Shown here: piece after piece, positions 1 to 64,000 of the stretch | How positions within the stretch are numbered: position 1 is the first letter of the stretch | How the letters are laid out: each line of letters begins with the position of its first letter | Assembly (NCBI GenBank): GCA_029775965.1 | Contig: JARVJU010000002.1 | Location: forward strand, 2,578-66,577 | Direction of reading: 5' to 3' | DNA from: Nitrososphaeria archaeon | GTDB lineage: Archaea > Thermoproteota > Nitrososphaeria > Conexivisphaerales > DTJL01 | Length of the DNA stretch: 64,000 nucleotides | Made by a program: the position numbers and the translations under genes | The notes under the pieces: model-generated | Database searches by the model: none | Told to the model about the DNA's origin: nothing | Seen by the model: the letters and a program-made list of their open reading frames with translations, nothing else

Positions 1-376
1 TTGCATATCCTCCTGTTGTGGCGAATATGTTTGTAAATGAAAAAGCAGCGACAACTGTTGCGATACCGAAGGGTATCAGAAATATCGTTGAAAAGATACC
101 TTTACCTTTAAACTGCGTCCGAAGTATGAGAGCAACAACAAAGGCCAAACCGAACTGCAAAGCTAGCGCTCCTGCCGTTATCACTATAGTGTTCATTATA
201 GCATAGGGTAGACCGAAGTTCAATAAGCCCAGATAGTTAGTTAGGACAAAATGTGATACTGGTGTCTGGAAGCTGCCAAATACAGCGCTTGCTGCAGGAA
301 AAAACGAGAAGTACACTATGTAAGCAACCGCGGGCAAGATAAAAAGAGCAGTGGTGTACTTCTCTTGCCATTTCAT
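1..376 (-). CDS. ABC sugar transporter permease (MalF/UgpA-like), 5' part; the gene runs off the window start
   Basis: Absent from the ORF track because it is truncated. My minus-strand translation from the ATG at 376-374 reads MKWQEKYTTALFILPAVAYIVYFSFFPAASAVFGSFQ...LQFGLAFVVALILRTQFKGKGIFSTIFLIPFGIATVV. It is hydrophobic and TM-rich, and it starts 5 nt after the stop of the binding-protein gene. Confidence 0.6.
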   Translation of the reverse strand, partial: MKWQEKYTTALFILPAVAYIVYFSFFPAASAVFGSFQTPVSHFVLTNYLGLLNFGLPYAIMNTIVITAGALALQFGLAFVVALILRTQFKGKGIFSTIFLIPFGIATVVAAFSFTNIFATTGGYA

Positions 377-381
377 TTATG

Positions 382-1761
382 CTACACTGAGATAGGCTTG
401 AAAAAATTCTGCTCGTACTGGTTTGCGATAGAACTTCCGTAGTTCGTTAGCAAGTAACTGTAAAGTTGCTGGTTGGCGCCATCAAGTATAGCCTTTATCT
501 GGCCATATGACGCATGGTTGACTATTATGGCTGTCCAAGCATTATCGACTATCGCATTCCATTCATTTATCCAAGGTACAGGATTTCTCAGAAAGACTCC
601 AGTACTTATTGCTTCTTCTAGAGCCGTGCCGACAGCCGAAAAGTTCGCTGGAAGGTTCTGATATGCTTGTGAGTTGACTGCAACCCAAGCAAGGCTTAGC
701 AAAGTTTCTCTTTGGGCCTGTGCACCAAGCAGGAACTTTGCAAATGCTTCAATCTGAGGAAGGTTCGTTGCTCCCTTCGGTATTACTAAGACGTCACCTC
801 CAAGCAGGTGGTTTCCGTTAACAGGTCCGGACGGTCCAGGGTAAACACCTAGCGTAGAGTCTGTCATACCAAGTGTTGAGTTAGTTAGAAGACCATATAC
901 ATACGGCCACTGGTAGTCTAGCACCTGGTATGTTCCCTTTGCAAGGCCTACATAGCTTCCCCAATATCCGTGAATATAGTCAGGGTTAAAGTACTGGCTG
1001 AGGTTATAAAGATACTGGAATGTCTGAACATCACCACTATCGTTAAGGAGAAGTGGGTTACCACCAAACTGCACCATCCATTGATAAAGCTCCGTCGCAG
1101 TACTAGCTCCCCCATGTCCTTGGAACATCACGGGGCCAGAATAACCGGACGCACTTAGCTTTGCAGCATCTGAAAGAAGTTCAGAATATGTTGACGGGGG
1201 AGAAGAGATCCCTGCTTGTGAAAAGGCCTGCTTGCTGTAGAATACCAATGGTACGTTTGACCTGAAGGGTATAAAGTATATTCCGTTGAATACTTGCTTT
1301 TCGTAGTTTATCATATTTACAGCGCTCGGTATAAGACCTGTGGGCTCCATAGTCGAGATCAAAGGTGTTAAGTTCATCAGGTCATTTCCATAGAGAAGCT
1401 CTCCTACTACCATATCGTCTATGCCAACCAGCGAAGTTCCCACGTCACTTCCTTTTACTAAAGCTTCTACTTCTGTAGGTACCTGACCGGTCGGAAGGTT
1501 AATTAGCTTCACAGATATGCCAGGATTCTGACTCTCGAACTGCGGAATCAGCACAGTGTTGACGAAGCTGGCTTCAGAAGGAGCCAAACTTTCGTAAAAG
1601 TTAACTGTGACCTTCGATGGCTTGGTTAAGAATACTGTGGCAGCTCCTGCTATCACAATCACTGCAATGACGATCAAAATCAGTGACATTCTGCTTATTG
1701 CATAAGATTTTCTAAGAAAATATCTTTTAGACATGTCGCCATATTTATTCGACTTGCACAT
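382..1761 (-). CDS. ABC transporter extracellular solute-binding protein (sugar type), membrane-anchored
   Basis: 459-aa ORF. An N-terminal anchor (LILIVIAVIVIAGAATVFL) is followed by a soluble domain that looks like a family-1 solute-binding protein. It lies immediately upstream of a permease gene. The true start may be the internal Met (MSKRYF...). Confidence 0.65.
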   Translation of the reverse strand: MCKSNKYGDMSKRYFLRKSYAISRMSLILIVIAVIVIAGAATVFLTKPSKVTVNFYESLAPSEASFVNTVLIPQFESQNPGISVKLINLPTGQVPTEVEALVKGSDVGTSLVGIDDMVVGELLYGNDLMNLTPLISTMEPTGLIPSAVNMINYEKQVFNGIYFIPFRSNVPLVFYSKQAFSQAGISSPPSTYSELLSDAAKLSASGYSGPVMFQGHGGASTATELYQWMVQFGGNPLLLNDSGDVQTFQYLYNLSQYFNPDYIHGYWGSYVGLAKGTYQVLDYQWPYVYGLLTNSTLGMTDSTLGVYPGPSGPVNGNHLLGGDVLVIPKGATNLPQIEAFAKFLLGAQAQRETLLSLAWVAVNSQAYQNLPANFSAVGTALEEAISTGVFLRNPVPWINEWNAIVDNAWTAIIVNHASYGQIKAILDGANQQLYSYLLTNYGSSIANQYEQNFFKPISV

Positions 1762-2150
1762 TTAAATATTGCGCTTTCAAGAGTGGAAAAACTTCAAAAC
1801 CATAAAATGCTTTACATAAATCGTATGTCATTTCCTATACAGGAACACTAAACAAATGAACACCATAAAAGAAGATATCCAGGTGACATCCTCCAACGAC
1901 TAAAGTCATGGACTTTTGCTTCCGTTCGTTTCATGCAGGCGCTTGCGCGACCCTATGGGCGTTTCGCACGAATAGTTTCAAGCATCTGTAAAGGCTTTAA
2001 CTATGCGAAACAACTTCACAAAGACCTGTGTGGGTAGCTCAAGTTTACAGACAGCTTATTAAAACACTCATTGTAGATCGTATATATGCAACAAACGTTA
2101 AGCTTTAAATCTCAATTCCTCGTACCCCTAAGAGGTGCTATTTTCCTCTG

Positions 2151-2163
2151 TAATTTTTATGAA
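2151..2163 (+). promoter_or_regulatory. TATA-like box for the debranching-enzyme gene
   Basis: TAATTTTTATGAA is centred about 24 nt upstream of the ATG at 2181. The spacing fits a leaderless or short-leader archaeal promoter. Confidence 0.4.
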
Positions 2164-2180
2164 TTTTTGAGTGGAGAAAT

Positions 2181-4178
2181 ATGCTAGATTATCAGATAGT
2201 TTCTGCTGACAGGACTGAATCACTGGTTCTTGGTAAGCTATACCTGATACTCTTTATGGGTGAGGCTGGGCTAGGTGTGCCTTACACTGGTATATATTAT
2301 GATGATAACAGGTACGTAGATAGTTACTTGTTCAAGTACAAGGATTCAGTAATATCCCCACGGGTAATAGAGAAGAGCAATACGCAGATCAAATACGAAT
2401 ATGCAACTGCTGACGGCAAGATTATAAGGACTATTCACATGTTCTATGAGGGAATTGAAGAAAAGATTCAAGGTTCTTTTGTAAAGAATGTAGAACTTGA
2501 ACTACATCCAAAATATACAGATATTTTCTACGTAAGAAGTCTTCTATCAGGCGCTTCTGATGCTGAAAGATGGCTGAAGGATGTAACTTATCGTTTAAAC
2601 GTAAAAAAGAAAAGTGCTGAAATAGAAATTGATGGGTCTAAGAGAATACTGCTGGAGGCAGCGGAAATAACAAAAAGAAAGAACATTATTCTCAGACCCA
2701 GCCGGGATCAATCAAAAATTAGATTAATCTTCAGGAAGGTCAGGCAAAAAGAATCACTCCCTTTTCATATATACAAATGCTTTCCTAGACTTCTAGCTGA
2801 CGAAAAAAGGTTGGAATCTCTCTATAATAATTCTATCATCAACCTTTCTAACAGCATGGATTCTCCTTTTGAAGGTTCTTTTTTCCCGTTGAGTTCGATA
2901 CCTTGGTTTCATACAATATTTGGAAGAGATTCCACTATAACCTCTTTGCACACCTTACTCTTTAATCCGTCAATAGCCAAAAGCACGATAGCAAAGCTAG
3001 GAGTGCTGATAGGAAAGAGATTCGACAAGGCAACAGAAGAAGAGCCAGGAAAAATAATACACGAAAAGCGTTTTGGAGAAATCAGTGGTAGTGATCCTGT
3101 GCTAAAAGGATATTATGGCAGCGTAGATGCTACGCCGCTGTACGTCCTTACCTACACTAACTATATCAAATATCATCCCCAAGACAAGTCAGTCAAGGGG
3201 CAGGAACAAAATGTATTAGCTGCAGTCAGATGGATTAAAAACAAAGTCGGCTATCATGGGTTCCTCGGCTACAGTTCGCAAAGTATGCTAAGCAACCAAG
3301 CCTGGAAAGATTCTTGGGATTCGGTATCACACAAAGATGGAAGTCTGCCACCTCATCCTTTACATCTAGTCGAAGTGCAGGGATACGCAGCAAAGGCATT
3401 AGAAGAAGGTGCAAGTTTTGTTGCAGATGATAGAGAAAGGAGAGAATTAATCCGAACAGCGAAGACATTGTATTCAGAGATACAGAAGAAATACTGGTCA
3501 GACAGACTAGGTTATTTTGGTGAAGCAATTGATGGAGATGGTAGACTAACAGAGATAATCACCTCAAACCCTGGTCATCTTCTATGGCTGCAGGTGCTAA
3601 GCCCTGATTTTGCAAGGAAGGTTGCGAAAGTACTTACTGATCGAGATAAATTGAATTCTGGATACGGAGTTAAGACGATGGCATATGGTGAAGTTAGGCA
3701 TAATCCCATCTCATATCATAATGGCTCTATTTGGCCACATGATAACATGATAATTCTGAGCGGTCTTGCTAGGTATAATCTTCCTGAAGAATTCTCAGAG
3801 CTTTTCTTAGAGTTACTTGATTCGTACACCCAGCTTGGCCTAAATGGTATGCCAGAGCTGTTTACAGGAGAAAGGAGGGAAAGCATAAAGAGGCTAGCTC
3901 CGATGGGAGGTTTTCCTGTTGCTTGGTGCGACGCTGGAATATTCGGAATCATTCATTCTCTCCTTGGGATAGATATAAGGTACAATAATGTTTACAGTGT
4001 CAGAATTTCGCCACTTCTACCAGACTGGTTAAACAATATATCGGTGAAAGGGCTATATATTCTTGGTGGCAGACTCAATGTTGAGGCAAAGAGACAAGGC
4101 GAAAACATTTCCGTAAAATACAACTTTTCTGCTGAGCCACATGCCCCAGTTAAAGTAGAAACAGAGGATAGAATATAA
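2181..4178 (+). CDS. Amylo-alpha-1,6-glucosidase / glycogen debranching enzyme family protein (archaeal GDE_C type)
   Basis: 665 aa with motifs FHTIFGRDS, YYGSVDATPLY, QAWKDSWDS, VEVQGY and YHNGSIWPHDN, which are characteristic of the (alpha/alpha)6 GDE C-terminal domain family. Confidence 0.8.
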   Translation: MLDYQIVSADRTESLVLGKLYLILFMGEAGLGVPYTGIYYDDNRYVDSYLFKYKDSVISPRVIEKSNTQIKYEYATADGKIIRTIHMFYEGIEEKIQGSFVKNVELELHPKYTDIFYVRSLLSGASDAERWLKDVTYRLNVKKKSAEIEIDGSKRILLEAAEITKRKNIILRPSRDQSKIRLIFRKVRQKESLPFHIYKCFPRLLADEKRLESLYNNSIINLSNSMDSPFEGSFFPLSSIPWFHTIFGRDSTITSLHTLLFNPSIAKSTIAKLGVLIGKRFDKATEEEPGKIIHEKRFGEISGSDPVLKGYYGSVDATPLYVLTYTNYIKYHPQDKSVKGQEQNVLAAVRWIKNKVGYHGFLGYSSQSMLSNQAWKDSWDSVSHKDGSLPPHPLHLVEVQGYAAKALEEGASFVADDRERRELIRTAKTLYSEIQKKYWSDRLGYFGEAIDGDGRLTEIITSNPGHLLWLQVLSPDFARKVAKVLTDRDKLNSGYGVKTMAYGEVRHNPISYHNGSIWPHDNMIILSGLARYNLPEEFSELFLELLDSYTQLGLNGMPELFTGERRESIKRLAPMGGFPVAWCDAGIFGIIHSLLGIDIRYNNVYSVRISPLLPDWLNNISVKGLYILGGRLNVEAKRQGENISVKYNFSAEPHAPVKVETEDRI

Positions 4179-4397
4179 TGTCTTCATATCGAATCGATTG
4201 CCTATGTACCAAAAAAGTCTAAATTATCTGCTAGCAGAGTAATTAATGGAATATAGAATGGCAGTGCATTATATTCCAAAGAATTGTAGGAGCTAACAAA
4301 ATTGACTAACAATAGATGGTTTAACTGAACACCAACCACTAACGCATCAGAACCCATATTCAACATATTTATTACTTTCCTGAATCTATGATTCTGC

Positions 4398-5342
4398 ATG
4401 CTTCATCTGATACTTGACACGGATACAGCTGGAGACGATACAATAGCAATGCTGATGGCTCTGAGAGCTTCAAACGCAAAGCTAGAGGCAGTAACAATAA
4501 ACTGTGGGAACATAGATTTTGATCAACAGGTCGAGAACGCTCTTTATACAATTGAATTCGCAGGCATGTCTGGTAAAGTACCTGTCTATCCAGGAGCAAG
4601 GCACCCTTTACTTAAAGACTGGAAGACTGCTGAATATGTTCACGGCAGAGACGGGATGGGAAACTCTAATTTTCCCAGAGCTAAGCAAAGACCAGAGAAC
4701 AGGCATGCGGTTGATGCGATTATAGAGGCTGTAAACGCAAAGCCAGGTGAAATAACAATTGTGGAGATAGCCCCTATGACAAATTTAGCCATGGCTCTTA
4801 GAAAGGACCCTTCTATAGCTGATAAAGTAAAAGCTCTTTACTTTATGGGAGGGACTAATTATTATCAAGGAAACGTCACTCCAGCTGCTGAATTCAACAT
4901 CTGGGTCGATCCTGATGCTGCAAAGATTGTGCTGAATTCAGGAATACCAACAACCATGGTGGGGTGGGAAATATGTATGAGAAGTGGTCTCCTAGACAGG
5001 AAGGAATACACTGAAATTCAAAGATTCGGTACTAAGGAGAGTGAATTTTTCATGTCTGTTAACAGACAGGTCCTAAGGTTTATGAAAAGAGCGTACGGAT
5101 TAGATGCAATTACATGCCCTGACAGCATTACAATGGCTATAGTGCTTAATCCTTCTATAGTCAAGAGCATCAAGCAAAGGTATGTTGAGGTTGATAATGT
5201 AAGCGAGATATCAAGGGGAGCTACATGGATTGACGAGCTGATGATCCTTAAAAGAAGACCAAATGTGAATGTAGTATATGAAGCATCACACGCCGCCTTC
5301 AAAGATATGTTATCTAGACTGCTTATGGGAGAAAAGGTCTAA
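4398..5342 (+). CDS. Inosine/uridine-preferring nucleoside hydrolase
   Basis: 314 aa. The N-terminal aspartate cluster LILDTDTAGDD matches the DxDxxxDD fingerprint of IU-nucleoside hydrolases. Confidence 0.8.
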   Translation: MLHLILDTDTAGDDTIAMLMALRASNAKLEAVTINCGNIDFDQQVENALYTIEFAGMSGKVPVYPGARHPLLKDWKTAEYVHGRDGMGNSNFPRAKQRPENRHAVDAIIEAVNAKPGEITIVEIAPMTNLAMALRKDPSIADKVKALYFMGGTNYYQGNVTPAAEFNIWVDPDAAKIVLNSGIPTTMVGWEICMRSGLLDRKEYTEIQRFGTKESEFFMSVNRQVLRFMKRAYGLDAITCPDSITMAIVLNPSIVKSIKQRYVEVDNVSEISRGATWIDELMILKRRPNVNVVYEASHAAFKDMLSRLLMGEKV

Positions 5343-5389
5343 TTGGGGTATTTAAGCTTATTATCAGCCTGCAGACGAATTATATTCTC

Positions 5390-5614
5390 CTAAAGGGCTA
5401 AGATTGACAGTATTTTTTGCGCTGAATGAAGAATTCTTATCACATATAAACTCGGATAGTATTTCAGGCATGGGTTTTTTGAATCACTGATATAATATTC
5501 AGAATATATATGATGAGATAGTGGTTCATCGTTGTTCTCTGCAAAGTAGGCATACTGCACTACAGAATAAAAGTACCTTGGGATTAAATCCTGCCAAGAG
5601 TCAATAAGAGACAC
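5390..5614 (-). CDS. Hypothetical small protein (doubtful)
   Basis: 74-aa ORF with a GTG start and no recognisable motif. It could be a chance ORF. Confidence 0.15.
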   Translation of the reverse strand: MSLIDSWQDLIPRYFYSVVQYAYFAENNDEPLSHHIYSEYYISDSKNPCLKYYPSLYVIRILHSAQKILSILAL

Positions 5615-6013
5615 GGAAAAGTTGCGGAACGACTACCCTTCTTTTTCACAAATGATCCTGTAAGTCAGCTGTAGGTTACTGCAGATTGAGTGCAAGTTTA
5701 AGATAGGCCTTCATGGCTTGAAGAAATCATAGCAAGGATTGCGCTAGGGCATAACAGGTTTAAGTTTGATGTCCCATACGCTGCATCAGGGAATCAGGTG
5801 TATCAGGCGGTCAGTTTATTTGAACACTATTACCATTTCAACCATAACATCTATATAACGCTATGTCAAAAAGATTATAGGCGATGGATTCCGCCGGAGC
5901 CTGACGGCTCGAACCGCTCCATATGGAAGCTGATGAATCCTATCGAACACATGTAATGGTATGGTGTCAACAGTTGCCGATCCAGTTAACTGCCATATGG
6001 AGGCTGTCTGCCA

Positions 6014-6310
6014 GTGTTTAGACGATTAAGGAATTCATCTGACAAATCAATCCTTGCAGGACTATCTGGAGAGCAAGTTGTCCAGAGGGTCGAGCTCTAT
6101 GCTAAAATGCAGGAGCTTATTCAGCTTAAGAATAGGGTTGAATTTCTTGAGTCAGACCTGCCAAGGATGAAAGAACTCTACAGAAGGCTGACTATTATGA
6201 TTAAACAGGCAGAAGAAGATTACAAGTGGATGGAGGAAAGAATAGATTTTCTTGAAAACGAGAACAGAAGGCTTAGGGAACTTCTCTCATCGAGGCGGCA
6301 ACAAACATGA
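6014..6310 (+). CDS. Small coiled-coil protein, unknown function
   Basis: 98 aa with heptad-like charged and leucine-rich sequence (LIQLKNRVEFLESDLPRMKELYRRL...IDFLENENRRLRELL). Its stop overlaps the next start (ATGA). Confidence 0.4.
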   Translation: MFRRLRNSSDKSILAGLSGEQVVQRVELYAKMQELIQLKNRVEFLESDLPRMKELYRRLTIMIKQAEEDYKWMEERIDFLENENRRLRELLSSRRQQT

Positions 6311-6693
6311 TATCGCCGAAGATAAAGCTTACCCAAGAGCAGACACGAAGGGTTAAGCAGATAGCGGAAACGCTGAATATAGATGTATCACACCTGCTGG
6401 AAGTCGCATTGGAGGATACAGTAAACGATGAATCTGTGGAATTGGATAAAGAGATTTTGATCTTCTCAAAAAGGCTGTCGGATCTAACAAAAGAGCATGC
6501 TCCGTTAGCCTCAAAGGTTGCGTCATTGACCTTCAAGTACAGTCAGATACACAGTGCATGCGCCAATGATTCAATTCTTGTACTAGGCCTAGAAGCAGAG
6601 AAAAGAACTCTATGCAGAGTCCTAGGGATGGAGTATGACGATAGTTTGAAAAGTAAAGAAGAACGGATGTTCGGTAGATACCATTCTAGGTAA
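6307..6693 (+). CDS. Ribbon-helix-helix (CopG-like) DNA-binding protein with C-terminal extension
   Basis: The N-terminus KIKLTQEQTRRVKQIAETLNIDVSHLLEVALEDTV fits a beta-strand/helix/helix RHH pattern. The gene is translationally coupled to the upstream coiled-coil ORF. Confidence 0.4.
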   Translation: MISPKIKLTQEQTRRVKQIAETLNIDVSHLLEVALEDTVNDESVELDKEILIFSKRLSDLTKEHAPLASKVASLTFKYSQIHSACANDSILVLGLEAEKRTLCRVLGMEYDDSLKSKEERMFGRYHSR

Positions 6694-6908
6694 CTTTGCA
6701 CGAATGCTTAGGACTTCAGCTTGTAAAGTAGCTGTCAAACTTAGAAAGTTTGAAGATCAACCATAAATATAGTTTAGCTCTTTACTTTTTCATAGGGGCA
6801 TATAAAGCAGCAAGCCAAGATGCAGAATCTATTATAAAATGCTGGGAAAAAGAGGTTGTCATTTTTTAGAAGTGATGGCAAGGCAAATGATGAATAGAAG
6901 GTATAATT

Positions 6909-7238
6909 CTATATTACCTTGTAAACATAATGGCCGCTGAAGCCACCTACCTTCTGTATAAGCCCTTTTGACTCAAGCTCCCTTAAGGTTGATACAGCTA
7001 CGCTAGCTTTGACGCCTAAAGCCCTCGCAGCGGCATAGACTGTAATTGCTTTTGACTCCTTCAGAGCCTTTAGTGTATCCTCATCCTTCGAAGCAAAGGT
7101 GACTCTTGTTCCTGGCGCAGCCCTCTTAGTCTGCTTTCCCTTCTGTTCTTTCTTTTTCTGCTCAGATTCATCTTCTTTCTTCTGCTCTTTTTCCATCGAT
7201 GCAAGGGGTCTCTTCTTTGTTCCTCCCATACCTATCAT
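6909..7238 (-). CDS. rps25e: 30S ribosomal protein S25e
   Basis: 109 aa with a Lys/Glu-rich N-terminal half and a winged-helix-like C-terminus (ITVYAAARALGVKASVAVSTLRELESKGLI), typical of S25e. Confidence 0.7.
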   Translation of the reverse strand: MIGMGGTKKRPLASMEKEQKKEDESEQKKKEQKGKQTKRAAPGTRVTFASKDEDTLKALKESKAITVYAAARALGVKASVAVSTLRELESKGLIQKVGGFSGHYVYKVI

Positions 7239-7267
7239 CTATGTCAATTGCCTAGTGCTATATAACC

Positions 7268-7984
7268 CTAACACTGACTTTCGTCTTTGCATGCTTTTAC
7301 CATTATCACGCCATCTACCATTCTTGTTTCGTACCAGACCTTTCTGAATGCCTTTTCGAGTTGCTCTATGAAGACTCTATTTCTTGGTAAGTGCTTATAG
7401 GTAATATATATGTCAGCGAAGTGTCTTGCCTTCGATCCAAGGTAAAGACTGAGCATAAGAGGTGCTAATAGCCTCCAATATGTGCCAACAAAGAATCTCT
7501 TCACGGCAGAGTCCGGCTTCGCTAGATCTATAATCAAGAATACACCGTTATCCTTCAACGCTCTGTGTATATCTTGGTATGCCTTTATTCTGTCAATGGC
7601 ATCTCTGATTGTAAATCCTGCAAGGCAAGCAACAAAAGAGCCAGATCTAAAAGGCAACGCTTCATATATACCACAAACATACATGAATGATTTCTCCCCT
7701 CTCTCTATCATCGCTCTCCTAAGCATACTTGGAAGAGGGTCCATCATTACACCTTCTGTATCTGGTCTGAGGTCTTTTGCCATAGCTGACATATTTCCTG
7801 GCCCCGAACCTACATCTAGGAAAAGTCCAGATTCAGGCATGCCTCTTTGCAATATCTCTTTCCTAAGGGATACATCTCTACCGAATGACATTAGGTTGTT
7901 TCCCTTTTCATATATCTCTACAATTGCATCTAGGTCATGAAGTAACCTCTTCCAATCTTCACCCAGCCCCGTATCTCCACTCAA
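7268..7984 (-). CDS. Class I SAM-dependent methyltransferase (UbiE/MenG-like)
   Basis: SAM-binding motif I LDVGSGPGN. The length and layout resemble demethylmenaquinone/ubiquinone methyltransferases. Confidence 0.65.
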   Translation of the reverse strand: MSGDTGLGEDWKRLLHDLDAIVEIYEKGNNLMSFGRDVSLRKEILQRGMPESGLFLDVGSGPGNMSAMAKDLRPDTEGVMMDPLPSMLRRAMIERGEKSFMYVCGIYEALPFRSGSFVACLAGFTIRDAIDRIKAYQDIHRALKDNGVFLIIDLAKPDSAVKRFFVGTYWRLLAPLMLSLYLGSKARHFADIYITYKHLPRNRVFIEQLEKAFRKVWYETRMVDGVIMVKACKDESQC

Positions 7985-8844
7985 TCTATATCCGGCCTCT
8001 CAAACTGCTTAAGAGCATACCTTAGCTCTAGGTGAAGGTCAGAGGCTGTTATTCTGTTACCGAACTTCTCCCATGCACTTGTTCCTGCAAGACCATTTGC
8101 ATATGCTGCCACTGCTGCTGCATAAAGAGGCTCAACCCCTAAGGCAAGTAGTCCAGCTGTCAAACCTGCAAGTACATCCCCTGTGCCCCCAACCGTCATT
8201 GCAGCCCTTCCCGTTCTGTTGAAGAATGTTGTCTTGCCGTCAGAGATAACGTCACCCTTACCTTTCTGTAATATAACTACCCCTAGCTTTCTGGCAGACT
8301 CTGCAACTATTCTTGCTCTATCTGCATCATCAGCAGGCAACTCAATATCAGTTATCCTTTTGAATTCTCCTGCGTGTGGAGTTATGACAGCCTTAGAATC
8401 AGTCAGCAGTTGGACATTTTCTTTCTCAAGTGCTCCAGCATCAAGAACTACAGCAATACCTCTACTCTTAAGCTCTAAAAGCAATCTTTGCATAGATTTC
8501 TGAGGGGGTTTAACAGTTCCAGGACCAATAACAGCCGAATCTATTTCAGGTAACCATTTCAACAACCTATTTACTGCTCCAAGAGTCAACTTTGTGTCCG
8601 GTAATGGGTAGACTATAAAGTCAGCGGACATACTCCTTAATGCAGAAGATATCTGCTTTGGAACTGCTAAGTATACAAGGTCAACCCCGCTTGCCTGAGC
8701 TCCTCTGGCTGAATGAAAGGGGGCACCATGGTAGAGCCAGTTACCACCCAATACTAATACTCTGCCATTCTCACCCTTTCTTGAGCCAGAACGCCTTCTT
8801 GGTATTTTGTCAATGAAGAGCTCCGGCGTCAGTTCAAAGAACAT
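7981..8844 (-). CDS. ADP/ATP-dependent NAD(P)H-hydrate dehydratase (YjeF C-terminal domain family)
   Basis: 287 aa with a ribokinase-like fold signature near the C-terminus (VGGTGDVLAGLTAGLLA). The N-terminal RKGENGRVLVLGG is typical of the family. Confidence 0.75.
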   Translation of the reverse strand: MFFELTPELFIDKIPRRRSGSRKGENGRVLVLGGNWLYHGAPFHSARGAQASGVDLVYLAVPKQISSALRSMSADFIVYPLPDTKLTLGAVNRLLKWLPEIDSAVIGPGTVKPPQKSMQRLLLELKSRGIAVVLDAGALEKENVQLLTDSKAVITPHAGEFKRITDIELPADDADRARIVAESARKLGVVILQKGKGDVISDGKTTFFNRTGRAAMTVGGTGDVLAGLTAGLLALGVEPLYAAAVAAYANGLAGTSAWEKFGNRITASDLHLELRYALKQFERPDID

Positions 8845-8903
8845 TAGTACTCGCTTGACCTTTCATATCTATCTGATAAAAACTAATCTATTGCGAAGGA
8901 GTA

Positions 8904-8911
8904 CATTTAAA
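8904..8911 (+). promoter_or_regulatory. TATA-like box for tgtA
   Basis: CATTTAAA is centred about 28 nt upstream of the GTG at 8936, where the conserved N-terminus begins. Confidence 0.4.
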
Positions 8912-8935
8912 CGCGTACTTTTCCTGGCCTACCAT

Positions 8936-10444
8936 GTGTTCGAAGTCACACATACAGATTTAGCAGCTAGACTAGGTAAGCTGACTATTGGAAGCAAAAG
9001 AGTGGATACTCCTGCCTTCTTGCCAGTCGTTCATCCAATAAGGCAAGAAGTTCCTTCCCATTTGCTAAGTTCTATGGGGTTTCAGATAGTAATCACAAAC
9101 GCATACATAACTATGAAGAAATTTCCCCATGGTGTTGATATTCACTCACAAATTGGTTTTGATGGAGTAGTTATGACAGACTCTGGTGGCTATCAGCTGC
9201 TGGAATATGGTAAGCTGGATGCAAAGCCTGATCAGATTGCAGAATACCAGAAGAAGATAGGCTCTGACATAGCAGTCATACTTGATACCCCTACTGGCTA
9301 TCCAGCTGACAGAGCTCATGCAGAAGCTACTGTAACAAGGACACTAGCTGCTGCTAAGGAGTCTTCAGAAATAATAGGATCGAAGCCACCACTCTGGGCG
9401 GGGCCTGTACAGGGTGGCGTATATTCTGACCTGGTAAAATATTCTGCAAAAGAAATTTCAAAATTTCCTTTTGACATCTTCGCAATAGGCTCTCCGGTAG
9501 AACTTATGAATAATTACCGTTTTAAAGACGTTTCGAGCCTAATTCAGAATGCGAAGGCCTACCTGCCTTTGGATAAGCCCGTACATCTGTTTGGTGCAGG
9601 ACATCCATTTATCATCCCTCTGGCAGTCGCTTTGGGCTGTGACCTTTTTGATTCCGCTTCCTACATTTTGTTCGCCAAACGTAATAGCTATATGACAACT
9701 GAAGGGGTAAGGAGGCTTGATGAAATGACCGATTTACCATGCAGCTGCAGCATCTGCTCAAGCACGAATGTCAAAGAACTCATTGAAATGCCAAAGGATG
9801 AGAGAATCATAAAGATAGCGGTACATAATCTGAATGTAATTAGAGCTGAGCTTGCAATGACTAGAGAGGCTATAAGGGAAGGAAGATTATGGAGTTATCT
9901 TATGAGGAAGATAAGAACTCATCCTAAACTGTTTGACTCATTTCATTTTAGCAAAAGGACGCTTGATGAAATGGAGCAAGGATCTATGATTGGAGAGAGC
10001 AGAGCGTTAATGTTATTTGATTCGAACGACCTTATTTGCCCGGAGGTAACACGGCACCTAAAAAGGATGATTCATAACTACAGACCAGGATCAAAGAAGC
10101 TGACTTTATACTTCCTGCAGAATGACTGGGATAGAGCCTACAGGTATTCCCTAGCAAAGAACATGACATGGGATAAAGCATTTTTCCATCCTTTCTTCTC
10201 AATGGTACCTGCAGAGTTGCTACAAGTATATCCTCTGTCCCAGAACGTATTTCCAGAAAGAGTTGATAGAAAGACGTTAAGAGTCTCCTTACGCAATCTT
10301 GTCAATCTCGTAAAGCTATATTCTTTGGACAATGTTGAGCTTGTATATGATGCTGGGCAGAGAAATATAGCATTAAGAGCTTACAATCTTCTGAAAAGGT
10401 ATAAGGGGCGCGAGGTTTCTATTAAGCCAGTCAAGTATACATAG
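8936..10444 (+). CDS. tgtA: Archaeosine tRNA-guanine transglycosylase (TGT family)
   Basis: Conserved N-terminus FEVTHTDLAARLGKL...TPAFLPVV, the DSGGYQ motif and the zinc site LPCSCSICS. The ORF-track start at 8807 overlaps the divergent upstream gene and adds a non-conserved leader, so I place the start at GTG 8936. Confidence 0.8.
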   Translation: MFEVTHTDLAARLGKLTIGSKRVDTPAFLPVVHPIRQEVPSHLLSSMGFQIVITNAYITMKKFPHGVDIHSQIGFDGVVMTDSGGYQLLEYGKLDAKPDQIAEYQKKIGSDIAVILDTPTGYPADRAHAEATVTRTLAAAKESSEIIGSKPPLWAGPVQGGVYSDLVKYSAKEISKFPFDIFAIGSPVELMNNYRFKDVSSLIQNAKAYLPLDKPVHLFGAGHPFIIPLAVALGCDLFDSASYILFAKRNSYMTTEGVRRLDEMTDLPCSCSICSSTNVKELIEMPKDERIIKIAVHNLNVIRAELAMTREAIREGRLWSYLMRKIRTHPKLFDSFHFSKRTLDEMEQGSMIGESRALMLFDSNDLICPEVTRHLKRMIHNYRPGSKKLTLYFLQNDWDRAYRYSLAKNMTWDKAFFHPFFSMVPAELLQVYPLSQNVFPERVDRKTLRVSLRNLVNLVKLYSLDNVELVYDAGQRNIALRAYNLLKRYKGREVSIKPVKYT

Positions 10445-11198
10445 CTCCTCCTCTTTCCCTTTCTGGCTCAGGTCTCTCTTCTTTGATGCTTTCTCTTTCC
10501 AGCGCCTCTGCACTTTTTATCAGAGTCTCTGTATCTATAGAGATACCGTAAAGCTTTGATATTACATCTATAGCTGCTGAAGCAGCCCTCGGATCTATTC
10601 TTTCCATAGAAGCATAGGCTAATATTGCATATGCTGGAAAGTTCAGTATTTCGAACCTATTCAGCAAAACTGCTACAGGTCCAACTATTATCCTATCATC
10701 TTCAAGCACCTTCGAATCAAGTAGCACACCTCTAGGTTTGAAAGCCTTGGTGTATACTATTCTGTGTGTACCTTCATCTATCCTAAGGCTTGCATCCAGT
10801 CCACCTATCAGAGCAGCCTCTTCGAACCCTGCTTTTGCTATCCAGGAAGCCATACTTCTGTAGAACGATACTTCGTGATCTCTGTACACAGGCACTTCTA
10901 TTTTTAAAAATACAAGATTGCCAGACCTGTAAAGTTCATGTGGTGTTACAAGCTTACCCCCAAGGTTAGCAGCTACAGGAGCTGTAAGTTCAGAGTCAAC
11001 ATATGCTACCCTCTCAGCATTCAACTTCTGGATCATATATTTGACAGTCCAGTAACCAGTTGCACCTATGCCATGAAACCCAGTTATCAGGGTACAGCCT
11101 TTGAAGTCGTAGTCCGATGGCACAACTTCTATACTTGTCATCGCGCAAAGGTTTAAAGAAGCCTCCTCAAAAGGCTGCCTATAAGGTATTGAAAGCAT
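10431..11198 (-). CDS. PAC2 (proteasome assembly chaperone 2)-family protein
   Basis: The GFHGIGATGYW motif near the N-terminus and a ~250-aa length fit archaeal PAC2/COG1938 proteins. The true start may be the internal Met at 11141 (MTSIEVV...). Confidence 0.55.
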   Translation of the reverse strand: MLSIPYRQPFEEASLNLCAMTSIEVVPSDYDFKGCTLITGFHGIGATGYWTVKYMIQKLNAERVAYVDSELTAPVAANLGGKLVTPHELYRSGNLVFLKIEVPVYRDHEVSFYRSMASWIAKAGFEEAALIGGLDASLRIDEGTHRIVYTKAFKPRGVLLDSKVLEDDRIIVGPVAVLLNRFEILNFPAYAILAYASMERIDPRAASAAIDVISKLYGISIDTETLIKSAEALERESIKEERPEPERERGGAMYT

Positions 11199-12456
11199 GA
11201 AGGTAACAGTTTTGGGCGCTGCTGGAGAAGTTGGCAGGTCGGCATTTACTGTTGAGTCGAACGGGACAAGACTTTTACTTGACTACGGCGTACAGACCAA
11301 TAGAGAGCCACTCTTCCCTGTTCATATCCGGCCGAGAGATGTTGAAGGGGTAATCTTGAGCCATGCTCACCTTGACCATGTAGGAGGTGCTCCACTACTC
11401 TACTTAGGTGAAGGACTTCCAGCCTATGGCACACCGGTCACAAAAAGTTTGACGGAGCTTCTGCTCTATGATTTTCTCAAGATAAGCGGAGATTATCTTC
11501 CTTTTGATGCGGAATCAGTAAGCAACTTCAGTAAAAACTATGTTTCAAAAGGTTACGAGGAAGGATTTAAGATTGGAAGCATAGATGCGGTTCTATTTGA
11601 TGCCGGGCATATACCTGGAAGTGCAATCACCTATCTGACGGGTGACAGAAGGCTGCTTTACACAGGAGATATGAATACAACAAAGACCCAGCTTCTAGAC
11701 GGTGTCAGAATGCCTGTTCTTGAGTCTGATATAGTAATAACAGAGAGCACATATTCCTACTCAGATCATCCTGCGCGAAAGGATGAAGAGGTCAGATTCA
11801 TCGAAAAGGCTAGAGAAATTGTTGAATCAGGGGGAGTATTTCTGGTACCATCATTCGCTGTAGGGAGGGCTCAGGAGATAGCATGCATTCTTTATTCATA
11901 TGGATTTAAGGGAAAGGTATACATGGATGGGATGGCACTAAAAACAAATAGTATACTGCTCGAAAACAGGCCCTACATCAGGGATTATGAACTGCTCTCC
12001 AAGGCATTATCCAGCGTTGAATATATTCAAGATTGGGCAAAAAGAAAAAGGGTTGTAAAGGAGCCATGTGTAATTATATCCCCTGCAGGAATGCTCGTAG
12101 GTGGTGCTTCGATATTTTATAACTCGAGGATAGCTAATGATCAGAAGAGTGCAGTAGCTATAGTTTCATTCCAGGTTGAGGGTTCTCCTGGCAGGAGGCT
12201 TTTAGAAAAAAGGGAGGTTACAATAGATGGTAAGAGATACAAAAAAGTTAAGGCAAGCATATACAGGTTCGATTTCTCTTCACATTTAGGTAAAAGTGAA
12301 CTGCTAAACTTCTTCAAAACAAAGATAAAAGGAAGCCCAAAGATAATAGTAGTGCATGGGGAAAGAAGGTACAGTGAGTCATTTGCTGGAGAGTTAAAGT
12401 CGGAGCTTGGATTTGATGCTTCTGTGCCAGAGATGGGAGAAAGCCTAGTTGTATAG
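11197..12456 (+). CDS. Beta-CASP ribonuclease of the metallo-beta-lactamase superfamily (aCPSF2-like, no KH domains)
   Basis: HAHLDHVGG (MBL motif 2), DAGHIPGS, and a C-terminal VVHGE; 419 aa. Confidence 0.75.
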   Translation: MKVTVLGAAGEVGRSAFTVESNGTRLLLDYGVQTNREPLFPVHIRPRDVEGVILSHAHLDHVGGAPLLYLGEGLPAYGTPVTKSLTELLLYDFLKISGDYLPFDAESVSNFSKNYVSKGYEEGFKIGSIDAVLFDAGHIPGSAITYLTGDRRLLYTGDMNTTKTQLLDGVRMPVLESDIVITESTYSYSDHPARKDEEVRFIEKAREIVESGGVFLVPSFAVGRAQEIACILYSYGFKGKVYMDGMALKTNSILLENRPYIRDYELLSKALSSVEYIQDWAKRKRVVKEPCVIISPAGMLVGGASIFYNSRIANDQKSAVAIVSFQVEGSPGRRLLEKREVTIDGKRYKKVKASIYRFDFSSHLGKSELLNFFKTKIKGSPKIIVVHGERRYSESFAGELKSELGFDASVPEMGESLVV

Positions 12457-12506
12457 TTTTTTTGGAAAAATTTGTTATATGAGTTAAACTAACCTAAGAG
12501 CTTGTA

Positions 12507-13280
12507 TTGAAGATATCAGCTCTGCTTGCTCCAATCGCCTATACAATAGTTACGCAAGCTGCAGCTGTTATCTTTGCATACATACTCTCTCCTCTCGCTG
12601 GTGTTTTTGTCTTTCAACCTGTATCCGGCACAGGCGCTCCGGTATTTAATGCCCTGATATTCGTCCTGCTCCCAATAATAGGGACAGCGATTTACCTTAG
12701 ACTTAGAAAGATAAGAAGTGCTAGAGCATTCTATGCTATCATAGAGGCGTTTCTCATAATGCTCCTGACATTTCTAATTTTGAGCACAGCGATAGAAGCT
12801 CTTGCTCTTTCCGCAATTATAGCTTTAGCTGTAGCAATTATAAGTTATTTAGCTCTATCAAAAGGGAAGAGAAGTCTCAAAATTGTTGTGGGTGTGATAA
12901 TGTGCAGTGAAGCTGGGGCTTACTTGGCCATAATCTTTCTTCCTCCAACTGTATATCTTATATTCCTTTTCTTCGCTCTCTATGACTTGATAGCAGTCTT
13001 TCGAGGCCCACTCAGAAGTATACTCGATGAACCAGCATTTGGGATGCTCTCTGTAGATTTTGGAATTATATCCGTTGGGCTGGGAGATGAGGTTTTTTAC
13101 TCAATGGTTCCTGCAACTGCCTATTTTGTTTATGGTCTATCAGCGGCCTTGACAGTTACTTTGGCTATGGACATAGGTGTTCTGATAACATTACTGTTAC
13201 TTAGCAAAAGAAAAGCTCTTCCAGGGCTTACTATACCTCTACTTATTTCCCTTATCTTCTTCCTTTTTCTTTTCAGATGA
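12507..13280 (+). CDS. Presenilin / signal-peptide-peptidase-like intramembrane aspartyl protease
   Basis: Polytopic membrane protein with both catalytic motifs, YD (ALYDLIAVF) and GxGD (SVGLGDEVFY), plus a C-terminal KALPGL (PAL-like) motif. Confidence 0.7.
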   Translation: MKISALLAPIAYTIVTQAAAVIFAYILSPLAGVFVFQPVSGTGAPVFNALIFVLLPIIGTAIYLRLRKIRSARAFYAIIEAFLIMLLTFLILSTAIEALALSAIIALAVAIISYLALSKGKRSLKIVVGVIMCSEAGAYLAIIFLPPTVYLIFLFFALYDLIAVFRGPLRSILDEPAFGMLSVDFGIISVGLGDEVFYSMVPATAYFVYGLSAALTVTLAMDIGVLITLLLLSKRKALPGLTIPLLISLIFFLFLFR

Positions 13281-13511
13281 AGCTTCCTTTTTACTCTTCT
13301 TATCCTCTTTCTTAGCCCCTATCTCCACTACAGGCTTTGAAAGATTCCTCAGCAATCTATCCGCTTCAGACGGTTCTGCGACGTATGTGTATAATGACTT
13401 CTTTGTCCTCGCTTTGACCTTAACAGCATCTTTGAGCCTTACAACTCTTATCTCATCTGCCTTTTCGATCAGGCGCTTGAATAACTTAGCATCGAAGACC
13501 TGCCTCGGCAT
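13239..13511 (-). CDS. rpl38e: 50S ribosomal protein L38e with Lys/Glu-rich C-terminal tail
   Basis: MPRQVFDAKLFKRLIEKADEIRVVRLKDAVKVKARTKKSLYTYVAEPSEADRLLRNLSKP aligns without gaps to my recollection of eukaryotic RPL38 (MPRKIEEIKDFLL...VKFKVRCSRYLYTLV...KAEKLKQSLPP). Confidence 0.7.
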   Translation of the reverse strand: MPRQVFDAKLFKRLIEKADEIRVVRLKDAVKVKARTKKSLYTYVAEPSEADRLLRNLSKPVVEIGAKKEDKKSKKEASSEKKKEEDKGNK

Positions 13512-13555
13512 GCAGGAGTGTTTCTGGAGATAAAATATAACCTTTGCTCATTAGC

Positions 13556-14761
13556 TCATGTGAGGATGCTCTTTGTTATCTTGGCTTGAAAGATCACGCC
13601 ATGGTCTGATTGCGACTTATGAAGCAATTTCAGTGGCATCCCGTTTTTCTCAAGGTATCCCATCAAAGCTAGGAGCCAAGCAGAATCAGGTAGGTTCAGG
13701 TCAACCTCTTCAATTTCAATAGTCATCAACTTTGTCACATCATCATATCTTACCCTTCCTTTATTTGCAAGAGAGATTTCTATCAGAGCTACCCATGCCT
13801 GTAGTGCAGCATCAGGTGAGGCAGTAAAGATCTGGCTGGGTAAGCTTGATGCTATTCTTTCATAGAACTCCAGAACAAGCCTCCTCAGCATATCATCATC
13901 AGCTATGCTTAGCACCGCCCGCAGTAAAAATGGAAGAAGATTGCCATCTCCTACTAGGATAGGTAGATCCTCGGCCAACCCATGGCTCTGGATTCTTGTA
14001 TATACTGGCATCTCTAGAGCAGTATCCCAGAGCTGTTGAAAGAGGTTCACGTCCAAAATGGAGCTAAGGTCGGAAAAATTGATAACAGCAGCGTTTCCTG
14101 TGCTTGCGTTTGCTAGGAATGCAGTATTTCTATCAAAAACAAAGATATTCTTTCCTTCTATAGTCTGGCCAACCCTGATGGGGAACGGCAGGTCAATTTT
14201 GGCTTCGGCGAATTCATCCATTTTGTAGGAAACTACAACTCTAACTTCGCAGTCGTTCAGTACCAACGCTGCAAGCTCTTTCCTGTAGCTCTGAAGCATA
14301 GCTAAACCATTTGAATCAACAAGTGCATGGAGGCTGAACTGGGTATTAGATATAAGCTCGCCAAGCTTATGTAATGCTTCCTGAGCCACATATATCTGAT
14401 ATCTCCCTTCAACTAGAACTTGCCCTCTAAGATTCTGTTCTCTGAGTCTCTTTATCTTTGCAACCGCACTTTTCAGCTCCTTCAATCTCTTCTCTTCCTG
14501 TTTTATAGTCAGGCCAAAGGCTTCTTCTATATCGACAGGTATACAGCGCAAAGGATTATCCCTGAGCCTCACTAAACCTTTGTTCGAAAGACTCTTTGCT
14601 GCTGAATATACCTTTGTTCTTGGAACTCCTGCTGCATAGGCAAGATCCTTTAGCAGAAGCGAGCCTTTATCCAGACAAGACACATACACCCTTGCCTCGT
14701 ACTCTGTCAGACCTAGCTCTCGAAGAGCTTCTATTGTACTTCTATCGAGCTGTGGCAACAA
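13556..14761 (-). CDS. TrmB-family transcriptional regulator
   Basis: The N-terminal winged HTH LGLTEYEARVYVSCLDKGSLLLKDLAYAAGVPRTKVYSAAKSLSNKGLV is typical of TrmB. It is followed by a coiled-coil linker and a large C-terminal domain. TTG start. Confidence 0.7.
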   Translation of the reverse strand: MLPQLDRSTIEALRELGLTEYEARVYVSCLDKGSLLLKDLAYAAGVPRTKVYSAAKSLSNKGLVRLRDNPLRCIPVDIEEAFGLTIKQEEKRLKELKSAVAKIKRLREQNLRGQVLVEGRYQIYVAQEALHKLGELISNTQFSLHALVDSNGLAMLQSYRKELAALVLNDCEVRVVVSYKMDEFAEAKIDLPFPIRVGQTIEGKNIFVFDRNTAFLANASTGNAAVINFSDLSSILDVNLFQQLWDTALEMPVYTRIQSHGLAEDLPILVGDGNLLPFLLRAVLSIADDDMLRRLVLEFYERIASSLPSQIFTASPDAALQAWVALIEISLANKGRVRYDDVTKLMTIEIEEVDLNLPDSAWLLALMGYLEKNGMPLKLLHKSQSDHGVIFQAKITKSILT

Positions 14762-14825
14762 GCTGTTATATTGCTTAAACGCATGAATACCAGAGGTTCA
14801 CTTCCCTTTACAATTAACTCAAATT

Positions 14826-14856
14826 TGTCACCTGCTCGGATGTAACTGGAGTGACA
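14826..14856. promoter_or_regulatory. Inverted repeat TGTCAC-N19-GTGACA in the TrmB/ESCRT-III divergent intergenic region (candidate operator)
   Basis: Perfect 6-bp arms read directly from the sequence, lying just upstream of the TATA-like ATATTATTTT (14879-14888). A 6-bp repeat is short enough to arise by chance. Confidence 0.2.
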
Positions 14857-14919
14857 GAAATAGACGGTTACAGTATCCATATTATTTTGACAGCCAAAGC
14901 AATAGCAGGTGCAAGAATA

Positions 14920-15564
14920 ATGTCCGAATTCACGAAAAAATGGACCACACCTAACACACCAAGCTTCGGCGATAAAGTAAAAGAAGCTGTCAGACCTGCA
15001 GGACCGTTAAAGCCAAGAATAGATACAGCGATAAGAAGCATTCAGATACAGATTTCAAAGCTTGACGCAACAAGCAACAGGCTCAAAGAAAGGGACGCAT
15101 CTCTCTTTAACAAAGTTGTGACATCGATTCAAAAACATGACACTCAGCACGCATCTGTCTATGCAAATGAACTTGCAGAAATAAGAAAGATGAATAAGCT
15201 TGTTTCAAGCGCAAAGATAGCATTAGAGCAGATAGTTCTAAGGTTAAGCACTGCGACAGAGCTGGGAGACATAGTTGTAACCTTAGCTCCAGCCATGGCT
15301 GTAATCAGAAACGTGAAGTCTGGTCTTGTAGGTGTAATGCCTGAAGCAGAGCAGGAAATAAGTGAGATCAACAACGTTCTGAGCAGCATACTTGTCGATG
15401 CAGGGCAGCTGGGAGGCCTGACTCTGAACTTCGAGGCAGCTAACGAGGATGCAGAAAGGATACTAGGAGAAGCATCGGCTGTAGCTGAGCAAAGAATGAA
15501 GGATAAATTCCCAGACCTTCCTTCTCTCGGCACCCCCGAAGCGCAGGGATATTCTCAGCAATAA
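14920..15564 (+). CDS. cdvB: ESCRT-III (Snf7/CdvB-family) protein, paralog 1
   Basis: Helical-hairpin Snf7-like sequence (VYANELAEIRKMNKLVSSAKIALEQIVLRLSTATELGDIV) and a C-terminal proline motif FPDLPSLG resembling MIM2. I place the start at ATG 14920 because the TATA-like box at 14879-14888 lies inside the longer ORF-track version. Confidence 0.75.
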   Translation: MSEFTKKWTTPNTPSFGDKVKEAVRPAGPLKPRIDTAIRSIQIQISKLDATSNRLKERDASLFNKVVTSIQKHDTQHASVYANELAEIRKMNKLVSSAKIALEQIVLRLSTATELGDIVVTLAPAMAVIRNVKSGLVGVMPEAEQEISEINNVLSSILVDAGQLGGLTLNFEAANEDAERILGEASAVAEQRMKDKFPDLPSLGTPEAQGYSQQ

Positions 15565-15717
15565 GCAGATACAGTCTTTTATTTTTTCTATAGAGAAGCC
15601 TAGTGTGAAAGATTGATAATCAAGATTTATTCAATTGTCAAGATATGTCGACCAAGATGTAGTATATTCTGCAAATGTCAACCTTTCGTCATAACCGTGA
15701 GGAAGGGCTGGTAGAGT

Positions 15718-16530
15718 TTGAGGATAGCTGTGTGGAAGGGAGCGAGCAGCAAAGATACGGTAAGAAATAAGGTAGCAGATGCTATCCGAAGGCTCGAACT
15801 GCACAAGAAGCAGTTAGAAACAGTTCGCTCAAGGATACAGGATAGAAGCTCTGATATGTTTGAGCATATCGTATTCTGTATTCAAAGTGAAGAGAAGGAT
15901 AAAGCAACAGTATATGCTAACGAATATGCAGAGTTAAAAAAGATAACCAAAGTGCTAATGACAGCGGAGCTAGCCTTCACACAGATAATCTTAAGGCTAG
16001 AGAGCATCAGAGATGTAGGCGACGCTATGAAAGAAATGCAGCAGGCATTCGGAGTAATAAAGGGTGTCGGGAAGGTTATTAACGGTTTATCTGGTCAAAT
16101 TAATAGTGTACAGACTTCGATTCAGAACACATTATCTGACACTATGGCAGAGCTTGGACAGGTTGCCCCTGACCTGTCAATAAATGTCCAGACATCAAAC
16201 GGGGAAGAGATTGTAGAAGAAGCTATCAAATATGTGAAATCAAAATTTGAAGGAGTAGAACTGCCACAGCCCCCAACATATCTACCTAGCTCTGTTGATA
16301 AGGAAATCCTCGCTACTCCGGATGGAGAAGATGATGAATTCAAAATTGATGTTATGACGCCACAGAAGCTAGAGGATGCTGTAAGCGATTATATCACGAA
16401 ATCTGGCAAGCTAAACGTATATGAAACGGCTGCAGCTATAGGTCAGCCTGTAGATAGCGTGGAGAATACTGTGATAAAACTAGTTTCTGAAGGGAGACTG
16501 CATCTTCCTAGAAAGAGTGATCAGAATTGA
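15718..16530 (+). CDS. cdvB: ESCRT-III (CdvB-type) protein with C-terminal winged-helix-like domain
   Basis: Paralogous core (VYANEYAELKKITKVLMTAELAFTQIILRLESIRDVGDAM), a proline motif ELPQPPTYLP, and a C-terminal wH-like segment YETAAAIGQPVDSVENTVIKLVSEGRL. Confidence 0.75.
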   Translation: MRIAVWKGASSKDTVRNKVADAIRRLELHKKQLETVRSRIQDRSSDMFEHIVFCIQSEEKDKATVYANEYAELKKITKVLMTAELAFTQIILRLESIRDVGDAMKEMQQAFGVIKGVGKVINGLSGQINSVQTSIQNTLSDTMAELGQVAPDLSINVQTSNGEEIVEEAIKYVKSKFEGVELPQPPTYLPSSVDKEILATPDGEDDEFKIDVMTPQKLEDAVSDYITKSGKLNVYETAAAIGQPVDSVENTVIKLVSEGRLHLPRKSDQN

Positions 16531-17711
16531 GTGAGCTGGCGGCAAAAGAGCTTGAAGAGGCTGCAAGCAGGTATGCTGCTGAGGCGATAAGGGCAGATAG
16601 CCAGGGAAGCTACGGCACTGCAATAAACCTCTACCAGAAGGCTATATCAACTCTAATGAGACTCGTTCAGCTATATCCCGAGTACAAGCTTAATCAGATA
16701 TATCTTCAAAGGGCTATGACCTATCAAGAAAGGATAAAGGCTCTGCAATCAGCTAGGGGTCTGTTACCTGCAGAGGGCGGGCAGGTTGAAAGCTACAAAT
16801 CCGGTTCTTCAACAAGCCCGATGGTTGAGACACTTAAGGCTTCTTTTGATGACTTGGTGGTAAAAGAGAAACCTGATGTACGGATAGATGAAGTTGTAGG
16901 GTTGGAGGATGCAAAAAAAGCGCTAAAGGAAGCTATAATCTTTCCTTACAAAAGGCCAGATCTCTTTCCTCTTGGCTGGCCACGGGGTATATTGCTTTAT
17001 GGTCCACCTGGCTGTGGCAAAACAATGCTTGCTGCGGCTACAGCTGCTGAGATAGATGGCTATTTTATGACAGTTGATGCTGCAAGCATAATGAGCAAAT
17101 GGTTGGGAGAAGCGGAGAGAAATGTCGCTAAACTCTTTGAAACAGCTAGAAAACTTTCAGAACAAGGACAGCCTGTTCTCATATTCATTGATGAAGTAGA
17201 TTCTTTACTCGGAGTAAGAAACCAGGAGGTTGGTGGTGAAATAAGAGTCAGAAATCAGTTTCTAAAGGAGATGGACGGCATTCTTGATAAAGGTCATAAA
17301 AGGCCTGTCTATGTTCTCGCAGCTACCAACAAACCATGGCAGTTGGATACACCTTTCCTAAGAAGATTCGAAAAAAGAATCTATGTAGCATTGCCAGATA
17401 CTTCAGCTAGAAGGTATATGTTCGAGCAGTATACGAAGCCACTTAGGCTAGATGAAAATGTAAGTCTTACAGAATTGGCAAGGCTTTCGGAGAATTATTC
17501 CGGGAGTGATATCAAGGACATCTGCCAAGCCGTGCAGCTCAGAGTCGTTTCGGAGCTATTCGATGGAGGCGGAGCCCTAGATCCGAATGCAAAACCAAGG
17601 CCAATAACAATGAGCGATTTCAAAGAAGTACTAAGAACCAGAAAGCCAAGCGTCCCCAAAGAAGCTCTTAAAGCATTCATTACATGGAGCGAAAATTACA
17701 AGGCGCTCTAG
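16527..17711 (+). CDS. cdvC: Vps4/CdvC AAA+ ATPase with N-terminal MIT domain
   Basis: MIT-like three-helix N-terminus (AINLYQKAISTLMRLVQLYPE...), Walker A GPPGCGKT, Walker B LIFIDEVDS, and an SRH region. The start overlaps the cdvB stop. Confidence 0.9.
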   Translation: MSELAAKELEEAASRYAAEAIRADSQGSYGTAINLYQKAISTLMRLVQLYPEYKLNQIYLQRAMTYQERIKALQSARGLLPAEGGQVESYKSGSSTSPMVETLKASFDDLVVKEKPDVRIDEVVGLEDAKKALKEAIIFPYKRPDLFPLGWPRGILLYGPPGCGKTMLAAATAAEIDGYFMTVDAASIMSKWLGEAERNVAKLFETARKLSEQGQPVLIFIDEVDSLLGVRNQEVGGEIRVRNQFLKEMDGILDKGHKRPVYVLAATNKPWQLDTPFLRRFEKRIYVALPDTSARRYMFEQYTKPLRLDENVSLTELARLSENYSGSDIKDICQAVQLRVVSELFDGGGALDPNAKPRPITMSDFKEVLRTRKPSVPKEALKAFITWSENYKAL

Positions 17712-19012
17712 GGTGCAATGCGTTCGCTATCTCTAGGGTAGAGAACTGCCTCTCTTATGTTGTTTCTTGCTGTTATGCTCATGATAAATCTATCCACACC
17801 GAAGCCCCAACCAGAATGAGGAGGCATTCCCCAATCATATACTTTCAGGTGCTCTGAGAAGCTTTCTAAACCAAGACCTTTGCTGGTCAGTTGCTTCTCA
17901 AGTACAGTCCTCTCTGCAACCCTTTCGCCTCCAGATGCAAGCTCCAGGGCACCAAACATAAGGTCAAAGGACTCTGAAAGCATTTCATGCTTTCTGCTCG
18001 GCCTTATGTAAAAAGGCTTTATAGAAGCAGGCCAGTCGACGATAAAGTAGTATCCTTTATGCTTGGAAGAGAGCAGTCTGAGGGCCTCTGAGTCCAGGTC
18101 ATCTCCAAAATTTACCTCTTTGCCCTGCTCTGATATCTCCCTTAGAGCTGTAGAGTAAGTTATCATCTCAAATTTAGAGTTGTATAAAGATGGCTCAATA
18201 CCTATCTTCTCGAACTCCTCCAAGTATCTGCTCTTCAGTATACTGTGTGACTGCTTAACCATATCTTCAAGTATTTCCATCACATCTTCCTTGCTTTGAT
18301 CCGCAGCTTCTATATCCAAGCTTAGAAATTCATTCAGGTGCCTAACAGTATGCATCTTTTCTGCCCTGAAGTAGGATGCTATTTCGTATACCCTGCCAAG
18401 AGATAAGGTGAGCTGTTCTTTATACAGTTGAGGACTCTGGGCAAGGTAGGCCTGCTTACCAAAGTAGTCAAGGCTAAACAGCTCTGCGCCTCCTTCTGCA
18501 GCAGCTCCTATTATCTTTGGTGTATTGACTTCAAGAAAACCTTTTGATTCTAGGTATTCCCTTGCAAACTTCAGAAACCCTGACTTAATCTTAAATATAG
18601 CGGAAACCTTTGGGTTTCTCAAGTCAAGTGCTCTAGCATCGAGTCTTATATCTAGACTTGATTCAATTCTTCCTGTAGGGTCTAGTGGTAAAGGATGCGA
18701 AGCTTTATTCAACACTTCTATCGAATCAGCATGCACTTCTACCTGCAGATTCTTGGCTTTGCTCTTCTGTATCCTGCCTCCTACTGATACATAACTTTGC
18801 CTTGGTACATTGCTTGCAACCCTGAACACTTCTGCTGAAGACCTGTTAAAGACTATCTGTGCTATACCCCATCTATCCCTCAATGTCATAAATAGAAGAG
18901 AGCCTAAAGGCCTCTGATCCTCCACCCAACCATTAACGCTAACTACTTCTCCTAGTCTGATGGAGGGAAGTTCATCTGTTCTGTATATCTTCTTAGCGCT
19001 CAAATCGAACAA
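17708..19012 (-). CDS. aspS: Aspartyl-tRNA synthetase (archaeal type, class IIb)
   Basis: N-terminal OB anticodon-binding domain, motif 2 YFRAEKMHTVRHLNEF, motif 3 GWGFGVDRFIM; 434 aa. Confidence 0.9.
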   Translation of the reverse strand: MFDLSAKKIYRTDELPSIRLGEVVSVNGWVEDQRPLGSLLFMTLRDRWGIAQIVFNRSSAEVFRVASNVPRQSYVSVGGRIQKSKAKNLQVEVHADSIEVLNKASHPLPLDPTGRIESSLDIRLDARALDLRNPKVSAIFKIKSGFLKFAREYLESKGFLEVNTPKIIGAAAEGGAELFSLDYFGKQAYLAQSPQLYKEQLTLSLGRVYEIASYFRAEKMHTVRHLNEFLSLDIEAADQSKEDVMEILEDMVKQSHSILKSRYLEEFEKIGIEPSLYNSKFEMITYSTALREISEQGKEVNFGDDLDSEALRLLSSKHKGYYFIVDWPASIKPFYIRPSRKHEMLSESFDLMFGALELASGGERVAERTVLEKQLTSKGLGLESFSEHLKVYDWGMPPHSGWGFGVDRFIMSITARNNIREAVLYPRDSERIAP

Positions 19013-19499
19013 CCAAGTCTATTCCACGTGTCTCCTTCACTATTCTCTTTACCTTTTCAAGATCAATCGGAAATTTAGATGTCCTTCTGCCAGGAATATT
19101 AACCTTCATTATTTTTGACCCGTCAGGCAGCCATACCGTGTTCATAGTCATTACCCTTGCAGGGAAGATTAGGCTCTCTATGAATTTTCTGTCATCGCTT
19201 TCACCTTCGGTAAGCCAGACCCTTCTTCCAAGAGCCGTTTGCAGTTCTTCAACAAAACCTGGATTGCTTCGTATCAATGAAATATCCCCCTGTCCCAGTA
19301 AAAGTACGATCTCTCCATCAACTTCTAAAGCCCTCTTCAAAGTAATTTTATCAAGTAAAGGAAGCTTGCCTACAAGCTTTGCAAGCATAAAGGAGATATC
19401 TACATCAGTTCTGGTAAGTTCCCCGTTCCTCAGCTTCAGCTCACATTTTGGACAAAGGACGCCTATCTTGGCATCAAAACTGCAGATGGGGAGTTTCAA
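18993..19499 (-). CDS. Predicted RNA-binding protein (N-terminal Cys cluster plus NusA-like KH region)
   Basis: 168 aa with N-terminal CSFDAKIGVLCPKC. The remainder resembles archaeal NusA-like KH proteins. This call is from memory of the family only. Confidence 0.35.
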   Translation of the reverse strand: MKLPICSFDAKIGVLCPKCELKLRNGELTRTDVDISFMLAKLVGKLPLLDKITLKRALEVDGEIVLLLGQGDISLIRSNPGFVEELQTALGRRVWLTEGESDDRKFIESLIFPARVMTMNTVWLPDGSKIMKVNIPGRRTSKFPIDLEKVKRIVKETRGIDLVVRFER

Positions 19500-19696
19500 A
19501 TTCGAAATCTCTGCGCTCGTCTTAGAATCATCTATGCGCTAGTTTAAAAATTTAATGTAAATTGTCCACAATAATGAGTTTTTCGAACCTAGCGGAAAGG
19601 CGGGTGGGAAGATTGATTGAAAAATTGTAATTCTTGACCTCTTATTCTTGCTATATATACATCACTTCGCCTTTCACCCAAAAAAGTTTTCAGAAC

Positions 19697-19704
19697 TTTT
19701 ATAA
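19697..19704 (+). promoter_or_regulatory. TATA box for gdhA
   Basis: TTTTATAA is centred about 23-26 nt upstream of the ATG at 19723, which suggests a leaderless transcript. Confidence 0.45.
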
Positions 19705-19722
19705 CTCTAGCCTGTGCTAGTT

Positions 19723-21000
19723 ATGTCTGGGGTGCATCTTTTGTCAAAAGAAGAATTGAATCCATTCAGAATTGCGCAAGAACAACTTGATGCTGCTTCT
19801 GAAGTGATGAAGCTAGATCACGCAGCCCATGCTATGCTTAGAGAACCGATGCGTATACTGCAGGTTTCTATACCTGTCAGAATGGATGATGGGACTGTAG
19901 AGGTCTTCACAGGATTCAGGGTACAACATAACGATGCGAGGGGTCCGACAAAAGGAGGAATTAGATATCATCCTCAAGAAACTCTGGATACTGTAAAGGC
20001 ATTGTCTATGTGGATGACATGGAAATGCTCTGTCGCTGACTTACCTTACGGTGGTGCAAAAGGAGGTATAATATGCGACCCGAAGAAGCTTTCAAAGAGA
20101 GAGCTGGAACAGCTCAGCAGAGGATACATAAGAGCGATAGGCAGATTTATCGGCCCAGAGAAGGATATACCAGCCCCTGATGTATATACAGACCCACAAA
20201 TAATGGCGTGGATGATGGATGAGTATAGCAAAATTGTAGGCTACAACGCGCCAGGTGTTATAACAGGCAAGCCTGTTGAAATAGGCGGGTCCCTTGGAAG
20301 AGGAGATGCTACAGCTATGGGTGGCATGTTCAATATCAGGGAGGCCGCGAAGTATCTTAAGCTTGACCTTAGAAAGGCAAAGGTAGCAGTTCAAGGTTTT
20401 GGGAACGCTGGGTACTATGCTGCTTACTTGGTTAGTAATATGTTAGGAAGCAAAGTTGTAGCTGTAAGCGACTCAAAGGCTGGTATCTATAACCCAGATG
20501 GACTAAACGCTGAAGAAGTGATGAAGCATAAGAGCCAAACTGGAAGCGTTGACGGATTTAAGGGGTCTGAGAAGATAAGTAATGAGCAGCTTCTACAGCT
20601 GGATGTTGATATACTTATACCCGCAGCTATAGAGAATCAACTAAGAAAGGATAATGCGGATAAGGTTAAAGCAAAGCTTGTTGCCGAACTTGCCAATGGA
20701 CCTACCACACCAGATGCAGACAGCATACTGCATGAAAAAGGTGTCTTCATAATACCTGATTTCTTGTGCAATTCAGGTGGTGTAACAGTGTCTTATTTCG
20801 AATGGGTGCAGAATGTGTCTGGATACTACTGGTCCGAGGAGGAAGTCAATGAAAGACTTGATTCTAAAATGACAAAAGCTTTCTCAGATGTTCTGAAGAC
20901 TTACGAACAATTCAATAAAAAGATACATATGAGAACAGTGGCAAACATAATATCCATCAGAAAGGTAGAAGTGGCGATGAAGCTCAGGGGTTGGGTCTAG
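19723..21000 (+). CDS. gdhA: Glutamate dehydrogenase
   Basis: Catalytic-lysine region PYGGAKGGI and the Rossmann motif VQGFGNAGY; about 425 aa from ATG 19723 (the ORF track starts at GTG 19714). Confidence 0.9.
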
Positions 21001-21013
21001 CTACAGTCTACAT

Positions 21014-21184
21014 CTACTTCTTTGGCCCTGTCTGTCTATTCTTTAGGCGAAGCGTATCAGACCTTCCGCATTTTCTGCATCTTTTTGCACTGTATGGGTT
21101 TTTTGCACCACAGTTCATGCATATCTTAAAAAATAATCTTCTCTCCATAGCTAACTGTTTTTTCGCAGCATCAGCAATCGGCAT
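21014..21184 (-). CDS. rpl40e: 50S ribosomal protein L40e
   Basis: MPIADAAKKQLAMERRLFFKICMNCGAKNPYSAKRCRKCG contains the C4 zinc ribbon typical of L40e. I place the start at the second Met of the ORF. Confidence 0.8.
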   Translation of the reverse strand: MPIADAAKKQLAMERRLFFKICMNCGAKNPYSAKRCRKCGRSDTLRLKNRQTGPKK

Positions 21185-21406
21185 GCTAATCTCATCACGT
21201 TGCAACATATGTATATTTTAGTTTTTACTAGTTTGTCTTCCATTTATCTGCAAACTTATGAGAAGGATTATTAGCATGTTCGCTTTAATGTTTGAAGCGA
21301 TGATATTGAAACAGAGCACTAGCCTGCTGATATTTCATCAGGCATCATGCTTTGTTTTTTACGGGCAGATTATCCTGCTCAGTAATGATAAAGGGGGCGC
21401 TTATCC

Positions 21407-23086
21407 TTGGCAAAATATGTTCTAGTCTCAGACTTGACACTTCTGTACAACTATAGAAATTTCCCTCTACTTGACTTTCTCCCTTGCGCTCCTTCTGATT
21501 CTGTACCTGGCTTCATCTATTCCTTTCTGAAGGGGAAGGAATCTCCTCCCATGGATAACGGTGAGGCAATGTACAGTACTTATACAATAAGAAAGCTGGA
21601 GGCATCCTTGCTGAGAGAGAATAAGAGGGAAGACGTTGCAGTTCCACATTTCGATTATATTGAAAACTTCATAGATAGCGATACAGAAGTTATAGGTGTC
21701 TCAACTATGGATCCTTTGGGTCTGGGTCCTCTTACCATGTCCTACACAGTTCTGTTTGGAAGTGATTCTTATCCATGGGTAAGAAAAGAATGGGAGAAAC
21801 TTATGACTAGGATAAATAGAGCAAGGAAGGGGACAAGAGCGAAGCTGATGGTTGGAGGGCCCGGAGTTTGGGAATTTACCATAATGCCAGAAGAGCTTGA
21901 GAAATTCGATGTAGATTATGCTTTTCAGGGTGAGGCTGACGATATTGCACCTCAGCTATTTTCTCAAGTGGCAGATGCAAGCATAGATAGAAACCTATTC
22001 TTTGATGGCTATATGTCGTACGACGAGAGCTTTACGAGATTCTTCAAGCCACAGTCTCGATTCATCTCGAGAAGACCAGGAATAAGAATGTATCCAACAC
22101 TGGATCAGATACCGGATATAGTCAGGCCTACAATGAAGGATCTGACAGAAGTGATGAGAGGTTGTGGTGTAGGCTGTGACTTCTGCGAAGTGACATTGAG
22201 ACCTCTGAGATATTATCCGCTTGAAAAGATAAAGAGAGAGATAGAGGTTAATGTTAAGGCAGGAAGCCATTCTGCGTGGCTTCACAGTGACGAAATCTTC
22301 GCCTATAGGCATGGGACAAGGTTTGAACCTAATGTTGAAGCTCTTGTTGAACTATTCTCTGGTGTGATGTCCATTCCTGGCGTTTGGCATACCAATCCTA
22401 CCCATGGCAGAATATCGATACCAGCAGGATATCCAGAACTCATGAAGAAACTATCAAGCATAATGAAAGCAGGACCGGATAACTGGATAGGAATTCAGGT
22501 TGGGCTTGAAACAGGAAGCGAAAGGCTCGCCAAGATTCATATGCCAAACAAGACACTTCCTCTCAAGATAGGAGCGGATGGCTCATGGCAGGAGATAGTC
22601 TGGAAGGGAGTATACAACATGAACCTGTACTACTGGAGACCTGCCTTTACTGTCCAAGTAGGACAGAGCGCAGAAACGGACGAAGACAACTGGGATACAG
22701 TTGCGCTTATCAATCAGCTAAGTAATTCTGAGGTTAATGGTAGACCATTCGAGTTTACAGTAACTCCAATGCAGAACGTACCGCTGGGTATGATAAAGAG
22801 CAAGAGATTCACGGTAGATATACTCACAGAAGCACAGCTTGCTGTTTACTATGCTTCTTATAGGCACTTAGCAAAGATGGCTGCAAGGGATGCCTACTCT
22901 GAAGGTTCTGGAAACTTCCTTTCGAAGATGGGTGCATCTGGGATAATTAGCTTTGGTGGGTGGGTTATGATGAAGGTTGTTGAGTCAATATGCAAGAAGA
23001 GAGGGCTAGATATAGAGAAGGCAAAGAACTATGGTCTTAATGGAAGGAAGACAATAGTTTCTCCATTGCAGCTCGTACACAACTAG
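21407..23086 (+). CDS. Radical SAM protein with N-terminal B12-binding-like domain
   Basis: CxxxCxxC cluster motif in MRGCGVGCDFCEV. It is 559 aa, with an N-terminal domain ahead of the radical SAM core as in archaeal B12-binding-domain radical SAM families. Confidence 0.7.
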   Translation: MAKYVLVSDLTLLYNYRNFPLLDFLPCAPSDSVPGFIYSFLKGKESPPMDNGEAMYSTYTIRKLEASLLRENKREDVAVPHFDYIENFIDSDTEVIGVSTMDPLGLGPLTMSYTVLFGSDSYPWVRKEWEKLMTRINRARKGTRAKLMVGGPGVWEFTIMPEELEKFDVDYAFQGEADDIAPQLFSQVADASIDRNLFFDGYMSYDESFTRFFKPQSRFISRRPGIRMYPTLDQIPDIVRPTMKDLTEVMRGCGVGCDFCEVTLRPLRYYPLEKIKREIEVNVKAGSHSAWLHSDEIFAYRHGTRFEPNVEALVELFSGVMSIPGVWHTNPTHGRISIPAGYPELMKKLSSIMKAGPDNWIGIQVGLETGSERLAKIHMPNKTLPLKIGADGSWQEIVWKGVYNMNLYYWRPAFTVQVGQSAETDEDNWDTVALINQLSNSEVNGRPFEFTVTPMQNVPLGMIKSKRFTVDILTEAQLAVYYASYRHLAKMAARDAYSEGSGNFLSKMGASGIISFGGWVMMKVVESICKKRGLDIEKAKNYGLNGRKTIVSPLQLVHN

Positions 23087-23982
23087 AGCATCTTCTTTGC
23101 AAGCTCTGCAACTTCCCAAGGCATCTTTGCCACTGGTACTCCTGCGTCATTAAGAGCCTTCTCTTTACTCTCGACAGTGCCCACGTTACCCATAATTATC
23201 GCGCCAGCGTGTCCCATCCTCTTTTCTTTGGGTGCTGATCTTCCAGCTACATATGCTACCATCTTCTTTCTAGAGTCTATTTGTTTAATGTATTCAGCAA
23301 CCCTTTCCTCTGCATCCCCTCCTATCTCTCCTATAAGAACAACAAGCTTTATTCTATTGTTTTCTCTTGCCATTTCAAGCACTTCTATAAAGTTTGTCGA
23401 TATGATAGGGTCTCCCCCTATTCCTAGTGCGGCGTAAATACCTATGCCAGCCTTTCTGAGATAGTTTGAAATCTCGTAGGTTAGTGTCCCACTGCGTGAG
23501 AGAACAAGTGTATCACCCTGCAGAAAAGGTTGAACTGGCATTATACCGATCTTTATATCATTCGGCATAATGAGGCCTGGAGTATTAGGACCTATTATAT
23601 CACCATGGTACTGTTTGGCTATATGTATACTTCGAATGGTATCTCTCACAGGGACTCTTTCTGTTATCCCAACAACAAGCTCTATTCCTGCTTCAAATGC
23701 TTCTCTGACTGCATTAAGGTAATTCTGTGCAGGTACGAATACTATGCTAGCATCTACACCATGTTTGGAAACAGCCTCTTTGCATGTATTGTAAACAGGT
23801 ACACCATTCACACTTTCGCCTCCTTTTCCAGGAGTAACTCCGGCAACTATGTTTGTCCCGTAGCTCATCATCAGCTCCGTGTGCAACCTTCCATACCTGC
23901 CTGTTATTCCCTGCACTAATACCTTAGCACCCTTTGCACTCTTCTCTCCACTAAGCCAACTTCTGAGCAAAGTATAACTCAT
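23083..23982 (-). CDS. sucD: Succinyl-CoA synthetase alpha subunit
   Basis: CoA-binding GITGRYG, SRSGTLTYE, and the phosphohistidine loop RMGHAGAII. Confidence 0.9.
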   Translation of the reverse strand: MSYTLLRSWLSGEKSAKGAKVLVQGITGRYGRLHTELMMSYGTNIVAGVTPGKGGESVNGVPVYNTCKEAVSKHGVDASIVFVPAQNYLNAVREAFEAGIELVVGITERVPVRDTIRSIHIAKQYHGDIIGPNTPGLIMPNDIKIGIMPVQPFLQGDTLVLSRSGTLTYEISNYLRKAGIGIYAALGIGGDPIISTNFIEVLEMARENNRIKLVVLIGEIGGDAEERVAEYIKQIDSRKKMVAYVAGRSAPKEKRMGHAGAIIMGNVGTVESKEKALNDAGVPVAKMPWEVAELAKKML

Positions 23983-25082
23983 CTTTTACCGTACTCCTTT
24001 AATGCTTTAAGAGCATCCTCTATGTCTATAAATGAATTTATACCGTTCTTCCTTAGTAGCTCTCTTGCTTCTATCTCACCTGCACCTGACAATCTAAGGA
24101 AAAATGGTTTATTTAAGAAACCCCTGCCTTTTGCTTCAAGGAATCCCTGAGCCACCGAAACACTGTTTGTTATTCCACCAAAGACGTTTATGAAAAGAAT
24201 TTTCATATTTGGTAAAGAAGTTGATAGGAATTCTAATGCACTCTGCACCCTTTCCGGGCTTGCTCCACCTCCTAGGTCAAGAAAGCAAGCAGGTGATAGT
24301 CCTATTGATGATACCATGTCAAGAGTTGCAAGAACAAGCCCAGCACCGTTACCAACAACAGCAACATCCCCGTCAAGTGGAACGAAATTGAAGCCAAACT
24401 TCTCTGCTTCCTCTACAGATACATCTTCAGGCAGGTATGGCTTGAGTTCAGGTCTCCTGAAAAGTGCGTTATCGTCAAGGATTATCTTGGCATCAAGAGC
24501 TGCAAAGTCTCCTTCTGACACAGCTAGAGGATTTATTTCAACAAGCTCGGCCTCGGATTCATCAAAGACCTTGTAGAGCTTCTTCATCAATGATACGCAT
24601 CTATCCTTTAAAACACCATTGAATCCAAGATAGCTTGCTGCTTGGTTCAGCTGCTCATCACTTGGTCCCTCAAGTCCGAAGTTGGAAACAAATTTCTCCT
24701 TAACCTCTTCAACTTCTATACCACCAGCTGCTGTTGCTATAATTGAAAAGCATCTGTCGCTTCTGTTTTCAAAATAGCTGACATAGAACTCAGAGGTATG
24801 ATTGAAAAAAGATTCTGCAAGTATTTTATCTACTTTAAGCCCTTGAATGGTTTTATTTCTTAAAGTCAAGTAAGCTTGTTTAAGTTCAGATTCATTCTTT
24901 ACCTTCACAATGGCGCCGGACTTACCCCTTCCTCCCACAGGAAGCTGGGCTTTGAGCACGAGTGGGAATCCTAGGTTTTTAGCTCCTTCTAGCTCTTCGA
25001 CATTGTTAATAAGTAAAGAGTTAGGCACGTTTATTCCATATTTCTTAAAGAGCTCCTTAGCCTGGTATTCGAGAAGCCTCAT
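23979..25082 (-). CDS. sucC: Succinyl-CoA synthetase beta subunit
   Basis: N-terminus MRLLEYQAKELFKKYGI and an ATP-grasp layout. The gene overlaps sucD by 4 nt. Confidence 0.9.
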   Translation of the reverse strand: MRLLEYQAKELFKKYGINVPNSLLINNVEELEGAKNLGFPLVLKAQLPVGGRGKSGAIVKVKNESELKQAYLTLRNKTIQGLKVDKILAESFFNHTSEFYVSYFENRSDRCFSIIATAAGGIEVEEVKEKFVSNFGLEGPSDEQLNQAASYLGFNGVLKDRCVSLMKKLYKVFDESEAELVEINPLAVSEGDFAALDAKIILDDNALFRRPELKPYLPEDVSVEEAEKFGFNFVPLDGDVAVVGNGAGLVLATLDMVSSIGLSPACFLDLGGGASPERVQSALEFLSTSLPNMKILFINVFGGITNSVSVAQGFLEAKGRGFLNKPFFLRLSGAGEIEARELLRKNGINSFIDIEDALKALKEYGKR

Positions 25083-25489
25083 AGTCAGAGGAGGGGTAGG
25101 ATTTTGTATGTTTATAAAAAGTACGCTAAAAGATATTACTGTAGGTTACTTGTCTTTTGCAATTGCTGTCTTTCCAAATGAGCTATCGGGCTAGGTGCTA
25201 CATTCTGAGCTGTTCTACTAGCTATTCTGGCCTGTATGGCTTGGTAAACTTTATCCAGTAGTATGGAAGCAAAAATTATTTTTTTTGGTTATGCATAAAG
25301 ATAAGTTTGATGGTATGCATGCAAAAACTTGTTTTAGCAAGCTTGCAAGCTGTGTATAAATTCCTAGAACCATAGAAAAGCATGTCCTCTATATGCTTTG
25401 ATGAAAGAATCTGTCAAAGATAACAGCTTTATGCAGCCAAAAAAATGCTGGGAAAATCCTTTTAAGAGCAATAATGGTCTAAATATGCA

Positions 25490-25768
25490 TTGGCAAAAAG
25501 ACATTTTACGATAGACGTTGGTGAAGAAAAGGTTGAAGTCGAAGGGTATGATTACCAGAAGGTCGCTATAAAATACCTTATGAAAAGAAGGAGGAGTCTC
25601 CTCTTTACGAAGGATCCTAAAAAGGTTGAAACTCTTTGGGAGAAGCTGCCGAAGAAGATCACAGTGATAGGTTCCAAGGATTCCAAGTCATACAATATAA
25701 GCTGGAAACGTGTAGGTGAAGAAGAGTTTCAAGGCGCTAGGTTCGTTTTTACACTGTCCGAGGCATAG
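25490..25768 (+). CDS. Hypothetical small basic protein
   Basis: 92-aa ORF with a TTG start and no motif I recognise. Its composition looks protein-like. Confidence 0.3.
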   Translation: MAKRHFTIDVGEEKVEVEGYDYQKVAIKYLMKRRRSLLFTKDPKKVETLWEKLPKKITVIGSKDSKSYNISWKRVGEEEFQGARFVFTLSEA

Positions 25769-25773
25769 TTGAA

Positions 25774-26253
25774 CTATCCTTCGGCTAGATTCAGAACTCC
25801 CTGATATCTTCCGTTGTAAGGTCTGGATGACGGATATGAATCAAAGAAGACTATGTGCCAAACCCTCTCCCCTTTCGATATCGTAACAGGGTAGGGAGGT
25901 GTTCTCAGCTGAAGAGTAAGTCTCCCTGAATATCCTGCATCTATTATAGTTGGAGAGCATGTAAAGCCTCGCCTAGCATAGCTGCTTCTTATACCCACAA
26001 GACCTACCATCCCGTTGCCTAGTGTCATAACTTCTCTTGTAGCTGCAAGCATTATAGTATCAGGCTCAACCTTTATCTGGTCTGCAAGCTTTATCCTTTT
26101 AGATTTGTATGCGCCTCCTCTCTTGATTATAGCTACTTCGTCGCCTATACAGAAGTCGATTCCGTTTGGGGTCAGGTGTATTTCGTTTTCTGGCTCTATC
26201 TTCATCCTGCCATCCTTTATTGCTTCGATTATCTTCGCGTCAGATAATATCAT
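25774..26253 (-). CDS. dcd: dCTP deaminase / dUTPase-superfamily enzyme
   Basis: MILSDAKIIEAIKDG... N-terminus and the IIDAGYSGRLTLQL motif (the family's GxxDxGYxGxL signature). Confidence 0.75.
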   Translation of the reverse strand: MILSDAKIIEAIKDGRMKIEPENEIHLTPNGIDFCIGDEVAIIKRGGAYKSKRIKLADQIKVEPDTIMLAATREVMTLGNGMVGLVGIRSSYARRGFTCSPTIIDAGYSGRLTLQLRTPPYPVTISKGERVWHIVFFDSYPSSRPYNGRYQGVLNLAEG

Positions 26254-26339
26254 TGCATGTATTTACAAATTATCTGTTAAATAATCTTCCTTGAAAACGA
26301 TTAAAAGCAGCTAGAACCTATAATCGACAGTGTGGAAAA

Positions 26340-28316
26340 TTGGAAATCAAAAAGATAGCTTTAGTTGGAGCAGGGGAAATGGGCCATGGTATTGCGCAGA
26401 TATTTGCGCAGTACGGGTTCGGAGTTTCCCTGACAGATAAATATGAAGAAGCACTTATCAGGGCAGAACAGAGAATTGAGCAGAATCTACTGAAACTTGA
26501 ACAAAGAGGAAAAATAAGATCGGGGGAATCTGCCTCTATACTTTCAAGAATTAATTTTGCTGCAGAATTAAAAGATGCCGTAGCTGATGCAGACCTTGTT
26601 ATAGAGGCTGTGCCTGAGATACCAGAGTTGAAGAAGGATGTCTTCAGACAGCTGGATACGCTTGTTCAGCAGCATACAGTGCTAGCATCAAACACTTCGA
26701 ATATAAGAATCTCTGAGCTAGCTGATGCTACCTCCAGAGCAGATAAGGTAGCAGGTATGCATTTTTTCAATCCTCCAACAGTAATGAAATTGGTTGAGCT
26801 GATTCCGAATGCAAAGACAGACCCTGTAGTTTTGAATTCTCTTGCGGAGCTCTGCAAAAGGATTGGAAAGACACCCGTCATGGTGCTTAAAGATAGCCCC
26901 GGTTTTATAGTAAACAGGATAAATGCTGCAGACATGCTGTTCTTTGGACTTATTCTGGACAAGGGAATAGCAAAGCCTGAAGAGGTTGACGCATATGCTC
27001 GAAGCCAAGGGATGCCCATGGGCCCCTATGAATTGCTAGACTTCGTTGGAATAGATGTAGCTTATGACTCACTGATGTATTTTGCAAGAACAATATCCCC
27101 TGAGTATGGTAAATGCAAAACCTTTTCTCTGATGTACTCAGAAAAGAAACTCGGGAAGAAGACAGGTAATGGATTTTATGACTGGAGTTCAGGGAAACCA
27201 TTGTTATCTGGGGCAAAACCAACAGATAAGCTTTCGCTAATGGATCTCTTCGCTATAGAGATAAACGAAGCAGTAAAGCTTATCCAAGAAGGTATCGCAA
27301 AGCCATCTGATATAGATACAGCTGTAACTCTTGGCATGAACAGACCCTTTGGCCCCATCTCTGTAGCAAAGAGCTTCACAAGCAGTGAAATAGCACAGAA
27401 GTTAAATGAGCTATCACAACGCTTTGACTGTAAGATATTTTCGCCAGCTGAACCTATAGCACAGGGTAAAATGAGAGAGGTAATAGAGGGTAAGGTGCTT
27501 GAGTCTGAAAAACAGATCGAAAAGACAACAGCAAAAGAAAAGACTGATGTAGTGTTGGTGGAGAAGCTTGATGGTAAAGTTGCAAGAATAACTATAAACA
27601 GGCCAAGGCTAAATACGATAAACAACGAGGTTCTTGACCACATAGACACAGCATTGAGCAACCTATGGGATGACAAAGATGTGAACGTTGTCATACTTCA
27701 GGGTGCCGGGGATATTTTTTCCGCAGGTGCTGACCTGGCGCAATTCTTCTCGAACCCTGTAGATTTTATGGAGTTCTCCAGAAGAGGAGAAAGGATTTTC
27801 AAGAGGTTTGCAGAGTTTCCAAAGCTTACCATCGCTGCCGTAAAGGGGTATGCTCTTGGCGGAGGCTTGGAACTCGCCATGGCCTGTGACCTAAGGGTAG
27901 TCTCTGAAGATTGTAGGATTGGATTACCTGAGGTAACAAGGGCTCTTGTGCCAGGATGGTCAGGCACTCAGAGGATAGTAAAGCTTATCGGGCTATCCAA
28001 GGCATCAGAAATTGTGCTTACAGGGCAGATGATAACAGGCAGGAGAGCCTACGAAATCGGCTTGGCAAACTACGTCATGCAACAATCGGAAATTGATGAA
28101 AAGGTATTATCATTAGCTAGAGAACTCGCTTCAAGCCTCGCTCCAGTCTCTGTGATGCTAGCAAAGAGACTGATAAATAAAGCAGCAGAAGTGCCCATGG
28201 ATGTGGGTCTTGAGATGGAATCTGCTTTTCTAGGCATGCTATTCGGTACAGAGGACCTAAAGGAAGGGCTTGCTTCATTCATGCAGAAGAGAAAGGCTGA
28301 GTACAAAGGGAGGTAA
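26340..28316 (+). CDS. Bifunctional 3-hydroxyacyl-CoA dehydrogenase (N-terminal) / enoyl-CoA hydratase (C-terminal)
   Basis: N-terminal Rossmann motif VGAGEMGHGIA with a HADH domain. The C-terminal crotonase fold has GAGDIFSAGADL and GYALGGGLELAMACD. Confidence 0.85.
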   Translation: MEIKKIALVGAGEMGHGIAQIFAQYGFGVSLTDKYEEALIRAEQRIEQNLLKLEQRGKIRSGESASILSRINFAAELKDAVADADLVIEAVPEIPELKKDVFRQLDTLVQQHTVLASNTSNIRISELADATSRADKVAGMHFFNPPTVMKLVELIPNAKTDPVVLNSLAELCKRIGKTPVMVLKDSPGFIVNRINAADMLFFGLILDKGIAKPEEVDAYARSQGMPMGPYELLDFVGIDVAYDSLMYFARTISPEYGKCKTFSLMYSEKKLGKKTGNGFYDWSSGKPLLSGAKPTDKLSLMDLFAIEINEAVKLIQEGIAKPSDIDTAVTLGMNRPFGPISVAKSFTSSEIAQKLNELSQRFDCKIFSPAEPIAQGKMREVIEGKVLESEKQIEKTTAKEKTDVVLVEKLDGKVARITINRPRLNTINNEVLDHIDTALSNLWDDKDVNVVILQGAGDIFSAGADLAQFFSNPVDFMEFSRRGERIFKRFAEFPKLTIAAVKGYALGGGLELAMACDLRVVSEDCRIGLPEVTRALVPGWSGTQRIVKLIGLSKASEIVLTGQMITGRRAYEIGLANYVMQQSEIDEKVLSLARELASSLAPVSVMLAKRLINKAAEVPMDVGLEMESAFLGMLFGTEDLKEGLASFMQKRKAEYKGR

Positions 28317-28320
28317 GAGC

Positions 28321-29511
28321 ATGGAGGAAAATGATGTCTATGTTGTTGACTTTAAGAGAACTGCTTTTTCTCGTGCAAGGCCTAATGAACCTGAGAAGGA
28401 TGTATTCAATTCTATAAGGATGGATCAGGCATTAGCTCAGCTGATAAGGACAATAGTGGAAGAAAATGACATTGCAGAGGGAGAGATAGGAGATGTAATA
28501 ACTGGTTGCGCATTACAGGTAGATGAGAACTGGCTTTATGGAGGTAGACATCCTGTATTACTAGCAAAGCTACCAGTATCTGTACCATCTGTTGCAATGG
28601 ACAGAGCATGCGCCTCTTCCATGAATGCTGCCGCGCTTGGCTCCTTCGAAATTATGACAGGGCATTCAGACATAGTGCTAGCAGGAGGTATGGAGCACAT
28701 GACTCATGTGCCCATGGCAAACAACCCGCATATAGCAGTGAATATGAGACTTCTTCTTAGGCCTGAATATATGAAGTATCAGATGAACATAGGGTACGTC
28801 ATGGGTCTCACTGCTGAAAAGCTGGCAGAAGAGACAGGTATAACGAGAGAGGAGATGGACAGGTACTCTTTAGAATCACACAGAAGGGCAGCTTCAAGCT
28901 ACGATCAAGGATGGTACAAAGATGAGATAATACCCATGAATGTAGAGGTTGAAGGAAAAGAAGTCACGGTGGATAGAGACCTCAGCATAAGGCAGGAAAC
29001 CTCTATGGAACAGCTTTCAAAGTTGCCTCCTGCATTTAAGGATAATGGTGTGATAACAGCTGGAAATTCCTCTCCCTTGAACTCAGGAGCTTCCATGCTT
29101 CTTCTCGTATCGGGGAAAAAAGTAAAAGAATCAGGTTTGAAGCCTCTTGCAAAGATACTTGGCTTTGGCTGGGCAGGAGTAGAGCCAAGTGTTATGGGTA
29201 GAGGTCCTGTACCTGCAACCATGAAGGCACTCAGAAAGGTTGACCTGAACATAGATATGGTAGAACGCTGGGAGATAAACGAAGCATTTGCTGTAGTAGT
29301 CTTAAATGCAATTAAAGAGCTATCTCTCGACCCCTCAAAAGTAAATGTACATGGCGGTGCAATAGCTATTGGCCACCCACTTGGTGCATCAGGTGCCAGA
29401 CTTATAGGAACTCTTGCAAGGCAGTTACACGAAGAAGGTAAAGAGTACGGTGTAGCAACATTATGCGTTGGCGGTGGGCAGGGATTTACAACAGTTCTTC
29501 AGAGGGCCTGA
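28321..29511 (+). CDS. Acetyl-CoA C-acetyltransferase / 3-ketoacyl-CoA thiolase
   Basis: Active-site Cys region DRACASSMNA, NEAFA, GGAIAIGHPLGASG and CVGGGQG. ATG 28321 is preceded by GGGAGGT. The ORF-track start at 28270 overlaps the upstream gene. Confidence 0.9.
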   Translation: MEENDVYVVDFKRTAFSRARPNEPEKDVFNSIRMDQALAQLIRTIVEENDIAEGEIGDVITGCALQVDENWLYGGRHPVLLAKLPVSVPSVAMDRACASSMNAAALGSFEIMTGHSDIVLAGGMEHMTHVPMANNPHIAVNMRLLLRPEYMKYQMNIGYVMGLTAEKLAEETGITREEMDRYSLESHRRAASSYDQGWYKDEIIPMNVEVEGKEVTVDRDLSIRQETSMEQLSKLPPAFKDNGVITAGNSSPLNSGASMLLLVSGKKVKESGLKPLAKILGFGWAGVEPSVMGRGPVPATMKALRKVDLNIDMVERWEINEAFAVVVLNAIKELSLDPSKVNVHGGAIAIGHPLGASGARLIGTLARQLHEEGKEYGVATLCVGGGQGFTTVLQRA

Positions 29512-29561
29512 TGCTTTATAATAGAGTTATAAGTCTAGAGGTTCGGAACAGGGTATCGAGG

Positions 29562-29855
29562 TCAAGCAGCTACCCATCGCAAACTTCTAAAGCTGAAATA
29601 TTCAGTCATCCTGCTCGAAAGAGATTCATACAGCTCTTGGCTAAAAATAAAATGAGCTTCTCGAGCTCCGGAGAGAAACATGTCTTTCAAGAGGGACTTT
29701 GTAACATCATCTTGGCATCCTAAAAGATCTGATTGACGAGGATAGTCAGAAAAGATAAGATATACGCTGAATGCAACTGGCAGATCTCTGTATGCAGGTC
29801 TGAATTCCGGTTTACCATTCTTTAATCGAGTACTGATGTTATGGTACTCTATGAT
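29562..29855 (-). pseudogene. Start-less 97-codon ORF, possible 3' remnant of a decayed gene
   Basis: My minus-strand translation reads IIEYHNISTRLKNGKPEFRPAYRDLPVAFSVYLIFSDYPRQSDLLGCQDDVTKSLLKDMFLSGAREAHFIFSQELYESLSSRMTEYFSFRSLRWVAA*. Its composition is protein-like, but the only in-frame canonical start is Met 59. It lies in a 1.3-kb gene-poor tract. Confidence 0.25.
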
Positions 29856-30537
29856 CTACAAACTAATAAAAGAAAAGATAGATAGAATCATTTTGGCTTG
29901 CTGTATTATTACAATCGGCTCTATCAGCTGCTACTATAGTTCCCAACTCTTCTCCTGATGAACTCTTATAGCTACTCGGGTATGCTAGCGGTTCTGTCAT
30001 TTCATGCTAGCTTTTTTTATCTATTCTGCTTATATTTTCTTGATATCTATGCTAGTCTCGAAGAGGAATCTCACCTTGAGCTATGTACCCTTTTATCATT
30101 ATCCTATGCCCTTTTTTGCGTATACACCGGCTTCATCCATTTCGGACGATCGATTCTTCAGGTTTTTCTTGCTTGTTTGCTCACAAAATTCATCTGTTGG
30201 AATAGCCTCATTTCTTACAAGCTTCTTGCACGGTATCAGGTATTACAAGTCATTTCTTATTAACGTTGTATTTCTTGGCTTAAGCATACCAAACCTTCTT
30301 CCTTATTCAAGGCGTACAGACAAGCAATGTCGCTTTATCAACAGTGAGCGGGAAAACGATGCCATTTATTGATTGGACGAAAGCGCACTTACAAGAGATT
30401 AATAAACACAATACAATAGGAAGAGATTACAGCAAGATAGCACTCGATCTAATCGCAAACTGGCACGTGAGCGGAAGATAGAGAGACATTTATGCTTAAG
30501 AAAATGAAGTGCTTGGTAGATCTGAGTACTTCAGGCT

Positions 30538-30631
30538 GTCAACCAGCCAATCATTTGGGCTCAATGAATCCATGCCCTTAGGCATGGGGAGGCTAGTATC
30601 AAGCCAACTCCTTTAGGGGTTGGCAGTTGAC
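30538..30631. ncRNA. Candidate structured RNA (closing helix plus three hairpins), class unknown
   Basis: GTCAAC (30538-43) pairs with GTTGAC (30626-31). Inside are CCATGCC-CTTA-GGCATGG (30570-87), GCCAAC...GTTGGC (30603-24) and AGCC...GGCT. On the minus strand a TATA-like TATTATA (30654-60) lies about 25 nt upstream, and a T-rich tract follows. Confidence 0.3.
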
Positions 30632-30804
30632 TTTAGCTCCTATCATGAATCCGTATAATACATAGGACATATGCCTTTCTTGATGTTTGAACTAGGTTCA
30701 TCGAAGACTATGCTGGTAAGAGAACAGACGAACAAAACATAATATTGCATAGAAATAAAGCTAGGCAGAATTACAATGATATAAATCACACATTGGTATA
30801 ATCG

Positions 30805-32010
30805 TTATCTAAGTTTACATATTTCAGGCATCTTTCTTTTGTGTTCGCTTGCCTTTATTCTTTGTAGTATTAGATCTGCCTTGTTCCTTGTAATAGCAAG
30901 CTCTGATAATATCTGCTCAAAGTCTCTTTTTTCTTCGATGTACATATCAAAGAATTTGTCTGCTTCTTCGTAGCTTATTCCGAGCTCTGTCTCGGCTAGC
31001 TGTCCCTCCCAGAGTCTAGGGCTACTCTTCTTTGTGATTATCCTTCGGTCTATACCCAAGATTTCTCCGAGCATTCTGACCTCTGTCTTGTACAGATCCC
31101 CTATAGGCAGTATATCTACCCCTCCGTCACCATATTTTGTGTTTCCTGAGAAGGCAATCCTGTCCTTTCTTACCACAGCCAGATTGTTATAAACTGGAAT
31201 TTCAGGACACCATACCTTTCCCGCATACTCCATTTTTGTGGCTCGAGTTGTAGAAAAAGCTAGTTTTAGCTGCTCGGATGCTGAACCCAGCACTGCAGGG
31301 ATAACGTTTTTTTTACCCACTTCTTCTGCTCTTTTGAAGTAAATCCTATTTTCGTCAGCTAGCAGCATTTTATGATTTGGAGTCACTGCTAGATCTACCA
31401 ACGAGCCTTCAAAATGTAATAAATAATCGCTATAATCAAATACATGCATCATCTTTACTCGAGTCTTGTGGATCACCCCATATGCATCAAGACTGTAAAC
31501 TACATCTCCTTCTTTTAGCTCTTTGTAGTCTTTGAAACCCTCATCTGTCAGGGCCTTGGTTTCCTCATCATAACAAAAGTAACCAAGAAGTATCTCAGAC
31601 CTATCACCAGTGCCCATAACCAATCTGTTGCCAGTGTTTGCATAATAATAAAGAATTGACATTCTTATTCTTGCCCTAAGATTTCCTTCTGCAAGTTTGT
31701 TCGCTTCAAGGTTTTTCATAAATGAAGTATGGATAGCTGCTATATCTATTTGCTTCGTTTCTATCCCTAGCTCTTTAGCCATAGAGATAGAATCTTCGAT
31801 ATCTTCTCTTGGTGTAATTCTCGAGTCTGGCATAATAAGCCCCAGTACCCTTCTGCTTCCAAGTGCCTCTACTGCAAGAAAGGTGGTAACGGCAGAATCT
31901 ATACCCCCGCTTATTCCTACAACAACACCATCCGCTCCAGCTTCTTCGACTTTGTTTTTGATGAAATCCCTTATCTTCTCACGAGCCTTCTTCAGGTCCA
32001 CACCAACCAT
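30805..32010 (-). CDS. nadE: NH3-dependent NAD+ synthetase interrupted by a mini-intein
   Basis: PP-loop [10 protein letters not shown]. The conserved block [13 protein letters not shown] | [21 protein letters not shown] is split by 145 extra residues. The exteins total 256 aa, a normal NadE size. Confidence 0.85.
   Translation of the reverse strand: [401 protein letters not shown]
31141..31575 (-). mobile_element. Mini-intein (Hint domain, no homing endonuclease) within nadE
   Basis: It starts with Cys ([13 protein letters not shown], block A), contains [10 protein letters not shown] (block B TxxH), and ends [18 protein letters not shown] followed by +1 Thr. The boundary codons were checked: TGT at 31575-73, AAC at 31143-41, ACA at 31140-38. 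Confidence 0.75.
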
Positions 32011-32075
32011 AGAGCAGTAGATGAAAAAATAGTTTTACTAACAAAAAATAAAACAGCAGGGAAAGATAGTGTGGT

Positions 32076-33302
32076 GTGATGAATGATCTTAAGGATAGGC
32101 TCTTCTGGATATCCACCGATAAAGAAATAAAGGATGCCATTGCTACAGATTATTATTTTCTGAATACGGAAAAAGCTCTCTTGAAGAGCGGGCTCAACCC
32201 AAAGGTTACGATGGAGGTATACGCTAGAAAGCTTCCCTATAAACAGCAGTGGGGGATTGTCTCTGGGATATATGAAGCTGCAAAGTTACTTGAAGGCCTC
32301 CCTGTAGACGTGGATGCCATGGAGGAGGGAACCCTTTTTGTCACACCAGAAGAAAATGCGGGTTACGAACCTGTAATGCAGATAAGGGGAAGATATGCAG
32401 TATTTGCCAGGTATGAAACACCACTTCTCGGCTTTATATCATCTGCAACTGGTTTTATCACCAAGGCAGCAAGAATAAGGCTAATGGCTGATGATAAGAC
32501 TTTGTTGAGTTTTGGAACAAGAAGGGCGCATCCTGCCCTTGCCCCCCTGATAGAAAGGAGTGCATACTTAGCTGGTTTCGACGGTGTTAGTAACGTAGCT
32601 GGCGCAAAGTTGCTTGGGATAAAAGGCTCAGGCACGATGCCTCATAGCTTCATACTTTGCTATCCAAGCCAAAAGGAAGCATGGAAGGCATTCCTCGAAG
32701 CAGCAGAAGAGAAGAAGATAATAGCTCTAACAGATACAATGTATGATGAAAAGGTTGAATCCTTAATGGCATATGAAACTCTGGGGAAGAATCTAGCAGG
32801 TGTAAGGCTGGACACCCCTTCCACAAGAAGAGGGGACTGGAGGAAGATTGTTCAGGAAGTGAGGTGGGAACTTGATCTCCATGGTGCAAAACACGTTAAG
32901 ATATTCATATCTGGCGGTCTGGACGAAGAAGAAATCGCTAGGATGAAGGATATAGTGGACGGTTTCGGCGTGGGAACAAGCGTAAGTTCTGCACCTGCTG
33001 TAGATTTCAACATGAAGCTTGTTGAAGTCGAACAGAATGGTAGGATGGTTCCGAAGGCAAAAAGGGGAGACCTCTCAGGAACAAAGTCACTTTACAGAGA
33101 TATGAAATCGCTTGAAGACTTTCTTACCCCTGCAGGTTTCCGGGCATCTTCGAACCTTACCCCTCTCTTAACACCCCTTATCAGAAACGGTAAGATAGTC
33201 AGGGAATTCTTGTCTATTGAAGAGATAAGAGAAAAAGTAAAGAGTTCACTAGATGCTGTAAGGCGTGGCATCCCTAAGCTCACAGTGATTTCTCGCGTCT
33301 AA
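32076..33302 (+). CDS. pncB: Nicotinate phosphoribosyltransferase (archaeal NAPRTase family)
   Basis: 408 aa with GTRRAHP and GVRLDTPS motifs. It is divergent from nadE, forming a NAD salvage pair. Confidence 0.8.
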   Translation: MMNDLKDRLFWISTDKEIKDAIATDYYFLNTEKALLKSGLNPKVTMEVYARKLPYKQQWGIVSGIYEAAKLLEGLPVDVDAMEEGTLFVTPEENAGYEPVMQIRGRYAVFARYETPLLGFISSATGFITKAARIRLMADDKTLLSFGTRRAHPALAPLIERSAYLAGFDGVSNVAGAKLLGIKGSGTMPHSFILCYPSQKEAWKAFLEAAEEKKIIALTDTMYDEKVESLMAYETLGKNLAGVRLDTPSTRRGDWRKIVQEVRWELDLHGAKHVKIFISGGLDEEEIARMKDIVDGFGVGTSVSSAPAVDFNMKLVEVEQNGRMVPKAKRGDLSGTKSLYRDMKSLEDFLTPAGFRASSNLTPLLTPLIRNGKIVREFLSIEEIREKVKSSLDAVRRGIPKLTVISRV

Positions 33303-35508
33303 CAATAAGCAAGAGCATGCTCAAAAAGCTGATGAAGATAGAGTAAAAGATTAGGGTTTTTCCTGCATACAAAGGAAAGGATATGCTATGCTGCATGGAT
33401 GGTATTTTAGTAGTATTTACATAAAAAAGGCCAAGCGCATAAGCATTACTTTCAGCATTATATACATGTACGGAGAGCTTGTAGAATCCTTGCTCTAACG
33501 GAGCTATTGAGGCTAAACTAATATTCTGCCCTTTGGCGACTGACACAAAGTACGTTGTACCATCAGGGAAAGTAACATTTGCCTGAGCCCTTACGTATTC
33601 AGGATACAGTATGCTTATCTCATAATTACTCTGATTAAAAGCAAGTCCAGCCTCAGAGGATACTACCGTTACAGGCAAAGTATAGTTCTGACTACCTACG
33701 CTGAATATCAACCTATCATAGTATGTCCCTGCCTTATCAGTAGGAGGGGCACTTACTAGAAGAGTAGCATTATCTTGTGTTATTATCTTCTCGCTTAAAG
33801 TCAATGGATAGGAACCAGTATAGTTCACTCTGACAACCACATTTTTCAGGAATTTTAACGCAAGGTCATAGTTATAACTACCATATGGAGATGGGAAGAG
33901 TATAAGATAGTCTCCATTCTCTGTGGTAAATGGAATATCAAGTGCCTTTGTTATATTCAGCTCACCTGCTCCTTGCACGTAGAAAGGAAGGGAATAATTG
34001 TCAGCCATTATAGGCGTTGCAGAAAGTGCAATTATAGCATAGCTTTCGATTGGCGTTAGATATGGGTATTCTTGCTTAAGTAGAGCCAAAGTACCAGACA
34101 CTTGAGGTGTAGAAAAGCTTGTACCGGACAGAAGCTGAACACCATTAGGTGTTATTGCTGGTACCGCGTCCCCAGGTGCAAGAAGTTCAGGCTTCATTAC
34201 ATATTCATTCACTGGACCCCTTGATGAGAAGTAGGCTGGAAAAACAGTTGAATTGGCCTGAAATACATCCAGTCTAGCCGTGTAGCTTGCATTGCTAACA
34301 GCTAGAAATGCTCCATCTTGCCATGAAACCGTCAGTACGGGTATTCTTGGCTTATAATTGGGCTGGAATGGGTTTGTCAGGTTAGCAAGAAGGCTTGAAT
34401 TAAAGTTATTTACTATGATAAGAGCCTTTGCTCCTGCAGCTGCAGCATTAGCTTCCATGACACCAAAATATGTCTGTTCATTTCTCAATGCTACAGCTAT
34501 GTATCCTGTTAAGTTTGATTGTATAACTTGGCTAGCATTTCCTATGTATACTGTCTTTCCTTCTATCGGAGAGGCTGATACAGGCGAGTCTGCAGCTGGC
34601 ACAGCTGATTGCAGCATGGTTCCGTTAACGATAAGCCATCCAGAAGTGCCGTTAGAATAAATACTCGTCGATGCGCCCACAGCAAAATAGCCTCTCAAAT
34701 CTGCAGGTGCTGAAACTGTGTAGGTGTCAGGCCCTTCGTTGCCTACTGCAGCTACAATTTCTATCCCCTGCTGGGATAGCATGTACGCTATCTGTTGGAG
34801 CTGCACATCTTCTGCAGCTCCACCAAGGCTGAGGTTAATTATCTGAGCACCATTACTTGCTGCCATATCTATGGCCTGAATAAGCAGGGAGAGAGTAGTC
34901 TCGCCATTCTGAAAGACTTTGTAAGCAAGTATCCTTGCACCAGGTGCTACACCAACAAAACTGCTTGAATTGGCTGCAATTATAGATGCAACTGCAGTGC
35001 CGTGCCCTTCCGTGTCCATAGGATTTGGAGAGTTGTCGACAAGGTTATAGCCTCCTATCACCTTTCTGCCAAGTTCTCCTCCAAGTGCTGATAGAGTATA
35101 ATCTACCCCTGTATCTATAACTGCTATTGTTACGTTTCTGCCTGTATACTTTCCGCCGTAAAAGTAGCTCCAGTTTCCTGTGAATTGAACACCTGCTCCC
35201 TGTTGCAGAAGAATAATGGAATCATCCATTATAAGCTCAGGATGAAATACATTCTCAACCATAGATAGAGCTGTGCTCGTCATGGAAAATTCACCACCAA
35301 CTGCTATATCTTTGAATAGATAGACTGTGTTAAAGGTAATTCCATGCTGTCTCATCTGTTCAGCGAAGTTTGTAGAAAGGGCAGCTGTAAAGGCACCATC
35401 ACCTTTTGATAGCATTATGATATAGGTGTTTGCTTGCTGGCCTACCTGCGGTACGATGACTGGTGAAATAATAAGTAACAAAATAAAAGAAGATAGACAG
35501 ATATTCAA
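33280..35508 (-). CDS. Secreted, membrane-anchored subtilisin-like serine protease (S8) with PA-domain insert
   Basis: Signal peptide and the catalytic triad contexts VIDTGVDY (Asp), GHGTAVASII (His) and SGTSFSTPQVSG (Ser). A PA-like insert (AAGAKALIIVNNF) and a C-terminal TM helix are present. By hand count there are at least 21 N-x-S/T sequons. Confidence 0.85.
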   Translation of the reverse strand: MNICLSSFILLLIISPVIVPQVGQQANTYIIMLSKGDGAFTAALSTNFAEQMRQHGITFNTVYLFKDIAVGGEFSMTSTALSMVENVFHPELIMDDSIILLQQGAGVQFTGNWSYFYGGKYTGRNVTIAVIDTGVDYTLSALGGELGRKVIGGYNLVDNSPNPMDTEGHGTAVASIIAANSSSFVGVAPGARILAYKVFQNGETTLSLLIQAIDMAASNGAQIINLSLGGAAEDVQLQQIAYMLSQQGIEIVAAVGNEGPDTYTVSAPADLRGYFAVGASTSIYSNGTSGWLIVNGTMLQSAVPAADSPVSASPIEGKTVYIGNASQVIQSNLTGYIAVALRNEQTYFGVMEANAAAAGAKALIIVNNFNSSLLANLTNPFQPNYKPRIPVLTVSWQDGAFLAVSNASYTARLDVFQANSTVFPAYFSSRGPVNEYVMKPELLAPGDAVPAITPNGVQLLSGTSFSTPQVSGTLALLKQEYPYLTPIESYAIIALSATPIMADNYSLPFYVQGAGELNITKALDIPFTTENGDYLILFPSPYGSYNYDLALKFLKNVVVRVNYTGSYPLTLSEKIITQDNATLLVSAPPTDKAGTYYDRLIFSVGSQNYTLPVTVVSSEAGLAFNQSNYEISILYPEYVRAQANVTFPDGTTYFVSVAKGQNISLASIAPLEQGFYKLSVHVYNAESNAYALGLFYVNTTKIPSMQHSISFPLYAGKTLIFYSIFISFLSMLLLIVRREKSL

Positions 35509-36249
35509 TTAGGCTTCACTTTGTATTATATCTTCCAGCTTATTCAAGCCTCCAACCTTTGTGCCATCGAGCATAAAAGCATCAAAGTTGCCACCAGATG
35601 AAAGAATTTTTGAAACATATGAGTTAGATGATTTTTCTGTAGCTTCGAAGACACCAGATAAGAATTCGTTGAAGGGAGGCATTATTATTATCTGTTTATC
35701 TTTGACACTACCTCTTATCCATAGCGGTACTACCTTTCTTCCAACTCTTATGGAGAAATGCCTGTGCCCCATGATAAGAATATCAGCTGTTTCTGCATCC
35801 TTGACTGGAAAGGCATGACCATGTAGCAGAGCTATCCTTGTGTTTCCGTCTCTATAGATCATACCTCTGCTTGATGCATACTGAATTGACTGGTCTGTTA
35901 TCTTCTCTAGGCCCGCATCATGATTACCAGGTACAACTGTTATTCTTTTTGCTCTTTTTTTCAAGATATTGAAAAAGCTAGATATTTCTGACATGACAAT
36001 TCTGGAAGTCCCAAGAATCTGATCCTTTATGTCGCCTAGTAGTATAACCTCCTCAGCTCCCGTCCTCTGTATCAGATTGACTATTCTCTTGGCCATAGGG
36101 ATGGTTTGGGATGGTATACGCACACCCTTACTGACAATAGACAGCTCATACCCGATGTGTATGTCAGATACTACTATTACTGTTTCTCCTATTGTAAGAG
36201 CTCTTTCGCCTGCAACAATTCTTATCGTTGCATGAACGCCTCCGATGCG
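35509..36249 (-). CDS. Metallophosphoesterase (archaeal SbcD/Mre11-related MPE family); start codon unresolved
   Basis: Motifs I-V are VSDIHIGYE, LLGDIKD, VPGNHD, LLHGH and MGHRH. Motif I lies upstream of the first canonical start (GTG 36123). The reading frame is open back to the TAA of the preceding gene (36250-52), with no ATG/GTG/TTG in between. Confidence 0.7.
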   Translation of the reverse strand, partial: RIGGVHATIRIVAGERALTIGETVIVVSDIHIGYELSIVSKGVRIPSQTIPMAKRIVNLIQRTGAEEVILLGDIKDQILGTSRIVMSEISSFFNILKKRAKRITVVPGNHDAGLEKITDQSIQYASSRGMIYRDGNTRIALLHGHAFPVKDAETADILIMGHRHFSIRVGRKVVPLWIRGSVKDKQIIIMPPFNEFLSGVFEATEKSSNSYVSKILSSGGNFDAFMLDGTKVGGLNKLEDIIQSEA

Positions 36250-36930
36250 TTATTCAAGTGTCAGAGGTACAACTTCGTCATAGGCATATTGTATGAGGTC
36301 TGATTCGTTAGCTTGGCTAAATACTGTTACGACACAATTCCTTGTGAGACCAACGATAAAACCCTTTGTCTTCGATTGTACAACTATGTACCATAACCTG
36401 CCATGCTTAAGGTAGTCATGGTAAATATCTGTGTCAGCAAGAGCTGAGCCATACAACGCCATCTTCTCTATGTTTGGTATGTCTACTTGATCGAAGAATA
36501 TTATCCTTGCGTCCTCAAAGCTAGATTCATAGTATTTTTCCATTGTTTCCGGCTTTATCCTTGCTTCTACTATCGAGCCAGGTTTCATGAAAAGTATCCT
36601 ACTCATGTCATTTGCAAGCTCATTCGCTCTTCTTTTCTTTTCGAGTATTATCAGGAACATCTGATCATGAATTCTCCTGATGGCAAATGTAGCAGACAGA
36701 GTCCTCAAGATTGGCTTGAGCTCTTCTCTTTGTTTTACTGTTATCACCTCATCCTTGTTTATCCTTCCTGAGATAGAGTCCCCCTCAGCCCTGAGATCCC
36801 TTATTTCAGTAACAAGCATAAGATTTGTGTTTGATTCCTCTTCTTCAACTCTGAATCCCTCCAGCTTCTGAAATATCTGGTCTAGCGAAAGAGGTTCTGA
36901 AAGTCTAAAGATCTTTCCTGCTAGCACCAT
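36250..36930 (-). CDS. Conserved-looking cytosolic protein of unknown function
   Basis: 226-aa ORF with protein-like composition and no motif I can name. It is in the same frame as, and directly abutting, the phosphoesterase coding region. Confidence 0.5.
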   Translation of the reverse strand: MVLAGKIFRLSEPLSLDQIFQKLEGFRVEEEESNTNLMLVTEIRDLRAEGDSISGRINKDEVITVKQREELKPILRTLSATFAIRRIHDQMFLIILEKKRRANELANDMSRILFMKPGSIVEARIKPETMEKYYESSFEDARIIFFDQVDIPNIEKMALYGSALADTDIYHDYLKHGRLWYIVVQSKTKGFIVGLTRNCVVTVFSQANESDLIQYAYDEVVPLTLE

Positions 36931-36935
36931 GACAC

Positions 36936-37379
36936 CTATCCCCCCGCTGTTCCATTAATATGTCGTTGAGAATTTATAATTATAACAGCACCTCTAGCTA
37001 TTTCGACCAAAGGTATGATTAATACGATGAATAGAACTGGCAAAAGTTTAACCTCAAAAGTAACTTTGCCGAATGCAGGACTGAAAAATTTTAACAATAA
37101 CACCCCACTTGGAAATGCAAGAAACAAGATCAGAATGGATGCAATACCCCATAAAATATCACCAGCACCCCGTAGCCTATCGCCTTGCAATAAGGATGAG
37201 ATTATGAAAGTAAAACCAATTATTATGCCATACACAAGCATGTTGCTAAGACTATTAACCTGAGAGTAGATAGATAATTCTGGCAAAAAGTACTGCTGCA
37301 GCCCCCAGAAGATAACTATGCTTCCTATCCCCTTTGCGAAGCCGGAAACAACAATTTTATAATCTGTCATTAACATCAA
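36936..37379 (-). CDS. Small integral membrane protein (about 4 TM helices)
   Basis: 147 aa with four hydrophobic segments. It overlaps the upstream gene by 4 nt. Confidence 0.5.
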   Translation of the reverse strand: MMLMTDYKIVVSGFAKGIGSIVIFWGLQQYFLPELSIYSQVNSLSNMLVYGIIIGFTFIISSLLQGDRLRGAGDILWGIASILILFLAFPSGVLLLKFFSPAFGKVTFEVKLLPVLFIVLIIPLVEIARGAVIIINSQRHINGTAGG

Positions 37380-37861
37380 CTCGTCGAATTCATCTCATAT
37401 ATTGATGTTACCTTTGCCAGACCGAATATGTTTGAAGAAAGGACTACGTATACTATAGGTTCTTGGTTTTGCGAGTGCAGAGTGCTGATAATATCTGACG
37501 CACTAGGTAACAAAGTAATGTTTGCATATGCTTCACCCGACACCTGCTTCAGTGGTGGAAGCTGAAGTCTTATCACCGACTCTGAGGAGATATTGGTACC
37601 AGATGGAGATGCTATCCATACAGATATACTGAAGGGAGACAGGTAGAAAGTGCTGGGATTGATCACGTTATAACTTATCTTCATCTGGAACTGGTTCGGC
37701 TTGACTGACACAGGTACTACTGAATAAGCTGACAAAAAGAAAGGTCCTGCTATAGCGAGAAAGATAAGGCAAAACAGAGTAGAAGCTATAATTATCAAAC
37801 CTACCCTTGACATATTAAGAGCCTTTACGACGTTCAACTCCATATGTGTAAGGATACACAT
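37376..37861 (-). CDS. Membrane-anchored extracytoplasmic protein, unknown function
   Basis: 161 aa with one N-terminal TM helix (VGLIIIASTLFCLIFLAIAG), then a beta-rich Ser/Asn-rich domain carrying sequons (NPS, NIS, NIT, NST). Confidence 0.45.
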   Translation of the reverse strand: MCILTHMELNVVKALNMSRVGLIIIASTLFCLIFLAIAGPFFLSAYSVVPVSVKPNQFQMKISYNVINPSTFYLSPFSISVWIASPSGTNISSESVIRLQLPPLKQVSGEAYANITLLPSASDIISTLHSQNQEPIVYVVLSSNIFGLAKVTSIYEMNSTS

Positions 37862-37926
37862 GTTATAAGCTGTATATAACAGTGCAAAGTATACTGATGT
37901 CGTTGCTAGCTGGAGATTCTATCGTT

Positions 37927-38844
37927 TTAAAAAAGTCTTGGGAAAAAGAAGGATATAGCATATGATAAAAGGAGCGTAAATACAAAGAAGAAAGGCCAGC
38001 TCCCTAATATCTCGAATATTATCCTCGAGTTCACAACAGAAGGCTTTCTAATCATAGATAGAGAAAGAATTGAAGCCACCACAGTCTGTGTAAGGCTGGC
38101 AGGGATACCGAATTGAGTATAAAACCACAGAGTGAGGGAGCCTGAGAGCAGAGCAGAATAATATGCCGCAGGGCTTAACACAGCAACCCTGTAGCCAAGC
38201 GTAGATGCAACAAAGCTACTAAAAAGTATCGACCCAAGCACTGCGGCAAAAAGGATAGCGAAGTCAGAAGTTACACCCGAGCTGAATCCTATCAGTAGTC
38301 CGAGGTTATTTGCTGAAAGGCTGTATGAGGTGAATAGCACTGTACCTATACCATACATTCTGTTTAACCTTGCAACCTGCAAGAAAGATAGCTTGGAGAT
38401 GGCAAGAACATATGTATTGTAGATGATTACACCAAGAACCGCTGAAGTAACAGGAGCTATGACCCAAGCCAAAAGTATAGAGTAGACATCTGAGTATGAT
38501 ATCCTAAGGCCGAAGAAAATGGCTGGACCCAAGATGGCTCCCAGAGCTACGTTTGATATACTCGCAGGAAGCCTTAATATAGTGAAGGCTACCATGACTG
38601 ATAAAGTTACGAATAAAGAAATAAGGGCTGCATCCTGATTCAAAGATACAAGTCTGATTGCTATATTCGACCCTACCTTATAGCCTTCCAGCAGATAGCC
38701 AGATATAAAGCCAATAATAACAAGTGCCATGTAGATCCAGTATGGTTTTCCAGCAATTGTACTGAAGCTTGATCTAATCATTCCTATGTTGTTTGCTGCG
38801 AAGACGAAGGAAGTAGATGTTAAAAGAAGCAATATGTATATCAT
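37927..38844 (-). CDS. PiT-family (PHO4) inorganic ion transporter, divergent signature
   Basis: Polytopic 305-aa protein overlapping a DUF47/PhoU-like gene, which is the classic pairing. Its two internal signature repeats read FAANNIG and LSANNLG where I expect GANDVAN-like motifs. Confidence 0.6.
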   Translation of the reverse strand: MIYILLLLTSTSFVFAANNIGMIRSSFSTIAGKPYWIYMALVIIGFISGYLLEGYKVGSNIAIRLVSLNQDAALISLFVTLSVMVAFTILRLPASISNVALGAILGPAIFFGLRISYSDVYSILLAWVIAPVTSAVLGVIIYNTYVLAISKLSFLQVARLNRMYGIGTVLFTSYSLSANNLGLLIGFSSGVTSDFAILFAAVLGSILFSSFVASTLGYRVAVLSPAAYYSALLSGSLTLWFYTQFGIPASLTQTVVASILSLSMIRKPSVVNSRIIFEILGSWPFFFVFTLLLSYAISFFFPRLF

Positions 38845-39509
38845 GCATAGCCCTTCGCTAGTAATACGTAGAGTATATCCCCAGCATCTTCCGAATTATC
38901 TCCTATATTGTCAGCTGTTATAATGAAGTCCTTAAGCTGAAGGATACTTAGTACTGGAAGTTGAAGTTCGTAGACCTGCTCCATCAACTCATTTTTTATT
39001 TCGTCTGCAGCCTCTTCATACTGTTCAGTCTCCATAGCTCTCTTCATTATTTCTTTTCTGTCATGTTTTAGAGCCTCTATAGCGATCTTCAGAGAGACTG
39101 CAGCTTTTGTCAGTGTTATAAGATAGTTAAGAAGCAACTCCAGAATCGGGGATATTTCTTTCCCGTTGATCTTTCTGTATATGAGTATTCTTGCAGCATC
39201 CTTTGCGCTGTCAGCAACTCCGTCTATCTTCTCTGCAAGGTTCATAAGGTCTACACCCAGCCCAGAGAAGAAGACTCCTGTGCTGAGTTCTTCTACTATA
39301 TCTTTATGCACTTCATCGGCAGTAGATTCGACCCTATCTATTTCTAGATAAATATCCCTTGCATGTTGCCAGTTATCAGCTGCAATTTCTGATACTAGTG
39401 TTTGAAGTTTCTCTGATGCCTTGACTGAAAGCTGTGCATGCGTCTTAAGAGACTCTATGATGCTCTTCTCGCTGCTTGAAAAGCCTCCGAATATATGCAG
39501 ATATGACAC
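38841..39509 (-). CDS. DUF47 / PhoU-like phosphate transport regulator (Pit accessory protein)
   Basis: 222-aa all-helical protein (HKDIVEELS...DGVADSAKDAARIL...ADNIGDNSEDAGD). It has the conserved genomic pairing with a PiT transporter. Confidence 0.65.
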   Translation of the reverse strand: MSYLHIFGGFSSSEKSIIESLKTHAQLSVKASEKLQTLVSEIAADNWQHARDIYLEIDRVESTADEVHKDIVEELSTGVFFSGLGVDLMNLAEKIDGVADSAKDAARILIYRKINGKEISPILELLLNYLITLTKAAVSLKIAIEALKHDRKEIMKRAMETEQYEEAADEIKNELMEQVYELQLPVLSILQLKDFIITADNIGDNSEDAGDILYVLLAKGYA

Positions 39510-39547
39510 CTTTTCTTAGCAGCCTAGACGCAATGATATTAAGTTTC

Positions 39548-39829
39548 TTAAAGCCTTAGGCCGTATGCCTTTGCAAATCTTTCAAATCTTTCAAAATTCT
39601 CAAGAAACTCAAGTCCCTTTGGGCCAAGCTTGTACAATGAACCTCTTTCTGCTGGTATCTTTAACAAAAGCTGGTTTGAAACCATTCTTTCTGTTATATC
39701 CACAAGCCTAGAATAAGGGATGTTCGCTTTTCTAAGTAAAGATGATATTCTTGCTCCTCCTACATGATCTTCTTCCTTGACAGCTTTAAGAAGATCAGCA
39801 ACTATTGTAATCTGAGTTCTATGGGTCAA
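39548..39829 (-). CDS. Small winged-helix DNA-binding protein
   Basis: 93 aa (ISSLLRKANIPYSRLVDITERMVSNQLL...SLYKLGPKGLEFLENF) with the archaeal standalone wHTH pattern. It overlaps the upstream membrane-protein gene by 4 nt. Confidence 0.6.
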   Translation of the reverse strand: MTHRTQITIVADLLKAVKEEDHVGGARISSLLRKANIPYSRLVDITERMVSNQLLLKIPAERGSLYKLGPKGLEFLENFERFERFAKAYGLRL

Positions 39830-40458
39830 TTGCCCCTCCCTCCGGCAAACATCAGCACAGGACCGGCGAGAACTGCATAGCCTAGGAGACTCGTTATATC
39901 GATGAAGAGTGTACCTGTTGTAAAACCAGACAGGAATAGTCTTGAGTAGACAGATACTGTAAGGAGGAAGAATCCTACCACAGGGAGCAGTTGCATCTTT
40001 GCTCTTTCTTTGTAAAAGGATATGATTGTTTCAGCTAGTATGTAAAGAAGAAGGAAAAAAGCTACTGAATCTGCAACAGCCTCAAAAGTGCTTAGGAAAG
40101 GATGAGTTATTTGGATTTCAAGAAAAGGTGAAGCTATGAACAGGACAGAAGTTCTTCTTACTGTATAAAAATGGGAGAGTGCAAGAAGAAAAAAACCTAT
40201 CGTCTGCAACGTAGAGCCGGATACGAGTAGTGTCTGTGCTTCTAATGGGGCAAGAAATAGAGAGAGGATCTGAAGGGCTATACCTATACCTATCGACAGA
40301 AATCCCCAAGCAACGTAGGCAAGAGTTCTTGAATGCAGGAATCGCCATCCCCTGTATGAAAAAAGTGCTATTGCCAGAACAACTAGTAGCTGAACAGAAA
40401 AGATCAAACCCTGCATAGTCAGGGGAGACAACACTTTCCCTAAGGACAATGTAGACAT
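39826..40458 (-). CDS. Integral membrane protein (about 6 TM helices), unknown function
   Basis: 210-aa hydrophobic ORF translationally coupled to the wHTH gene. Confidence 0.5.
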   Translation of the reverse strand: MSTLSLGKVLSPLTMQGLIFSVQLLVVLAIALFSYRGWRFLHSRTLAYVAWGFLSIGIGIALQILSLFLAPLEAQTLLVSGSTLQTIGFFLLALSHFYTVRRTSVLFIASPFLEIQITHPFLSTFEAVADSVAFFLLLYILAETIISFYKERAKMQLLPVVGFFLLTVSVYSRLFLSGFTTGTLFIDITSLLGYAVLAGPVLMFAGGRGN

Positions 40459-40487
40459 TATAAAAGCTTAAAGATTTTCTCCGAAGC

Positions 40488-40800
40488 GAATAAGCTGTAT
40501 CTTAGGGTTCTGGTGCATTAGTGCTTGATGGAGTTTGAGTATTAAGATACCCATCACATAACCATCTCTCAACTGCTGAGCCATAGGAATGCAGAATATT
40601 TATCTAATCTCTCAAGAAGACCCCGTCCGCAAGGGCGGGGTAGTTCACTGCAGCATTCACATCCCTATTTAAATGAACTCACAGTTGAGGCATCCCTCTT
40701 CGGCTAAGGTACATGCACAAAGAGCATCAGATAGGTATAACCCCAGCTGAGCCAAAATCCCTTGATAATGAGTCCAGATCGTACAACACACCACTATCTT
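40488..40800 (+). ncRNA. Candidate ~300-nt structured RNA, class unknown
   Basis: A canonical TATAAAA at 40459-65 would place a plus-strand start near 40488. There is a 12-bp long-range helix, CTCAACTG(C)TGAG 40568-80 with CTCACAGTTGAG 40678-89. It encloses the 8-bp GNRA-capped hairpin CCCCGTCC-GCAA-GGGCGGGG (40621-40) and further helices (TGATGG/CCATCA, AGTTCA/TGAACT). SUI1 has its own TATA at 40808-15. Confidence 0.3.
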
Positions 40801-40846
40801 AGATACATTTATAAAGATAAATTTCGACAAGATATGCAGGTTAAAA

Positions 40847-41155
40847 GTGGCTGAAGTTTGTCCTGTATGTGGCCTCCCTAAGGAACTCTGCGTCTGTCAA
40901 GAACTTGAGCGTCAACAGGCAAGGATAGTTGTCAGGCTAGAGATGAGAAAATTCAAAAAACCTACCACTCTGATCGAGGGAATAGATTCGAAACGCATAG
41001 ATCAGCAAGAACTTGCAAGGACTATGAAAAGAAAACTGGCATGTGGAGGCTCTGCAAAGGATGGGACTATAGTGCTGCAGGGTGACCAGAGGCAAAGAGC
41101 TAGAGAGATACTTATAGCGCAGGGATTTGATGGTTCAAGCATAGAGGTTCAGTGA
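40847..41155 (+). CDS. sui1: Translation initiation factor aSUI1 (eIF1 homolog)
   Basis: 102 aa with the N-terminal Cys motif CPVCGLPKELCVC and a SUI1 fold region (TLIEGI...KLACGGSAKDGTIVLQGD). GTG start. Confidence 0.85.
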   Translation: MAEVCPVCGLPKELCVCQELERQQARIVVRLEMRKFKKPTTLIEGIDSKRIDQQELARTMKRKLACGGSAKDGTIVLQGDQRQRAREILIAQGFDGSSIEVQ

Positions 41156-41156
41156 C

Positions 41157-41327
41157 ATGGATAATGATGTAAAGATTAAGAGAAAGCTCTTCTCCACGAA
41201 GCTATGCCCAAGGTGCCTATCTCCTCTAAAGATGGCAACACCTCTAGCAGGATGGGTTACACCTGCGGAGTACTATTGTGAGAAGTGTGGCTACAGGGGA
41301 TACATAGCGCTTGAAAAGGCAGAGTAA
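41157..41327 (+). CDS. Small zinc-ribbon protein (56 aa), not in the ORF track
   Basis: My translation reads MDNDVKIKRKLFSTKLCPRCLSPLKMATPLAGWVTPAEYYCEKCGYRGYIALEKAE*, with a CPRC...CEKC motif. It starts 1 nt after the SUI1 stop and ends 3 nt before the next gene. Confidence 0.55.
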   Translation: MDNDVKIKRKLFSTKLCPRCLSPLKMATPLAGWVTPAEYYCEKCGYRGYIALEKAE

Positions 41328-41330
41328 GAA

Positions 41331-42371
41331 TTGCTTAAGGAAAAGCGTAGATTTGAAGATATGCTTCTTTATTCTGTAGCTGCAGTGTCAGTCATAGTTC
41401 TAGCCTTCATGTTTGCCTCCTTCGCTCTAGGTGCATACGCCTTTACAAGTCCGATGCTAGGGGGCACATCTGTAAGACAAACAACGCAGTATTTCCCTAT
41501 CTTCGCATTTGGAATAGCAGTGCCTATTTTTTTCCCTTTTCCTCTTACCATAGGTGAAATCTTTGTTGCAGTCTGGGCCATCTACCTTACCTTCTTCGTT
41601 ATTCTTTTGATGGGACCATGGTCTGGCCTGCTAAACTCATTAAAGAAAATAAAACAGGATAGGACGCTTGCCATCTATTCGAACGGCGCTCTGACAGTAG
41701 CTGTGGCCTTCCCCGCAATGCTTATGCTTGCAGCTGCAATAGAGTTTCTTCTGAACTCAGTTGGTATACCAGTTGGTTCTTTGCCACAACAGGATCCAAG
41801 AGGTTTCTTCTATCAGCTGAGTATAGCCCCTCTGATCGAAGAATTCGGTTTCAGACTCTGCTTTGTTGGTCTTGCCGCCTTTCTTATCTCCTGGGGAGTG
41901 ACGAAAAGCTATCATTCCCTTAGAGCTTTCTGGCATCCTTCAAATGCACTTTCGGAGGCTGGAATTCAGACTTGGAGACAGGCGCCATTGTACCTGTCTA
42001 TTGCGCTTAGCGCTTTGATTTTTGGTTTTGCGCATTACCTGTACGGTGGAGGCTGGGAAGTAGGGAAGATAGTAAGCGCGACCGTAGTTGGGCTATTTCT
42101 TGCAATTATCTATTATACTCATGGTTTTCCTGCTGCAGTAATATCCCACTGGGGATTTGATTATTTCCAAGCGGCATTCCTTTATTTTGATGACGTCAGG
42201 GGCTTGCCTGATATAAGTAATGTTTCTAACTTTTCTCAAGCATTGTTGTACAGCCAGACATACGAGACATATCTTATGGTATTCAGCGCCTTTGTTATCT
42301 ATGCGTACTTCATTTACACTATAATACAAGGCAGGCTGCATAACCGCAGTGCATTTAAGCACAGGGAATAA
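41331..42371 (+). CDS. CPBP-family intramembrane glutamic endopeptidase (CAAX protease/Abi-like)
   Basis: Motif 1 PLIEEFGFR (EExxxR), motif 2 FGFAHYLYGG (FxxxH), motif 3 SHWGFDY (HxxxD/N). Multiple TM helices. Confidence 0.8.
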   Translation: MLKEKRRFEDMLLYSVAAVSVIVLAFMFASFALGAYAFTSPMLGGTSVRQTTQYFPIFAFGIAVPIFFPFPLTIGEIFVAVWAIYLTFFVILLMGPWSGLLNSLKKIKQDRTLAIYSNGALTVAVAFPAMLMLAAAIEFLLNSVGIPVGSLPQQDPRGFFYQLSIAPLIEEFGFRLCFVGLAAFLISWGVTKSYHSLRAFWHPSNALSEAGIQTWRQAPLYLSIALSALIFGFAHYLYGGGWEVGKIVSATVVGLFLAIIYYTHGFPAAVISHWGFDYFQAAFLYFDDVRGLPDISNVSNFSQALLYSQTYETYLMVFSAFVIYAYFIYTIIQGRLHNRSAFKHRE

Positions 42372-42391
42372 TCAGCTGTGGGCGATATAGA

Positions 42392-42928
42392 TTGGCTATA
42401 ATGGGAAAGAGCGAGTTCTTGTCTCTACAGGAGCAGTACGAGATAATAGATCCCTTTGACCCGTCTCTTATGGACGGAGATGGATATGTTCTGACTGTAC
42501 GTGATGATGTTGTTATAAATTATTTGGAACATATAAATCTCATATCCAAAGAGATAGTCTTTGTCCCTCCATCCTTCGTAGCTCATTTAACTGCGAAGAG
42601 TGTCTTTGGAAGGAAGGGTCTTTCGTTTCTCAATTCTGCAAAAGTGCATAGCGGTTATGTTGGTAGGTTAGCGCTCGAGGTAGTCAATCTAAATAACAGT
42701 AGGAGACCTATATCCATAAGAAAGAGTGATCCGTTTATGCATTTTGAGCTCGTAGAGAGAGAAGGAGATCCAGCCCCATATCATGGAAAGTACATGTTTC
42801 AGTTCATGTCAGATAACGAAGTTTCTAAATACATGAATATAATAGAAAAGAATTTTTCTCAGATTTATCCGCTTGCAGAATTAAGGGAAATTTCCAGATC
42901 CAGACTTCTTGTGTCCGAAGAACCATGA
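42392..42928 (+). CDS. dCTP deaminase/dUTPase-superfamily paralog (divergent)
   Basis: KVHSGYVGRLALEVVNL matches the family signature. The N-terminus is atypical compared with the copy at 25774-26253. Confidence 0.55.
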   Translation: MAIMGKSEFLSLQEQYEIIDPFDPSLMDGDGYVLTVRDDVVINYLEHINLISKEIVFVPPSFVAHLTAKSVFGRKGLSFLNSAKVHSGYVGRLALEVVNLNNSRRPISIRKSDPFMHFELVEREGDPAPYHGKYMFQFMSDNEVSKYMNIIEKNFSQIYPLAELREISRSRLLVSEEP

Positions 42929-43894
42929 TCAGGCTGTTTCTACAGGCTCCTGAATTTTAAGAGCTGTCTTTAAGCCCTTGTATCTGTTTCTTATTGTTAC
43001 CTCAGTTACGCCTGCAGCTTCAGCTATATCCTTCTGTGTCTTATTCTCTCCCTCAAGGACGCATGCTACATAAAGTGCAGCCGCAGCTAACCCCATTGGG
43101 TCTTTACCAGCGCTACTGCGTGATTCTATGGCTCTCTTAAGTATATCAACAGCCTTCCTCTTTGTCTTTTCGCCCAATCCGGCTTTGCTTGCTATCCTTG
43201 ATATGTTCTTGACCGGGTCCATTATTGGCATCTTTATATCCAGCTCTCTCAGCAATAATCTATAGCATCTAGCTATATCCTTCTTTTTTACACTACTGGC
43301 AGCTGTCACATCTTTCAGCGTTCTCGGTGTTTCTGTAGCTCTGCATGCGGCATATACAGAAGCGGCTATCAGTGCACTTATGCTTCTTCCCCTTACCAAG
43401 CCTCTCTCGAGGGCCTTCCTGTAGATATACGCTGCTCTTTCAACCACTACATCTGATATGCTTAGCTTGTCGGCAAGCCTATCAAGCTCACTGAATGCCT
43501 GTCTCAGGTTCCTGTCTACGGGCTCATGCACCTGGCTTCTTCCATCCCATGTCCTTAGCCTGTCCATTGCTGTTCTGACGCTTGATGAGAGAGTTTTACC
43601 AGATGCGTCCCTATCCTCAGGACCTATAACAGTAGCCAGCCCCATGTCATGCATTGCAAGCGACACAGGTATCCCTGTTCTGCTTCTGTCATCCTTTTCT
43701 TCTTTTGAAAATGCTCTCCACTCTGGCCCTGTCTCTTCTATCCTTTCTTTTATTACGAATCCGCAGTAACCGCATACCATCTCCCCGCTTGCAGGGTCTA
43801 CTACCATGGGTCCCCTGCCACACCTAGGGCATCTTTCAGATGTTGTAGCGCTATCAGGATTATAGCTGTCTTTTCGAGAAATCATATTCAACAC
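42929..43894 (-). CDS. tfb: Transcription initiation factor TFB (TFIIB homolog)
   Basis: N-terminal zinc ribbon CPRCGRG...CGYCG, B-finger/linker GPEWRAF, and two cyclin repeats (RGRSISALIAASVYAACR; GKDPMGLAAAALYVAC). Confidence 0.95.
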   Translation of the reverse strand: MLNMISRKDSYNPDSATTSERCPRCGRGPMVVDPASGEMVCGYCGFVIKERIEETGPEWRAFSKEEKDDRSRTGIPVSLAMHDMGLATVIGPEDRDASGKTLSSSVRTAMDRLRTWDGRSQVHEPVDRNLRQAFSELDRLADKLSISDVVVERAAYIYRKALERGLVRGRSISALIAASVYAACRATETPRTLKDVTAASSVKKKDIARCYRLLLRELDIKMPIMDPVKNISRIASKAGLGEKTKRKAVDILKRAIESRSSAGKDPMGLAAAALYVACVLEGENKTQKDIAEAAGVTEVTIRNRYKGLKTALKIQEPVETA

Positions 43895-44121
43895 AGGAAA
43901 ACTTTCCTAACATATAACTTATAAAAGCCCTATTTAAACTTTGCTCAAAGTCGGTTGCACTCGAGCTATCATCAGAATAAGGTTCAGAAGCCTATTGAAC
44001 CTTACCTTTTCCTTATCCAATAATTTACATTGCTTTCAATGATACAGAGAGCAAAATGTAGTTACCCATCTTCTTAAATCTTATCAGAATAAATCCCTTC
44101 GTAATGTTTTTTGATATGCAT

Positions 44122-44946
44122 CTAACGGCTAAGATTATTCTTAAGCAGAGTAGATAACCAGTCTACTCTTCGTCTTAGTTCGTTTGCTTCAACACCAACT
44201 CTTAATGCATCCGCAAGAACCCTATCAGCTAATATGTTCTTCCTTAGAAGAGCAGATATTGCCCAGAACGAATAAAATAAAGCATCAAACACTTTCCCAT
44301 CGTTTACCATTCCTTCCATCTTCCTAGTCAAAATCACAAGGTTATCTTCTTTGATTATCTGGGATAGCTTCAGGATTCTCCTCCTCACGTTAGATGCTGT
44401 AGCAAGATCAAAATCTAAAAGACCTGTTACTTCCCTGTAGAAGTCTGTCTTTCTTAACTGGTCAGCTAGGTGCGAAGGGTGACTTACCTCACCTCTTGCA
44501 AATACAATGGATTCTGAGAACTTCAGGATAGATGCAATGAAGTAGAGTGTAGTTACTTCATATTCCTGTGCTTTGAGGGCGGTTAGAGCTAATGTATGAA
44601 ATTCTATCGCCTCATCCATCAGTAAGAGAGACTTTGCTCTTCTGGCCTTATTGATCCTATGACCAGTTAATCCGGAAAGGAGTCCGGCAACTATCATCAT
44701 CTCATCCTCAACTAGCTTGATGTCATTAAGCAGTAGTGTAGTCTTCTCTTCCGAAGGTATGATTCTGTAGAACTGACCATTTTTGTTGAACAGCCTTACA
44801 TTTCCCTTTGCTGGAAATGCCATTATATCCACTTCGCAGTACCGCCTGTTTATACCTGTAGATGTGCAACCTACTATCAGCAATGCGGAGTGTGGAAAGG
44901 CTGCAAGAGCTTCTTCTTTTATATCAATGGGCAAGTTTACTTGCAT
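44122..44946 (-). CDS. Hypothetical protein; possible degenerate nucleotidyltransferase N-domain plus helical C-domain
   Basis: 274 aa. IVGCTSTGINRRYCEVDIMAF loosely resembles the G[GS]x9-13DxD minimal NTase motif. The helical C-terminal half contains RGEVSH (an Rx4H pattern). Weak evidence. Confidence 0.3.
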   Translation of the reverse strand: MQVNLPIDIKEEALAAFPHSALLIVGCTSTGINRRYCEVDIMAFPAKGNVRLFNKNGQFYRIIPSEEKTTLLLNDIKLVEDEMMIVAGLLSGLTGHRINKARRAKSLLLMDEAIEFHTLALTALKAQEYEVTTLYFIASILKFSESIVFARGEVSHPSHLADQLRKTDFYREVTGLLDFDLATASNVRRRILKLSQIIKEDNLVILTRKMEGMVNDGKVFDALFYSFWAISALLRKNILADRVLADALRVGVEANELRRRVDWLSTLLKNNLSR

Positions 44947-45191
44947 GGCTGCAAGAAGTGTCCACCGATAAATAAACTAGTACGAATTGTGGCTATATAA
45001 GACATTTTACGCGTTAATTGGAAGACCCTTCTCGTTTTCAGTAAAAAGTGTAAAATCTTTCTATTCTACTTCTCACCATCCAAATTTTGCTGTCTACTAT
45101 CTCAAGAGCCTAGCAAAGATTTTGAATCAATATATGATTGTTTATGACTGCCTTGTAAAGATTTATATCTAATTAGCATATTGATTAACCT

Positions 45192-46109
45192 GTGAGGATT
45201 TTAAGTACTATACCGAGTGCAACCGAGATAGTTTGCGCTCTTGGTTTAGAGAAAGAGCTAGTTGGAGTATCGGACGAATGTGATTATCCATCAAGTGTAT
45301 CTTCCAAACCTGTTGTTGTAAGATCCAGATTCGATACATCCGCTATGAGTTCCTCACAGATTGATAGCCTCGTATCTGAATACTATCGCTCAGGCATCTC
45401 TCTTTACACTGTTGATAGAGATATTCTTGGCAGGCTAAAGCCTGACCTTGTTGTAACTCAGGATGTTTGCGACGTTTGTGCCACCTCTTCTGCGGTAGTT
45501 CTAGAAGCACTTGAGAAGTCTAATCTGCAGCCGAAAGTAATAACTCTTAACCCGCATACACTTGAAGATGTATTTCAGGACATAATAAAAGTGGGAAAGG
45601 CAGCAAATAGGCTGCGTAGTGCAGAACAGTTTGTAAATTCTCTTAAAAGAAGGGTTGAAAGAATCAAGAGCCTACCAAGGCATGATGCAAGAGTGGTTTG
45701 CCTAGAGTGGATTGATCCACCATATTGTAGTGGCCACTGGCTGCCTCAGCTTGTGGAGTATGCCGGTGGAAAGGAAGTCCTTGGTTTGACTGGTAAACCA
45801 TCCCGCAGAATAACTTGGCAAGAGATAGCAAATGCAGATCCTGAATACTTGCTGCTAACTGTATGTGGTTACGATGTGCAAAGAACACTAAAAGAGCTAT
45901 ACATTGCAAGCAATATCGGAGAATGGAGAGAAATACAAGCTGTAAGAGAGTCCAATGTCTATGTCATGAATGGGTCATGGTATTACAGCAGACCAGGCCC
46001 GAGGCTTGTTGAAGGTCTAGAAGCGCTTGCCGCAATCTTTAATCATGAGTCTGATAAGCTGAGTGCAGATGTAGGTATAAAACTCACGAAAGAATTGCTT
46101 ACAAGATAA
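45192..46109 (+). CDS. Periplasmic-binding-protein type 2 (BtuF/FhuD-like) domain protein without signal peptide
   Basis: MRILSTIPSATEIVCALGLEKELVGVSDECDYP is the typical N-terminus of cobalamin/siderophore-binding-protein-like folds. There is no hydrophobic leader and no adjacent permease or ATPase. Confidence 0.6.
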   Translation: MRILSTIPSATEIVCALGLEKELVGVSDECDYPSSVSSKPVVVRSRFDTSAMSSSQIDSLVSEYYRSGISLYTVDRDILGRLKPDLVVTQDVCDVCATSSAVVLEALEKSNLQPKVITLNPHTLEDVFQDIIKVGKAANRLRSAEQFVNSLKRRVERIKSLPRHDARVVCLEWIDPPYCSGHWLPQLVEYAGGKEVLGLTGKPSRRITWQEIANADPEYLLLTVCGYDVQRTLKELYIASNIGEWREIQAVRESNVYVMNGSWYYSRPGPRLVEGLEALAAIFNHESDKLSADVGIKLTKELLTR

Positions 46110-46378
46110 ACAGATTTAGCTTAAGAGCCTTGTCTTCTCTATTCATGCCTTATACTTCCTTCCATCTGCAAAATTGAGTAAAGGCTACCTTTCTATCAGC
46201 GATCTCATTTCTAAGATTGCTTCTATCTACGTATAATGTACAGCTTTACCTTTGTTTCTTGCTCGTCTATAAATGGATCAAATGTGTCAGATCCATTATT
46301 CTCACAAATCAAAAATGACTTGTAAAAAAGTATAATGCTGCAAAAATATTATTACTCTCGTGTTGGCAGCAGTAACGC

Positions 46379-46858
46379 ATGGAGCTTAAGGTTATAGATA
46401 TAAAAACAGAGGGCTTTAATGTTATCCTTGGTCAAACGCACTTTATCAAGACAGTAGAGGACTTATATGAATCTCTTGTGACTTCATCCCCATCGATAAA
46501 GTTCGGCATAGCCTTCTGTGAATCAAGTGGCGATGCTCTGATAAGAACAGATGGAAATGACAAAGGGTGCATAGATAAAGCAACTGAAATAGCCAAGCTT
46601 GTAGCTGCGGGGCATTGCTTTGCTATCGCATTAAAGGACTCTTACCCTATAAACATACTCGACAGAGTAAAGCATGTTCAGGAGGTTGTAAATATTTACT
46701 GCGCCACTGCAAATCCTCTACAGGTTGTTGTTGCTGAAACAGAACAGGGAAGGGGAATAATGGGGATAGTAGATGGTATCTCTCCTAAAGGGATAGAGTC
46801 AGAATCTGATAAGCAAAAGAGAAAGAAGTTTCTAAGAGATATAGGCTATAAGAGATGA
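46379..46858 (+). CDS. Adenosine-specific-kinase-family protein (small archaeal/bacterial family)
   Basis: 159 aa with ILGQTHFIKTVEDLYE, IKFGIAFCESSG, CATANP, GRGIMGIVDG and a C-terminal LRDIGYK, as I recall for this family. Confidence 0.55.
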   Translation: MELKVIDIKTEGFNVILGQTHFIKTVEDLYESLVTSSPSIKFGIAFCESSGDALIRTDGNDKGCIDKATEIAKLVAAGHCFAIALKDSYPINILDRVKHVQEVVNIYCATANPLQVVVAETEQGRGIMGIVDGISPKGIESESDKQKRKKFLRDIGYKR

Positions 46859-46862
46859 TTGT

Positions 46863-47828
46863 ATGGCTTGTAAAGTTGGTGTTGTAAAGGATGAGCATCT
46901 GCTTGCATACAGCTTTCCCTCTCCTCATCCCTTGACAGGCAGGAGAATTCAAGCCTTCTATTCAGCCTTGGATGGGTATCCATATAGAAATGAATTGATT
47001 GAAGTGAAGGGAAGGAGGGCAGATGATGAGGAATTGCTATCCTTTCATACAAGAAGCTATCTCGAGCTCGTAAAGACGAAATCCTTAACTGGAGAAGGGT
47101 ATCTTGATTATGGAGATACGCCGGCCTTCAAGGGTGTCTACGAAGCAGCGAGCTATTCTGTAGGTTCTACCTTGATGCTTGCAGACATGATAATGGAGGG
47201 AACAATAGAGCATGGATTCAACCCCCTGGGAGGACTTCATCACGCAAAGGCAAGTTCAGCCTCGGGCTTCTGTGTCTTTAACGATGCCGCAATACTCATT
47301 AAATATTTGCATAGCAAATTTCATCTTAACAGAATACTCTACGTGGATATAGATGCACACCATGGTGATGGTGTCTTCTATGCCTTTGAAGATGTTCCAT
47401 GGCTGAGCATTATAGATATACATGAGGATGGAAGGTATCTATACCCAGGAACAGGATTTCCCGACGAAGAAGGCAAGGGGGAGGGGCTTGGTAAGAAGCT
47501 TAACGTGACTCTTCCTCCAGGGTCAGGAGACTCTGAATTTGAGATTGCTTTTATGAAGACGATGGATTTTGCGGAGCAGTCAGATCCAGAATTTGTCGTA
47601 ATGCAGGCGGGAGCGGATGGCTTGCATGGTGATCCATTGACTCATCTAAACTATACAGCAAGGACGCATAGGGTTGCGGCTTCAAGGTTGCATAGACTGG
47701 CACATGACTATGCACATGGTAGAATGGTAGCTCTTGGGGGCGGTGGCTATAATATTGACAATGTTGCAGAGGCCTGGCTCGAAGTCGTAACAGCGATGCT
47801 TGGCAATAAGTTAAGCCATGGTGAATGA
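46863..47828 (+). CDS. Histone deacetylase-family amidohydrolase (AcuC/HDAC class I-like)
   Basis: GGLHHA, the zinc-site DIDAHHGDGV, and GGGGYN near the C-terminus. Confidence 0.85.
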   Translation: MACKVGVVKDEHLLAYSFPSPHPLTGRRIQAFYSALDGYPYRNELIEVKGRRADDEELLSFHTRSYLELVKTKSLTGEGYLDYGDTPAFKGVYEAASYSVGSTLMLADMIMEGTIEHGFNPLGGLHHAKASSASGFCVFNDAAILIKYLHSKFHLNRILYVDIDAHHGDGVFYAFEDVPWLSIIDIHEDGRYLYPGTGFPDEEGKGEGLGKKLNVTLPPGSGDSEFEIAFMKTMDFAEQSDPEFVVMQAGADGLHGDPLTHLNYTARTHRVAASRLHRLAHDYAHGRMVALGGGGYNIDNVAEAWLEVVTAMLGNKLSHGE

Positions 47829-48187
47829 ACTCGGTGAATTCCGGTAGTAAATGCAAAATAGTTGATTAAACAAGTTGTCATAGAAAGAATATACTAGGCA
47901 GAAAAGCCATAATTACCAAGCTATGGGAATTTTCGTTGTGATTCCTCTGAGCTCCTAGATCACAACTGGTTTAGGTATAGTCATTACTTTAAATATTTAA
48001 AACAAGAACAGTTATAGGGATATGGTCAATCGCTTCATCATACAGGAATTTTGGAGTAAGGAAATATTTCAAGGTGAATTCGCAATCAGAAGCTATTGTC
48101 AGTATATGAAGTCATAACCTCTATATGACACCGAAAAATGACTGTTCCGTCTTCCTTATAAATTGATTATGCTTACAATAAGCGGAC

Positions 48188-49381
48188 ATGAGGGAATATA
48201 ATCTTGAAGAAATAGCAAAAGCTGAGCTGGAGGTTTTGAAGTCAGAGAACAGAATGTGGAAAGAGCATGTTTTGCATGGGGCTGTTAACAACTGGACTAT
48301 TGTTGATGGTAAAAAAGAGTTAATGCTCTGCACCAATGATTACTTGGGCCTTGCAAACAATCCTGAAATAAAAACTGAGGCTCTGAACGCGCTGAAGGAA
48401 TATGGTGCAGGTTCTGGGGCTGTGAGAGTAATTGCTGGAACGATGAAGCTTCATATAGAGCTGGAAAGAGAGCTTGCAAAATATAAAAATGCTGAAGCTG
48501 CTGTCACATTTCAAAGTGGTTTTGCGACAAACTTTGGTGTAATCCCTACTATGGTAGGAGAGAATGATCTGCTTGTGAGTGATGAACTCAACCATGGTAG
48601 CATAATAGATGGTATGCGTATGAGTAAGGCGGAAAGAAAAGTATACAGACATAATGATATAGAATCGTTAAAAGCTATACTGGAGGATAGTGGAAAGTAC
48701 AGACGTGTGTTGATAGTTACAGATGCCGTATTCAGCATGGAAGGTGATATCGCTCCTTTGCCAGAGATAGTCAGACTTGCAAAGAAATTTGATGCCATGA
48801 CCTACGTTGATGATGCGCATGGCGAAGGAGTATTGGGGAAACTCGGCAGAGGTGCAGTAAATCACTTTGGTCTTGAAGGACAGGTTGATGTGGAAATGGG
48901 AACTTTTTCTAAAGCCTTCGGAAGTGTTGGAGGCTACGTTGTTGGAGGTGAGAAATTCTGTGAAATGCTGAAAAACAAGGTAAGGCCTTATCTGCTGTCA
49001 GGATCTCATCCCCCTGCTGTTGTAGGAGCAAATATAGCAGCAATAAGGTATGTTCAGAAACATCCAGAGCTCTTCGAAAGACTATGGAGCAGTACGAAGT
49101 ACTTTAAGGAGAAGATTAAGGGTGCAGGTTTAGATATAGGGAAAAGTGAGACACCAATAACACCTATAATGGTTGGGGATAGCGCAAAGGCACAGAGACT
49201 TGCAGATGAACTGTTCGAGGAAGGTATATTTGTGATTCCTATAGTCTATCCTATGGTGCCAAAAGATAAAGCAAGGATAAGGACTATAATTAATGCAAGG
49301 CATACCAAAGAAGACCTCGATTTTGCAGTCAGGAAGATAGTTGAGATAGCAAGTAAGCTTGGTATAGTGCCAAAGAGGTAG
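48188..49381 (+). CDS. kbl: 2-amino-3-ketobutyrate CoA ligase / alpha-oxoamine synthase family (PLP-dependent)
   Basis: 397 aa with DDAHGEG and the PLP-lysine context GTFSKAFGSVGG. The kbl versus bioF assignment is by overall resemblance and the presence of tdh in the window. Confidence 0.75.
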   Translation: MREYNLEEIAKAELEVLKSENRMWKEHVLHGAVNNWTIVDGKKELMLCTNDYLGLANNPEIKTEALNALKEYGAGSGAVRVIAGTMKLHIELERELAKYKNAEAAVTFQSGFATNFGVIPTMVGENDLLVSDELNHGSIIDGMRMSKAERKVYRHNDIESLKAILEDSGKYRRVLIVTDAVFSMEGDIAPLPEIVRLAKKFDAMTYVDDAHGEGVLGKLGRGAVNHFGLEGQVDVEMGTFSKAFGSVGGYVVGGEKFCEMLKNKVRPYLLSGSHPPAVVGANIAAIRYVQKHPELFERLWSSTKYFKEKIKGAGLDIGKSETPITPIMVGDSAKAQRLADELFEEGIFVIPIVYPMVPKDKARIRTIINARHTKEDLDFAVRKIVEIASKLGIVPKR

Positions 49382-49384
49382 AGC

Positions 49385-50242
49385 TTGAGTTACCCAAGCC
49401 AAGTAAGGAAGATACTTGAAGATATAAAAAATGACAGAATTAGCGGTTCGACGTCTCTTGCGCTAAAGGGGCTCGAAGCCCTAAAGGTATTTGCAAAGCA
49501 GTATACTGATGATAGAAATACAGCATTATTATTAGCAAAAGAACTTGTATCTTTAAGGCCAACATTTGTGGCTATAACGAACGTCATCAGCGAAGCAGTT
49601 TCCTCGTATCTGTCAGGTTCTTCTTCTCTTTTAGATGAGGCAGAGAGGCTGCAGAATAAAGTTATAGATGCTAAAAGTAAAATAGCATATGAATTCTCAA
49701 AAGTTTTGGGAAGGAGAGAAAAAGTATCAGTTCTGACAATCAGCAACAGTAGTTCTGTCAGCAAAGCGATAAAGGATAATTCAGACAGGATATCATCCGT
49801 TTTTGTATGTGAAAGCAGACCTGGGGGAGAAGGGGAGATGCTGGTTGAAGAGTTAAATTCTTCACATATAAGATCTTATCTTATTCCTGATCTTGCTGCT
49901 GAAAGCATGATAAAGCAGGTTGATTTCATAGTTATAGGCTCGGATGTGATTTACGAAGATGGAAGCATAGTAAATAAACTGGGCTCCAGCACTCTAACAA
50001 AGCTGGCATCCTTGGATGGGAAGAGGGTGTACGTCTTAGCTGAATCATTCAAGGTATGCCCGAAGGGGCATAGTATAACACTTGAGTTCTATGACAAAGA
50101 CAAAGCTATACCTATGTTCGATATTACACCTCTTACCTATTCTCAAGTGATACTTAGTGATAAAGGTATTTTGGGGAAGAAGGATATAGCATCATTAGCT
50201 AAAAGATATGCTAGCTATCTAGCTAATATTATGAATCGCTGA
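49385..50242 (+). CDS. eIF-2B alpha/beta/delta-family protein (sugar-phosphate isomerase-like)
   Basis: VDFIVIGSDVIYEDGSIVNKLGSSTLTKLASLDGKRVYVLAESFKV is the hallmark C-terminal region of the family. Confidence 0.7.
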   Translation: MSYPSQVRKILEDIKNDRISGSTSLALKGLEALKVFAKQYTDDRNTALLLAKELVSLRPTFVAITNVISEAVSSYLSGSSSLLDEAERLQNKVIDAKSKIAYEFSKVLGRREKVSVLTISNSSSVSKAIKDNSDRISSVFVCESRPGGEGEMLVEELNSSHIRSYLIPDLAAESMIKQVDFIVIGSDVIYEDGSIVNKLGSSTLTKLASLDGKRVYVLAESFKVCPKGHSITLEFYDKDKAIPMFDITPLTYSQVILSDKGILGKKDIASLAKRYASYLANIMNR

Positions 50243-53200
50243 CAGTATTTCTCATACCTTCTTTTCTCGGGTCGCCCGGCCACCAGTTCAACCTTTTTGC
50301 AAGTATCATTATGGAAGGTACAAAGGCAAGCCATACTATGAACGTATCTGACAATATGCCTATAGCTAGAGTTATGCCAATTTGCTGCAGCAGTCTGATA
50401 GAGCTGAGGCCTAATGCTAGGAAGACAGATGATAAAATAAATCCAAGGGCAGCTATAACGCCTGCTGTACTCTCAGATGTTCTAATTAGAGACTCTTCAT
50501 CAGTCAATCCTTTAGAGGCTTCTTCTCTTACTCTTACTATAAGAAAGATATCATAATCCATCCCTAAGCCCAGCATCGTCGTTACAAGAAATAAAGGTGC
50601 GAAGACGAATACAGATGAACCACCTATCTTGTAAAAGATAAGCCATACAAAGAAGACAGTCCAAGCAACACTAGCTAATATTGTTGATATAAGCCTTAAG
50701 GGTGTAAAAACAGACCTGAGCTGGAAGAAAAGTACCACGAATATGGCAGCTACCAGTGTCAGAACTATCTTCGGTAAAACCTCAAAGACATAGTTAAGAA
50801 CAGCCTTTGAATCTAGAGAGCCGCCACCAACGTAAGCCTTGTAACCGTATGGTATGAATGAACCTATTGTGTTACTTAGGTTCTGAGCCTCATTGAGAAC
50901 CCTGTTGCTGTATGGATCGCCAGAAAACTGCACCTTATAGTAGACTGAAGAATTATCTCTTGATATATACCCAGCCATAGATGCAGCATAAATACTTCTT
51001 TCATGACTTGGAAGTGAATTTATGGTATCAGCTGGAATAGAGGTCGAATTGTACGGTGAGGTGGGGCCATACACTGCAGCAACACCTTCATATTCTCTTA
51101 TTGACTGAGCTATATTGCTAAGTGCCATAAGCTCAGTTTCATTGAATGTGTTATTTGCAAAGGATATTTTTGCTGGCAATGACACAACAACATAAGTTGG
51201 AGTAAGAATGTTCCCTCCAAAGTTGTTTGTTATCTGGTCCAGCCCTTCCTTTGCTGTACTTTCAGGTGTAAGACCCAGTATGTTTATGTTTACAGGCAAG
51301 GTTAGAGCGATCGCTGAACTGATAGCTGTAAAGATCAAAAGCAACGAAAGAATAGTCTTTGGCCTAGCTATAGCTTTCTTCGTTATCCGAGCTAATCGAG
51401 ATTTATTATAGCTGAAATTCTTTTTTGGCCAGAATATTTTTTCGCCAAAGAGATGCATCAAGGAGGGTAAAAGAGTGAGAGAAGATGCTAATACAGACGA
51501 GACCATTATTATGTTCGCAGAACCAACGTCGCTGAAAAGGGGTATTCCTGCCAGAGATAGAACGATGTATGAGAGAACTACAGTTATGCCACTTGTGAAG
51601 ACAGCCTCTCCCGCCCATCTGGTGGAAAGCTTTACTCCAACAGTCTTTCCTCTTTTCATCTCCTGTCTGAACCTGTTCAGAAGCAGAACACTATAATCTG
51701 TTATAAGACCTAGTGCAAGTATCAGAATCACTAGAGGGCTGATAAAGCTAAGACTTTGACCCTGGAGTCTTCCTATGACAATATCGATTAAACCGAATCC
51801 AACAACTGCGCTTATACCAAAGAGAAGCATGGGAAGAAAGGCAGCAACAGGCGACATAAAGAACAGACCTGTTATGAGAACTGCAGCAGCTATCCCCGCT
51901 GGTAGAGCAACCCTCTCGCTTGATGTAACTATGGATTGAAGCTGAGACTCTATTATTGGACCAGATGTATAGTATGTTTTGAACTCAGGCGAATTAAATG
52001 ACTCCACGACATACTCCATCTTGCTTGTAGCTTCATCTGTTGGCTTGGACGCAAAGGTTAGAGTGATTATTGTGGCATTGTTGTATTTGTCTACGTACTG
52101 GCTTACTATACCGCTAATAGGCATGACTGGCATATCTTTCATAGGCAAGCTGCTGAGAAGATGGTAAGCTGTAACGTTACTTTGCATTACCTGATGTAGC
52201 AAGCTAGCCAATGCGCTTTCGTTCACCACAAAAAGTGGGTTTTGAGATAAGGAGCTCTTTATAGCCTTGTAAGAGATCTCAAAAGTATAGCTACTGAGCA
52301 GAGTAGAGTTCTGTGGATAGCCTATATCGTAAGCCTTAGATATAAAGTCGATAAGTGATTCGTTTAGATCTTTACTTATATTATTTACCACGGAGAGGTT
52401 GTTATTTACAAGCTGAGTATACGCTAGGGAAATTGTCAGATTCCTTAGAGCTAATTGATCTGCAGGATAACCGATCGATGCGATAGAATTGACAAATTGT
52501 GTCGCGTCAAGTCCAAAGTTTTTCTGTAACTGAGCCTGCTCAGCCTCGGGCATGTGATCCGCTATGAAGCTTATTGCAAGTTGCAATTCTGAGCTTGTGC
52601 TTGCATTTTGGCCAAGGTTATAGACAGAGGTTAGCAATTGTATGTAGCTATCATCTACACCCTGACCCGTCATGTTTGCGAAAAGAGATACGATATACTT
52701 CTTAGTTAAGGTTGAATTTAAAGGGTAGCCAAGTCTTTGAACCTGTATCATAAAAGAGTATGGATCTTGCCCGAGATTCTTTATTGCATTAGTAAGGTTG
52801 TCAGGCATTGCATTAGCAGCTATAGATGCTGTTTCCTGCTCTAGCATTGAGGAATTTGGAGGGTAGCCCAGTTGGAATGCATAAAGAACCAGTCTGTAAG
52901 GAGACATATTAAGCTCGCTCTCTATTGTAAGCTGAGGAAGCTTTGAAGCTACAAGGTTAAGCACAAAGGCATCTAGGCTTGAAGATTGGTTTGCGCTGAA
53001 CGCTGAGGTAACGAATTCTGATTCAGTTGGAGTCATGTTTGCCGTTATTGTCTGCAGAGCAAAGTTATCAAGCACAGTAGAATTTGGTTCTGCCCCTAGG
53101 TTAAAGACATTAAAGACAAACTGTTTTTGCTGAACCGACTGATTTGCTGTAACAATGCCTAGCGCTGTGCCATCTATAAGAGATTCATTGTTGAAGTCAG

Positions 53201-54287
53201 TTAGATTAAGGTTGTTTAATACAGCGATAAAAATTGATGCTTCCTGCTGACTAAGATTACTTATGAACTGCGGAGCACTAGAGTTTATTGCATCTTCTGC
53301 AAGGTAAATCGATTGGGAATTGACAAAGGAAGGGCTCTGGTTAAAGGTAAGCTGATACCATTTTGCATAAAATAGTCGATAATATAGATAGGACTGAGGC
53401 TGCTGAGCTATTACTGATGAATAGCTCAGATTTGCCATTGTATCCAAGCTGGATGAATTAAGATTAGAGTAATTAGGGTTAGAGTATATCTGCTTCCAAG
53501 TTGATATGTATCCATAAGGAACCCCATAGATCAGCTGTGCTGTACCATTAAGCGCATAGATAAGGGAATAGACTTGGTAACTCGTTTCATTGGCAACTGA
53601 CGCAAGGCTATAAACAGAATTTACAGCTTGTTCAGCTTGATTAAGAAGACTGTAGGTCTCAGAATTTAGAGATGTAAGGTTCTCTGCTATATAGTGTGCG
53701 AACAAAGAGGTTGAGTTCACAAATTCCTTGACTTTATACATATCAGAATTTAGGGAAGAGATATTCTGAGCTAAAGTGTTTACAGCTTTATCAGTATAGG
53801 TAATGTTATCCTTAAGCTTCTGCAAGGCAAAGGCTGTATCATTCAGATAATTTTTTGTCGTATTAGTCAGCTGACTGCTGCCGTTGATGATAGAATTTAG
53901 AACTCTGAGCTCAAGGGAATATATGGATGTCTGGTTTTTAAGACCTAGCGATGCCAGAGCTTGAAATAGGCTTGAGTTCAGCAAGTATACACGCTGGTAA
54001 AATTGCGGTGAAAGCACATCAGCCCCTTCAAGTATTACATAAACTGTAGAATTTGAGCCTGAATTGCCTGTGAAGTTCTCGGATATCATGTTCTGGGCTT
54101 GGATGGATTCCTTATCCGATGCAGGTATACTGACGGAATACGATATGATCCCTTGTGATACAGCTGCAAAAGGTGCTGTGAGGGCCAGCAGGATAACCCA
54201 TACTACTAGAATAATCTTCCACCTTCGAGCCAGAAAGGCAGAGTATGACTCAAAGTGCTGGCTCAGGGACATCCGAATCTCCAACAT
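50229..54287 (-). CDS. MMPL/RND-superfamily membrane protein with giant glycosylation-rich first ectodomain
   Basis: 1352 aa. One N-terminal TM helix is followed by a ~750-aa extracytoplasmic region, a 5-6 TM bundle (LGLITDYSVLLLNRFRQE), a second loop of about 220 aa and a second bundle (GLGMDYDIFLIVRVREE). These are MMPL-type motifs. Confidence 0.75.
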   Translation of the reverse strand: MLEIRMSLSQHFESYSAFLARRWKIILVVWVILLALTAPFAAVSQGIISYSVSIPASDKESIQAQNMISENFTGNSGSNSTVYVILEGADVLSPQFYQRVYLLNSSLFQALASLGLKNQTSIYSLELRVLNSIINGSSQLTNTTKNYLNDTAFALQKLKDNITYTDKAVNTLAQNISSLNSDMYKVKEFVNSTSLFAHYIAENLTSLNSETYSLLNQAEQAVNSVYSLASVANETSYQVYSLIYALNGTAQLIYGVPYGYISTWKQIYSNPNYSNLNSSSLDTMANLSYSSVIAQQPQSYLYYRLFYAKWYQLTFNQSPSFVNSQSIYLAEDAINSSAPQFISNLSQQEASIFIAVLNNLNLTDFNNESLIDGTALGIVTANQSVQQKQFVFNVFNLGAEPNSTVLDNFALQTITANMTPTESEFVTSAFSANQSSSLDAFVLNLVASKLPQLTIESELNMSPYRLVLYAFQLGYPPNSSMLEQETASIAANAMPDNLTNAIKNLGQDPYSFMIQVQRLGYPLNSTLTKKYIVSLFANMTGQGVDDSYIQLLTSVYNLGQNASTSSELQLAISFIADHMPEAEQAQLQKNFGLDATQFVNSIASIGYPADQLALRNLTISLAYTQLVNNNLSVVNNISKDLNESLIDFISKAYDIGYPQNSTLLSSYTFEISYKAIKSSLSQNPLFVVNESALASLLHQVMQSNVTAYHLLSSLPMKDMPVMPISGIVSQYVDKYNNATIITLTFASKPTDEATSKMEYVVESFNSPEFKTYYTSGPIIESQLQSIVTSSERVALPAGIAAAVLITGLFFMSPVAAFLPMLLFGISAVVGFGLIDIVIGRLQGQSLSFISPLVILILALGLITDYSVLLLNRFRQEMKRGKTVGVKLSTRWAGEAVFTSGITVVLSYIVLSLAGIPLFSDVGSANIIMVSSVLASSLTLLPSLMHLFGEKIFWPKKNFSYNKSRLARITKKAIARPKTILSLLLIFTAISSAIALTLPVNINILGLTPESTAKEGLDQITNNFGGNILTPTYVVVSLPAKISFANNTFNETELMALSNIAQSIREYEGVAAVYGPTSPYNSTSIPADTINSLPSHERSIYAASMAGYISRDNSSVYYKVQFSGDPYSNRVLNEAQNLSNTIGSFIPYGYKAYVGGGSLDSKAVLNYVFEVLPKIVLTLVAAIFVVLFFQLRSVFTPLRLISTILASVAWTVFFVWLIFYKIGGSSVFVFAPLFLVTTMLGLGMDYDIFLIVRVREEASKGLTDEESLIRTSESTAGVIAALGFILSSVFLALGLSSIRLLQQIGITLAIGILSDTFIVWLAFVPSIMILAKRLNWWPGDPRKEGMRNTVSDS
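52248..53135 (-). repeat. Protein-level tandem repeats (~40-50 aa units) inside the MMPL ectodomain
   Basis: Anchors NLGAEPNST, QLGYPPNSS, RLGYPLNST, NLGQNASTS, SIGYPADQL and DIGYPQNST lie at about aa 397, 473, 519, 558, 605 and 655, each followed by a helical segment (hand alignment). Confidence 0.6.
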
Positions 54288-54392
54288 GTAAAACGAGAGT
54301 ATATGTTAAAAGATTTCGCAATAAACAGTCAGTTTTTCACTGCGGCGTAGAAAGCACTTAAAATATGGTGCCCTTTAGCGGTGGTGTGTAGT

Positions 54393-55409
54393 ATGCCACA
54401 GCTTAGATCCGATTACATTTCAAAATCGATTTCTCTTATACCGGAGGATACAAAAAATATACCAGATGATGACAGGGATGTGTGCAAATTCTGCGCTGGT
54501 AATGAGTCAAGGACGCCAGCAGCAGAGCTTGTGCTTGTCGATAAGTACGGAGGTATAGTGAAGACCTCCGATACAGAGGAAGAAAGGTCAAGTCAATGGG
54601 TTGCAAGAGTTTTCAAGAGTCCTCGACCTATCATATATGACGACCCGGAGGCTGGGTATAGCGATGAGCCTCTTCTAGCAGAACCTGCCCATGGGAGTCA
54701 TTATGTAGTGGTCACTTCGCCAAAACATGATGATGCATTTCATTCTGCAAGTGTCAGTCAGATAGCGAACGGTCTTATAGCAACTCAAGAACAGATGAAG
54801 ACGCTATATCAAGGGAAGGGCATAGCGTATGTTGCTGCATATTCAAATTATACTGAAGGCAAAGGAAGTATTTCCCATCCACATATGGAACTTCTCAGCC
54901 TCAGCAGAGTACCTCCCGTCATTGAGTCAGAGATGCGCGTTACTGATATGGTATTTGATGAACTCGGAATATGCCCTATCTGCAGGATGATAGGAGTGGA
55001 GACAGGGGGGCCGAGACAGATAATAACGACTGACAGCTATATCGCTATGGTGCCATGGGCACCTAAAAAGGACGCAGAATTCCTCATACTGCCAAAAAAA
55101 CATCAGAGAAGTTTTCTTAAACTGACTCAGAATCAGCTAAAAGAATTAGCTATGATAATCAGATGCAGTCTGGGTGGTTTTTCTAAAGAAATCGGCAAAG
55201 CCTATACCATTGCATTTCATATGGCTCCAGAGAGAAAGCAGCAGTCTCAATTTCACTGGCATATAGAGGTCAGCTCATTTGAGCAAAGCTATGGAGCCTT
55301 GACTACAGGCTTTGGTGTCTACACCATCTCAAGACCTCCTGAGAGGATTGCAGAGCAGCTCGGAAAAGCAGCCAGAAGAGAAATGGCAAACGTAATGGGT
55401 GTAAAATAA
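54393..55409 (+). CDS. Galactose-1-phosphate uridylyltransferase-like (GalT/HIT superfamily branch III) nucleotidyltransferase
   Basis: Zinc motif CKFCAGNESRTP and the active-site SHPHMELL (HxH) in the first half. The second half-domain has FHWHIEV. I place the start at ATG 54393. Confidence 0.7.
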   Translation: MPQLRSDYISKSISLIPEDTKNIPDDDRDVCKFCAGNESRTPAAELVLVDKYGGIVKTSDTEEERSSQWVARVFKSPRPIIYDDPEAGYSDEPLLAEPAHGSHYVVVTSPKHDDAFHSASVSQIANGLIATQEQMKTLYQGKGIAYVAAYSNYTEGKGSISHPHMELLSLSRVPPVIESEMRVTDMVFDELGICPICRMIGVETGGPRQIITTDSYIAMVPWAPKKDAEFLILPKKHQRSFLKLTQNQLKELAMIIRCSLGGFSKEIGKAYTIAFHMAPERKQQSQFHWHIEVSSFEQSYGALTTGFGVYTISRPPERIAEQLGKAARREMANVMGVK

Positions 55410-55663
55410 CGCGTTCTAAAATGATATCTTAGTTTTTAAACTTTGGCTGTTAACACCGTGAGTGAGAAGTCCCCTTGAGTTGGTGAGGGGATGGAAGAGA
55501 GCAAAGTTAAAAGATATTACAGCAGATGCAACAGAGGATTTGTAGCCTATGCATATTATATCAGCATTGTATGGTATTTTTAAATTCTAGGCAACTTTTA
55601 CACTGCCTATCTGTGTTTAAATCTGAGAGTGCCAGAGCTACTGACCGAGGCAAGCGATGGAAT

Positions 55664-56587
55664 TTGGACAAATTCTCAGCAGTAAAAGATTTTGAAGTCA
55701 GCCCACATCAAGCATCAGAAATAGTTTCAAACATGGGGAAGGCTGGAGGCTTCACAGGAAGGAATCTAGCAGAGGCAAGCGATATACTGAAAAAGATGTG
55801 GAAGGAAAGAGACTGTTATAAAATTCTCTCATTCACCGCTGATATAGTTTCAACCGGCTTAAGAGGTGTGGTTAGGCAGCTTCTTAGGGACAGAAAGTTT
55901 GACATGGTTATAACGACTTGCGGTACATTGGACCATGACATAGCTAGATCCTTTGCTCCTTATTTAGAAGGAGATTTTGCTCTTGATGACAAATTACTGC
56001 TAAAAAAAGGATATCACAGACTTGGTAATATCGTTATACCAAAGGAATCTTATGGTCCTACAATAGAAAAGTTTCTTCAGCCCCTTCTGCATGAGCTGTA
56101 TGCTTCAGGTAAAAAGAGCCTTGCTTCTTATGAGCTTGCGTGGGAGGCAGGTAAGAAGATGGAGAATAAGGGTTCAATACTGTACTGGGCCGCAAGAAAC
56201 AATATTCCTGTTATAGTACCAGGAATAAGTGACGGTGCTTTTGGGTCTCAACTATGGCTATTTTACCAAACACACAGAGATTTCCATGTAGATATACTAA
56301 AAGATGAGCAGATGGTAGCAGATGCAGTCTTTGATTCAAACAAATTAGGTGCCTTGATGGTTGGCGGAGGTATATCGAAACATCATACTATCTGGTGGGC
56401 ACAGTTCAAGGGGGGGCTCGACTATGCTGTTTACATCACTACCGCGGTTGAATACGATGGAAGTCTGAGTGGCGCTTGGCTAAGGGAAGCGATAAGCTGG
56501 GGGAAGGTGAAACCGAAGGCAAAGCATGTCACAGTTTACGGCGATGCAACTGCTGTGCTTCCGTTTATAGTATCTTCAGCCTTGTGA
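55664..56587 (+). CDS. dys: Deoxyhypusine synthase
   Basis: GFTGRNLAEASDILKKMW, TCGTLDHDI, and GGGISKHH near the C-terminal third. The first 46 codons of the ORF-track version are non-conserved and Cys/Leu-rich, so I tentatively start at the in-frame TTG 55664. Confidence 0.8.
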   Translation: MDKFSAVKDFEVSPHQASEIVSNMGKAGGFTGRNLAEASDILKKMWKERDCYKILSFTADIVSTGLRGVVRQLLRDRKFDMVITTCGTLDHDIARSFAPYLEGDFALDDKLLLKKGYHRLGNIVIPKESYGPTIEKFLQPLLHELYASGKKSLASYELAWEAGKKMENKGSILYWAARNNIPVIVPGISDGAFGSQLWLFYQTHRDFHVDILKDEQMVADAVFDSNKLGALMVGGGISKHHTIWWAQFKGGLDYAVYITTAVEYDGSLSGAWLREAISWGKVKPKAKHVTVYGDATAVLPFIVSSAL

Positions 56588-56620
56588 TGTTTTACAAAAC
56601 CACTTATGATACGGTTATAA

Positions 56621-57586
56621 GTGAGTATTAACGCACAATATGACGTGAAGGACCCTCTGGAGTACGTAAGCAAAGAATACCTACCCTGGATGAAGGGTCT
56701 CATCTCTGTCGACCTGAGATCACGGGGTTATAGTGAGTCCAAGATTTCCATGTTGATAGGTGTTACTCAGCCCTCTGTCAATTACTACCTAAGACGGGAG
56801 AGACAGGCCTATCTCAGAAGGCTGGAAGCTATAGGCCTGACTAACGATGCTATTTCAGAACAGGAACGAAGACTAATAGATGCGCTTCAAAATCCAACTG
56901 CTGAGGGTACAACAAGGCTACTTCTCACATTGCTAGATGTGCTATCAAGCGGCATGCTTTGCACTCATCACAAGAAAGTGGATAATCTACCACAAGATTG
57001 CGACGCATGCATGAGGCTTTTTGGAACCGGTTCAGCAGCTGCAAGATCCTCAATTCTCGTTGAACTAAACGAAGCTATAGATAGACTTGAGCAATCGGAA
57101 AATTTTCCGAAGCTGATCCCAGAAGTCTATACAAACTTCGTAGCTGCAGCTAAAGATGCCAGGACAGAAAAGGACATAGCGGGTATAGCAGGAAGAATAG
57201 TAAAGCTGAGGGGAAGAGCAAAAGCCATGAATCGAGCTGAATTTGGTGCTTCAAGGCACCTTGCATCCGTACTGCTAAAGATAAAATCAAAATTTCCTTA
57301 TATCCTGAGCATCATGAATGTCTGTTATAATGAGGGCGTAGATAGAAGCTTAAGCAAGTTGGGATGGAGAATTGTTAGGGCATCAATGGATAATAGCAGA
57401 AATATAGAGGCGGACCCAGTGGTCTCTGCTATACAAGAAGCTATTTCGAAGCTACCTTCAGAGCCGGATGCCATAATACACACTGGAGGTTATGGTCTTG
57501 AGCCTGCTACTTACATCCTTGGCAGAAGTCCATCTGAGGTATGCGAAAAAGCTCTGCAGCTGGCTGATACATATATAAGATATTAG
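56621..57586 (+). CDS. HTH domain fused to ThiN domain (ThiR-like thiamine-responsive regulator or ThiN enzyme)
   Basis: N-terminal HTH (ESKISMLIGVTQPSVNYYLRR). The C-terminal ThiN-like region is IPEVYTNFVAAAKDA...IAGRIVKLRG...EFGASRHLASVLL. Confidence 0.6.
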   Translation: MSINAQYDVKDPLEYVSKEYLPWMKGLISVDLRSRGYSESKISMLIGVTQPSVNYYLRRERQAYLRRLEAIGLTNDAISEQERRLIDALQNPTAEGTTRLLLTLLDVLSSGMLCTHHKKVDNLPQDCDACMRLFGTGSAAARSSILVELNEAIDRLEQSENFPKLIPEVYTNFVAAAKDARTEKDIAGIAGRIVKLRGRAKAMNRAEFGASRHLASVLLKIKSKFPYILSIMNVCYNEGVDRSLSKLGWRIVRASMDNSRNIEADPVVSAIQEAISKLPSEPDAIIHTGGYGLEPATYILGRSPSEVCEKALQLADTYIRY

Positions 57587-57625
57587 CAGCATATCGAACT
57601 CTTTTATATATGCAACGTAAAACGC

Positions 57626-58861
57626 TTGATGTTGACACCACTGGGCTACTTTTTTGCTATACTGGGTACTATGCTATCTGTATACACAGCCTACTGGGGT
57701 CTTTTACTTGTGGCTGGAGGAATAACGATAAGGAAGGATAGGAAAACCTGGAAGAACAGTGCAGCGAGGCCTAGAGTTTCTATCATAATACCTGCAAAAA
57801 ACGAGGAGAAGGTGATAGGCAGATTGCTAGCCTCCCTGCAGACTATCAACTATGATAAGGATAAAGTTGAGATCATAGTCTCTGAGAGTGGTTCAACAGA
57901 CCATACGGTTGATGTTGTGATGGACTTCTGCAAACAGGATAAGAGAATAAGGCTGGTGCGCTCTGGGGCAGTTGGAAAGGGCAATGCATTGAATGAAGCA
58001 ATAAAATATGCTACAGGAGAACTCTTTTTCTTCACTGATGCGGATTGCGTTCCTGAAAACGACTTTCTTGTCAAGGCTGCTGCCATGTACGCGGCAAACG
58101 TACATTCCATGGTTGGCTACCCAAAGACGATAAACTCAGGTCAGAATATCCTTACCAAGCTTGCAATTTTTGAGGACTTAATATGGAGGATTATGTCTGT
58201 AGGTAGAGATAGGCTTGGGCTCTCGGTACCTCTAGCTGGCCCATATTGTGTAATCAGCAGAAAGGCTCTATGTAGTGTGGGATTCGAATTCCGGGATGTA
58301 CTGACTGAGGATATAGAGCTCTGGGCAAGACTTCTAAAAAATGGGTATGTAACTCGTTACATAGATGCCTTCGTCTGGCAGGAGGCTCCATCTCGTCTAA
58401 CAACTCTTATCAGACAAAGGATAAGGTGGTATAGAGGTTATATGGAGACTGGTTTACATCATATTGATATTTTTAAAAGGACAGATCTGGCAAAGGCAAC
58501 TGATGCTCTCCTAATGCTTTCAACCCCCTTCTTCGCTATGCTGTCTATATTTTCTTATTTTATATCATGGTTCAGTTTACCCGACCTAGCCTCAAGCCTT
58601 GGTATAGTCCTGTTCGTAGCTGTCTTCTTCGGAGCCAATATACTAGGCTTTATTGCGCTTAATGCAGGGCTTGTTTATTTTGCAGGCAAGGATGCTCTGG
58701 GTTTACTGAAGATAAGCCCATTTGTATACCTCTATTTCATAGTCTTAGGGATATCAAGCTCTCTTGCTATTCTGCATCTGATAACAAGGAGGCATGCCAT
58801 ATACAACAGAACTGAAAAGACAGGTTACTCTGACATGTCATTCCTACAGCAGAAACGGTGA
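57626..58861 (+). CDS. Family 2 glycosyltransferase, membrane-integrated, processive type
   Basis: SIIIPAKNEE, the DAD motif (FFTDADCVP), TEDIEL, and Q(R/Q)xRW as QRIRWYRG. An N-terminal TM helix and a C-terminal TM bundle are present. Confidence 0.8.
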   Translation: MMLTPLGYFFAILGTMLSVYTAYWGLLLVAGGITIRKDRKTWKNSAARPRVSIIIPAKNEEKVIGRLLASLQTINYDKDKVEIIVSESGSTDHTVDVVMDFCKQDKRIRLVRSGAVGKGNALNEAIKYATGELFFFTDADCVPENDFLVKAAAMYAANVHSMVGYPKTINSGQNILTKLAIFEDLIWRIMSVGRDRLGLSVPLAGPYCVISRKALCSVGFEFRDVLTEDIELWARLLKNGYVTRYIDAFVWQEAPSRLTTLIRQRIRWYRGYMETGLHHIDIFKRTDLAKATDALLMLSTPFFAMLSIFSYFISWFSLPDLASSLGIVLFVAVFFGANILGFIALNAGLVYFAGKDALGLLKISPFVYLYFIVLGISSSLAILHLITRRHAIYNRTEKTGYSDMSFLQQKR

Positions 58862-60407
58862 AGGTCTTCTGACCCCCTTTCCTTCAAATATCTCCCTCAG
58901 AGATTCATTAACAGGGCAGATTTTAGAGCTCTCCCCATCTATCTCCCTCAGAGATTCATTAACAGGGCAGGTTTTAGAAATGGATAGCAGGAAGCAGGAC
59001 GTTGTTAAGATATACAACTGCGGCCTAACGGTTTATGACAGAGCGCATATTGGACATGCAAAAGAGATTGTAATATTTGATGTATTAAGAAGAGTGTTAA
59101 TTGCCAAGGGTTTTAAAGTTGTTTATGTTCAGAACTTTACAGACGTAGATGATAGAATAATAAATAAGGCGAGAGAATCTCATCTTCAAGCAAAGGATAT
59201 AGCTGAGAAATACATAAACGAATACTTTGCAGACTTCGAGAAGTTGAACATAATGAAAGCAGACCACCATCCAAGAGCTACTGAGCATATAGAAACCATG
59301 ATAGAGATAATAGATTCGCTTTTAAAGAAAGGTTATGCCTATGTCAGCAAGTCAGGCGTATATTACGACGTGGCCAGATTCAAAGATTATGGCAAGCTTT
59401 CAAAGAAGGGGATAGAAGAGCTCAGAGCAGGTTACAGAATAGAACCAGATCCTTTCAAAAGAGATCCAGCTGATTTTGCTTTATGGAAATTTTATGATGA
59501 CGAACCCTTATGGGATTCGCCCTGGGGGAAGGGAAGGCCTGGGTGGCATATAGAGTGCTCTGCTATGATAGATAAGATCCTTGGAGAGCCCATAGACATA
59601 CACGGAGGAGGTGAAGACTTGATCTTTCCACACCATGAAAACGAGATAGCACAGAGTGAGGCCTATGCAGGGAAGATTTTAGCAAGAATATGGATGCATG
59701 CCGGTCTGCTGAGGATAAAGAGCGTCAAGATGTCCAAATCATTGGGTAATTTCATTCCTGTATCTGAAGCTGTAGCAAGATTCGGAAGCAACACAGTAAG
59801 GTATTACCTTTTATCCGCACATTACAGAAAGCAACTGGACTTCGACCTTGATAGGATAGCAAAGGCAAACGAAAACTGGAGGGTCATAGAATCAGCTGCA
59901 AATTATCTAAGTTATTCGAAAAGAAATAAGAAGATGAAAGAAACAATATCACAGCCTAAACAGCAGCTGGCTGATAAACTGCAAGAGCTCATACAGAAAT
60001 TTCCTGATATACCTCAAGTGCTTGAAATATTCGCATCATTTGATAAATCCTTATCTTATGACCTTGATACGCCATCAGCTCTAGCAAGCATGCTAAGGAT
60101 CTCAAGATATGTAAATAGACTTGCAGGCAACAGGAAACTTACACAGGAAGTGATAAGCTTGATCGAACCTGTGTTCTATACGATGTTTTACATACTAGGA
60201 TTCAAACTCCCTCTTATCGATGATGTAACTAACAAGAGGATAGAGGCTCAGGTAGCAGAAAGAAACTCGTACAGAGCTAAGGGTGACTTCTTACAGGCTG
60301 ATAAGATTAGAGATGATCTTGCCAAGGAAGGTATACTGCTCATCGATATGGGAGATAGCACTGTCTGGTACAGAACAGAATTAATGAAACGCAACGAAAT
60401 AAATTAG
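58794..60407 (+). CDS. cysS: Cysteinyl-tRNA synthetase (start codon uncertain: ATG 58794 or ATG 58980)
   Basis: HIGH motif (AHIGHAK), zinc/cysteine site WHIECS, and KMSKS (VKMSKSLGN). The conserved N-terminal strand (xxYNxLTG in other CysRS) aligns to the duplicated [10 protein letters not shown][IV]LE upstream of ATG 58980. Confidence 0.85.
58889..58978 (+). repeat. Two 39-nt direct repeats (38/39 identical), period 51 nt, at the 5' end of cysS
   Basis: TATCTCCCTCAGAGATTCATTAACAGGGCAG[A/G]TTTTAGA occurs at 58889-58927 and 58940-58978. The period of 17 codons is in frame with cysS. Confidence 0.9.
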
Positions 60408-60421
60408 AGAACATTTTATTA

Positions 60422-61561
60422 ATGTATGTGACTGCTTTTTGGTGCGAACAGAAATTGCTTCAGGTATATTTCCAGACAGTTGCTGAAACGCTAAACTTCC
60501 TCTTTAATATACTCTGGGTAGTGCTTGTAATGGCTTTCTTATTCTACGGGAACAGACTGCAGATATACATGTCTTTAAGGCAAGTTGGCAAAAATCTGCA
60601 AGCTCTTGAAAGAATGCGCACACAGTCAAGGCAGAGGATAATTGATGAGTTAACGAAACACGGTGGAGAGCAGTCTCTTGTCAAATCAGAAGTTGACAGA
60701 ATATTGGCAAGCATAATGATAGAGCCTGTGAATATGGACCCAAGCGGTATAGTTTACAAGCTGGAGCATCTTATAAAGACGTATGAAGATTATTTCAAGT
60801 CTAAGGTTGCGAAGCTGACTCCTAATGCTGGGAAGGTTCTGAGGCAGAATCTTTCGAATTTGGTAGAAGTGGGGATGCAGCTTGACTATCTGTACAGATA
60901 CGTAAGACACCTTTACACTTCAGCAAAGAAATACAACGACCTTTTCGCTGTGGTTCAGCTTCAGATGATGATGCCAACACTTATGGATACTGCCAATGCA
61001 TATTATTCAGCCGTAGATGCCTTTACAGAAGGGCAACCCATAGGTGATAGCTTCGGCCCGATGGTAGCATCCAAACTCATGGAAGGCGCGAATGTTAAAC
61101 TTGTAGCAGAGGAGACTGTATATGCAGAGACGGAATATCAGGGAAGAAAATTACTTATAGTCAAGGCGGAAGGTCCTGGGGGCACCGTAGGCAGGCCAGG
61201 AGAAGCAATAGAAAAATTACTTACACTCTATCCCTCAGTATCCATGGTTGTTACTGTCGATGCAGCCTTGAAGCTTGAGGGTGAGAACTCTGGAGAAGTG
61301 GCAGAAGGGGTAGGAGCAGCGATAGGAGGGCCTGGGGTAGACAGATATAGGATTGAAGGGATAGCAACAAGCCATAACGTTCCTATGTATGCTATAGTGG
61401 TCAAGATGTCAGAAAAGGAGGCTATAGGCAAGATGAAGAATGAGCTAAAGGCGCAGGTGGATGAAGTGATAAGAAGGTTCAGAAGGCTTCTTGAAGAGAA
61501 GACCAAACCTGGCACAATGGTCCTTTTTGCTGGCATCGGCAATACAATAGGGGTTGTGTAA
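60422..61561 (+). CDS. Archaeal membrane-anchored protein of unknown function (possibly the DUF1512 family)
   Basis: 379 aa with an N-terminal TM helix (FLFNILWVVLVMAFLFYG) followed by a soluble domain. The family assignment is from memory of size and architecture only. Confidence 0.35.
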   Translation: MYVTAFWCEQKLLQVYFQTVAETLNFLFNILWVVLVMAFLFYGNRLQIYMSLRQVGKNLQALERMRTQSRQRIIDELTKHGGEQSLVKSEVDRILASIMIEPVNMDPSGIVYKLEHLIKTYEDYFKSKVAKLTPNAGKVLRQNLSNLVEVGMQLDYLYRYVRHLYTSAKKYNDLFAVVQLQMMMPTLMDTANAYYSAVDAFTEGQPIGDSFGPMVASKLMEGANVKLVAEETVYAETEYQGRKLLIVKAEGPGGTVGRPGEAIEKLLTLYPSVSMVVTVDAALKLEGENSGEVAEGVGAAIGGPGVDRYRIEGIATSHNVPMYAIVVKMSEKEAIGKMKNELKAQVDEVIRRFRRLLEEKTKPGTMVLFAGIGNTIGVV

Positions 61562-62339
61562 GCTCTTTCCAACCTGAAAGGTTTAGTGCTGTAGCTCTAC
61601 TGAATTCTTCGCTACCTGACGTACTCCCACCCCTGAAAAGTATGGGGGTCCACTTTTGCTTCATTTTTCTTTCGTCTTCACTCCTCGCTGTCTGGACGGT
61701 TACGTAGGAACCTGTTACAGAGTTTTGTCATCTCTCTAGCCCTAAAAGTTGCCGCTTTGAAGGTATCGGTGCTGCCTCTGCATGCATCTCTGTCTGCATG
61801 CAATCGAGATATGTTTTTAATTTTAACTTTAATTTAACCCATTCCTTTGCTGCATAGGCTGTGGAATGGAGACATTCTCAACCTCATGGCAAAGTTCTGT
61901 CGGGTCAGTTGCTACACGAAGATTTTCAGGCATGAGTTTCTCAGAGAGTAGTTTCATGCCTGAGCACAATATTTCTTGACAATATATGACAGTTTTCATT
62001 CATGCTGGGAGTGAGGCATGTCTTATCTTAGAGGCCAAGGCGGCATATTTACTCATTAGCATGGAAAACAAATTTCATTTCGCCACTCCGCTAAAGCGAT
62101 GTGGGCTTGTTTGTTCCTCAAAGCTCTCTTTGGGTAATATCGAATGTAGCAAGTCCTATGTCAACTGCTTTGTCCTTCTACTGACAGCCTCATGTAAAGC
62201 TAGCTACATTCTGCTATTTCTCTTCTCTTTATAATATAACTTTAAGTTTTGACTGGCATATAAAATTTTCTGGAGCCCCATAATTAAACCAATCTGCTTT
62301 ATATTCTGTGTTCCCCTATAGCTAAGGGGGTAGAATTTT

Positions 62340-63371
62340 TTGAATGCTATAGTCAAGCAGTCAGTAGCTCCTGGGGCAGTATTGAAGGATGTTTCTGAGC
62401 CACGAATCAGCAGCAAGCAGGTTCTTGTGAAGGTGAAAGCGACAAGCATATGCGGCACGGACGTGCATATATACGACTCCAACGAATGGGCAAGGTCAAG
62501 GATAAAGATCCCACTTATCATGGGACATGAATTTGCAGGTGAGGTTGTAGAGGTAGGAAAAGATGTAACAAGCTTGGTAGAAGGGGATCATGTTTCTGGT
62601 GAAACACATATACCTTGTATGAGGTGCGAACAGTGCAGACTCGGCAACTATCACATATGCGAAAATCTGAAACTAAGAGGAGTAGATGTAGATGGTTGTT
62701 TTGCAGAATTCGTGGCTGTTGATGAAATGACAGCTTGGAAGAATGATAAGTCTATCCCTTTTGATGTTGCCTCTGCCCAAGAACCTTTGGGCAATGCTGT
62801 ACATACAGTTTTTGAAGGAGGAGGGGTAGAAGGTAAGAAAGTTGCTATATTTGGCTGTGGCCCGATAGGCATAGCAGCCGTAGGATTATGCGTTCAGTCT
62901 GGCGCTGAAAGCGTCTATGCAGTTGATATATCAGACTACAGACTTTCATTAGCAAAATCTTTTGGAGCAACAAGTGTGATCAATTCAGCCCGTGATGACC
63001 CTGTAAAATTCATAATGGATTCGACTTATGGTCACGGGGTAGATGTCTTTCTTGAAATGGCAGGGGCAGAGCAGACGATAAGGCAGGGGCTGAAGGTATT
63101 AAAAGCTGGAGGTAGAGCTTCTTTACTTGGGCTACCTGACAAAGAAGTCAGTATAGATATAAGTTCAGACGTGGTACAGAAATACATCACAATTAAAGGA
63201 ATATTTGGTCGCAGAATGTTTTCTACTTGGTACACCACTGCAGCTTACCTTAGGTCTGGCAGGATAGACCTGTCAAAGCTTATTACTCATCACTTTAGGC
63301 TTGAACAATTCGAAGAAGCATTTAAGCTTATGAAGACAGGCAAAAGTGGCAAGATAGTTATGCTGCCATAA
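62340..63371 (+). CDS. tdh: L-threonine 3-dehydrogenase (zinc-dependent MDR family)
   Basis: CGTDVHIY, GHEFAGEVVEVG, the structural zinc loop CMRCEQCRLGNYHIC, and Rossmann GCGPIG. TTG start. Confidence 0.85.
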   Translation: MNAIVKQSVAPGAVLKDVSEPRISSKQVLVKVKATSICGTDVHIYDSNEWARSRIKIPLIMGHEFAGEVVEVGKDVTSLVEGDHVSGETHIPCMRCEQCRLGNYHICENLKLRGVDVDGCFAEFVAVDEMTAWKNDKSIPFDVASAQEPLGNAVHTVFEGGGVEGKKVAIFGCGPIGIAAVGLCVQSGAESVYAVDISDYRLSLAKSFGATSVINSARDDPVKFIMDSTYGHGVDVFLEMAGAEQTIRQGLKVLKAGGRASLLGLPDKEVSIDISSDVVQKYITIKGIFGRRMFSTWYTTAAYLRSGRIDLSKLITHHFRLEQFEEAFKLMKTGKSGKIVMLP

Positions 63372-63378
63372 TGGCAAA

Positions 63379-63981
63379 TTATGTAAGATCTAACAGCTCA
63401 GGAATTCTCAGAGCTTCCAAAGCCTTGCTTATAACATATGTTAGCTTATCAGCTATACCATAAAGCCATAGCTCTATAGCTATGGATCCGAATGCAGCCA
63501 GAGTTATTCCCAGAAAGATGCCAGCTATAACATCTGTAGGGTAGTGCATACCTACATAGACTCTCGAGTAACAGACTACAGCAGCTTCGGCTGAAAGTAT
63601 AGCTGAGAGAGCTTTGTTCCTGAATTTCATAACAGCGAAGCTTGCTCCCACCGAAACTATCAGTGCATGGCCAGAAGGAAATGAGGAACCAAAGTCTGGA
63701 GGGACTCTAGCCACAATTGCAGAAAGCGCTTCAAAAGGTCGTTCCCGGAAGTAAATATGATGCAAAGCAAGCCCTACAATTATGGCTGCTATGAATATTC
63801 CAGCAAGTTCAACAGCTAGGAACCTTGTTTTTTCTCTGCCGAAAAGAAGCATTATCGCTGTGACAGGTATCCAGAAATATTCTCTTCCATACAGAGATGA
63901 ATATACGAGGAAACTATTGAGATACCCACCAGCATATCTATTCAAAAGTAAAGAGTAGCTGTTGTCTATGCTTCTTGTCAT
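63379..63981 (-). CDS. PAP2-family lipid phosphatase (polyprenyl-diphosphate/phosphatidate phosphatase-like)
   Basis: Three PAP2 motifs (YFRERPF, PSGH, SRVYVGMHYPTDV) and 5-6 TM helices. Confidence 0.8.
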   Translation of the reverse strand: MTRSIDNSYSLLLNRYAGGYLNSFLVYSSLYGREYFWIPVTAIMLLFGREKTRFLAVELAGIFIAAIIVGLALHHIYFRERPFEALSAIVARVPPDFGSSFPSGHALIVSVGASFAVMKFRNKALSAILSAEAAVVCYSRVYVGMHYPTDVIAGIFLGITLAAFGSIAIELWLYGIADKLTYVISKALEALRIPELLDLT

Positions 63982-64000
63982 GCCAGAGATTACGAGATAG

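Follow-up and report, generated by a model that had tools for sequence, protein, structure and literature searches.

Near-cognate ACG start codons are known from eukaryotes and their viruses (e.g. AAV VP2, Sendai virus C' and Arabidopsis AGAMOUS), and in plant organelles C-to-U RNA editing turns an ACG into an AUG start (ndhD, psbL). Weak starts described in bacteria include the AUU codons of infC and pcnB. The rare starts of translation table 11 are ATT, ATC, ATA and CTG, a set from which ACG is absent, and a middle-position mismatch such as that in ACG ranks among the poorest near-cognates in bacteria. Archaea select start codons with the eukaryote-type factors aIF1, aIF1A and aIF2. Initiation at ACG with an N-terminal Met in E. 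coli amounts to 0.1–1 % of that at AUG (10.1101/063800), and ribosome profiling of Haloferax assigned ~30 % of putative alternative start sites to near-cognate codons (PMC7261190). The literature we searched contained no natural ACG start in archaea or bacteria, only examples from eukaryotes, their viruses and organelles.

Here we analysed a window of 64,000 nucleotides from a Nitrososphaeria archaeon, in which a metallophosphoesterase gene on the minus strand carries no canonical start codon ahead of its first catalytic motif. Judging from conservation across related genomes, we consider it reasonably probable that this is an intact MPE-type nuclease gene that starts at a conserved near-cognate dicodon, ACG-ATA (36228–36223), and most probably at the ACG itself (36226–36228), a codon picked out by conservation at both codon and amino acid level. 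Like the eukaryotic and viral examples, the locus has a conserved ACG where the conserved coding sequence begins at its N-terminal end, and initiator tRNA would presumably decode it as Met, with low output. It differs from them in that the putative start lies in a prokaryotic polycistronic mRNA, where it follows a Shine–Dalgarno (SD)-like element and sits 21 nt behind a stop codon; cap, scanning and Kozak context are all absent. As in infC and pcnB, a gene-specific, maintained non-AUG/GUG/UUG start would limit or regulate expression, and the adjoining ATA is itself a table 11 start; unlike in those genes, there was no sign of initiation-factor autoregulation and the ACG falls outside table 11.

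The upstream partner gene in the ORF list (36250–36930, minus strand) encodes 226 aa and ends in TAA 36252–36250. This stop is followed by 42 open codons in the same frame, encoding RIGGVHATIRIVAGERALTIGETVIVVSDIHIGYELSIVSKG, which a check of the sequence confirmed to contain no ATG, GTG or TTG. They lead to a GTG (36123–36121) given as the first codon of a 204 aa ORF in the mechanical ORF list, which is an internal Val codon rather than a start and lies 15 codons past metallophosphoesterase motif I (SDIHIG, 36168–36151). The sequence-only reading had proposed that motif I precedes any canonical start, that a single in-frame TAA separates the two genes, and that the protein in fact begins before GTG 36123. 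The window sequence bore out the first two points, the related lineages also lacked a canonical start, and the third was upheld by the coding character of the N-terminal region (pN/pS 0.14–0.41). By rough estimate, a coding region lacks canonical starts over 42 codons with a chance of ~0.1–0.2, which is not improbable; the run is significant here because the stretch is demonstrably coding and holds an indispensable catalytic motif. Related lineages, assembled independently, likewise lack a canonical start. When every window ORF with at least 110 open codons was scanned, no other convincing case of a long start-less 5' extension emerged, and as no other gene in the window shares this feature, no general relaxation of start selection is seen. 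A tRNA scan found no tRNA genes in the window, and a genome scan recovered distant relatives only (23–35 % identity).

The proposed full CDS (35509–36228, minus strand) translates to 239 aa, followed by TAA 35511–35509. All five metallophosphoesterase motifs (D-x-H, G-D, G-N-H-[DE], H and G-H-x-H) are present and invariant in the clade. Motif I supplies the metal-binding residues Asp22 and His24, and motifs II–V were all located downstream of it, where the sequence-only reading had placed them, between 36036 and 35758 (GDIKD, 36036–36022; GNHD, 35928–35917; LLHGH, 35829–35815; GHRH, 35769–35758). Within the clade D22, H24 and G26 do not vary, and of these H24 and G26 are shared by all of 56 family members. 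The extended ORF matched the Pfam models Metallophos_2 (PF12850; 37.5 bits, cut-off 27) and Metallophos (PF00149; 29.4 bits, cut-off 21.5), and motif I is needed for the match, since it begins at residues 23–24 of the extended ORF. The best NCBIfam model was TIGR00024 (SbcD_rel_arch; 85.6 bits, E 3.9e-24), below its cut-off of 115.2, and TIGR04123 (PdeM) scored 61.3 bits, below its cut-off of 150. Among PDB sequences, the best match was the Pseudomonas putida nuclease MPE (6nvo, 6nvp; E 4e-13). An AlphaFold model of the 239 aa product (pLDDT 92, pTM 0.90) placed the first beta-strand at residues 2–4, with a pLDDT of 96 over residues 1–10, and Foldseek ranked P. putida MPE first (6nvo, E 1e-9), then Mre11/SbcD, purple acid phosphatase and LpxH. 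Neighbouring genes comprised the RdgC-like gene described below, an S8 peptidase, PHO4, PhoU_div and QRPTase, with neither Lhr nor a ligase or exonuclease among them. The gene product is predicted to be an MPE-type, DNA-repair-type nuclease, with profile, motifs and modelled fold all placing it in the calcineurin-like superfamily. It resembles P. putida MPE, PdeM and the TIGR00024 family in its five motifs and in a comparable N-terminal segment before motif I, and differs from them in falling below both curated cut-offs and in having an RdgC-like genomic partner rather than Lhr or a ligase.

The upstream 226 aa protein is highly conserved in TACK archaea, with 303 homologues, of which the 120 listed measure 217–283 aa. 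It had no Pfam, NCBIfam or PDB sequence match. Its AlphaFold model (pLDDT 91) best matched the RdgC entries 2owl and 2owy in Foldseek (E 5e-7, TM 0.59), and we therefore predict an RdgC-like fold only, sequence-profile membership in RdgC having not been found.

We compared ten syntenic lineages of Conexivisphaerales-like Nitrososphaerota, which are hot-spring archaea (the window, L037, L040, L042, L045, L046, L048, L050, L052 and L134); the ten reduce to approximately six deep branches. Their assemblies are independent and protein identity between them is only 40–50 %. No canonical start precedes motif I in the window, L037, L040, L050 or L052; in L045, L046, L048 and L134 the sole GTGs sit inside the conserved N-terminal region, near motif I, and the GTG of L042 is a synonymous Val variant, with GTC at the same place in its sister L048. 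The sequence-only reading had allowed that orthologues might carry a conserved ATG or GTG removed here by a single-base error; the opposite was observed, with close orthologues lacking one as well. The N-terminal 47 codons displayed pN/pS values of 0.14–0.41 and the rest of the gene 0.17–0.50, so that purifying selection on the N-terminus is on a par with the remainder, and synonymous sites are saturated, since pS reached 0.64–0.89. Residues T1, I2, E8, A10, L11, D22, H24, G26 and E28 are invariant in the N-terminus of the clade. The region upstream of GTG 36123 is thus coding and conserved, and has no canonical start. Metagenome relatives with 27–38 % identity among the matches listed were used as outgroups, and in these an ATG, GTG or TTG lies no more than about two codons from the ACG-ATH position. 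Most loci of the wider family have a canonical start 21–28 codons before the motif I Asp, and the ACG lies 21–25 codons before it. In the TIGR00024 profile alignment, profile position 2 falls on the Thr of the ACG. Family N-termini therefore agree with a putative start at the ACG position.

Amino acid conservation begins exactly at the Thr-Ile dicodon ACG-ATH (36228–36223 in the window). The ACG is identical in nine of the ten lineages despite the saturation of synonymous sites, and is kept in all nine across a gene GC content of 40–72 % (measured in nine lineages). Thirty columns of the phosphoesterase gene combine an invariant residue with codons of at least three-fold degeneracy, and the ACG is the sole codon-invariant column among them; the other 29 vary, as do all 18 two-fold columns. 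Comparable columns of the upstream gene included one codon-invariant case in 65, giving an empirical null of ~2 in 95 columns, which is not astronomically small. Judged from these codon comparisons, we show here that the ACG is constrained at the nucleotide level. The following Ile codon (36225–36223; Ile2 if the ACG is the start) is ATA in seven lineages, ATT in one and ATC in two. The exception to the ACG, L134, has ACA for Thr and a CTG directly before it, and the sister clade has TTG or CTG at the position directly before the Thr codon. This exception fits start-codon turnover, and shows, at the level of sequence comparison, that the ACG is not absolutely required. Starts at this position in the relatives may have passed from ATG or GTG to TTG and CTG and then to ACG, in an order that we infer. 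In L042 (TGA GTC ACG) and L052 (TAG CTG ACG) an in-frame stop lies one codon before the ACG, and the start is therefore bounded on that side.

The leader contains an SD-like GGAGG (36243–36239), 10 nt before the ACG and 5 nt before an out-of-frame ATG. Most of the nine ACG lineages have GGTG or GGAG(G) 8–10 nt before the ACG, with overlapping or tandem SD-like motifs in L045 and L048; SD motifs are rare genome-wide, and L134 has none here. As they were too few genome-wide to inform on spacing, neighbouring conserved genes were used: at the canonical ATG starts of the neighbouring 161 aa gene, GGTG lies at +6 to +8 nt and GGAG at +10 to +11 nt, in agreement with the distances before the ACG, in a comparison comprising a handful of genes. 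RNAalifold found no conserved structure around the ACG, only a 4 bp helix inside the upstream gene, a hairpin sequestering the ACG-AUA was specific to the window (z-score -0.9), and the leader had no Rfam match. With the GGAGG 10 nt and the TAA of the RdgC-like gene 21 nt upstream of the ACG, ribosomes may be delivered by SD pairing, by termination coupling or by both, and the coupled termination event could be that of the upstream gene or that of a three-codon mini-ORF. Initiator tRNA would decode the ACG as Met, and the 239 aa product would begin M-I-R-I-V-A-G-E-R-A-L. Initiation there would be weak and probably coupled, and a weak start would keep the nuclease low and tied to the level of its partner. 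We infer both this purpose of weak expression and the codon actually used by the ribosome.

Initiation at the adjoining Ile codon, ATA 36225–36223, is less likely than at the ACG and on the whole unlikely. The protein would then begin M-R-I-V-A-G-E-R and the ACG would form the last bases of the leader. This would accommodate the presence of ATH in all ten lineages, including L134 where the ACG is lost, and ATA is an accepted rare start of table 11. Near-cognates with a third-position mismatch also initiate at 1–2 % of AUG in E. coli, above the class of ACG (10.1101/063800). Strict third-position conservation of the ACG is nevertheless left unexplained, and the Ile codon drifts between ATA, ATT and ATC like an ordinary sense codon. 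SD spacing to it would be 11–13 nt, longer than at the neighbouring canonical starts, and the conserved Ile is equally explained as the first residue of beta-strand 1. In the sequence-only reading, ATC, ATA and ATT had been proposed as initiation codons; non-canonical initiation survives, with ATA as the second candidate, but conservation singles out the ACG, which was not on that list, and the first ATC is not conserved. A related proposal, which concerns delivery of the ribosome rather than a different start codon, is that a +1-frame mini-ORF (ATG CAA CGA TAA, 36233–36222), whose stop overlaps the ATA codon, is translated and followed by re-initiation at the overlapping ACG/ATA. Reading of the sequences identified +1-frame mini-ORFs of 3–8 codons, beginning with ATG, GTG or TTG and ending ~10 nt or less from the ACG-ATH, in eight of ten lineages; the ATG lies 1 nt after the upstream stop in L040 and L050, a GTG abuts the stop in L037, and in the window the GGAGG is 5 nt upstream of the ATG. 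The mini-ORF is, however, probably a by-product, because in most lineages its GTG belongs to the SD-like GGTG, which at a fixed distance dictates the +1 frame. The mini-ORF of L042 is in another frame, L134 has none, the position of the stop varies, and the mini-ORFs show no demonstrated statistical excess. We regard re-initiation of this kind as rather improbable.

Other explanations fared worse. The conservation of a genomic ACG exactly at the expected start position is what is seen in ndhD and psbL, and C-to-U editing to AUG in the mRNA would account for it; we know of no mRNA editing system in archaea, and consider such editing very unlikely here. Slightly less credible again is the first ATC (36246–36244), the annotated NCBI start of the 245 aa protein P0001 (MGGVHATIR...), which probably does not serve as the start. 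No other table 11 start would give a longer ORF, but no orthologue conserves either this codon or the residues RIGGVHA, and the ATC overlaps the SD-like GGAGG and has no SD upstream of it. Readthrough of TAA 36252–36250, or a frameshift, yielding an RdgC-like/phosphoesterase fusion of ~470 aa, or a recently split fusion gene, had been raised by the sequence-only reading, and recalls prfB-type genes in that two ORFs adjoin in one frame with a single stop in the window genome. L040, L046 and L050 share with the window a stop that is in frame with nothing else intervening. Across the ten lineages, however, the upstream stop falls in frame 0 in five, in frame 1 in two and in frame 2 in two, so that, unlike in prfB-type genes, the relative frame varies, and a recoding signal is absent. 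Extra in-frame stops occur in L042 and L052, the 4–7 linker codons are not conserved, and the upstream protein is always ~226 aa with the same ...VPLTLE end. None of its 120 listed homologues is fused, the longest being 283 aa. A recent nonsense split is further contradicted by retention of the arrangement across lineages at 40–50 % protein identity, and we give the fusion, in whichever form, hardly any credence. We judge equally poorly a programmed frameshift by which ribosomes on a mini-ORF would enter the phosphoesterase frame at the conserved A-CGA-T. All nine ACG lineages keep the +1-frame CGA, and the mini-ORFs open with canonical codons, but there is no slippery sequence, and a -1 shift would leave the P-site codons CAA, AGA and CCA unable to re-pair. 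In L052 the CGA is directly preceded by a stop in the +1 frame, L042 and L134 have no +1 mini-ORF, and neither a conserved RNA structure nor an Rfam match was found. Least plausible of all is artefact or decay, i.e. a start removed by error, a pseudogene, or a truncated enzyme without motif I, which only the missing start would suggest. The same state in independent assemblies of separate lineages dispels the sequencing error that had been suspected, and purifying selection on the N-terminus and five intact motifs stand against decay.

Gene callers cut this phosphoesterase family to 197–231 aa and the orthologues to 197–208 aa, with the catalytic motif lost in most cases, and the NCBI pipeline assigned three different N-termini to the phosphoesterase in three genomes. 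Databases misrepresent these enzymes because gene callers truncate them and their N-termini are annotated inconsistently.

In sum, the best explanation of this locus is that the ACG is read directly by initiator tRNA, as a conserved start codon of eukaryotic type in a prokaryotic gene. Should translation start at the ACG, this would be an archaeal ACG initiation codon under natural selection, maintained over an order-level clade; if the ACG were instead edited to AUG, archaea would have their first reported case of mRNA editing. The locus offers a concrete, mutable test of start-codon stringency in archaea, where bacterial-type mRNAs meet eukaryote-type initiation factors. It also suggests a model of expression control in which a nuclease may be restrained by a weak start beside a conserved DNA-binding partner.

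Between the TAA stop (36252-36250) of the upstream 226-aa ORF (36930-36250, minus strand) and the GTG at 36123-36121 that opens a 204-aa ORF in the mechanical ORF list lie 42 in-frame sense codons on the minus strand, RIGGVHATIRIVAGERALTIGETVIVVSDIHIGYELSIVSKG, none of which is ATG, GTG or TTG (0/42). They include metallophosphoesterase motif I (SDIHIG, 36168-36151, minus strand), with motifs II-V further downstream, and the extended ORF passed the Pfam gathering scores of Metallophos and Metallophos_2, the match beginning at residues 23-24. This confirmed the sequence-only reading that motif I sits in an open frame without a canonical start. Among the explanations offered with it, a non-canonical start was retained, whilst readthrough, fusion, a split gene and sequencing error were excluded by multi-lineage comparison. 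Judged from the aligned loci, the start is real, conserved and non-canonical, and the most likely start codon is ACG at 36228-36226, giving a proposed coding sequence of 239 aa (36228-35509, minus strand).

The top NCBIfam model for the extended ORF was the archaeal 'SbcD_rel_arch' TIGR00024 (85.6 bits versus a cut-off of 115.2), position 8 of which aligned with residue 14, so that the family N-terminus would be expected at approximately residues 7-9. An AlphaFold model generated with 56 family sequences as input (pLDDT 92) placed beta-strand 1 at residues 2-4, with a mean pLDDT of 96 over residues 1-10. The top PDB match by both sequence and structure was 6nvo, the Pseudomonas putida single-strand DNA nuclease MPE. 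The protein lies near both TIGR00024 and PdeM, yet under both curated cut-offs. It is an ordinary metallophosphoesterase superfamily member; what is unusual is its start, not its protein family. The gene's own NCBI protein (P0001, from a Nitrososphaerota metagenome-derived genome) is 245 aa long with the N-terminus MGGVHATIR, indicating that the annotation used ATC 36246-36244 as the start. Its nearest database relatives (38-46 % identity) were called at 197-231 aa, most beginning past motif I. Called N-termini were inconsistent across the pipelines behind the orthologues P0001-P0008 and P0015, comprising ATC (245 aa), GTG within the conserved N-terminal region or adjoining motif I (222-244 aa) and ATG past motif I (197-208 aa). 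In consequence, the conserved N-terminus is incomplete in most database entries, and in several the catalytic Asp/His of motif I is missing.

Relatives' contigs were fetched for locus comparison and one more lineage was reached via the 226-aa protein, giving ten lineages (the window, L037, L040, L042, L045, L046, L048, L050, L052 and L134) in approximately six deep branches that are 40-53 % identical to one another. Gene GC was 40-72 % in the nine lineages measured. Gene order was kept in the fetched contigs: PhoU_div, PHO4, two small genes, the 226-aa gene, the phosphoesterase, S8 peptidase and QRPTase. No canonical start was present upstream of motif I in the window, L037, L040, L050 or L052, and the sole GTGs of L045, L046, L048 and L134 sit inside the conserved N-terminal region, near motif I. 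The GTG of L042, five codons inside this region, corresponds to GTC in its sister L048, marking it as an ordinary synonymous Val change.

Amino-acid conservation set in sharply at Thr-Ile (clade consensus TIEIVEGERAL...), and ACGAT was the sole five-base invariant block in the DNA alignment. The Thr codon was ACG in nine lineages despite four-fold degeneracy, and the following Ile codon (ATH) varied like a sense codon (ATA in seven lineages, ATC in two and ATT in one). Thirty invariant-residue columns have three or more synonymous codons, and of these only the ACG column kept a single codon; each of the 18 two-fold invariant columns varied, and in the upstream gene, which is much better conserved, just 1/65 comparable columns was codon-invariant. 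Multiplying the Thr codon frequencies of the individual lineages gave an estimated probability of ~1e-5 for nine ACGs. Only L134 departs from ACG, having ACA with CTG directly before it, and L052 also has CTG directly before its ACG; we take the third base of ACG to be constrained only when no NTG adjoins it. These data show that the near-cognate ACG-ATH dicodon marks the N-terminal boundary and that ACG is constrained at the nucleotide level.

Across the 47 codons from this Thr to the conserved Met45, pN/pS between lineage pairs was 0.14-0.41, versus 0.17-0.50 in the remaining gene, with synonymous differences saturated even in the closest pair (pS 0.64-0.89). Residues invariant despite varying codons include E8, A10, L11, D22, H24, G26, E28, G35 and P39. 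The N-terminal codons are thus shown to be translated and the gene to be intact. Readthrough, fusion, a split gene and error were ruled out, since the 226-aa gene's stop shares the phosphoesterase frame in five lineages but is shifted from it by one base in two others and by two bases in a further two; L042 (TGA GTC ACG) and L052 (TAG CTG ACG) carry a second in-frame stop directly before the conserved region; the linker of 4-7 codons from stop to conserved region is unconserved; and no phosphoesterase fusion occurred among the 120 homologues listed of 303 (217-283 aa). Support for frameshifting was also sought, and no conserved RNA structure, Rfam family or slippery site was found. A hairpin at 36203-36234 (minus strand; GCAACGAU-AAGA-AUUGUUGC) would sequester ACG-AUA in the window lineage only; it was unconserved in other lineages and not significant versus shuffles (z -0.9).

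Most of the nine ACG lineages carry GGTG, GGAG or GGAGG at 8-10 nt before the ACG (in the window, GGAGG at 36243-36239, minus strand, 10 nt upstream), and L045 and L048 have overlapping or tandem Shine-Dalgarno (SD)-like motifs. Such motifs are uncommon before genes of the window's genome, which weakens the argument from spacing. The neighbouring 161-aa gene, with clear ATG starts, has GGTG at +6 to +8 nt and GGAG at +10 to +11 nt, a spacing that suits ACG. That the initiator tRNA starts at ACG is, in our assessment, reasonably probable. Initiation at the adjacent ATA is improbable; the SD-like element lies three bases further away from it and fits it more poorly. Termination of a mini-ORF followed by reinitiation at ACG-ATH is a minor alternative: +1-frame mini-ORFs with canonical starts, ending at or just past ACG-ATH, were read from the sequences of eight lineages (ATG CAA CGA TAA at 36233-36222, minus strand, in the window, with GGAGG 5 nt upstream), but in most lineages their 'start' is the GTG of GGTG, making them a probable by-product. 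For initiation at ACG itself, the distance of 11-22 nt from the upstream stop makes termination coupling plausible.

The 226-aa 'hypothetical' partner is 69-76 % identical within the clade, versus 40-47 % for the nuclease, and has 303 homologues in TACK archaea. Of the fetched loci, 40 have it immediately before the phosphoesterase and 80 others lack it at that place. No sequence match was found in Pfam, NCBIfam or PDB; its AlphaFold model (pLDDT 91) matches RdgC entries 2owl and 2owy (E 5e-7, TM 0.59). RdgC is a toroidal DNA-binding recombination protein. Downstream, the first TTG of the S8 peptidase ORF (35508-35506, minus strand), a candidate peptidase start, abuts the phosphoesterase TAA (35511-35509), which points to a single compact operon; the L037 peptidase gene, as called, shares 60 nt with the phosphoesterase. 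Elsewhere in the window, the fluoride riboswitch aptamer model (Rfam RF01734) matched at 5871-5949 (plus strand; 38.5 bits, over the gathering score).

In E. coli, initiation at ACG, with Met at the N-terminus, falls in the 0.1-1 % class, and AUA, AUC, AUU and CUG initiate at 1-2 % (10.1101/063800). Approximately 30 % of putative alternative start sites in Haloferax ribosome profiling were near-cognate and were set aside by the authors (PMC7261190). ACG starts in the literature searched were confined to eukaryotes, viruses and organelles. As proposed, the mechanism is akin to near-cognate initiation at ACG in eukaryotes and to bacterial genes with weak starts such as infC. It differs in that the ACG stands in a prokaryotic, SD-bearing, polycistronic setting and is kept throughout an archaeal clade of order level. 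The non-canonical start appears specific to the phosphoesterase, since a long conserved start-less extension was seen in none of the window's other genes.

The motif I Asp follows the ACG by 21-25 codons; in most of the fetched wider-family loci with locatable motifs (L001-L036, L054-L133), a canonical start precedes that Asp by 21-28 codons. At the equivalent position, the sister clade has TTG in L137 and L055 and CTG in L057 and L060/L139, with GGAGGAGG preceding the L139 CTG by 8 nt; Conexivisphaera-type proteins start at ATG or GTG two codons earlier. CTG occupies the position of the TTG start of L055 and L137 in L057, L060 and L139/L140. In L057 the 74 open codons contain no canonical start. 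The states at this site are read as turnover of a single start codon, from ATG/GTG through TTG and CTG to ACG, in an order of states that we infer. The CTGs of the sister lineages, together with the lack of a canonical start in L057, suggest that in Conexivisphaerales-related archaea this gene generally uses weak or non-canonical starts. The weak start at ACG may hold the nuclease low and tied to its partner.

Follow-up and report, generated by a model that had tools for sequence, protein, structure and literature searches.

The giant MMPL-family protein described here is best read as an active exporter whose glycosylated stalk can be tuned in length and parallels the coiled coil of MmpL4/MmpL5, a reading to which we give somewhat better than even chances. 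Its gene lies in a 64,000-nucleotide stretch of archaeal DNA, the whole of which is called the window below. The parts of the gene, in window positions and in residues of the encoded protein, are as follows.

50229..54287, minus strand: whole gene, MMPL/RND transporter, 1352 aa (Pfam match, NCBI identity)
54156..54224, minus strand: TM1, aa 22-44, after a basic N-terminus in the cytoplasm (hydropathy, alignment)
53925..54155, minus strand: N-terminal stretch of the core of periplasmic domain 1, aa 45-121, modelled as alpha-beta-alpha-beta in the homologue
53523..53924, minus strand: the 'spine', aa 122-255 (heptad analysis; equivalent helical in the P0011 model)
53496..53552, minus strand: distal motif LNGTAQLIYGVPYGYISTW, aa 246-264, at the far end of the spine (alignment)
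53166..53522, minus strand: return segment, non-repeat helical part, aa 256-374, with a conserved Y..F...W motif (alignment, P0011 model)
52950..53165, minus strand: repeat unit 1 with additional helices, aa 375-446, anchor NLGAEPNST, Gly398
52806..52949, minus strand: repeat unit 2, aa 447-494, anchor QLGYPPNSS, Gly474
52668..52805, minus strand: repeat unit 3, aa 495-540, anchor RLGYPLNST, Gly520
52530..52667, minus strand: repeat unit 4, aa 541-586, anchor NLGQNASTS, Gly559
52386..52529, minus strand: repeat unit 5, aa 587-634, anchor SIGYPADQL, Gly606, its turn lacking a sequon
52239..52385, minus strand: repeat unit 6, aa 635-683, anchor DIGYPQNST, Gly656
51903..52238, minus strand: C-terminal stretch of the core of periplasmic domain 1, aa 684-795, beginning at the conserved PLF.VN strand
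51453..51902, minus strand: TM2-TM6 bundle, aa 796-945 (hydropathy, alignment)
51660-51707, minus strand: TM4 motif LITDYSVLLLNRFRQE, aa 861-876, with Asp864-Tyr865
50793..51275, minus strand: periplasmic domain 2, aa 1005-1165, of ordinary size, without insertion, 5 sequons
50286..50792, minus strand: TM8-TM12 bundle, aa 1166-1334 (hydropathy, alignment)
50520-50570, minus strand: TM10 motif GLGMDYDIFLIVRVREE, aa 1240-1256, with Asp1244-Tyr1245-Asp1246

A sequence-only reading of the window had proposed an MMPL/RND-type protein with a giant first extracytoplasmic loop at about aa 45-795, and both parts of this proposal were borne out. The Pfam MMPL profile (PF03176) matched the protein in two stretches, one in each half, with 246.7 bits against a cut-off of 20.5 (E 3.9e-73), and hydropathy gave a TM1 of about aa 22-44 and no further TM helix before about aa 796, leaving loop 1 at aa 45-795. 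From hydropathy, alignment and the model of a homologue, P0011, the protein has the 12 TM helices of an MMPL transporter, TM1 and TM7 each being followed by a large extracytoplasmic domain. Scores against NCBIfam TIGR00833 (actII MMPL subfamily; 210.3) and TIGR00921 (HAE3; 116.4) fell below the curated cut-offs of 874.7 and 351.9, respectively. The possibility of a pseudogene or fusion artefact was rejected because the open reading frame is intact, its product is 100% identical to the 1347-aa NCBI entry 'MAG: MMPL family transporter [Nitrososphaerota archaeon]', which starts 5 codons downstream at 54272, and four relatives of 1189-1361 aa align with it end to end.

The two MMPL-type motifs quoted in the earlier reading were both located, in TM4 and TM10. 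Their D864-Y865 and D1244-Y1245 pairs align with the Asp-Tyr proton-relay motifs in the same helices of MmpL4, and D864, Y865, D1244, Y1245 and D1246 are invariant in an alignment of 15 family members. Since the window protein retains both relay motifs and every TM residue that is invariant in the family, its sequence favours a working pump over a protein that merely anchors an S-layer-like structure, and the earlier suggestion that the transporter anchors such a cell-surface structure loses ground. The pump would presumably be driven by the proton motive force and may export a hydrophobic or amphiphilic component of the envelope.

The best PDB sequence matches were MmpL4 and MmpL5 (E ~1e-31; PDB 9b43, 9dp6, 8zkp, 9syt), siderophore and drug exporters that share the 12-TM MMPL core and the Asp-Tyr relay with the window protein. 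The homologue P0011, a typical member of 1088 aa that is 31% identical to the window protein, was modelled by AlphaFold2 with a 100-sequence alignment, giving an MmpL3/4/5-like core (pLDDT 93.4, pTM 0.78). Foldseek aligned about 640 of the 1088 columns of this model to MmpL4, MmpL5 and MmpL3 (E 5e-27 to ~1e-26), with a TM-score of 0.72 to MmpL4 when normalised to the target, a core likeness that pertains to P0011, and left the insert unaligned and without a structural match. MmpL3, the trehalose monomycolate exporter, has the core fold and the Asp-Tyr pairs in common with the family, but its two periplasmic domains are compact, its C-terminal domain lies in the cytoplasm, and it lacks a periplasmic extension. 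Likewise, the HpnN/HAE3-type RND lipid transporters (PDB 5khn; Foldseek E ~3e-13 for P0011) share an RND lipid-exporter architecture but lack a comparable insert, and the TIGR00921 match is weak and far under its cut-off.

In the P0011 model the insert sits in periplasmic domain 1, between strands 116-120 and 408-410, and consists of an unbroken 78-residue helix (122-199, by DSSP), after which come some 10 short helices, the repeats among them; the equivalent of the spine occupies 63+15 residues within this continuous helix. In the window protein the spine comprises 133 residues in a single unbroken heptad register, hydrophobic at 17 of 19 a-positions and 12 of 19 d-positions, with no Pro and almost no Gly, and its heptad class bias was reached by at most 2 of 2000 shuffles. 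An uninterrupted register was likewise found in P0045, P0047, P0052, P0067 and P0051, again with a class bias that at most 2 of 2000 shuffles attained. The nine sequons of the spine all fall on two exposed heptad positions, b and g, which flank 'a'. The N-terminal half of the loop, which had been described as helical-looking, is helical as claimed, and we infer from the heptads and from P0011 that the spine runs without a break in the window protein as well, so that one very long heptad-regular helix, from aa 122 to about 269, would form the core of an elongated, all-helical rod. At the far end of the spine, the distal motif (NxTAQLIYGVP...W) is the most conserved 15-aa stretch of the ectodomain in an alignment of 100 sequences; a sequon within it is conserved, as NQT in most members and as NGT in the window protein.

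Across the clade the spine grows mostly by 14-residue steps, the main series being 35, 49, 63, 77, 91, 105 and 133 aa, and its length is closely correlated with that of the return segment. Among 37 proteins the correlation was r=0.98 with a slope of 2.8, or ~42 aa per 14, uncorrected for phylogeny, and among ten length classes r=0.97 with a slope of 2.7; the relationship stems from roughly four to six independent changes in length. The helical N-terminal half and the repeats, whose lengths co-vary, can be regarded as parts of one architecture. One module of the rod would pair a ~42-aa return unit with ~14 residues of spine, which make up two heptads and about 2 nm. After the spine, the chain presumably runs back to the membrane via short helices, the six repeats being the last return units. 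The window protein exceeds the common 1085-aa type by five modules, and its rod may therefore be about 20 nm long, as compared with about 10 nm in that type. We infer this geometry from a secondary-structure string, model confidence values and length statistics.

It is improbable, in our view, that the spine instead forms an antiparallel hairpin as in MmpL4/5, with a rod of half the length and the repeats as a separate domain near the membrane for substrate capture or for binding an extracellular polymer. The 14-residue steps would indeed fit one heptad per arm, and a low-confidence AlphaFold model of the window ectodomain (14 sequences, pLDDT 44.7) breaks the spine helix near aa 177-195. However, the DSSP assignment of the P0011 helix runs unbroken from 122 to 199, the heptad phase is continuous over the full length in six members, the spine is devoid of Pro and nearly so of Gly, and the 3:1 co-scaling with the return segment is hard to reconcile with spatially separate parts. 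Another possibility, to which we concede a small but appreciable chance, is that the rod is primarily an oligomerisation device, in which two or three spines associate into a parallel coiled coil or a substrate tube with the repeats outside. Coiled coils typically show such an a/d-only hydrophobic stripe, here kept over 9-19 heptads, and there are precedents in the MmpL5 trimer, whose coiled coils form a tube (PMC12501195), and in MmpL10, whose oligomerisation is triggered by a coiled-coil domain according to the title of the report (PMC12183618). Against this, the spine and surrounding helices of the P0011 monomer model have pLDDT >90, which suggests that the chain itself satisfies the a/d face; the 3:1 scaling is what would be expected if the return segment covers the spine; and no MmpS-like partner gene was found near the window gene or in related loci.

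The six anchors of the repeats were found at the places given in the sequence-only reading, and the tandem repeats, six units of ~46 aa, are real by statistical measures. In a Smith-Waterman scan of all non-overlapping 48-aa segments of the loop, the best local score was 70, as compared with a maximum of 43±4.8 in shuffles (60 shuffles, the highest score among them being 60), and 185 pairs scored at least 40, as against 9.3 on average and at most 54 in shuffles. BLASTP of loop 1 against itself returned the identity match only. An HMM built solely from the two units that homologues carry matched the window protein at five of the six anchors with the register unchanged. Against the family repeat HMM only unit 4 (aa 546-576), the orthologue of the 1085-aa type's second unit, was individually strong (28 bits), and it alone was detected when this HMM was iterated under strict thresholds; the 'GYP' units represent a divergent subtype that P0047 and P0051 also have. 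In the P0011 model the repeat is formed by helix A (9-11 aa), a G..P loop and helix B (16-19 aa). All six units are positionally conserved in P0045, P0047 and P0052, which are ~30% identical to the window protein, and an origin by recent tandem duplication was rejected, the units being old and orthologously conserved.

The repeat is a family module shared beyond the window protein. The helix-Gly-x-x-Pro-loop-helix module belongs to a small archaeal MMPL clade, represented by 204 clusters among 1.84 billion representatives and occurring in Bathyarchaeia, Nitrososphaeria, Conexivisphaerales and Thermoplasmata, with one to six copies per member; it recurs in 102 family proteins. A homologue search with a profile of five sequences from the six-repeat subfamily gave a single match, perhaps because low-complexity words crowded out other candidates. 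One could suppose that the repeats arose by chance from low-complexity sequence rich in Ser, Asn and Leu, given the biased composition of the loop (S 13.8%, L 11.5%, N 9.3%) and the weakness of single units against the family HMM. This explanation is refuted, and its probability is next to nil, since composition-preserving shuffles never match the observed self-similarity, distant relatives keep the unit positions and the module recurs throughout the family. The repeat had not been recognised as a described domain, and it indeed had no match in Pfam, NCBIfam, PDB sequence profiles or Foldseek: a Pfam search with 14 ectodomains gave chance coiled-coil matches only (E at least 0.02), the best E-value for the insert or repeat in a PDB profile search was 0.89, and that of a Foldseek search of viral structures (BFVD) was 0.2, which is not significant.

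A hand count had given about 39 N-glycosylation sequons in the loop, and the exact number of N-[^P]-[ST] sites in aa 45-795 is 39, with 46 in the entire protein. Composition-preserving shuffles would predict 13.8±3.2 in loop 1, and none of 2000 reached 39. The density of 5.2 per 100 aa exceeds the composition expectation 2.8-fold and that of ten cytoplasmic neighbour proteins (0.33 per 100 aa) about 16-fold, and is nearly double that of a secreted subtilase encoded in the same window (2.8 per 100 aa). Within the protein the enrichment is confined to the loops, which are for this reason taken to face the outside. The claim that a sequon often recurs at the same position of the repeat also holds, the Asn being at Gly+4 in four of the six units and at Gly+2 in one.

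From such features it had been proposed that the repeat is a scaffold for displaying N-glycans; taken further, the ectodomain would be chiefly an S-layer-like structure and the MMPL core mainly its membrane anchor. The sequon enrichment, the recurrent Gly+4 position and the conserved sequon of the distal motif are in keeping with glycosylation. A primary role in display is nevertheless unlikely, because across 162 family units the turn Gly is kept in 96% and the Pro in 87%, whereas the turn sequon is present in 40% and shifts its place between orthologous units of ~30%-identical relatives. Moreover, the repeats are retained in Lys/Glu-rich members such as P0161, where the detected turns are free of sequons, and the transporter motifs are all intact and invariant. 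Archaeal surface proteins are in general rich in sequons, which further weakens the case, and no sequence match to the S-layer families in Pfam was found. In Sulfolobales, SlaB is a membrane-anchored, glycosylated coiled-coil stalk of the S-layer that spans about the pseudo-periplasm, and as a long helical stalk rising from an archaeal membrane it resembles the rod proposed here. SlaB has, however, a single-pass anchor, neither a transporter nor a modular helix-turn-helix return, and no sequence relationship to it was found. We therefore consider glycan display as the chief function to be of low probability, and return to an exporter whose stalk is predicted from its sequons to be heavily N-glycosylated.

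The gene neighbourhood gave no hint of the substrate. The genes flanking the MMPL gene in the window are housekeeping genes, and neighbourhood comparison found no conserved operon partner or lipid-synthesis gene. Between the window and 68 related loci no gene family was held in common except GT2, in five loci, and clustering of the 69 loci showed lineage-specific synteny only (amino-acid kinase, nitroreductase, DUF429 and hydantoinase). Nothing relevant was found in the literature on archaeal MMPL proteins in the contexts of N-glycosylation, the S-layer, Bathyarchaeota and Thaumarchaeota.

The closest parallel to the stalk is the extension of MmpL4 and MmpL5, which is also long and helical and is likewise inserted in a periplasmic domain, behind its second strand. 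That of MmpL5 is a 196-aa coiled coil in periplasmic domain 2, forms a periplasmic tube of ~13 nm and is essential for efflux (PMC12501195). In the archaeal clade, by contrast, the insert is in periplasmic domain 1, periplasmic domain 2 being an uninterrupted 161 aa; it amounts to 590 aa in the window protein; and instead of an antiparallel hairpin it has, according to the P0011 model, a long single helix with helix-turn-helix return modules. It also differs in varying in module number and in being dense in sequons, and the window gene has no MmpS-like neighbour and its host no mycomembrane. The rod may be a functional counterpart of the mycobacterial coiled coil in the other pseudo-symmetric domain, serving as a stalk, guide or conduit for handing off the substrate, its length perhaps enabling the conserved distal NxTAQLIYGVP...W end to reach the outer layer of the envelope (S-layer or glycocalyx). 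We propose only tentatively, and with some doubt, the fuller version, in which the clade would have independently evolved a rigid, glycan-coated rod that spans the envelope, grows in ~2-nm increments of two heptads plus one helix-turn-helix and docks to the S-layer or glycocalyx by its tip.

To our knowledge, the movement of lipids and hydrophobic molecules to or through the S-layer is essentially undescribed in archaea. The periplasmic coiled coil of mycobacterial MmpL4/5 was recently shown to serve such transfer, and the extension of the archaeal clade is much larger, modular and variable in length, and is placed in the pseudo-symmetric domain. The clade therefore offers a concrete candidate, open to testing, for a trans-envelope exporter among archaea that abound in soil and sediment, and its spines of 35 to 133 residues provide a natural 'molecular ruler' series for comparison with envelope dimensions. 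The helix-Gly-x-x-Pro-helix module and the NxTAQLIYGVP tip merit domain-family definitions of their own. If the rod were merely a decorated loop, the finding would shrink to an unusually large, heavily glycosylated MMPL paralogue. If the fuller, envelope-spanning version is true, this would be the first described trans-envelope export machine for lipids or other hydrophobic molecules in monoderm archaea, with a rod length tuned to the envelope width of each lineage.

The protein of interest, with the features that touch its ends, is encoded as follows.

50229-54287, minus strand: MMPL gene, ORF of 1352 aa
54273-54287: start region; the first ATG gives MLEIRMSLSQ..., the NCBI protein begins at the second Met (MSLSQ..., 1347 aa)
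50229-50242: 14-nt overlap of the gene 3' ends with a convergent IF-2B-like gene (49385-50242, plus strand)

The gene is already deposited under a generic name, an identical protein being recorded at NCBI as "MAG: MMPL family transporter [Nitrososphaerota archaeon]" with a start annotated 5 codons downstream; the choice of start codon has no effect on the finding. The protein is an MMPL family member and has all the defining features that are open to test. Both of its halves match Pfam MMPL (PF03176, E 3.9e-73), the MMPL-type motifs named in the sequence-only reading are present at aa 861-876 and 1240-1256, and the Asp-Tyr pairs of the transporter, together with many TM residues, are invariant in the family comparison. 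For the NCBIfam subfamilies actII and HAE3, its scores stay under the cut-offs. Since relay and core are both intact, it is best read, from sequence, as a working proton-driven exporter. By hydropathy, TM1 spans ~aa 22-44 and no further membrane segment begins before ~aa 796, so that the first extracytoplasmic loop is indeed as large as had been claimed (aa 45-795).

The repeats described in that loop are also borne out. All six anchors lie where they had been reported, and because windows centred on a motif are a biased sample, all pairs of non-overlapping 48-aa loop windows were compared in addition. The best local score was 70, against shuffle maxima of 43±4.8 (highest 60; 60 shuffles), and 185 window pairs scored at least 40 (shuffle mean 9.3, maximum 54); shuffles never reached the observed self-similarity, which refutes chance repeats. 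When an HMM was trained exclusively on units from other proteins, it matched five of the window protein's six anchors in that register; the orthologous unit at aa 546-576 was the only individually strong match (28 bits). In register, the consensus is roughly (N/D)..P..F[IV]..V..[LI]-G-Y-P-x-N-S-T-L..Y...L....M[PT]. As supposed, the repeat is not a described domain: against Pfam, NCBIfam and PDB sequence profiles, the sole matches of the insert were chance-level coiled-coil ones.

An ectodomain-only query retrieved MMPL proteins of ~1030-1095 aa that have the large loop in common and carry only two repeat units each. Exhaustive HMMER searching of 1.84 billion representatives with an ectodomain profile yielded only 204 proteins at E<=1e-3, and the family is therefore small. 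Among species-representative genomes its carriers are mostly soil and peat Bathyarchaeia, with Nitrososphaerales/Nitrososphaeria and Conexivisphaerales also represented and two copies in some genomes; the more remote members bear the label Thermoplasmata or Thermoplasmatota. In several Bathyarchaeia genomes two long-loop paralogues occupy separate chromosomal places (locus pairs L019/L039, L020/L035, L031/L037, L047/L058 and L046/L051). The window protein groups with four proteins of 1189-1361 aa (P0045, P0047, P0052 and P0067; ~30% identical), three of which keep all six repeat units at the same positions. The expansion must thus be old, and recent tandem duplication is ruled out. Very different members, for example P0131, P0161, P0051 and P0130, carry the unit in one to six copies. 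Literature searches turned up no paper describing an insert of this kind in an archaeal MMPL protein; the architecture, which is real and shared across the family, is undescribed.

Modelling of the window ectodomain from 14 sequences gave an all-alpha structure of low confidence (pLDDT 44.7), and modelling of a typical family member, P0011 (1088 aa, 31% identical to the window protein), from a 100-sequence alignment gave pLDDT 93.4 and pTM 0.78. The P0011 core superposes on mycobacterial MmpL4, MmpL5 and MmpL3 (Foldseek E ~5e-27, TM 0.72 on target). The alignment covers only ~640 of 1088 columns and leaves the insert without a counterpart; a BFVD structure search returned nothing significant. 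In the model the insert lies in periplasmic domain 1 (PD1), between strands 116-120 and 408-410, and begins with a single unbroken helix (122-199, 78 aa), here called the spine, which is followed by ~ten short helices that include the repeats, the return. Each repeat unit is predicted to consist of helix A (9-11 aa), a G-x-x-P(S/N) turn and helix B (16-19 aa), the two units being as follows.

H324-334/H340-355, P0011 model: first repeat unit
H367-375/H383-401, P0011 model: second repeat unit

From the model we infer the spatial arrangement of these elements and, by pseudo-symmetry, that the insert site would be equivalent to the short helices 822-842 of PD2; going by element order and residue ranges, it presumably also corresponds to the coiled-coil site of MmpL5.

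Segment lengths were read off the 100-sequence alignment by counting from one conserved anchor to the next: S.Y.E and the YG[IV]P motif bound the spine, YGVP and the PLF.[IV]N strand the return. The main series of spine lengths rises in steps of 14 (35, 49, 63, 77, 91, 105 and 133 aa), with 31, 53, 56, 59-60, 65, 81 and 100-101 aa outside it. Return length follows spine length closely, both in the 37 proteins of the clade keeping both anchors (r = 0.98, slope 2.8) and in ten length classes (r = 0.97, slope 2.7). Together, the steps and the scaling indicate that one module comprises ~14 spine residues and a return unit of ~42 aa. With spine 133 and return 428-442, the window protein and the three proteins closest to it stand five modules above the common type (63 and 220). 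In the window protein the spine (aa 122-255) contains no Pro and stays in one heptad register from end to end: hydrophobic residues occupy one heptad position in 17 of 19 heptads and the position three residues further on in 12. Five other members have the same regularity, and the observed bias was reached by at most 2 of 2000 shuffles. At a helical rise of ~0.15 nm per residue, a spine as unbroken as that of the P0011 model would reach ~20 nm with 133 residues and ~9 nm with the 63 of the common type. Alternatively, the spine may fold back as a hairpin, which would halve its length and imply another role; the P0011 model has it as one helix. In distant, Thermoplasmata-type members (P0048, P0063, P0082 and P0119; 1340-1536 aa) another part of the insert is expanded, with tandem [LIV][YF]G.P..[YF] tip-like motifs and ~100-aa repeats of a 'Y..F...W ... 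N.T.W' helical module, up to nine stretches in P0048. Different lineages have apparently used at least two kinds of module to lengthen the rod, as spine and return together are called here.

Across 100 sequences, conservation within the ectodomain peaks in the 15-residue window NQTAQLIYGVPAVFV, for which the window protein has LNGTAQLIYGVP. This stretch is located at the distal end of the spine and contains a conserved sequon. The search for related loci automatically chose this same stretch as its pattern. Sequons abound in the loop: aa 45-795 hold exactly 39 N-x-S/T, confirming a hand count of about that number, against 13.8±3.2 in shuffles of the loop's own residues (at least 39 in none of 2000), with no enrichment in loop 2 or the TM/cytoplasmic parts. 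Loop 1 density is 5.2 per 100 aa, compared with a mean of 0.33 for ten neighbouring cytoplasmic proteins and 2.8 for our in-genome comparator, a secreted subtilase (33280-35508, minus strand; 742 aa, Peptidase_S8 and PA domains, hydrophobic N-terminus, 21 sequons), which is probably a second N-glycosylated extracellular protein of the window. In the spine, the Asn of each of the nine sequons occupies one of the two exposed positions next to 'a'. A shared sequon position in the repeats holds for four units, with Asn at Gly+4, and fails in one, with Asn at Gly+2. With so many sequons, the ectodomain might be mainly a glycan scaffold. However, in the 162 repeat units compared (102 proteins), Gly is found in 96% of turns and Pro within four residues in 87%, but a sequon in only 40%, and sequons are gained and lost between orthologous units.

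The gene lies among housekeeping genes, which encode a class I/II aminotransferase-family (PLP) enzyme, IF-2B-like, GalT-like, deoxyhypusine synthase, ThiN, GT2 and CysRS. Clustering of 69 loci revealed no common partner beyond lineage-specific synteny. The membrane-type GT2 glycosyltransferase (57626-58861, plus strand) lies 3.3 kb from the MMPL gene, and homologues precede the family gene by 1-2.5 kb in five further genomes (loci L020, L039, L048, L049 and L059, at ~3300-4650). The arrangement may reflect shared synteny, or it may hint at a weak functional connection with glycosylation or lipid-linked sugars. Elsewhere in the window, a fluoride riboswitch (5871-5949, plus strand; Rfam RF01734, 38.5 bits, above the gathering score) directly precedes two small overlapping ORFs (6014-6310 and 6307-6693), which by size alone fit a candidate CrcB pair.

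In a monoderm archaeon the S-layer or glycocalyx lies ~10-30 nm from the membrane. In MmpL5, a 196-aa coiled coil in PD2 forms a ~13 nm tube that is essential for efflux and has a conserved tip, and it is thought to pass substrate to an outer partner not yet known (PMC12501195). The window protein does not belong to this MmpL4/5 coiled-coil subclass: its insertion is in the wrong domain (PD1), the insert is not a hairpin in the P0011 model and the gene has no MmpS neighbour. It may nevertheless plausibly work in a similar way. The insert would be a rigid rod of helices, its length determined by the number of modules, with N-glycans coating its exposed faces and the conserved tip at its end; it could, alternatively, assemble into an oligomeric tube. 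In a monoderm archaeon, the target corresponding to the outer partner of MmpL5 would be the S-layer or glycocalyx. We therefore favour, with moderate confidence, reading the insert as a stalk or guide that spans the envelope and serves a hydrophobic substrate; rod geometry, glycosylation, partner and substrate are inferred. The modular length series makes this envelope-spanning idea testable.

Follow-up and report, generated by a model that had tools for sequence, protein, structure and literature searches.

The region studied belongs to an uncultured hot-spring-type archaeon of the Conexivisphaerales and lies within a stretch of 64 kb which was analysed as a whole (the window). A cysteinyl-tRNA synthetase (CysRS) gene, cysS, follows a GT2 glycosyltransferase gene on the same strand (Table 1). 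The gene order DS-ThiN-GT2-cysS-DUF1512 was kept in syntenic relatives, and GT2, cysS and DUF1512 would form an operon with cysS as its second gene. The C-terminus of the GT2 product (KTE[KR][ST]GY[SV]D and nine further residues) was conserved at the residue level with relatives L083, L089 and L094, so the GT2 frame is the real reading frame through 58794-58861. Read-through of the GT2 stop into cysS was ruled out, since the two frames differ in the window. The layout of Shine-Dalgarno-like motif (SD), stop and start seen at the end of GT2 was also found at two other junctions of the window, at 28321 (GGGAGG TAA gagc ATG) and at 49385 (GAGG TAG agc TTG), and it is in use at operon-internal genes of this genome, TTG starts included; the spacing from SD to start at the SD-led genes of the window was 5-7 nt.

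Table 1. Features of the GT2-cysS junction (positions in the window)
Feature	Position	Strand	Basis or remark
GT2 glycosyltransferase gene	57629..58861	+	Pfam PF00535/PF13641; stop TGA 58859-58861
AGGAGG-C-ATG, PGAP-annotated start of the 537-aa cysS ORF	58787..58796	+	68 nt inside GT2
SD-like GGTGA overlapping the GT2 stop	58857..58861	+	identical in 5/5 strains
CTG, candidate initiation codon	58869..58871	+	in frame, 7 nt past the GT2 stop, invariant in 5 strains
Lead 1 (TPFPSN), variable, pyrimidine-rich, before copy 1	58872..58889	+	strain differences
Copy 1, extra copy, 13 codons	58890..58928 (codon register)	+	repeat search
Lead 2 (LSPS), or spacer; the strand's ancestral lead	58929..58940	+	protein and DNA match to relatives
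Copy 2, N-terminal beta-strand and turn of CysRS, 13 codons	58941..58979 (codon register)	+	alignment, AF2
ATG, internal Met, F or L at that position in relatives	58980..58982	+	N-terminus alignment
cysS core: Rossmann fold with HIGH/KMSKS, anticodon-binding domain	58980..60407	+	Pfam, alignment, purifying selection

The CysRS core and its constraint

The product of cysS matched PF01406 (tRNA-synt_1e) with 411 bits against a cut-off of 27 (E = 4e-123). The match covered residues 66-359 of the 537-aa ORF and profile positions 5-300 of 301, and began after the N-terminal hairpin. Both AHIGHAK and KMSKS were present, and C76, H85, G87, H88, C255, H280, E284, M313, K315 and S316 were invariant in an alignment of 41 sequences; C76, C255, H280 and E284 are taken here to be the zinc-ligand positions (E. 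coli CysRS). The catalytic Cys would be residue 76, 51 or 14, if translation started at 58794, 58869 or 58980, respectively. Like the canonical class I enzymes (E. coli 1LI5/1U0B; 8QHP, 3TQO), this CysRS has PF01406, HIGH, KMSKS and the anticodon-binding domain, and copy 2 of the repeat encodes a match to their N-terminal strand; unlike them, it carries an extra 17-codon unit which repeats 13 residues of the strand, and a canonical N-terminal start codon is absent.

Among four strains the core differed by 7 nonsynonymous and 16 synonymous changes (pN/pS ~0.11), and the ORF was intact in four assemblies. The core is under purifying selection, so cysS is not a pseudogene but functional. In the 118-nt segment 58862-58979, five differences were nonsynonymous and two synonymous (Poisson P = 0.0003-0.002 when compared with the nonsynonymous rate of the core); this segment shows relaxed constraint and nearly neutral change. 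The N-terminal strand, which the initial annotation regarded as conserved, is of CysRS origin, but it is less indispensable than was implied: the Pfam match starts after the hairpin and 58862-58979 is near-neutral.

The repeat and what its copies encode

Recomputation gave the same direct repeat as the initial annotation, namely two 39-nt copies (58889-58927 and 58940-58978), 38/39 (97%) identical, 51 nt apart from start to start and in the cysS frame; the period equals 17 codons and the frame is that of the ORF 58794-60407 (537 aa). A 30-nt core of the repeat occurred exactly twice in the window, against 0 expected from 100 shuffles. What had been described as a 51-nt-period duplication was not a clean tandem, as the repeated part is only 39-40 of each 51 nt, and between the 12-nt leads (TTTCCTTCAAAT and CTCTCCCCATCT) 5/12 positions agree and 7/12 differ. 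TRF reported no tandem array at the repeat, 12 of each 51 nt being non-repeating.

In-frame duplications by replication slippage share with this one a direct repeat, near-identical copies and a period that is a multiple of three and keeps the frame; here, unlike in those, the copies are non-adjacent, the units are not alike over the whole period, and each period holds the 12-nt stretch with 5/12 matches. A single clean slippage event is therefore insufficient. When one 12-nt lead was derived from the other by shifting or rotating the unit, no register rose above chance similarity. The repeat may stem from an older 51-nt duplication with homogenised cores, or from a two-step template switch, and exchange between the copies seems to keep their 39-nt cores similar.

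Both copies were present in five MAG assemblies (GCA_038734905, GCA_038883915, GCA_038877195, GCA_038727985 and GCA_038876315), which came from the same species but different samples, were ~0.7% divergent and each had different SNPs. The duplication is thus real, and the earlier worry about an assembly artefact is removed. Two changes found in copy 1 of L092 only (D>N, T>I) were treated as unreliable, since the contig contains a run of Ns and foreign GC-rich DNA inserted in cysS. No further strains were found among JGI metagenome contigs, which were scanned with a degenerate pattern and with the lineage-specific C-terminal domain; a search of genome contigs with the close-relative alignment returned mostly bacteria via universal CysRS motifs and was uninformative for the junction.

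The initial annotation had aligned copy 2 to the N-terminus of CysRS, and this was confirmed by HMMER, by which copy 2 and the following residues aligned to the solved chains 8qhp, 3tqo and 1li5 from residues 15, 4 and 7, and the copy 2 region to the N-termini of 119 homologues. No gaps were needed to align copy 2 with the N-terminal strand in relatives or in the PDB chains. The proposed check of the N-terminus on a structure was made with AF2, which predicted strands at residues 49-53 and 60-64 (block pLDDT 78-96), a canonical hairpin that includes copy 2. Lead 2 matched the L-S-P-[ST]-I-S-L of the closest relatives, the DNA of L083 reading CTG TCC CCC ACC ATC TCC CTT. By alignment and structure prediction, copy 2 with its LSPS lead is read as the original first strand of the CysRS N-terminal beta-hairpin.

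Copy 1 had no counterpart in any homologue outside the species, and the repeat occurred in 0/119 other homologues examined. In the comparison with orthologs that had also been proposed, the duplication was thus found in all five same-species assemblies and in none of these other homologues. The duplication is species-specific, in-frame and partial, and adds 17 codons at the 5' end of cysS. In the AF2 model pLDDT was <50 up to residue 42 and copy 1 was predicted to be disordered; copy 1 is a redundant and probably unstructured appendage. In lead 1, strains L001 and L090 differed by C>T at 58874 and by TC>AT at 58884-5, an S>I change that creates TATAAATA; in lead 2 they carried L>P at the nearly invariant L4.

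A non-coding role was weighed for the same segment, in which the repeat would be a regulatory element (paired protein-binding sites or an RNA leader), or else an assembly artefact. The 30-nt core was identical in 8/8 copies of four good assemblies, the copies lie five helical turns apart, and each core contains a small palindrome, ATCTC-N5-GAGAT. However, the copies show codon-by-codon homology to the CysRS N-terminus, the core is absent elsewhere in the window, and its identity is not significant at such low divergence, where ~1-2 changes are expected; an artefact is opposed by the five assemblies with distinct SNPs. As for an RNA leader or riboswitch, Rfam gave no match at E <= 1 for 58700-59100, and the predicted RNA was less stable than shuffled sequences (MFE -31.8 kcal/mol; mean of the shuffled set -36.7; z = +1.21), and on these two results it was rejected. 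The earlier statement that the repeat is coding sequence and not a leader has therefore stood, and a non-coding or artefactual origin is extremely improbable.

Candidate start codons of cysS

The codon scan of the cysS frame found the upstream stop TAA at 58782 and canonical starts at 58794 and 58980 only, with no ATG, GTG or TTG in between, in agreement with the initial annotation. Near-cognate codons were CTG at 58812, 58830 and 58869, ATC at 58890 and 58941, and ATT at 58920. Three start options had been listed earlier (ATG 58794, ATG 58980 and a non-canonical codon such as ATC 58941); the start problem is real, but the best-placed candidate, CTG 58869, had been omitted. Translation of this essential gene probably begins outside the standard codons.

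CTG 58869 is the positional homologue of the TTG start of syntenic relatives, in which cysS starts at a TTG 1-5 nt past the GT2 stop (+2 nt in L083, +6 nt in L089), behind GGTGAGAGG or AGGAG. The relatives P0002/L083 and P0003/L089 also share the gene order, the GT2 C-terminus and stop position, the SD-like motif over the GT2 end and a 7-residue lead before I-S-L-x-D; they differ in having the canonical TTG and a single strand copy, where CTG and two copies are found here. The junction reads GGTGA-aggtctt-CTG, invariant in five strains, and TTG becomes CTG by a single transition. With a start at CTG 58869 the catalytic Cys at residue 51 equals the relatives' 34 plus the 17 inserted codons.

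Initiation at CUG 58869, yielding a CysRS of 512 aa, is the preferred reading, with a probability of about 0.4, and we infer both that CUG is the codon used and that copy 1 is translated. The layout of the junction in the relatives, an SD-like motif over the GT2 end and then the start, is intact in this species, but the codon is CTG. Ribosomes engaged by the GGTGA SD, or terminating on GT2, would initiate at the CUG and produce a 512-aa enzyme whose N-terminus would consist of (M), lead 1, copy 1, lead 2 and copy 2.

Several observations were counted against a CUG start. A canonical in-frame ATG exists at 58794 and was chosen by PGAP. A CTG within 9 in-frame codons is not improbable by chance, the near-neutral change in 58862-58979 would also suit a leader that is not translated, with ATG 58980 as the start, and an enzyme lacking the hairpin keeps nearly the whole Pfam catalytic domain. 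CUG is reported to be a very poor start codon in E. coli (Hecht et al. 2017); for ATT, the measurements of that study are quoted as ~0.3% of ATG. A literature search for CUG starts in archaea returned no direct precedent. Counted in favour was that, by ribosome profiling in Haloferax volcanii, ~30% of putative alternative initiation sites were near-cognate (PMC7261190). Counted against, again, was that the efficiency of termination-reinitiation in H. volcanii drops with distance, 40-60% being lost at 13-14 nt (PMC10666635), and the gap from the GT2 stop to the CTG is 7 nt.

Translation could instead begin at the annotated ATG 58794 inside GT2, which would give 537 aa with a 62-residue extension made of 25 residues from an alternative GT2 frame, then lead 1, copy 1 and lead 2. 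It is the sole canonical in-frame start that includes the conserved strand, its frame carries no stop in any of the five strains, at least five NCBI records annotated by PGAP use it, an AGGAGG motif stands just upstream, and AF2 tolerates the extension as a disordered tail. Yet just 1 nt separates the SD from this ATG, where SD-led genes of this genome have 5-7 nt, and the AGGAGG is accounted for by two Arg codons of GT2. A TATA-like box ~27 nt upstream is absent; the overlap with GT2 occurs in no relative, and L094 could not use such a start because of a stop codon in frame. In the window, the upstream stop of this frame (58782) is only 4 codons away, and the chance of a 25-codon open stretch is ~0.2-0.3 by our own estimate. 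Both SNPs of the overlap (58825 and 58834) are silent in GT2 but change the amino acid in the cysS frame, and the SNP density there equals that of the non-overlapping part of GT2. A start at 58794 is doubtful.

The same near-neutral segment would be explained if translation began at ATG 58980, the N-terminal strand being lost from the enzyme. The upstream 118 nt with both copies would then be an untranslated intercistronic leader, coding-like since the loss is recent. This reading draws on pN/pS and SNP density, which are ~0.9 and 5.9% in 58862-58979 but ~0.11 and 1.6% in the core, on the L>P change at L4 of lead 2 in L001 and L090, on the Pfam catalytic-domain match beginning at residue 66, and on the 475-aa proteins from other gene callers (P0126 and P0127, which begin at this ATG). 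It is unlikely all the same. In the alignment this Met falls inside the hairpin, at an F/L position, and the catalytic Cys would fall at residue 14, against 24-40 in nearly all complete homologues. Three short calls were inspected, and L093 and L094 retain the strand in frame upstream, while L096 is a missed TTG start. The SD is unconvincing (AGGT and 7 nt in four strains, AGAT in L001) and a TATA box at ~-27 is absent. Copy 2 keeps the residues typical of the family (I-S-L-x-D-x-L-x-G) at the level expected of a 50-56% identical orthologue, although the flanking leads have diverged. Inspection by eye for an internal archaeal promoter found no TATA-like box at ~-20 to -34, the position used by leaderless genes of the window, for either ATG 58980 or ATG 58794; a promoter scan of the sigma-70 type does not apply to archaea.

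Near-cognates other than the CTG were considered as well. A start at ATC 58941 would make the Cys residue 27, its position in most Nitrososphaeria CysRS, and would yield the M-K-L-Y-N-T-L-T-type N-terminus of more distant relatives; both it and ATC 58890 are invariant in five strains, and an ATT stands at the Met position in another lineage (L093). But an SD-like motif at useful spacing is absent before both ATC codons, and the nearest relatives all have a 7-residue lead before the strand. For ATC 58941, the example offered by the initial annotation, SD and promoter support proved absent. The best-aligned member of this class, ATT 58920, aligns with the Met of the nearest relatives and would make the Cys residue 34, exactly its position in them; it was excluded, being GTT in L091. 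Use of any of these codons is quite improbable.

Parallel lineages, known systems and meaning

In the P0017 lineage (L094/L095, >24 contigs) an in-frame TGA ends GT2 and is followed by aatttc CTG CTG, after which 20 codons without a canonical start stand upstream of the called TTG. The last 13 of these codons are homologous to the P0015 N-terminus including the strand (KFSLSQKVRLLDS vs KLNISGNIRLFDS). In L094 the in-frame TGA lies at 923 and no canonical start precedes 1001, so that the interval from the upstream stop to the conserved N-terminus holds none; in the window this interval does hold one, the badly placed ATG 58794. As judged from sequence, the P0017 lineage would be an independent parallel in which the canonical start is likewise missing.

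A broader proposal is that cysS is routinely initiated at near-cognate codons in several Nitrososphaerota lineages, the weak start being selected because it sets or regulates CysRS synthesis, and the strand duplication being a by-product of instability at the 5' end. Candidates for such starts are the CUG after the GT2 stop, in two lineages of Conexivisphaerales type (this species and the P0017 lineage), and, in a Nitrososphaeraceae clade with many calls truncated to 441 aa, an AUU in the place of the Met codon. The proposal is a speculative one with rather low odds. If the weak-start reading were true, it would parallel the role of AUU in bacterial infC; we know of no autoregulatory logic for CysRS like that of IF3 and infC.

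Initiation outside AUG, GUG and UUG is exemplified by the AUU of E. coli infC, and CTG, ATT, ATC and ATA are rare starts in NCBI table 11; annotation pipelines accept ATG, GTG and TTG only. To our knowledge, start-codon choice in archaea beyond haloarchaea and Sulfolobales is almost unstudied. The locus resembles infC and the H. volcanii cases (PMC7261190) in having a near-cognate behind an SD where homologues start canonically; it differs in that the codon is a candidate only, and belongs to an aminoacyl-tRNA synthetase of a Nitrososphaerota archaeon. With termination-reinitiation coupling (Huber et al. 2019, PMC6728339; 2023, PMC10666635) it shares co-directional genes, a very short gap and an SD inside the upstream 3' end; typical pairs overlap by 4 or 1 nt, whereas here a 7-nt gap leads to the CTG and the restart codon is non-canonical. 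The locus is a modest variant and not a new kind of system.

The duplication has no evident functional consequence, and is a small example of a tolerated redundant N-terminal segment whose copies are kept alike. For the start codon, the locus is a clean and reproducible case in an essential housekeeping gene, for which pipelines give two differing, wrong-looking products (537 aa and 475 aa) and comparative evidence favours a CUG at the ancestral position. If this is true, CUG initiation would be documented in Nitrososphaerota, a class of CysRS gene calls that are cut short or extended too far would be accounted for, and the gene would serve as a natural test case for SD-dependent or termination-coupled near-cognate initiation.

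The repeat at the 5' end of cysS

Two 39-nt copies, identical at 38/39 positions and 51 nt apart from start to start, lie near the 5' end of cysS, both in frame with its ORF and each encoding 13 residues. The 30-nt core was present at 2 sites only in 64 kb and at 0 in shuffled sequence. From the upstream stop to the catalytic core, the cysS frame held ATG, GTG or TTG only at ATG 58794 and ATG 58980, the former 68 nt within the upstream glycosyltransferase gene (GT2), with AGGAGG ending 1 nt before it. Rechecking of coordinates, frame and codons found the initial annotation of repeat and start-codon gap right in every detail.

The 90%-identity protein cluster comprised eight entries from several assemblies. 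At the DNA level the window was compared with four further MAGs, L001 (JAVZLD), L090 (JAVYXC), L091 (JAVYUV) and L092 (JAVYYT). Both copies, CTG 58869, the GGTGA motif and ATG 58794 were common to all strains compared, which were separated by SNPs (56/8438 positions between window and L001). An assembly artefact, a concern raised at the outset, was excluded, since the further MAGs with distinct SNPs all carried both copies. L092 is a poor assembly, and changes private to it were not relied on; its cysS is interrupted by 10 Ns and then ~115 nt of GC-rich foreign sequence, a scaffolding or chimera error that splits the gene into calls of 96 aa and 479 aa (P0123, P0122). Over 55563-64000, divergence from L001 was uneven, with most SNPs in the GT2 3' end and cysS (18 in 1428 nt of the cysS core, 4 in a 778-nt intergenic stretch, 1 in 1107 nt of DUF1512), a possible result of interstrain recombination near cysS.

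Homology and modelling mark the repeat as coding sequence of CysRS origin, with copy 2 as the original. The nearest relatives beyond this species (50-57% identity) have an N-terminus reading M-x-x-L-[SG]-P-[ST]-I-S-L-x-D-[TS]-L-[TS]-G and the catalytic Cys at residue 34 (24-40 in nearly all complete proteins among 119 homologues). The LSPS lead plus copy 2 fits this pattern, and the DNA also resembles that of the relative's locus L083 (CTC TCC CCA TCT ATC TCC CTC vs CTG TCC CCC ACC ATC TCC CTT). In HMMER alignments copy 2 fell on the first strand of the solved CysRS structures 8qhp, 3tqo and 1li5, so the initial annotation's alignment of it to the CysRS N-terminus was borne out; Met 58980 corresponded to an F/L position within the hairpin. 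In the AF2 model of the 537-aa ORF (pLDDT 85, pTM 0.86), copy 2 formed the canonical hairpin (strands 49-53 and 60-64), and residues 1-42, including most of copy 1, had pLDDT < 50. At the repeat, Rfam gave no match at E <= 1, and the RNA was predicted to fold less stably than shuffled sequence, which, with the homology of copy 2, upholds the view that the repeat is coding and not a leader. The sole Rfam hit in the window was a fluoride riboswitch.

The repeat was absent from all 119 homologues examined outside the species, and two metagenome scans gave no further strains with it. Of the two features proposed for an ortholog check, ATG 58794 and the duplication were both kept in all strains compared, the duplication in this species only.

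Within the 51-nt period, 39-40 nt are repeated. The two leads of 12 nt (TTTCCTTCAAAT, CTCTCCCCATCT) agree at 5/12 positions, a figure that rotating the unit does not improve, and these diverged leads rule out a clean tandem repeat. At the copy-distinguishing site 58920/58971, L001 had A,A and L091 had G,G, the other three strains A,G; at a second paralogous site, 58928/58979, position 58979 was also homoplastic among strains. These homoplastic states suggest that the copies undergo exchange or gene conversion. An older 51-nt duplication, with cores homogenised while leads drifted, would be allowed; a two-step template switch is an alternative origin.

Coordinates of features in the window and at the compared loci
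Feature	Position	Detail
Fluoride riboswitch (crcB motif, RF01734)	5871-5949 (+)	38.5 bits vs gathering score 34
Operon-internal gene	28321	GGGAGG TAA gagc ATG
Operon-internal gene	49385	GAGG TAG agc TTG
Upstream stop, cysS frame	58782	TAA
cysS ORF	58794-60407
Near-cognate codons, cysS frame	58812, 58830, 58869	CTG
Near-cognate codons, cysS frame	58890, 58941	ATC
Near-cognate codon, cysS frame	58920	ATT
Mini-ORF, other frame	58858-58872	GTG AAG GTC TTC TGA
GT2 stop	58859-61	TGA
Copy 1	58889-58927
Copy 2	58940-58978
Insert in cysS of L092 (JAVYYT)	L092:1790-1915
cysS 5' region, Nitrososphaeraceae (P0097)	L093:870-950
GT2-cysS junction, relative	L094:923-1003	L095 identical
cysS 5' region, P0055 case	L096:971-1003

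The GT2-cysS junction

The gene order DS-ThiN-GT2-cysS-DUF1512 was common to the loci of the homologues P0002 (L083, L084), P0003 (L089) and P0017 (L094, L095). The GT2 C-terminus, KTE[KR][ST]GY[SV]D plus 9 residues and the stop, was conserved to the residue, so the GT2 frame is the real frame over 58794-58861 and its stop is ancestral. The cysS of L083 starts with TTG 1 nt past this stop, preceded by GGTGAGAGG, and that of L089 with TTG 5 nt past it, preceded by AGGAG. The window junction reads acGGTGAaggtcttCTGacc, with the stop contained in GGTGA and the in-frame CTG seven nucleotides on. Set beside the relatives, this layout makes CTG 58869 the positional homologue of their TTG, one transition apart. 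The same layout was seen at two operon-internal genes of the window (Table), whereas genes that open an operon appear leaderless, with a TATA-like box ~20-34 nt ahead of the start. The predicted product from CTG 58869 has 512 aa, with Cys at residue 51, that is, 34 plus 17 inserted codons. A 4-codon mini-ORF in another frame starts inside GGTGA, and its stop overlaps the CTG (cTGA).

Candidate starts of cysS

Initiation at CUG 58869, the ancestral start position, would tentatively be preferred, with a probability of about 0.4. This codon has the best position and the best SD among the candidates, is invariant among strains and has a parallel in L094/L095; it is non-canonical and unproven as a start. 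The initial annotation put ATG 58794 and ATG 58980 forward but omitted this best-placed codon, and its non-canonical example, ATC 58941, had no supporting signal, nor had ATC 58890.

ATG 58794 (537 aa) is a canonical codon annotated by PGAP, but its use is rather doubtful: its SD spacing is 1 nt vs 5-7 nt at SD-led genes of the same genome, the AGGAGG is accounted for by two Arg codons of GT2, and no relative overlaps GT2. SNPs 58825 and 58834, both in the overlap, leave the GT2 protein unchanged and alter the residue encoded in the cysS frame, and SNP density there equals that of non-overlapping GT2. A start at ATG 58980 (475 aa) is unlikely, as it lacks a consistent SD or promoter, costs the hairpin and puts Cys at residue 14; it gains plausibility from the Pfam catalytic-domain match, which begins at residue 66 of the 537-aa ORF, and from near-neutral evolution of the 118 nt 58862-58979, where strains differ by 5 nonsynonymous and 2 synonymous changes vs 7 and 16 in the 1425-nt core (nonsynonymous rate, Poisson P 0.0003-0.002; Fisher P 0.08). 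Other or mixed starts are quite unlikely. ATT 58920 aligns exactly with the relatives' Met but was excluded, being GTT in L091.

In L001 and L090 (2/5 strains), TC>AT at 58884-58885 changes CCTTCAAATATC to CCTATAAATATC, a TATA-box-like octamer ~27 nt upstream of 58913 that could be an internal promoter downstream of CTG 58869; both strains also carry L>P at 58930.

The enzyme is like ordinary CysRS in every tested respect (Pfam match, HIGH and KMSKS motifs, purifying selection, and conserved residues that we take to be zinc-site positions), unlike it in the redundant 17-codon N-terminal unit and in a putative near-cognate start. Non-canonical initiation as such is already known: CTG is listed as a start in NCBI table 11, and E. 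coli infC starts with AUU. Ribosome profiling of Haloferax volcanii assigned ~30% of putative alternative initiation sites to near-cognate codons (PMC7261190), and archaea are known to couple closely spaced genes by termination-reinitiation, with a strong dependence on distance (PMC6728339; PMC10666635).

cysS starts in other lineages

The TGA that ends GT2 in L094/L095 falls in the cysS frame and thereby precludes any start farther upstream. After this TGA come aatttc CTG CTG and 20 codons, none of them ATG, GTG or TTG; their final 13 encode KFSLSQKVRLLDS, homologous with conservative substitutions to KLNISGNIRLFDS of P0015 (78% identical overall). This segment, including the conserved strand (KVRLLDS), lies upstream of the gene callers' TTG (at 1001, the L of DSLT), and P0017 was called as 452 aa; its lineage is represented on > 24 contigs, some > 1 Mb. 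Taken together, the two junctions indicate at least two lineages without a canonical start and with CTG right after the stop.

The Nitrososphaeraceae cysS of L093 was called from GTG as MRIYVCG, yet in-frame sequence upstream, TGA AAA GAG ATT AAG CTG CAC AAT, encodes the hairpin in full, and its ATT aligns precisely with the Met of relatives; the ATG at 875 belongs to another frame (ATGA). For the 190-member cluster including L093, the lengths called are 441 aa by JGI and 463-464 aa by NCBI, the NCBI calls beginning MKLHN, MIKLHN or VIKLHN. Possible causes are initiation at ATT, a +1 frameshift within the A-run and an indel in a low-coverage contig. The call of P0024 (435 aa, 145-kb contig), which is closely related to P0003, opens within the HIGH motif (MGHAKV...); its true start must be upstream, where it was not callable, and may be another non-canonical codon, or a frameshift may be involved. 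P0055 and relatives (GTG-called, VEELEY...) proved simple miscalls: in L096, reading from an in-frame TTG 30 nt farther upstream yields MKLYNTLSRQVEELEY, matching P0071.

The L094 case, the ATT at the Met position in L093 and the many truncated 441-aa calls raise the possibility that cysS in Nitrososphaerota recurrently has a weak start codon.
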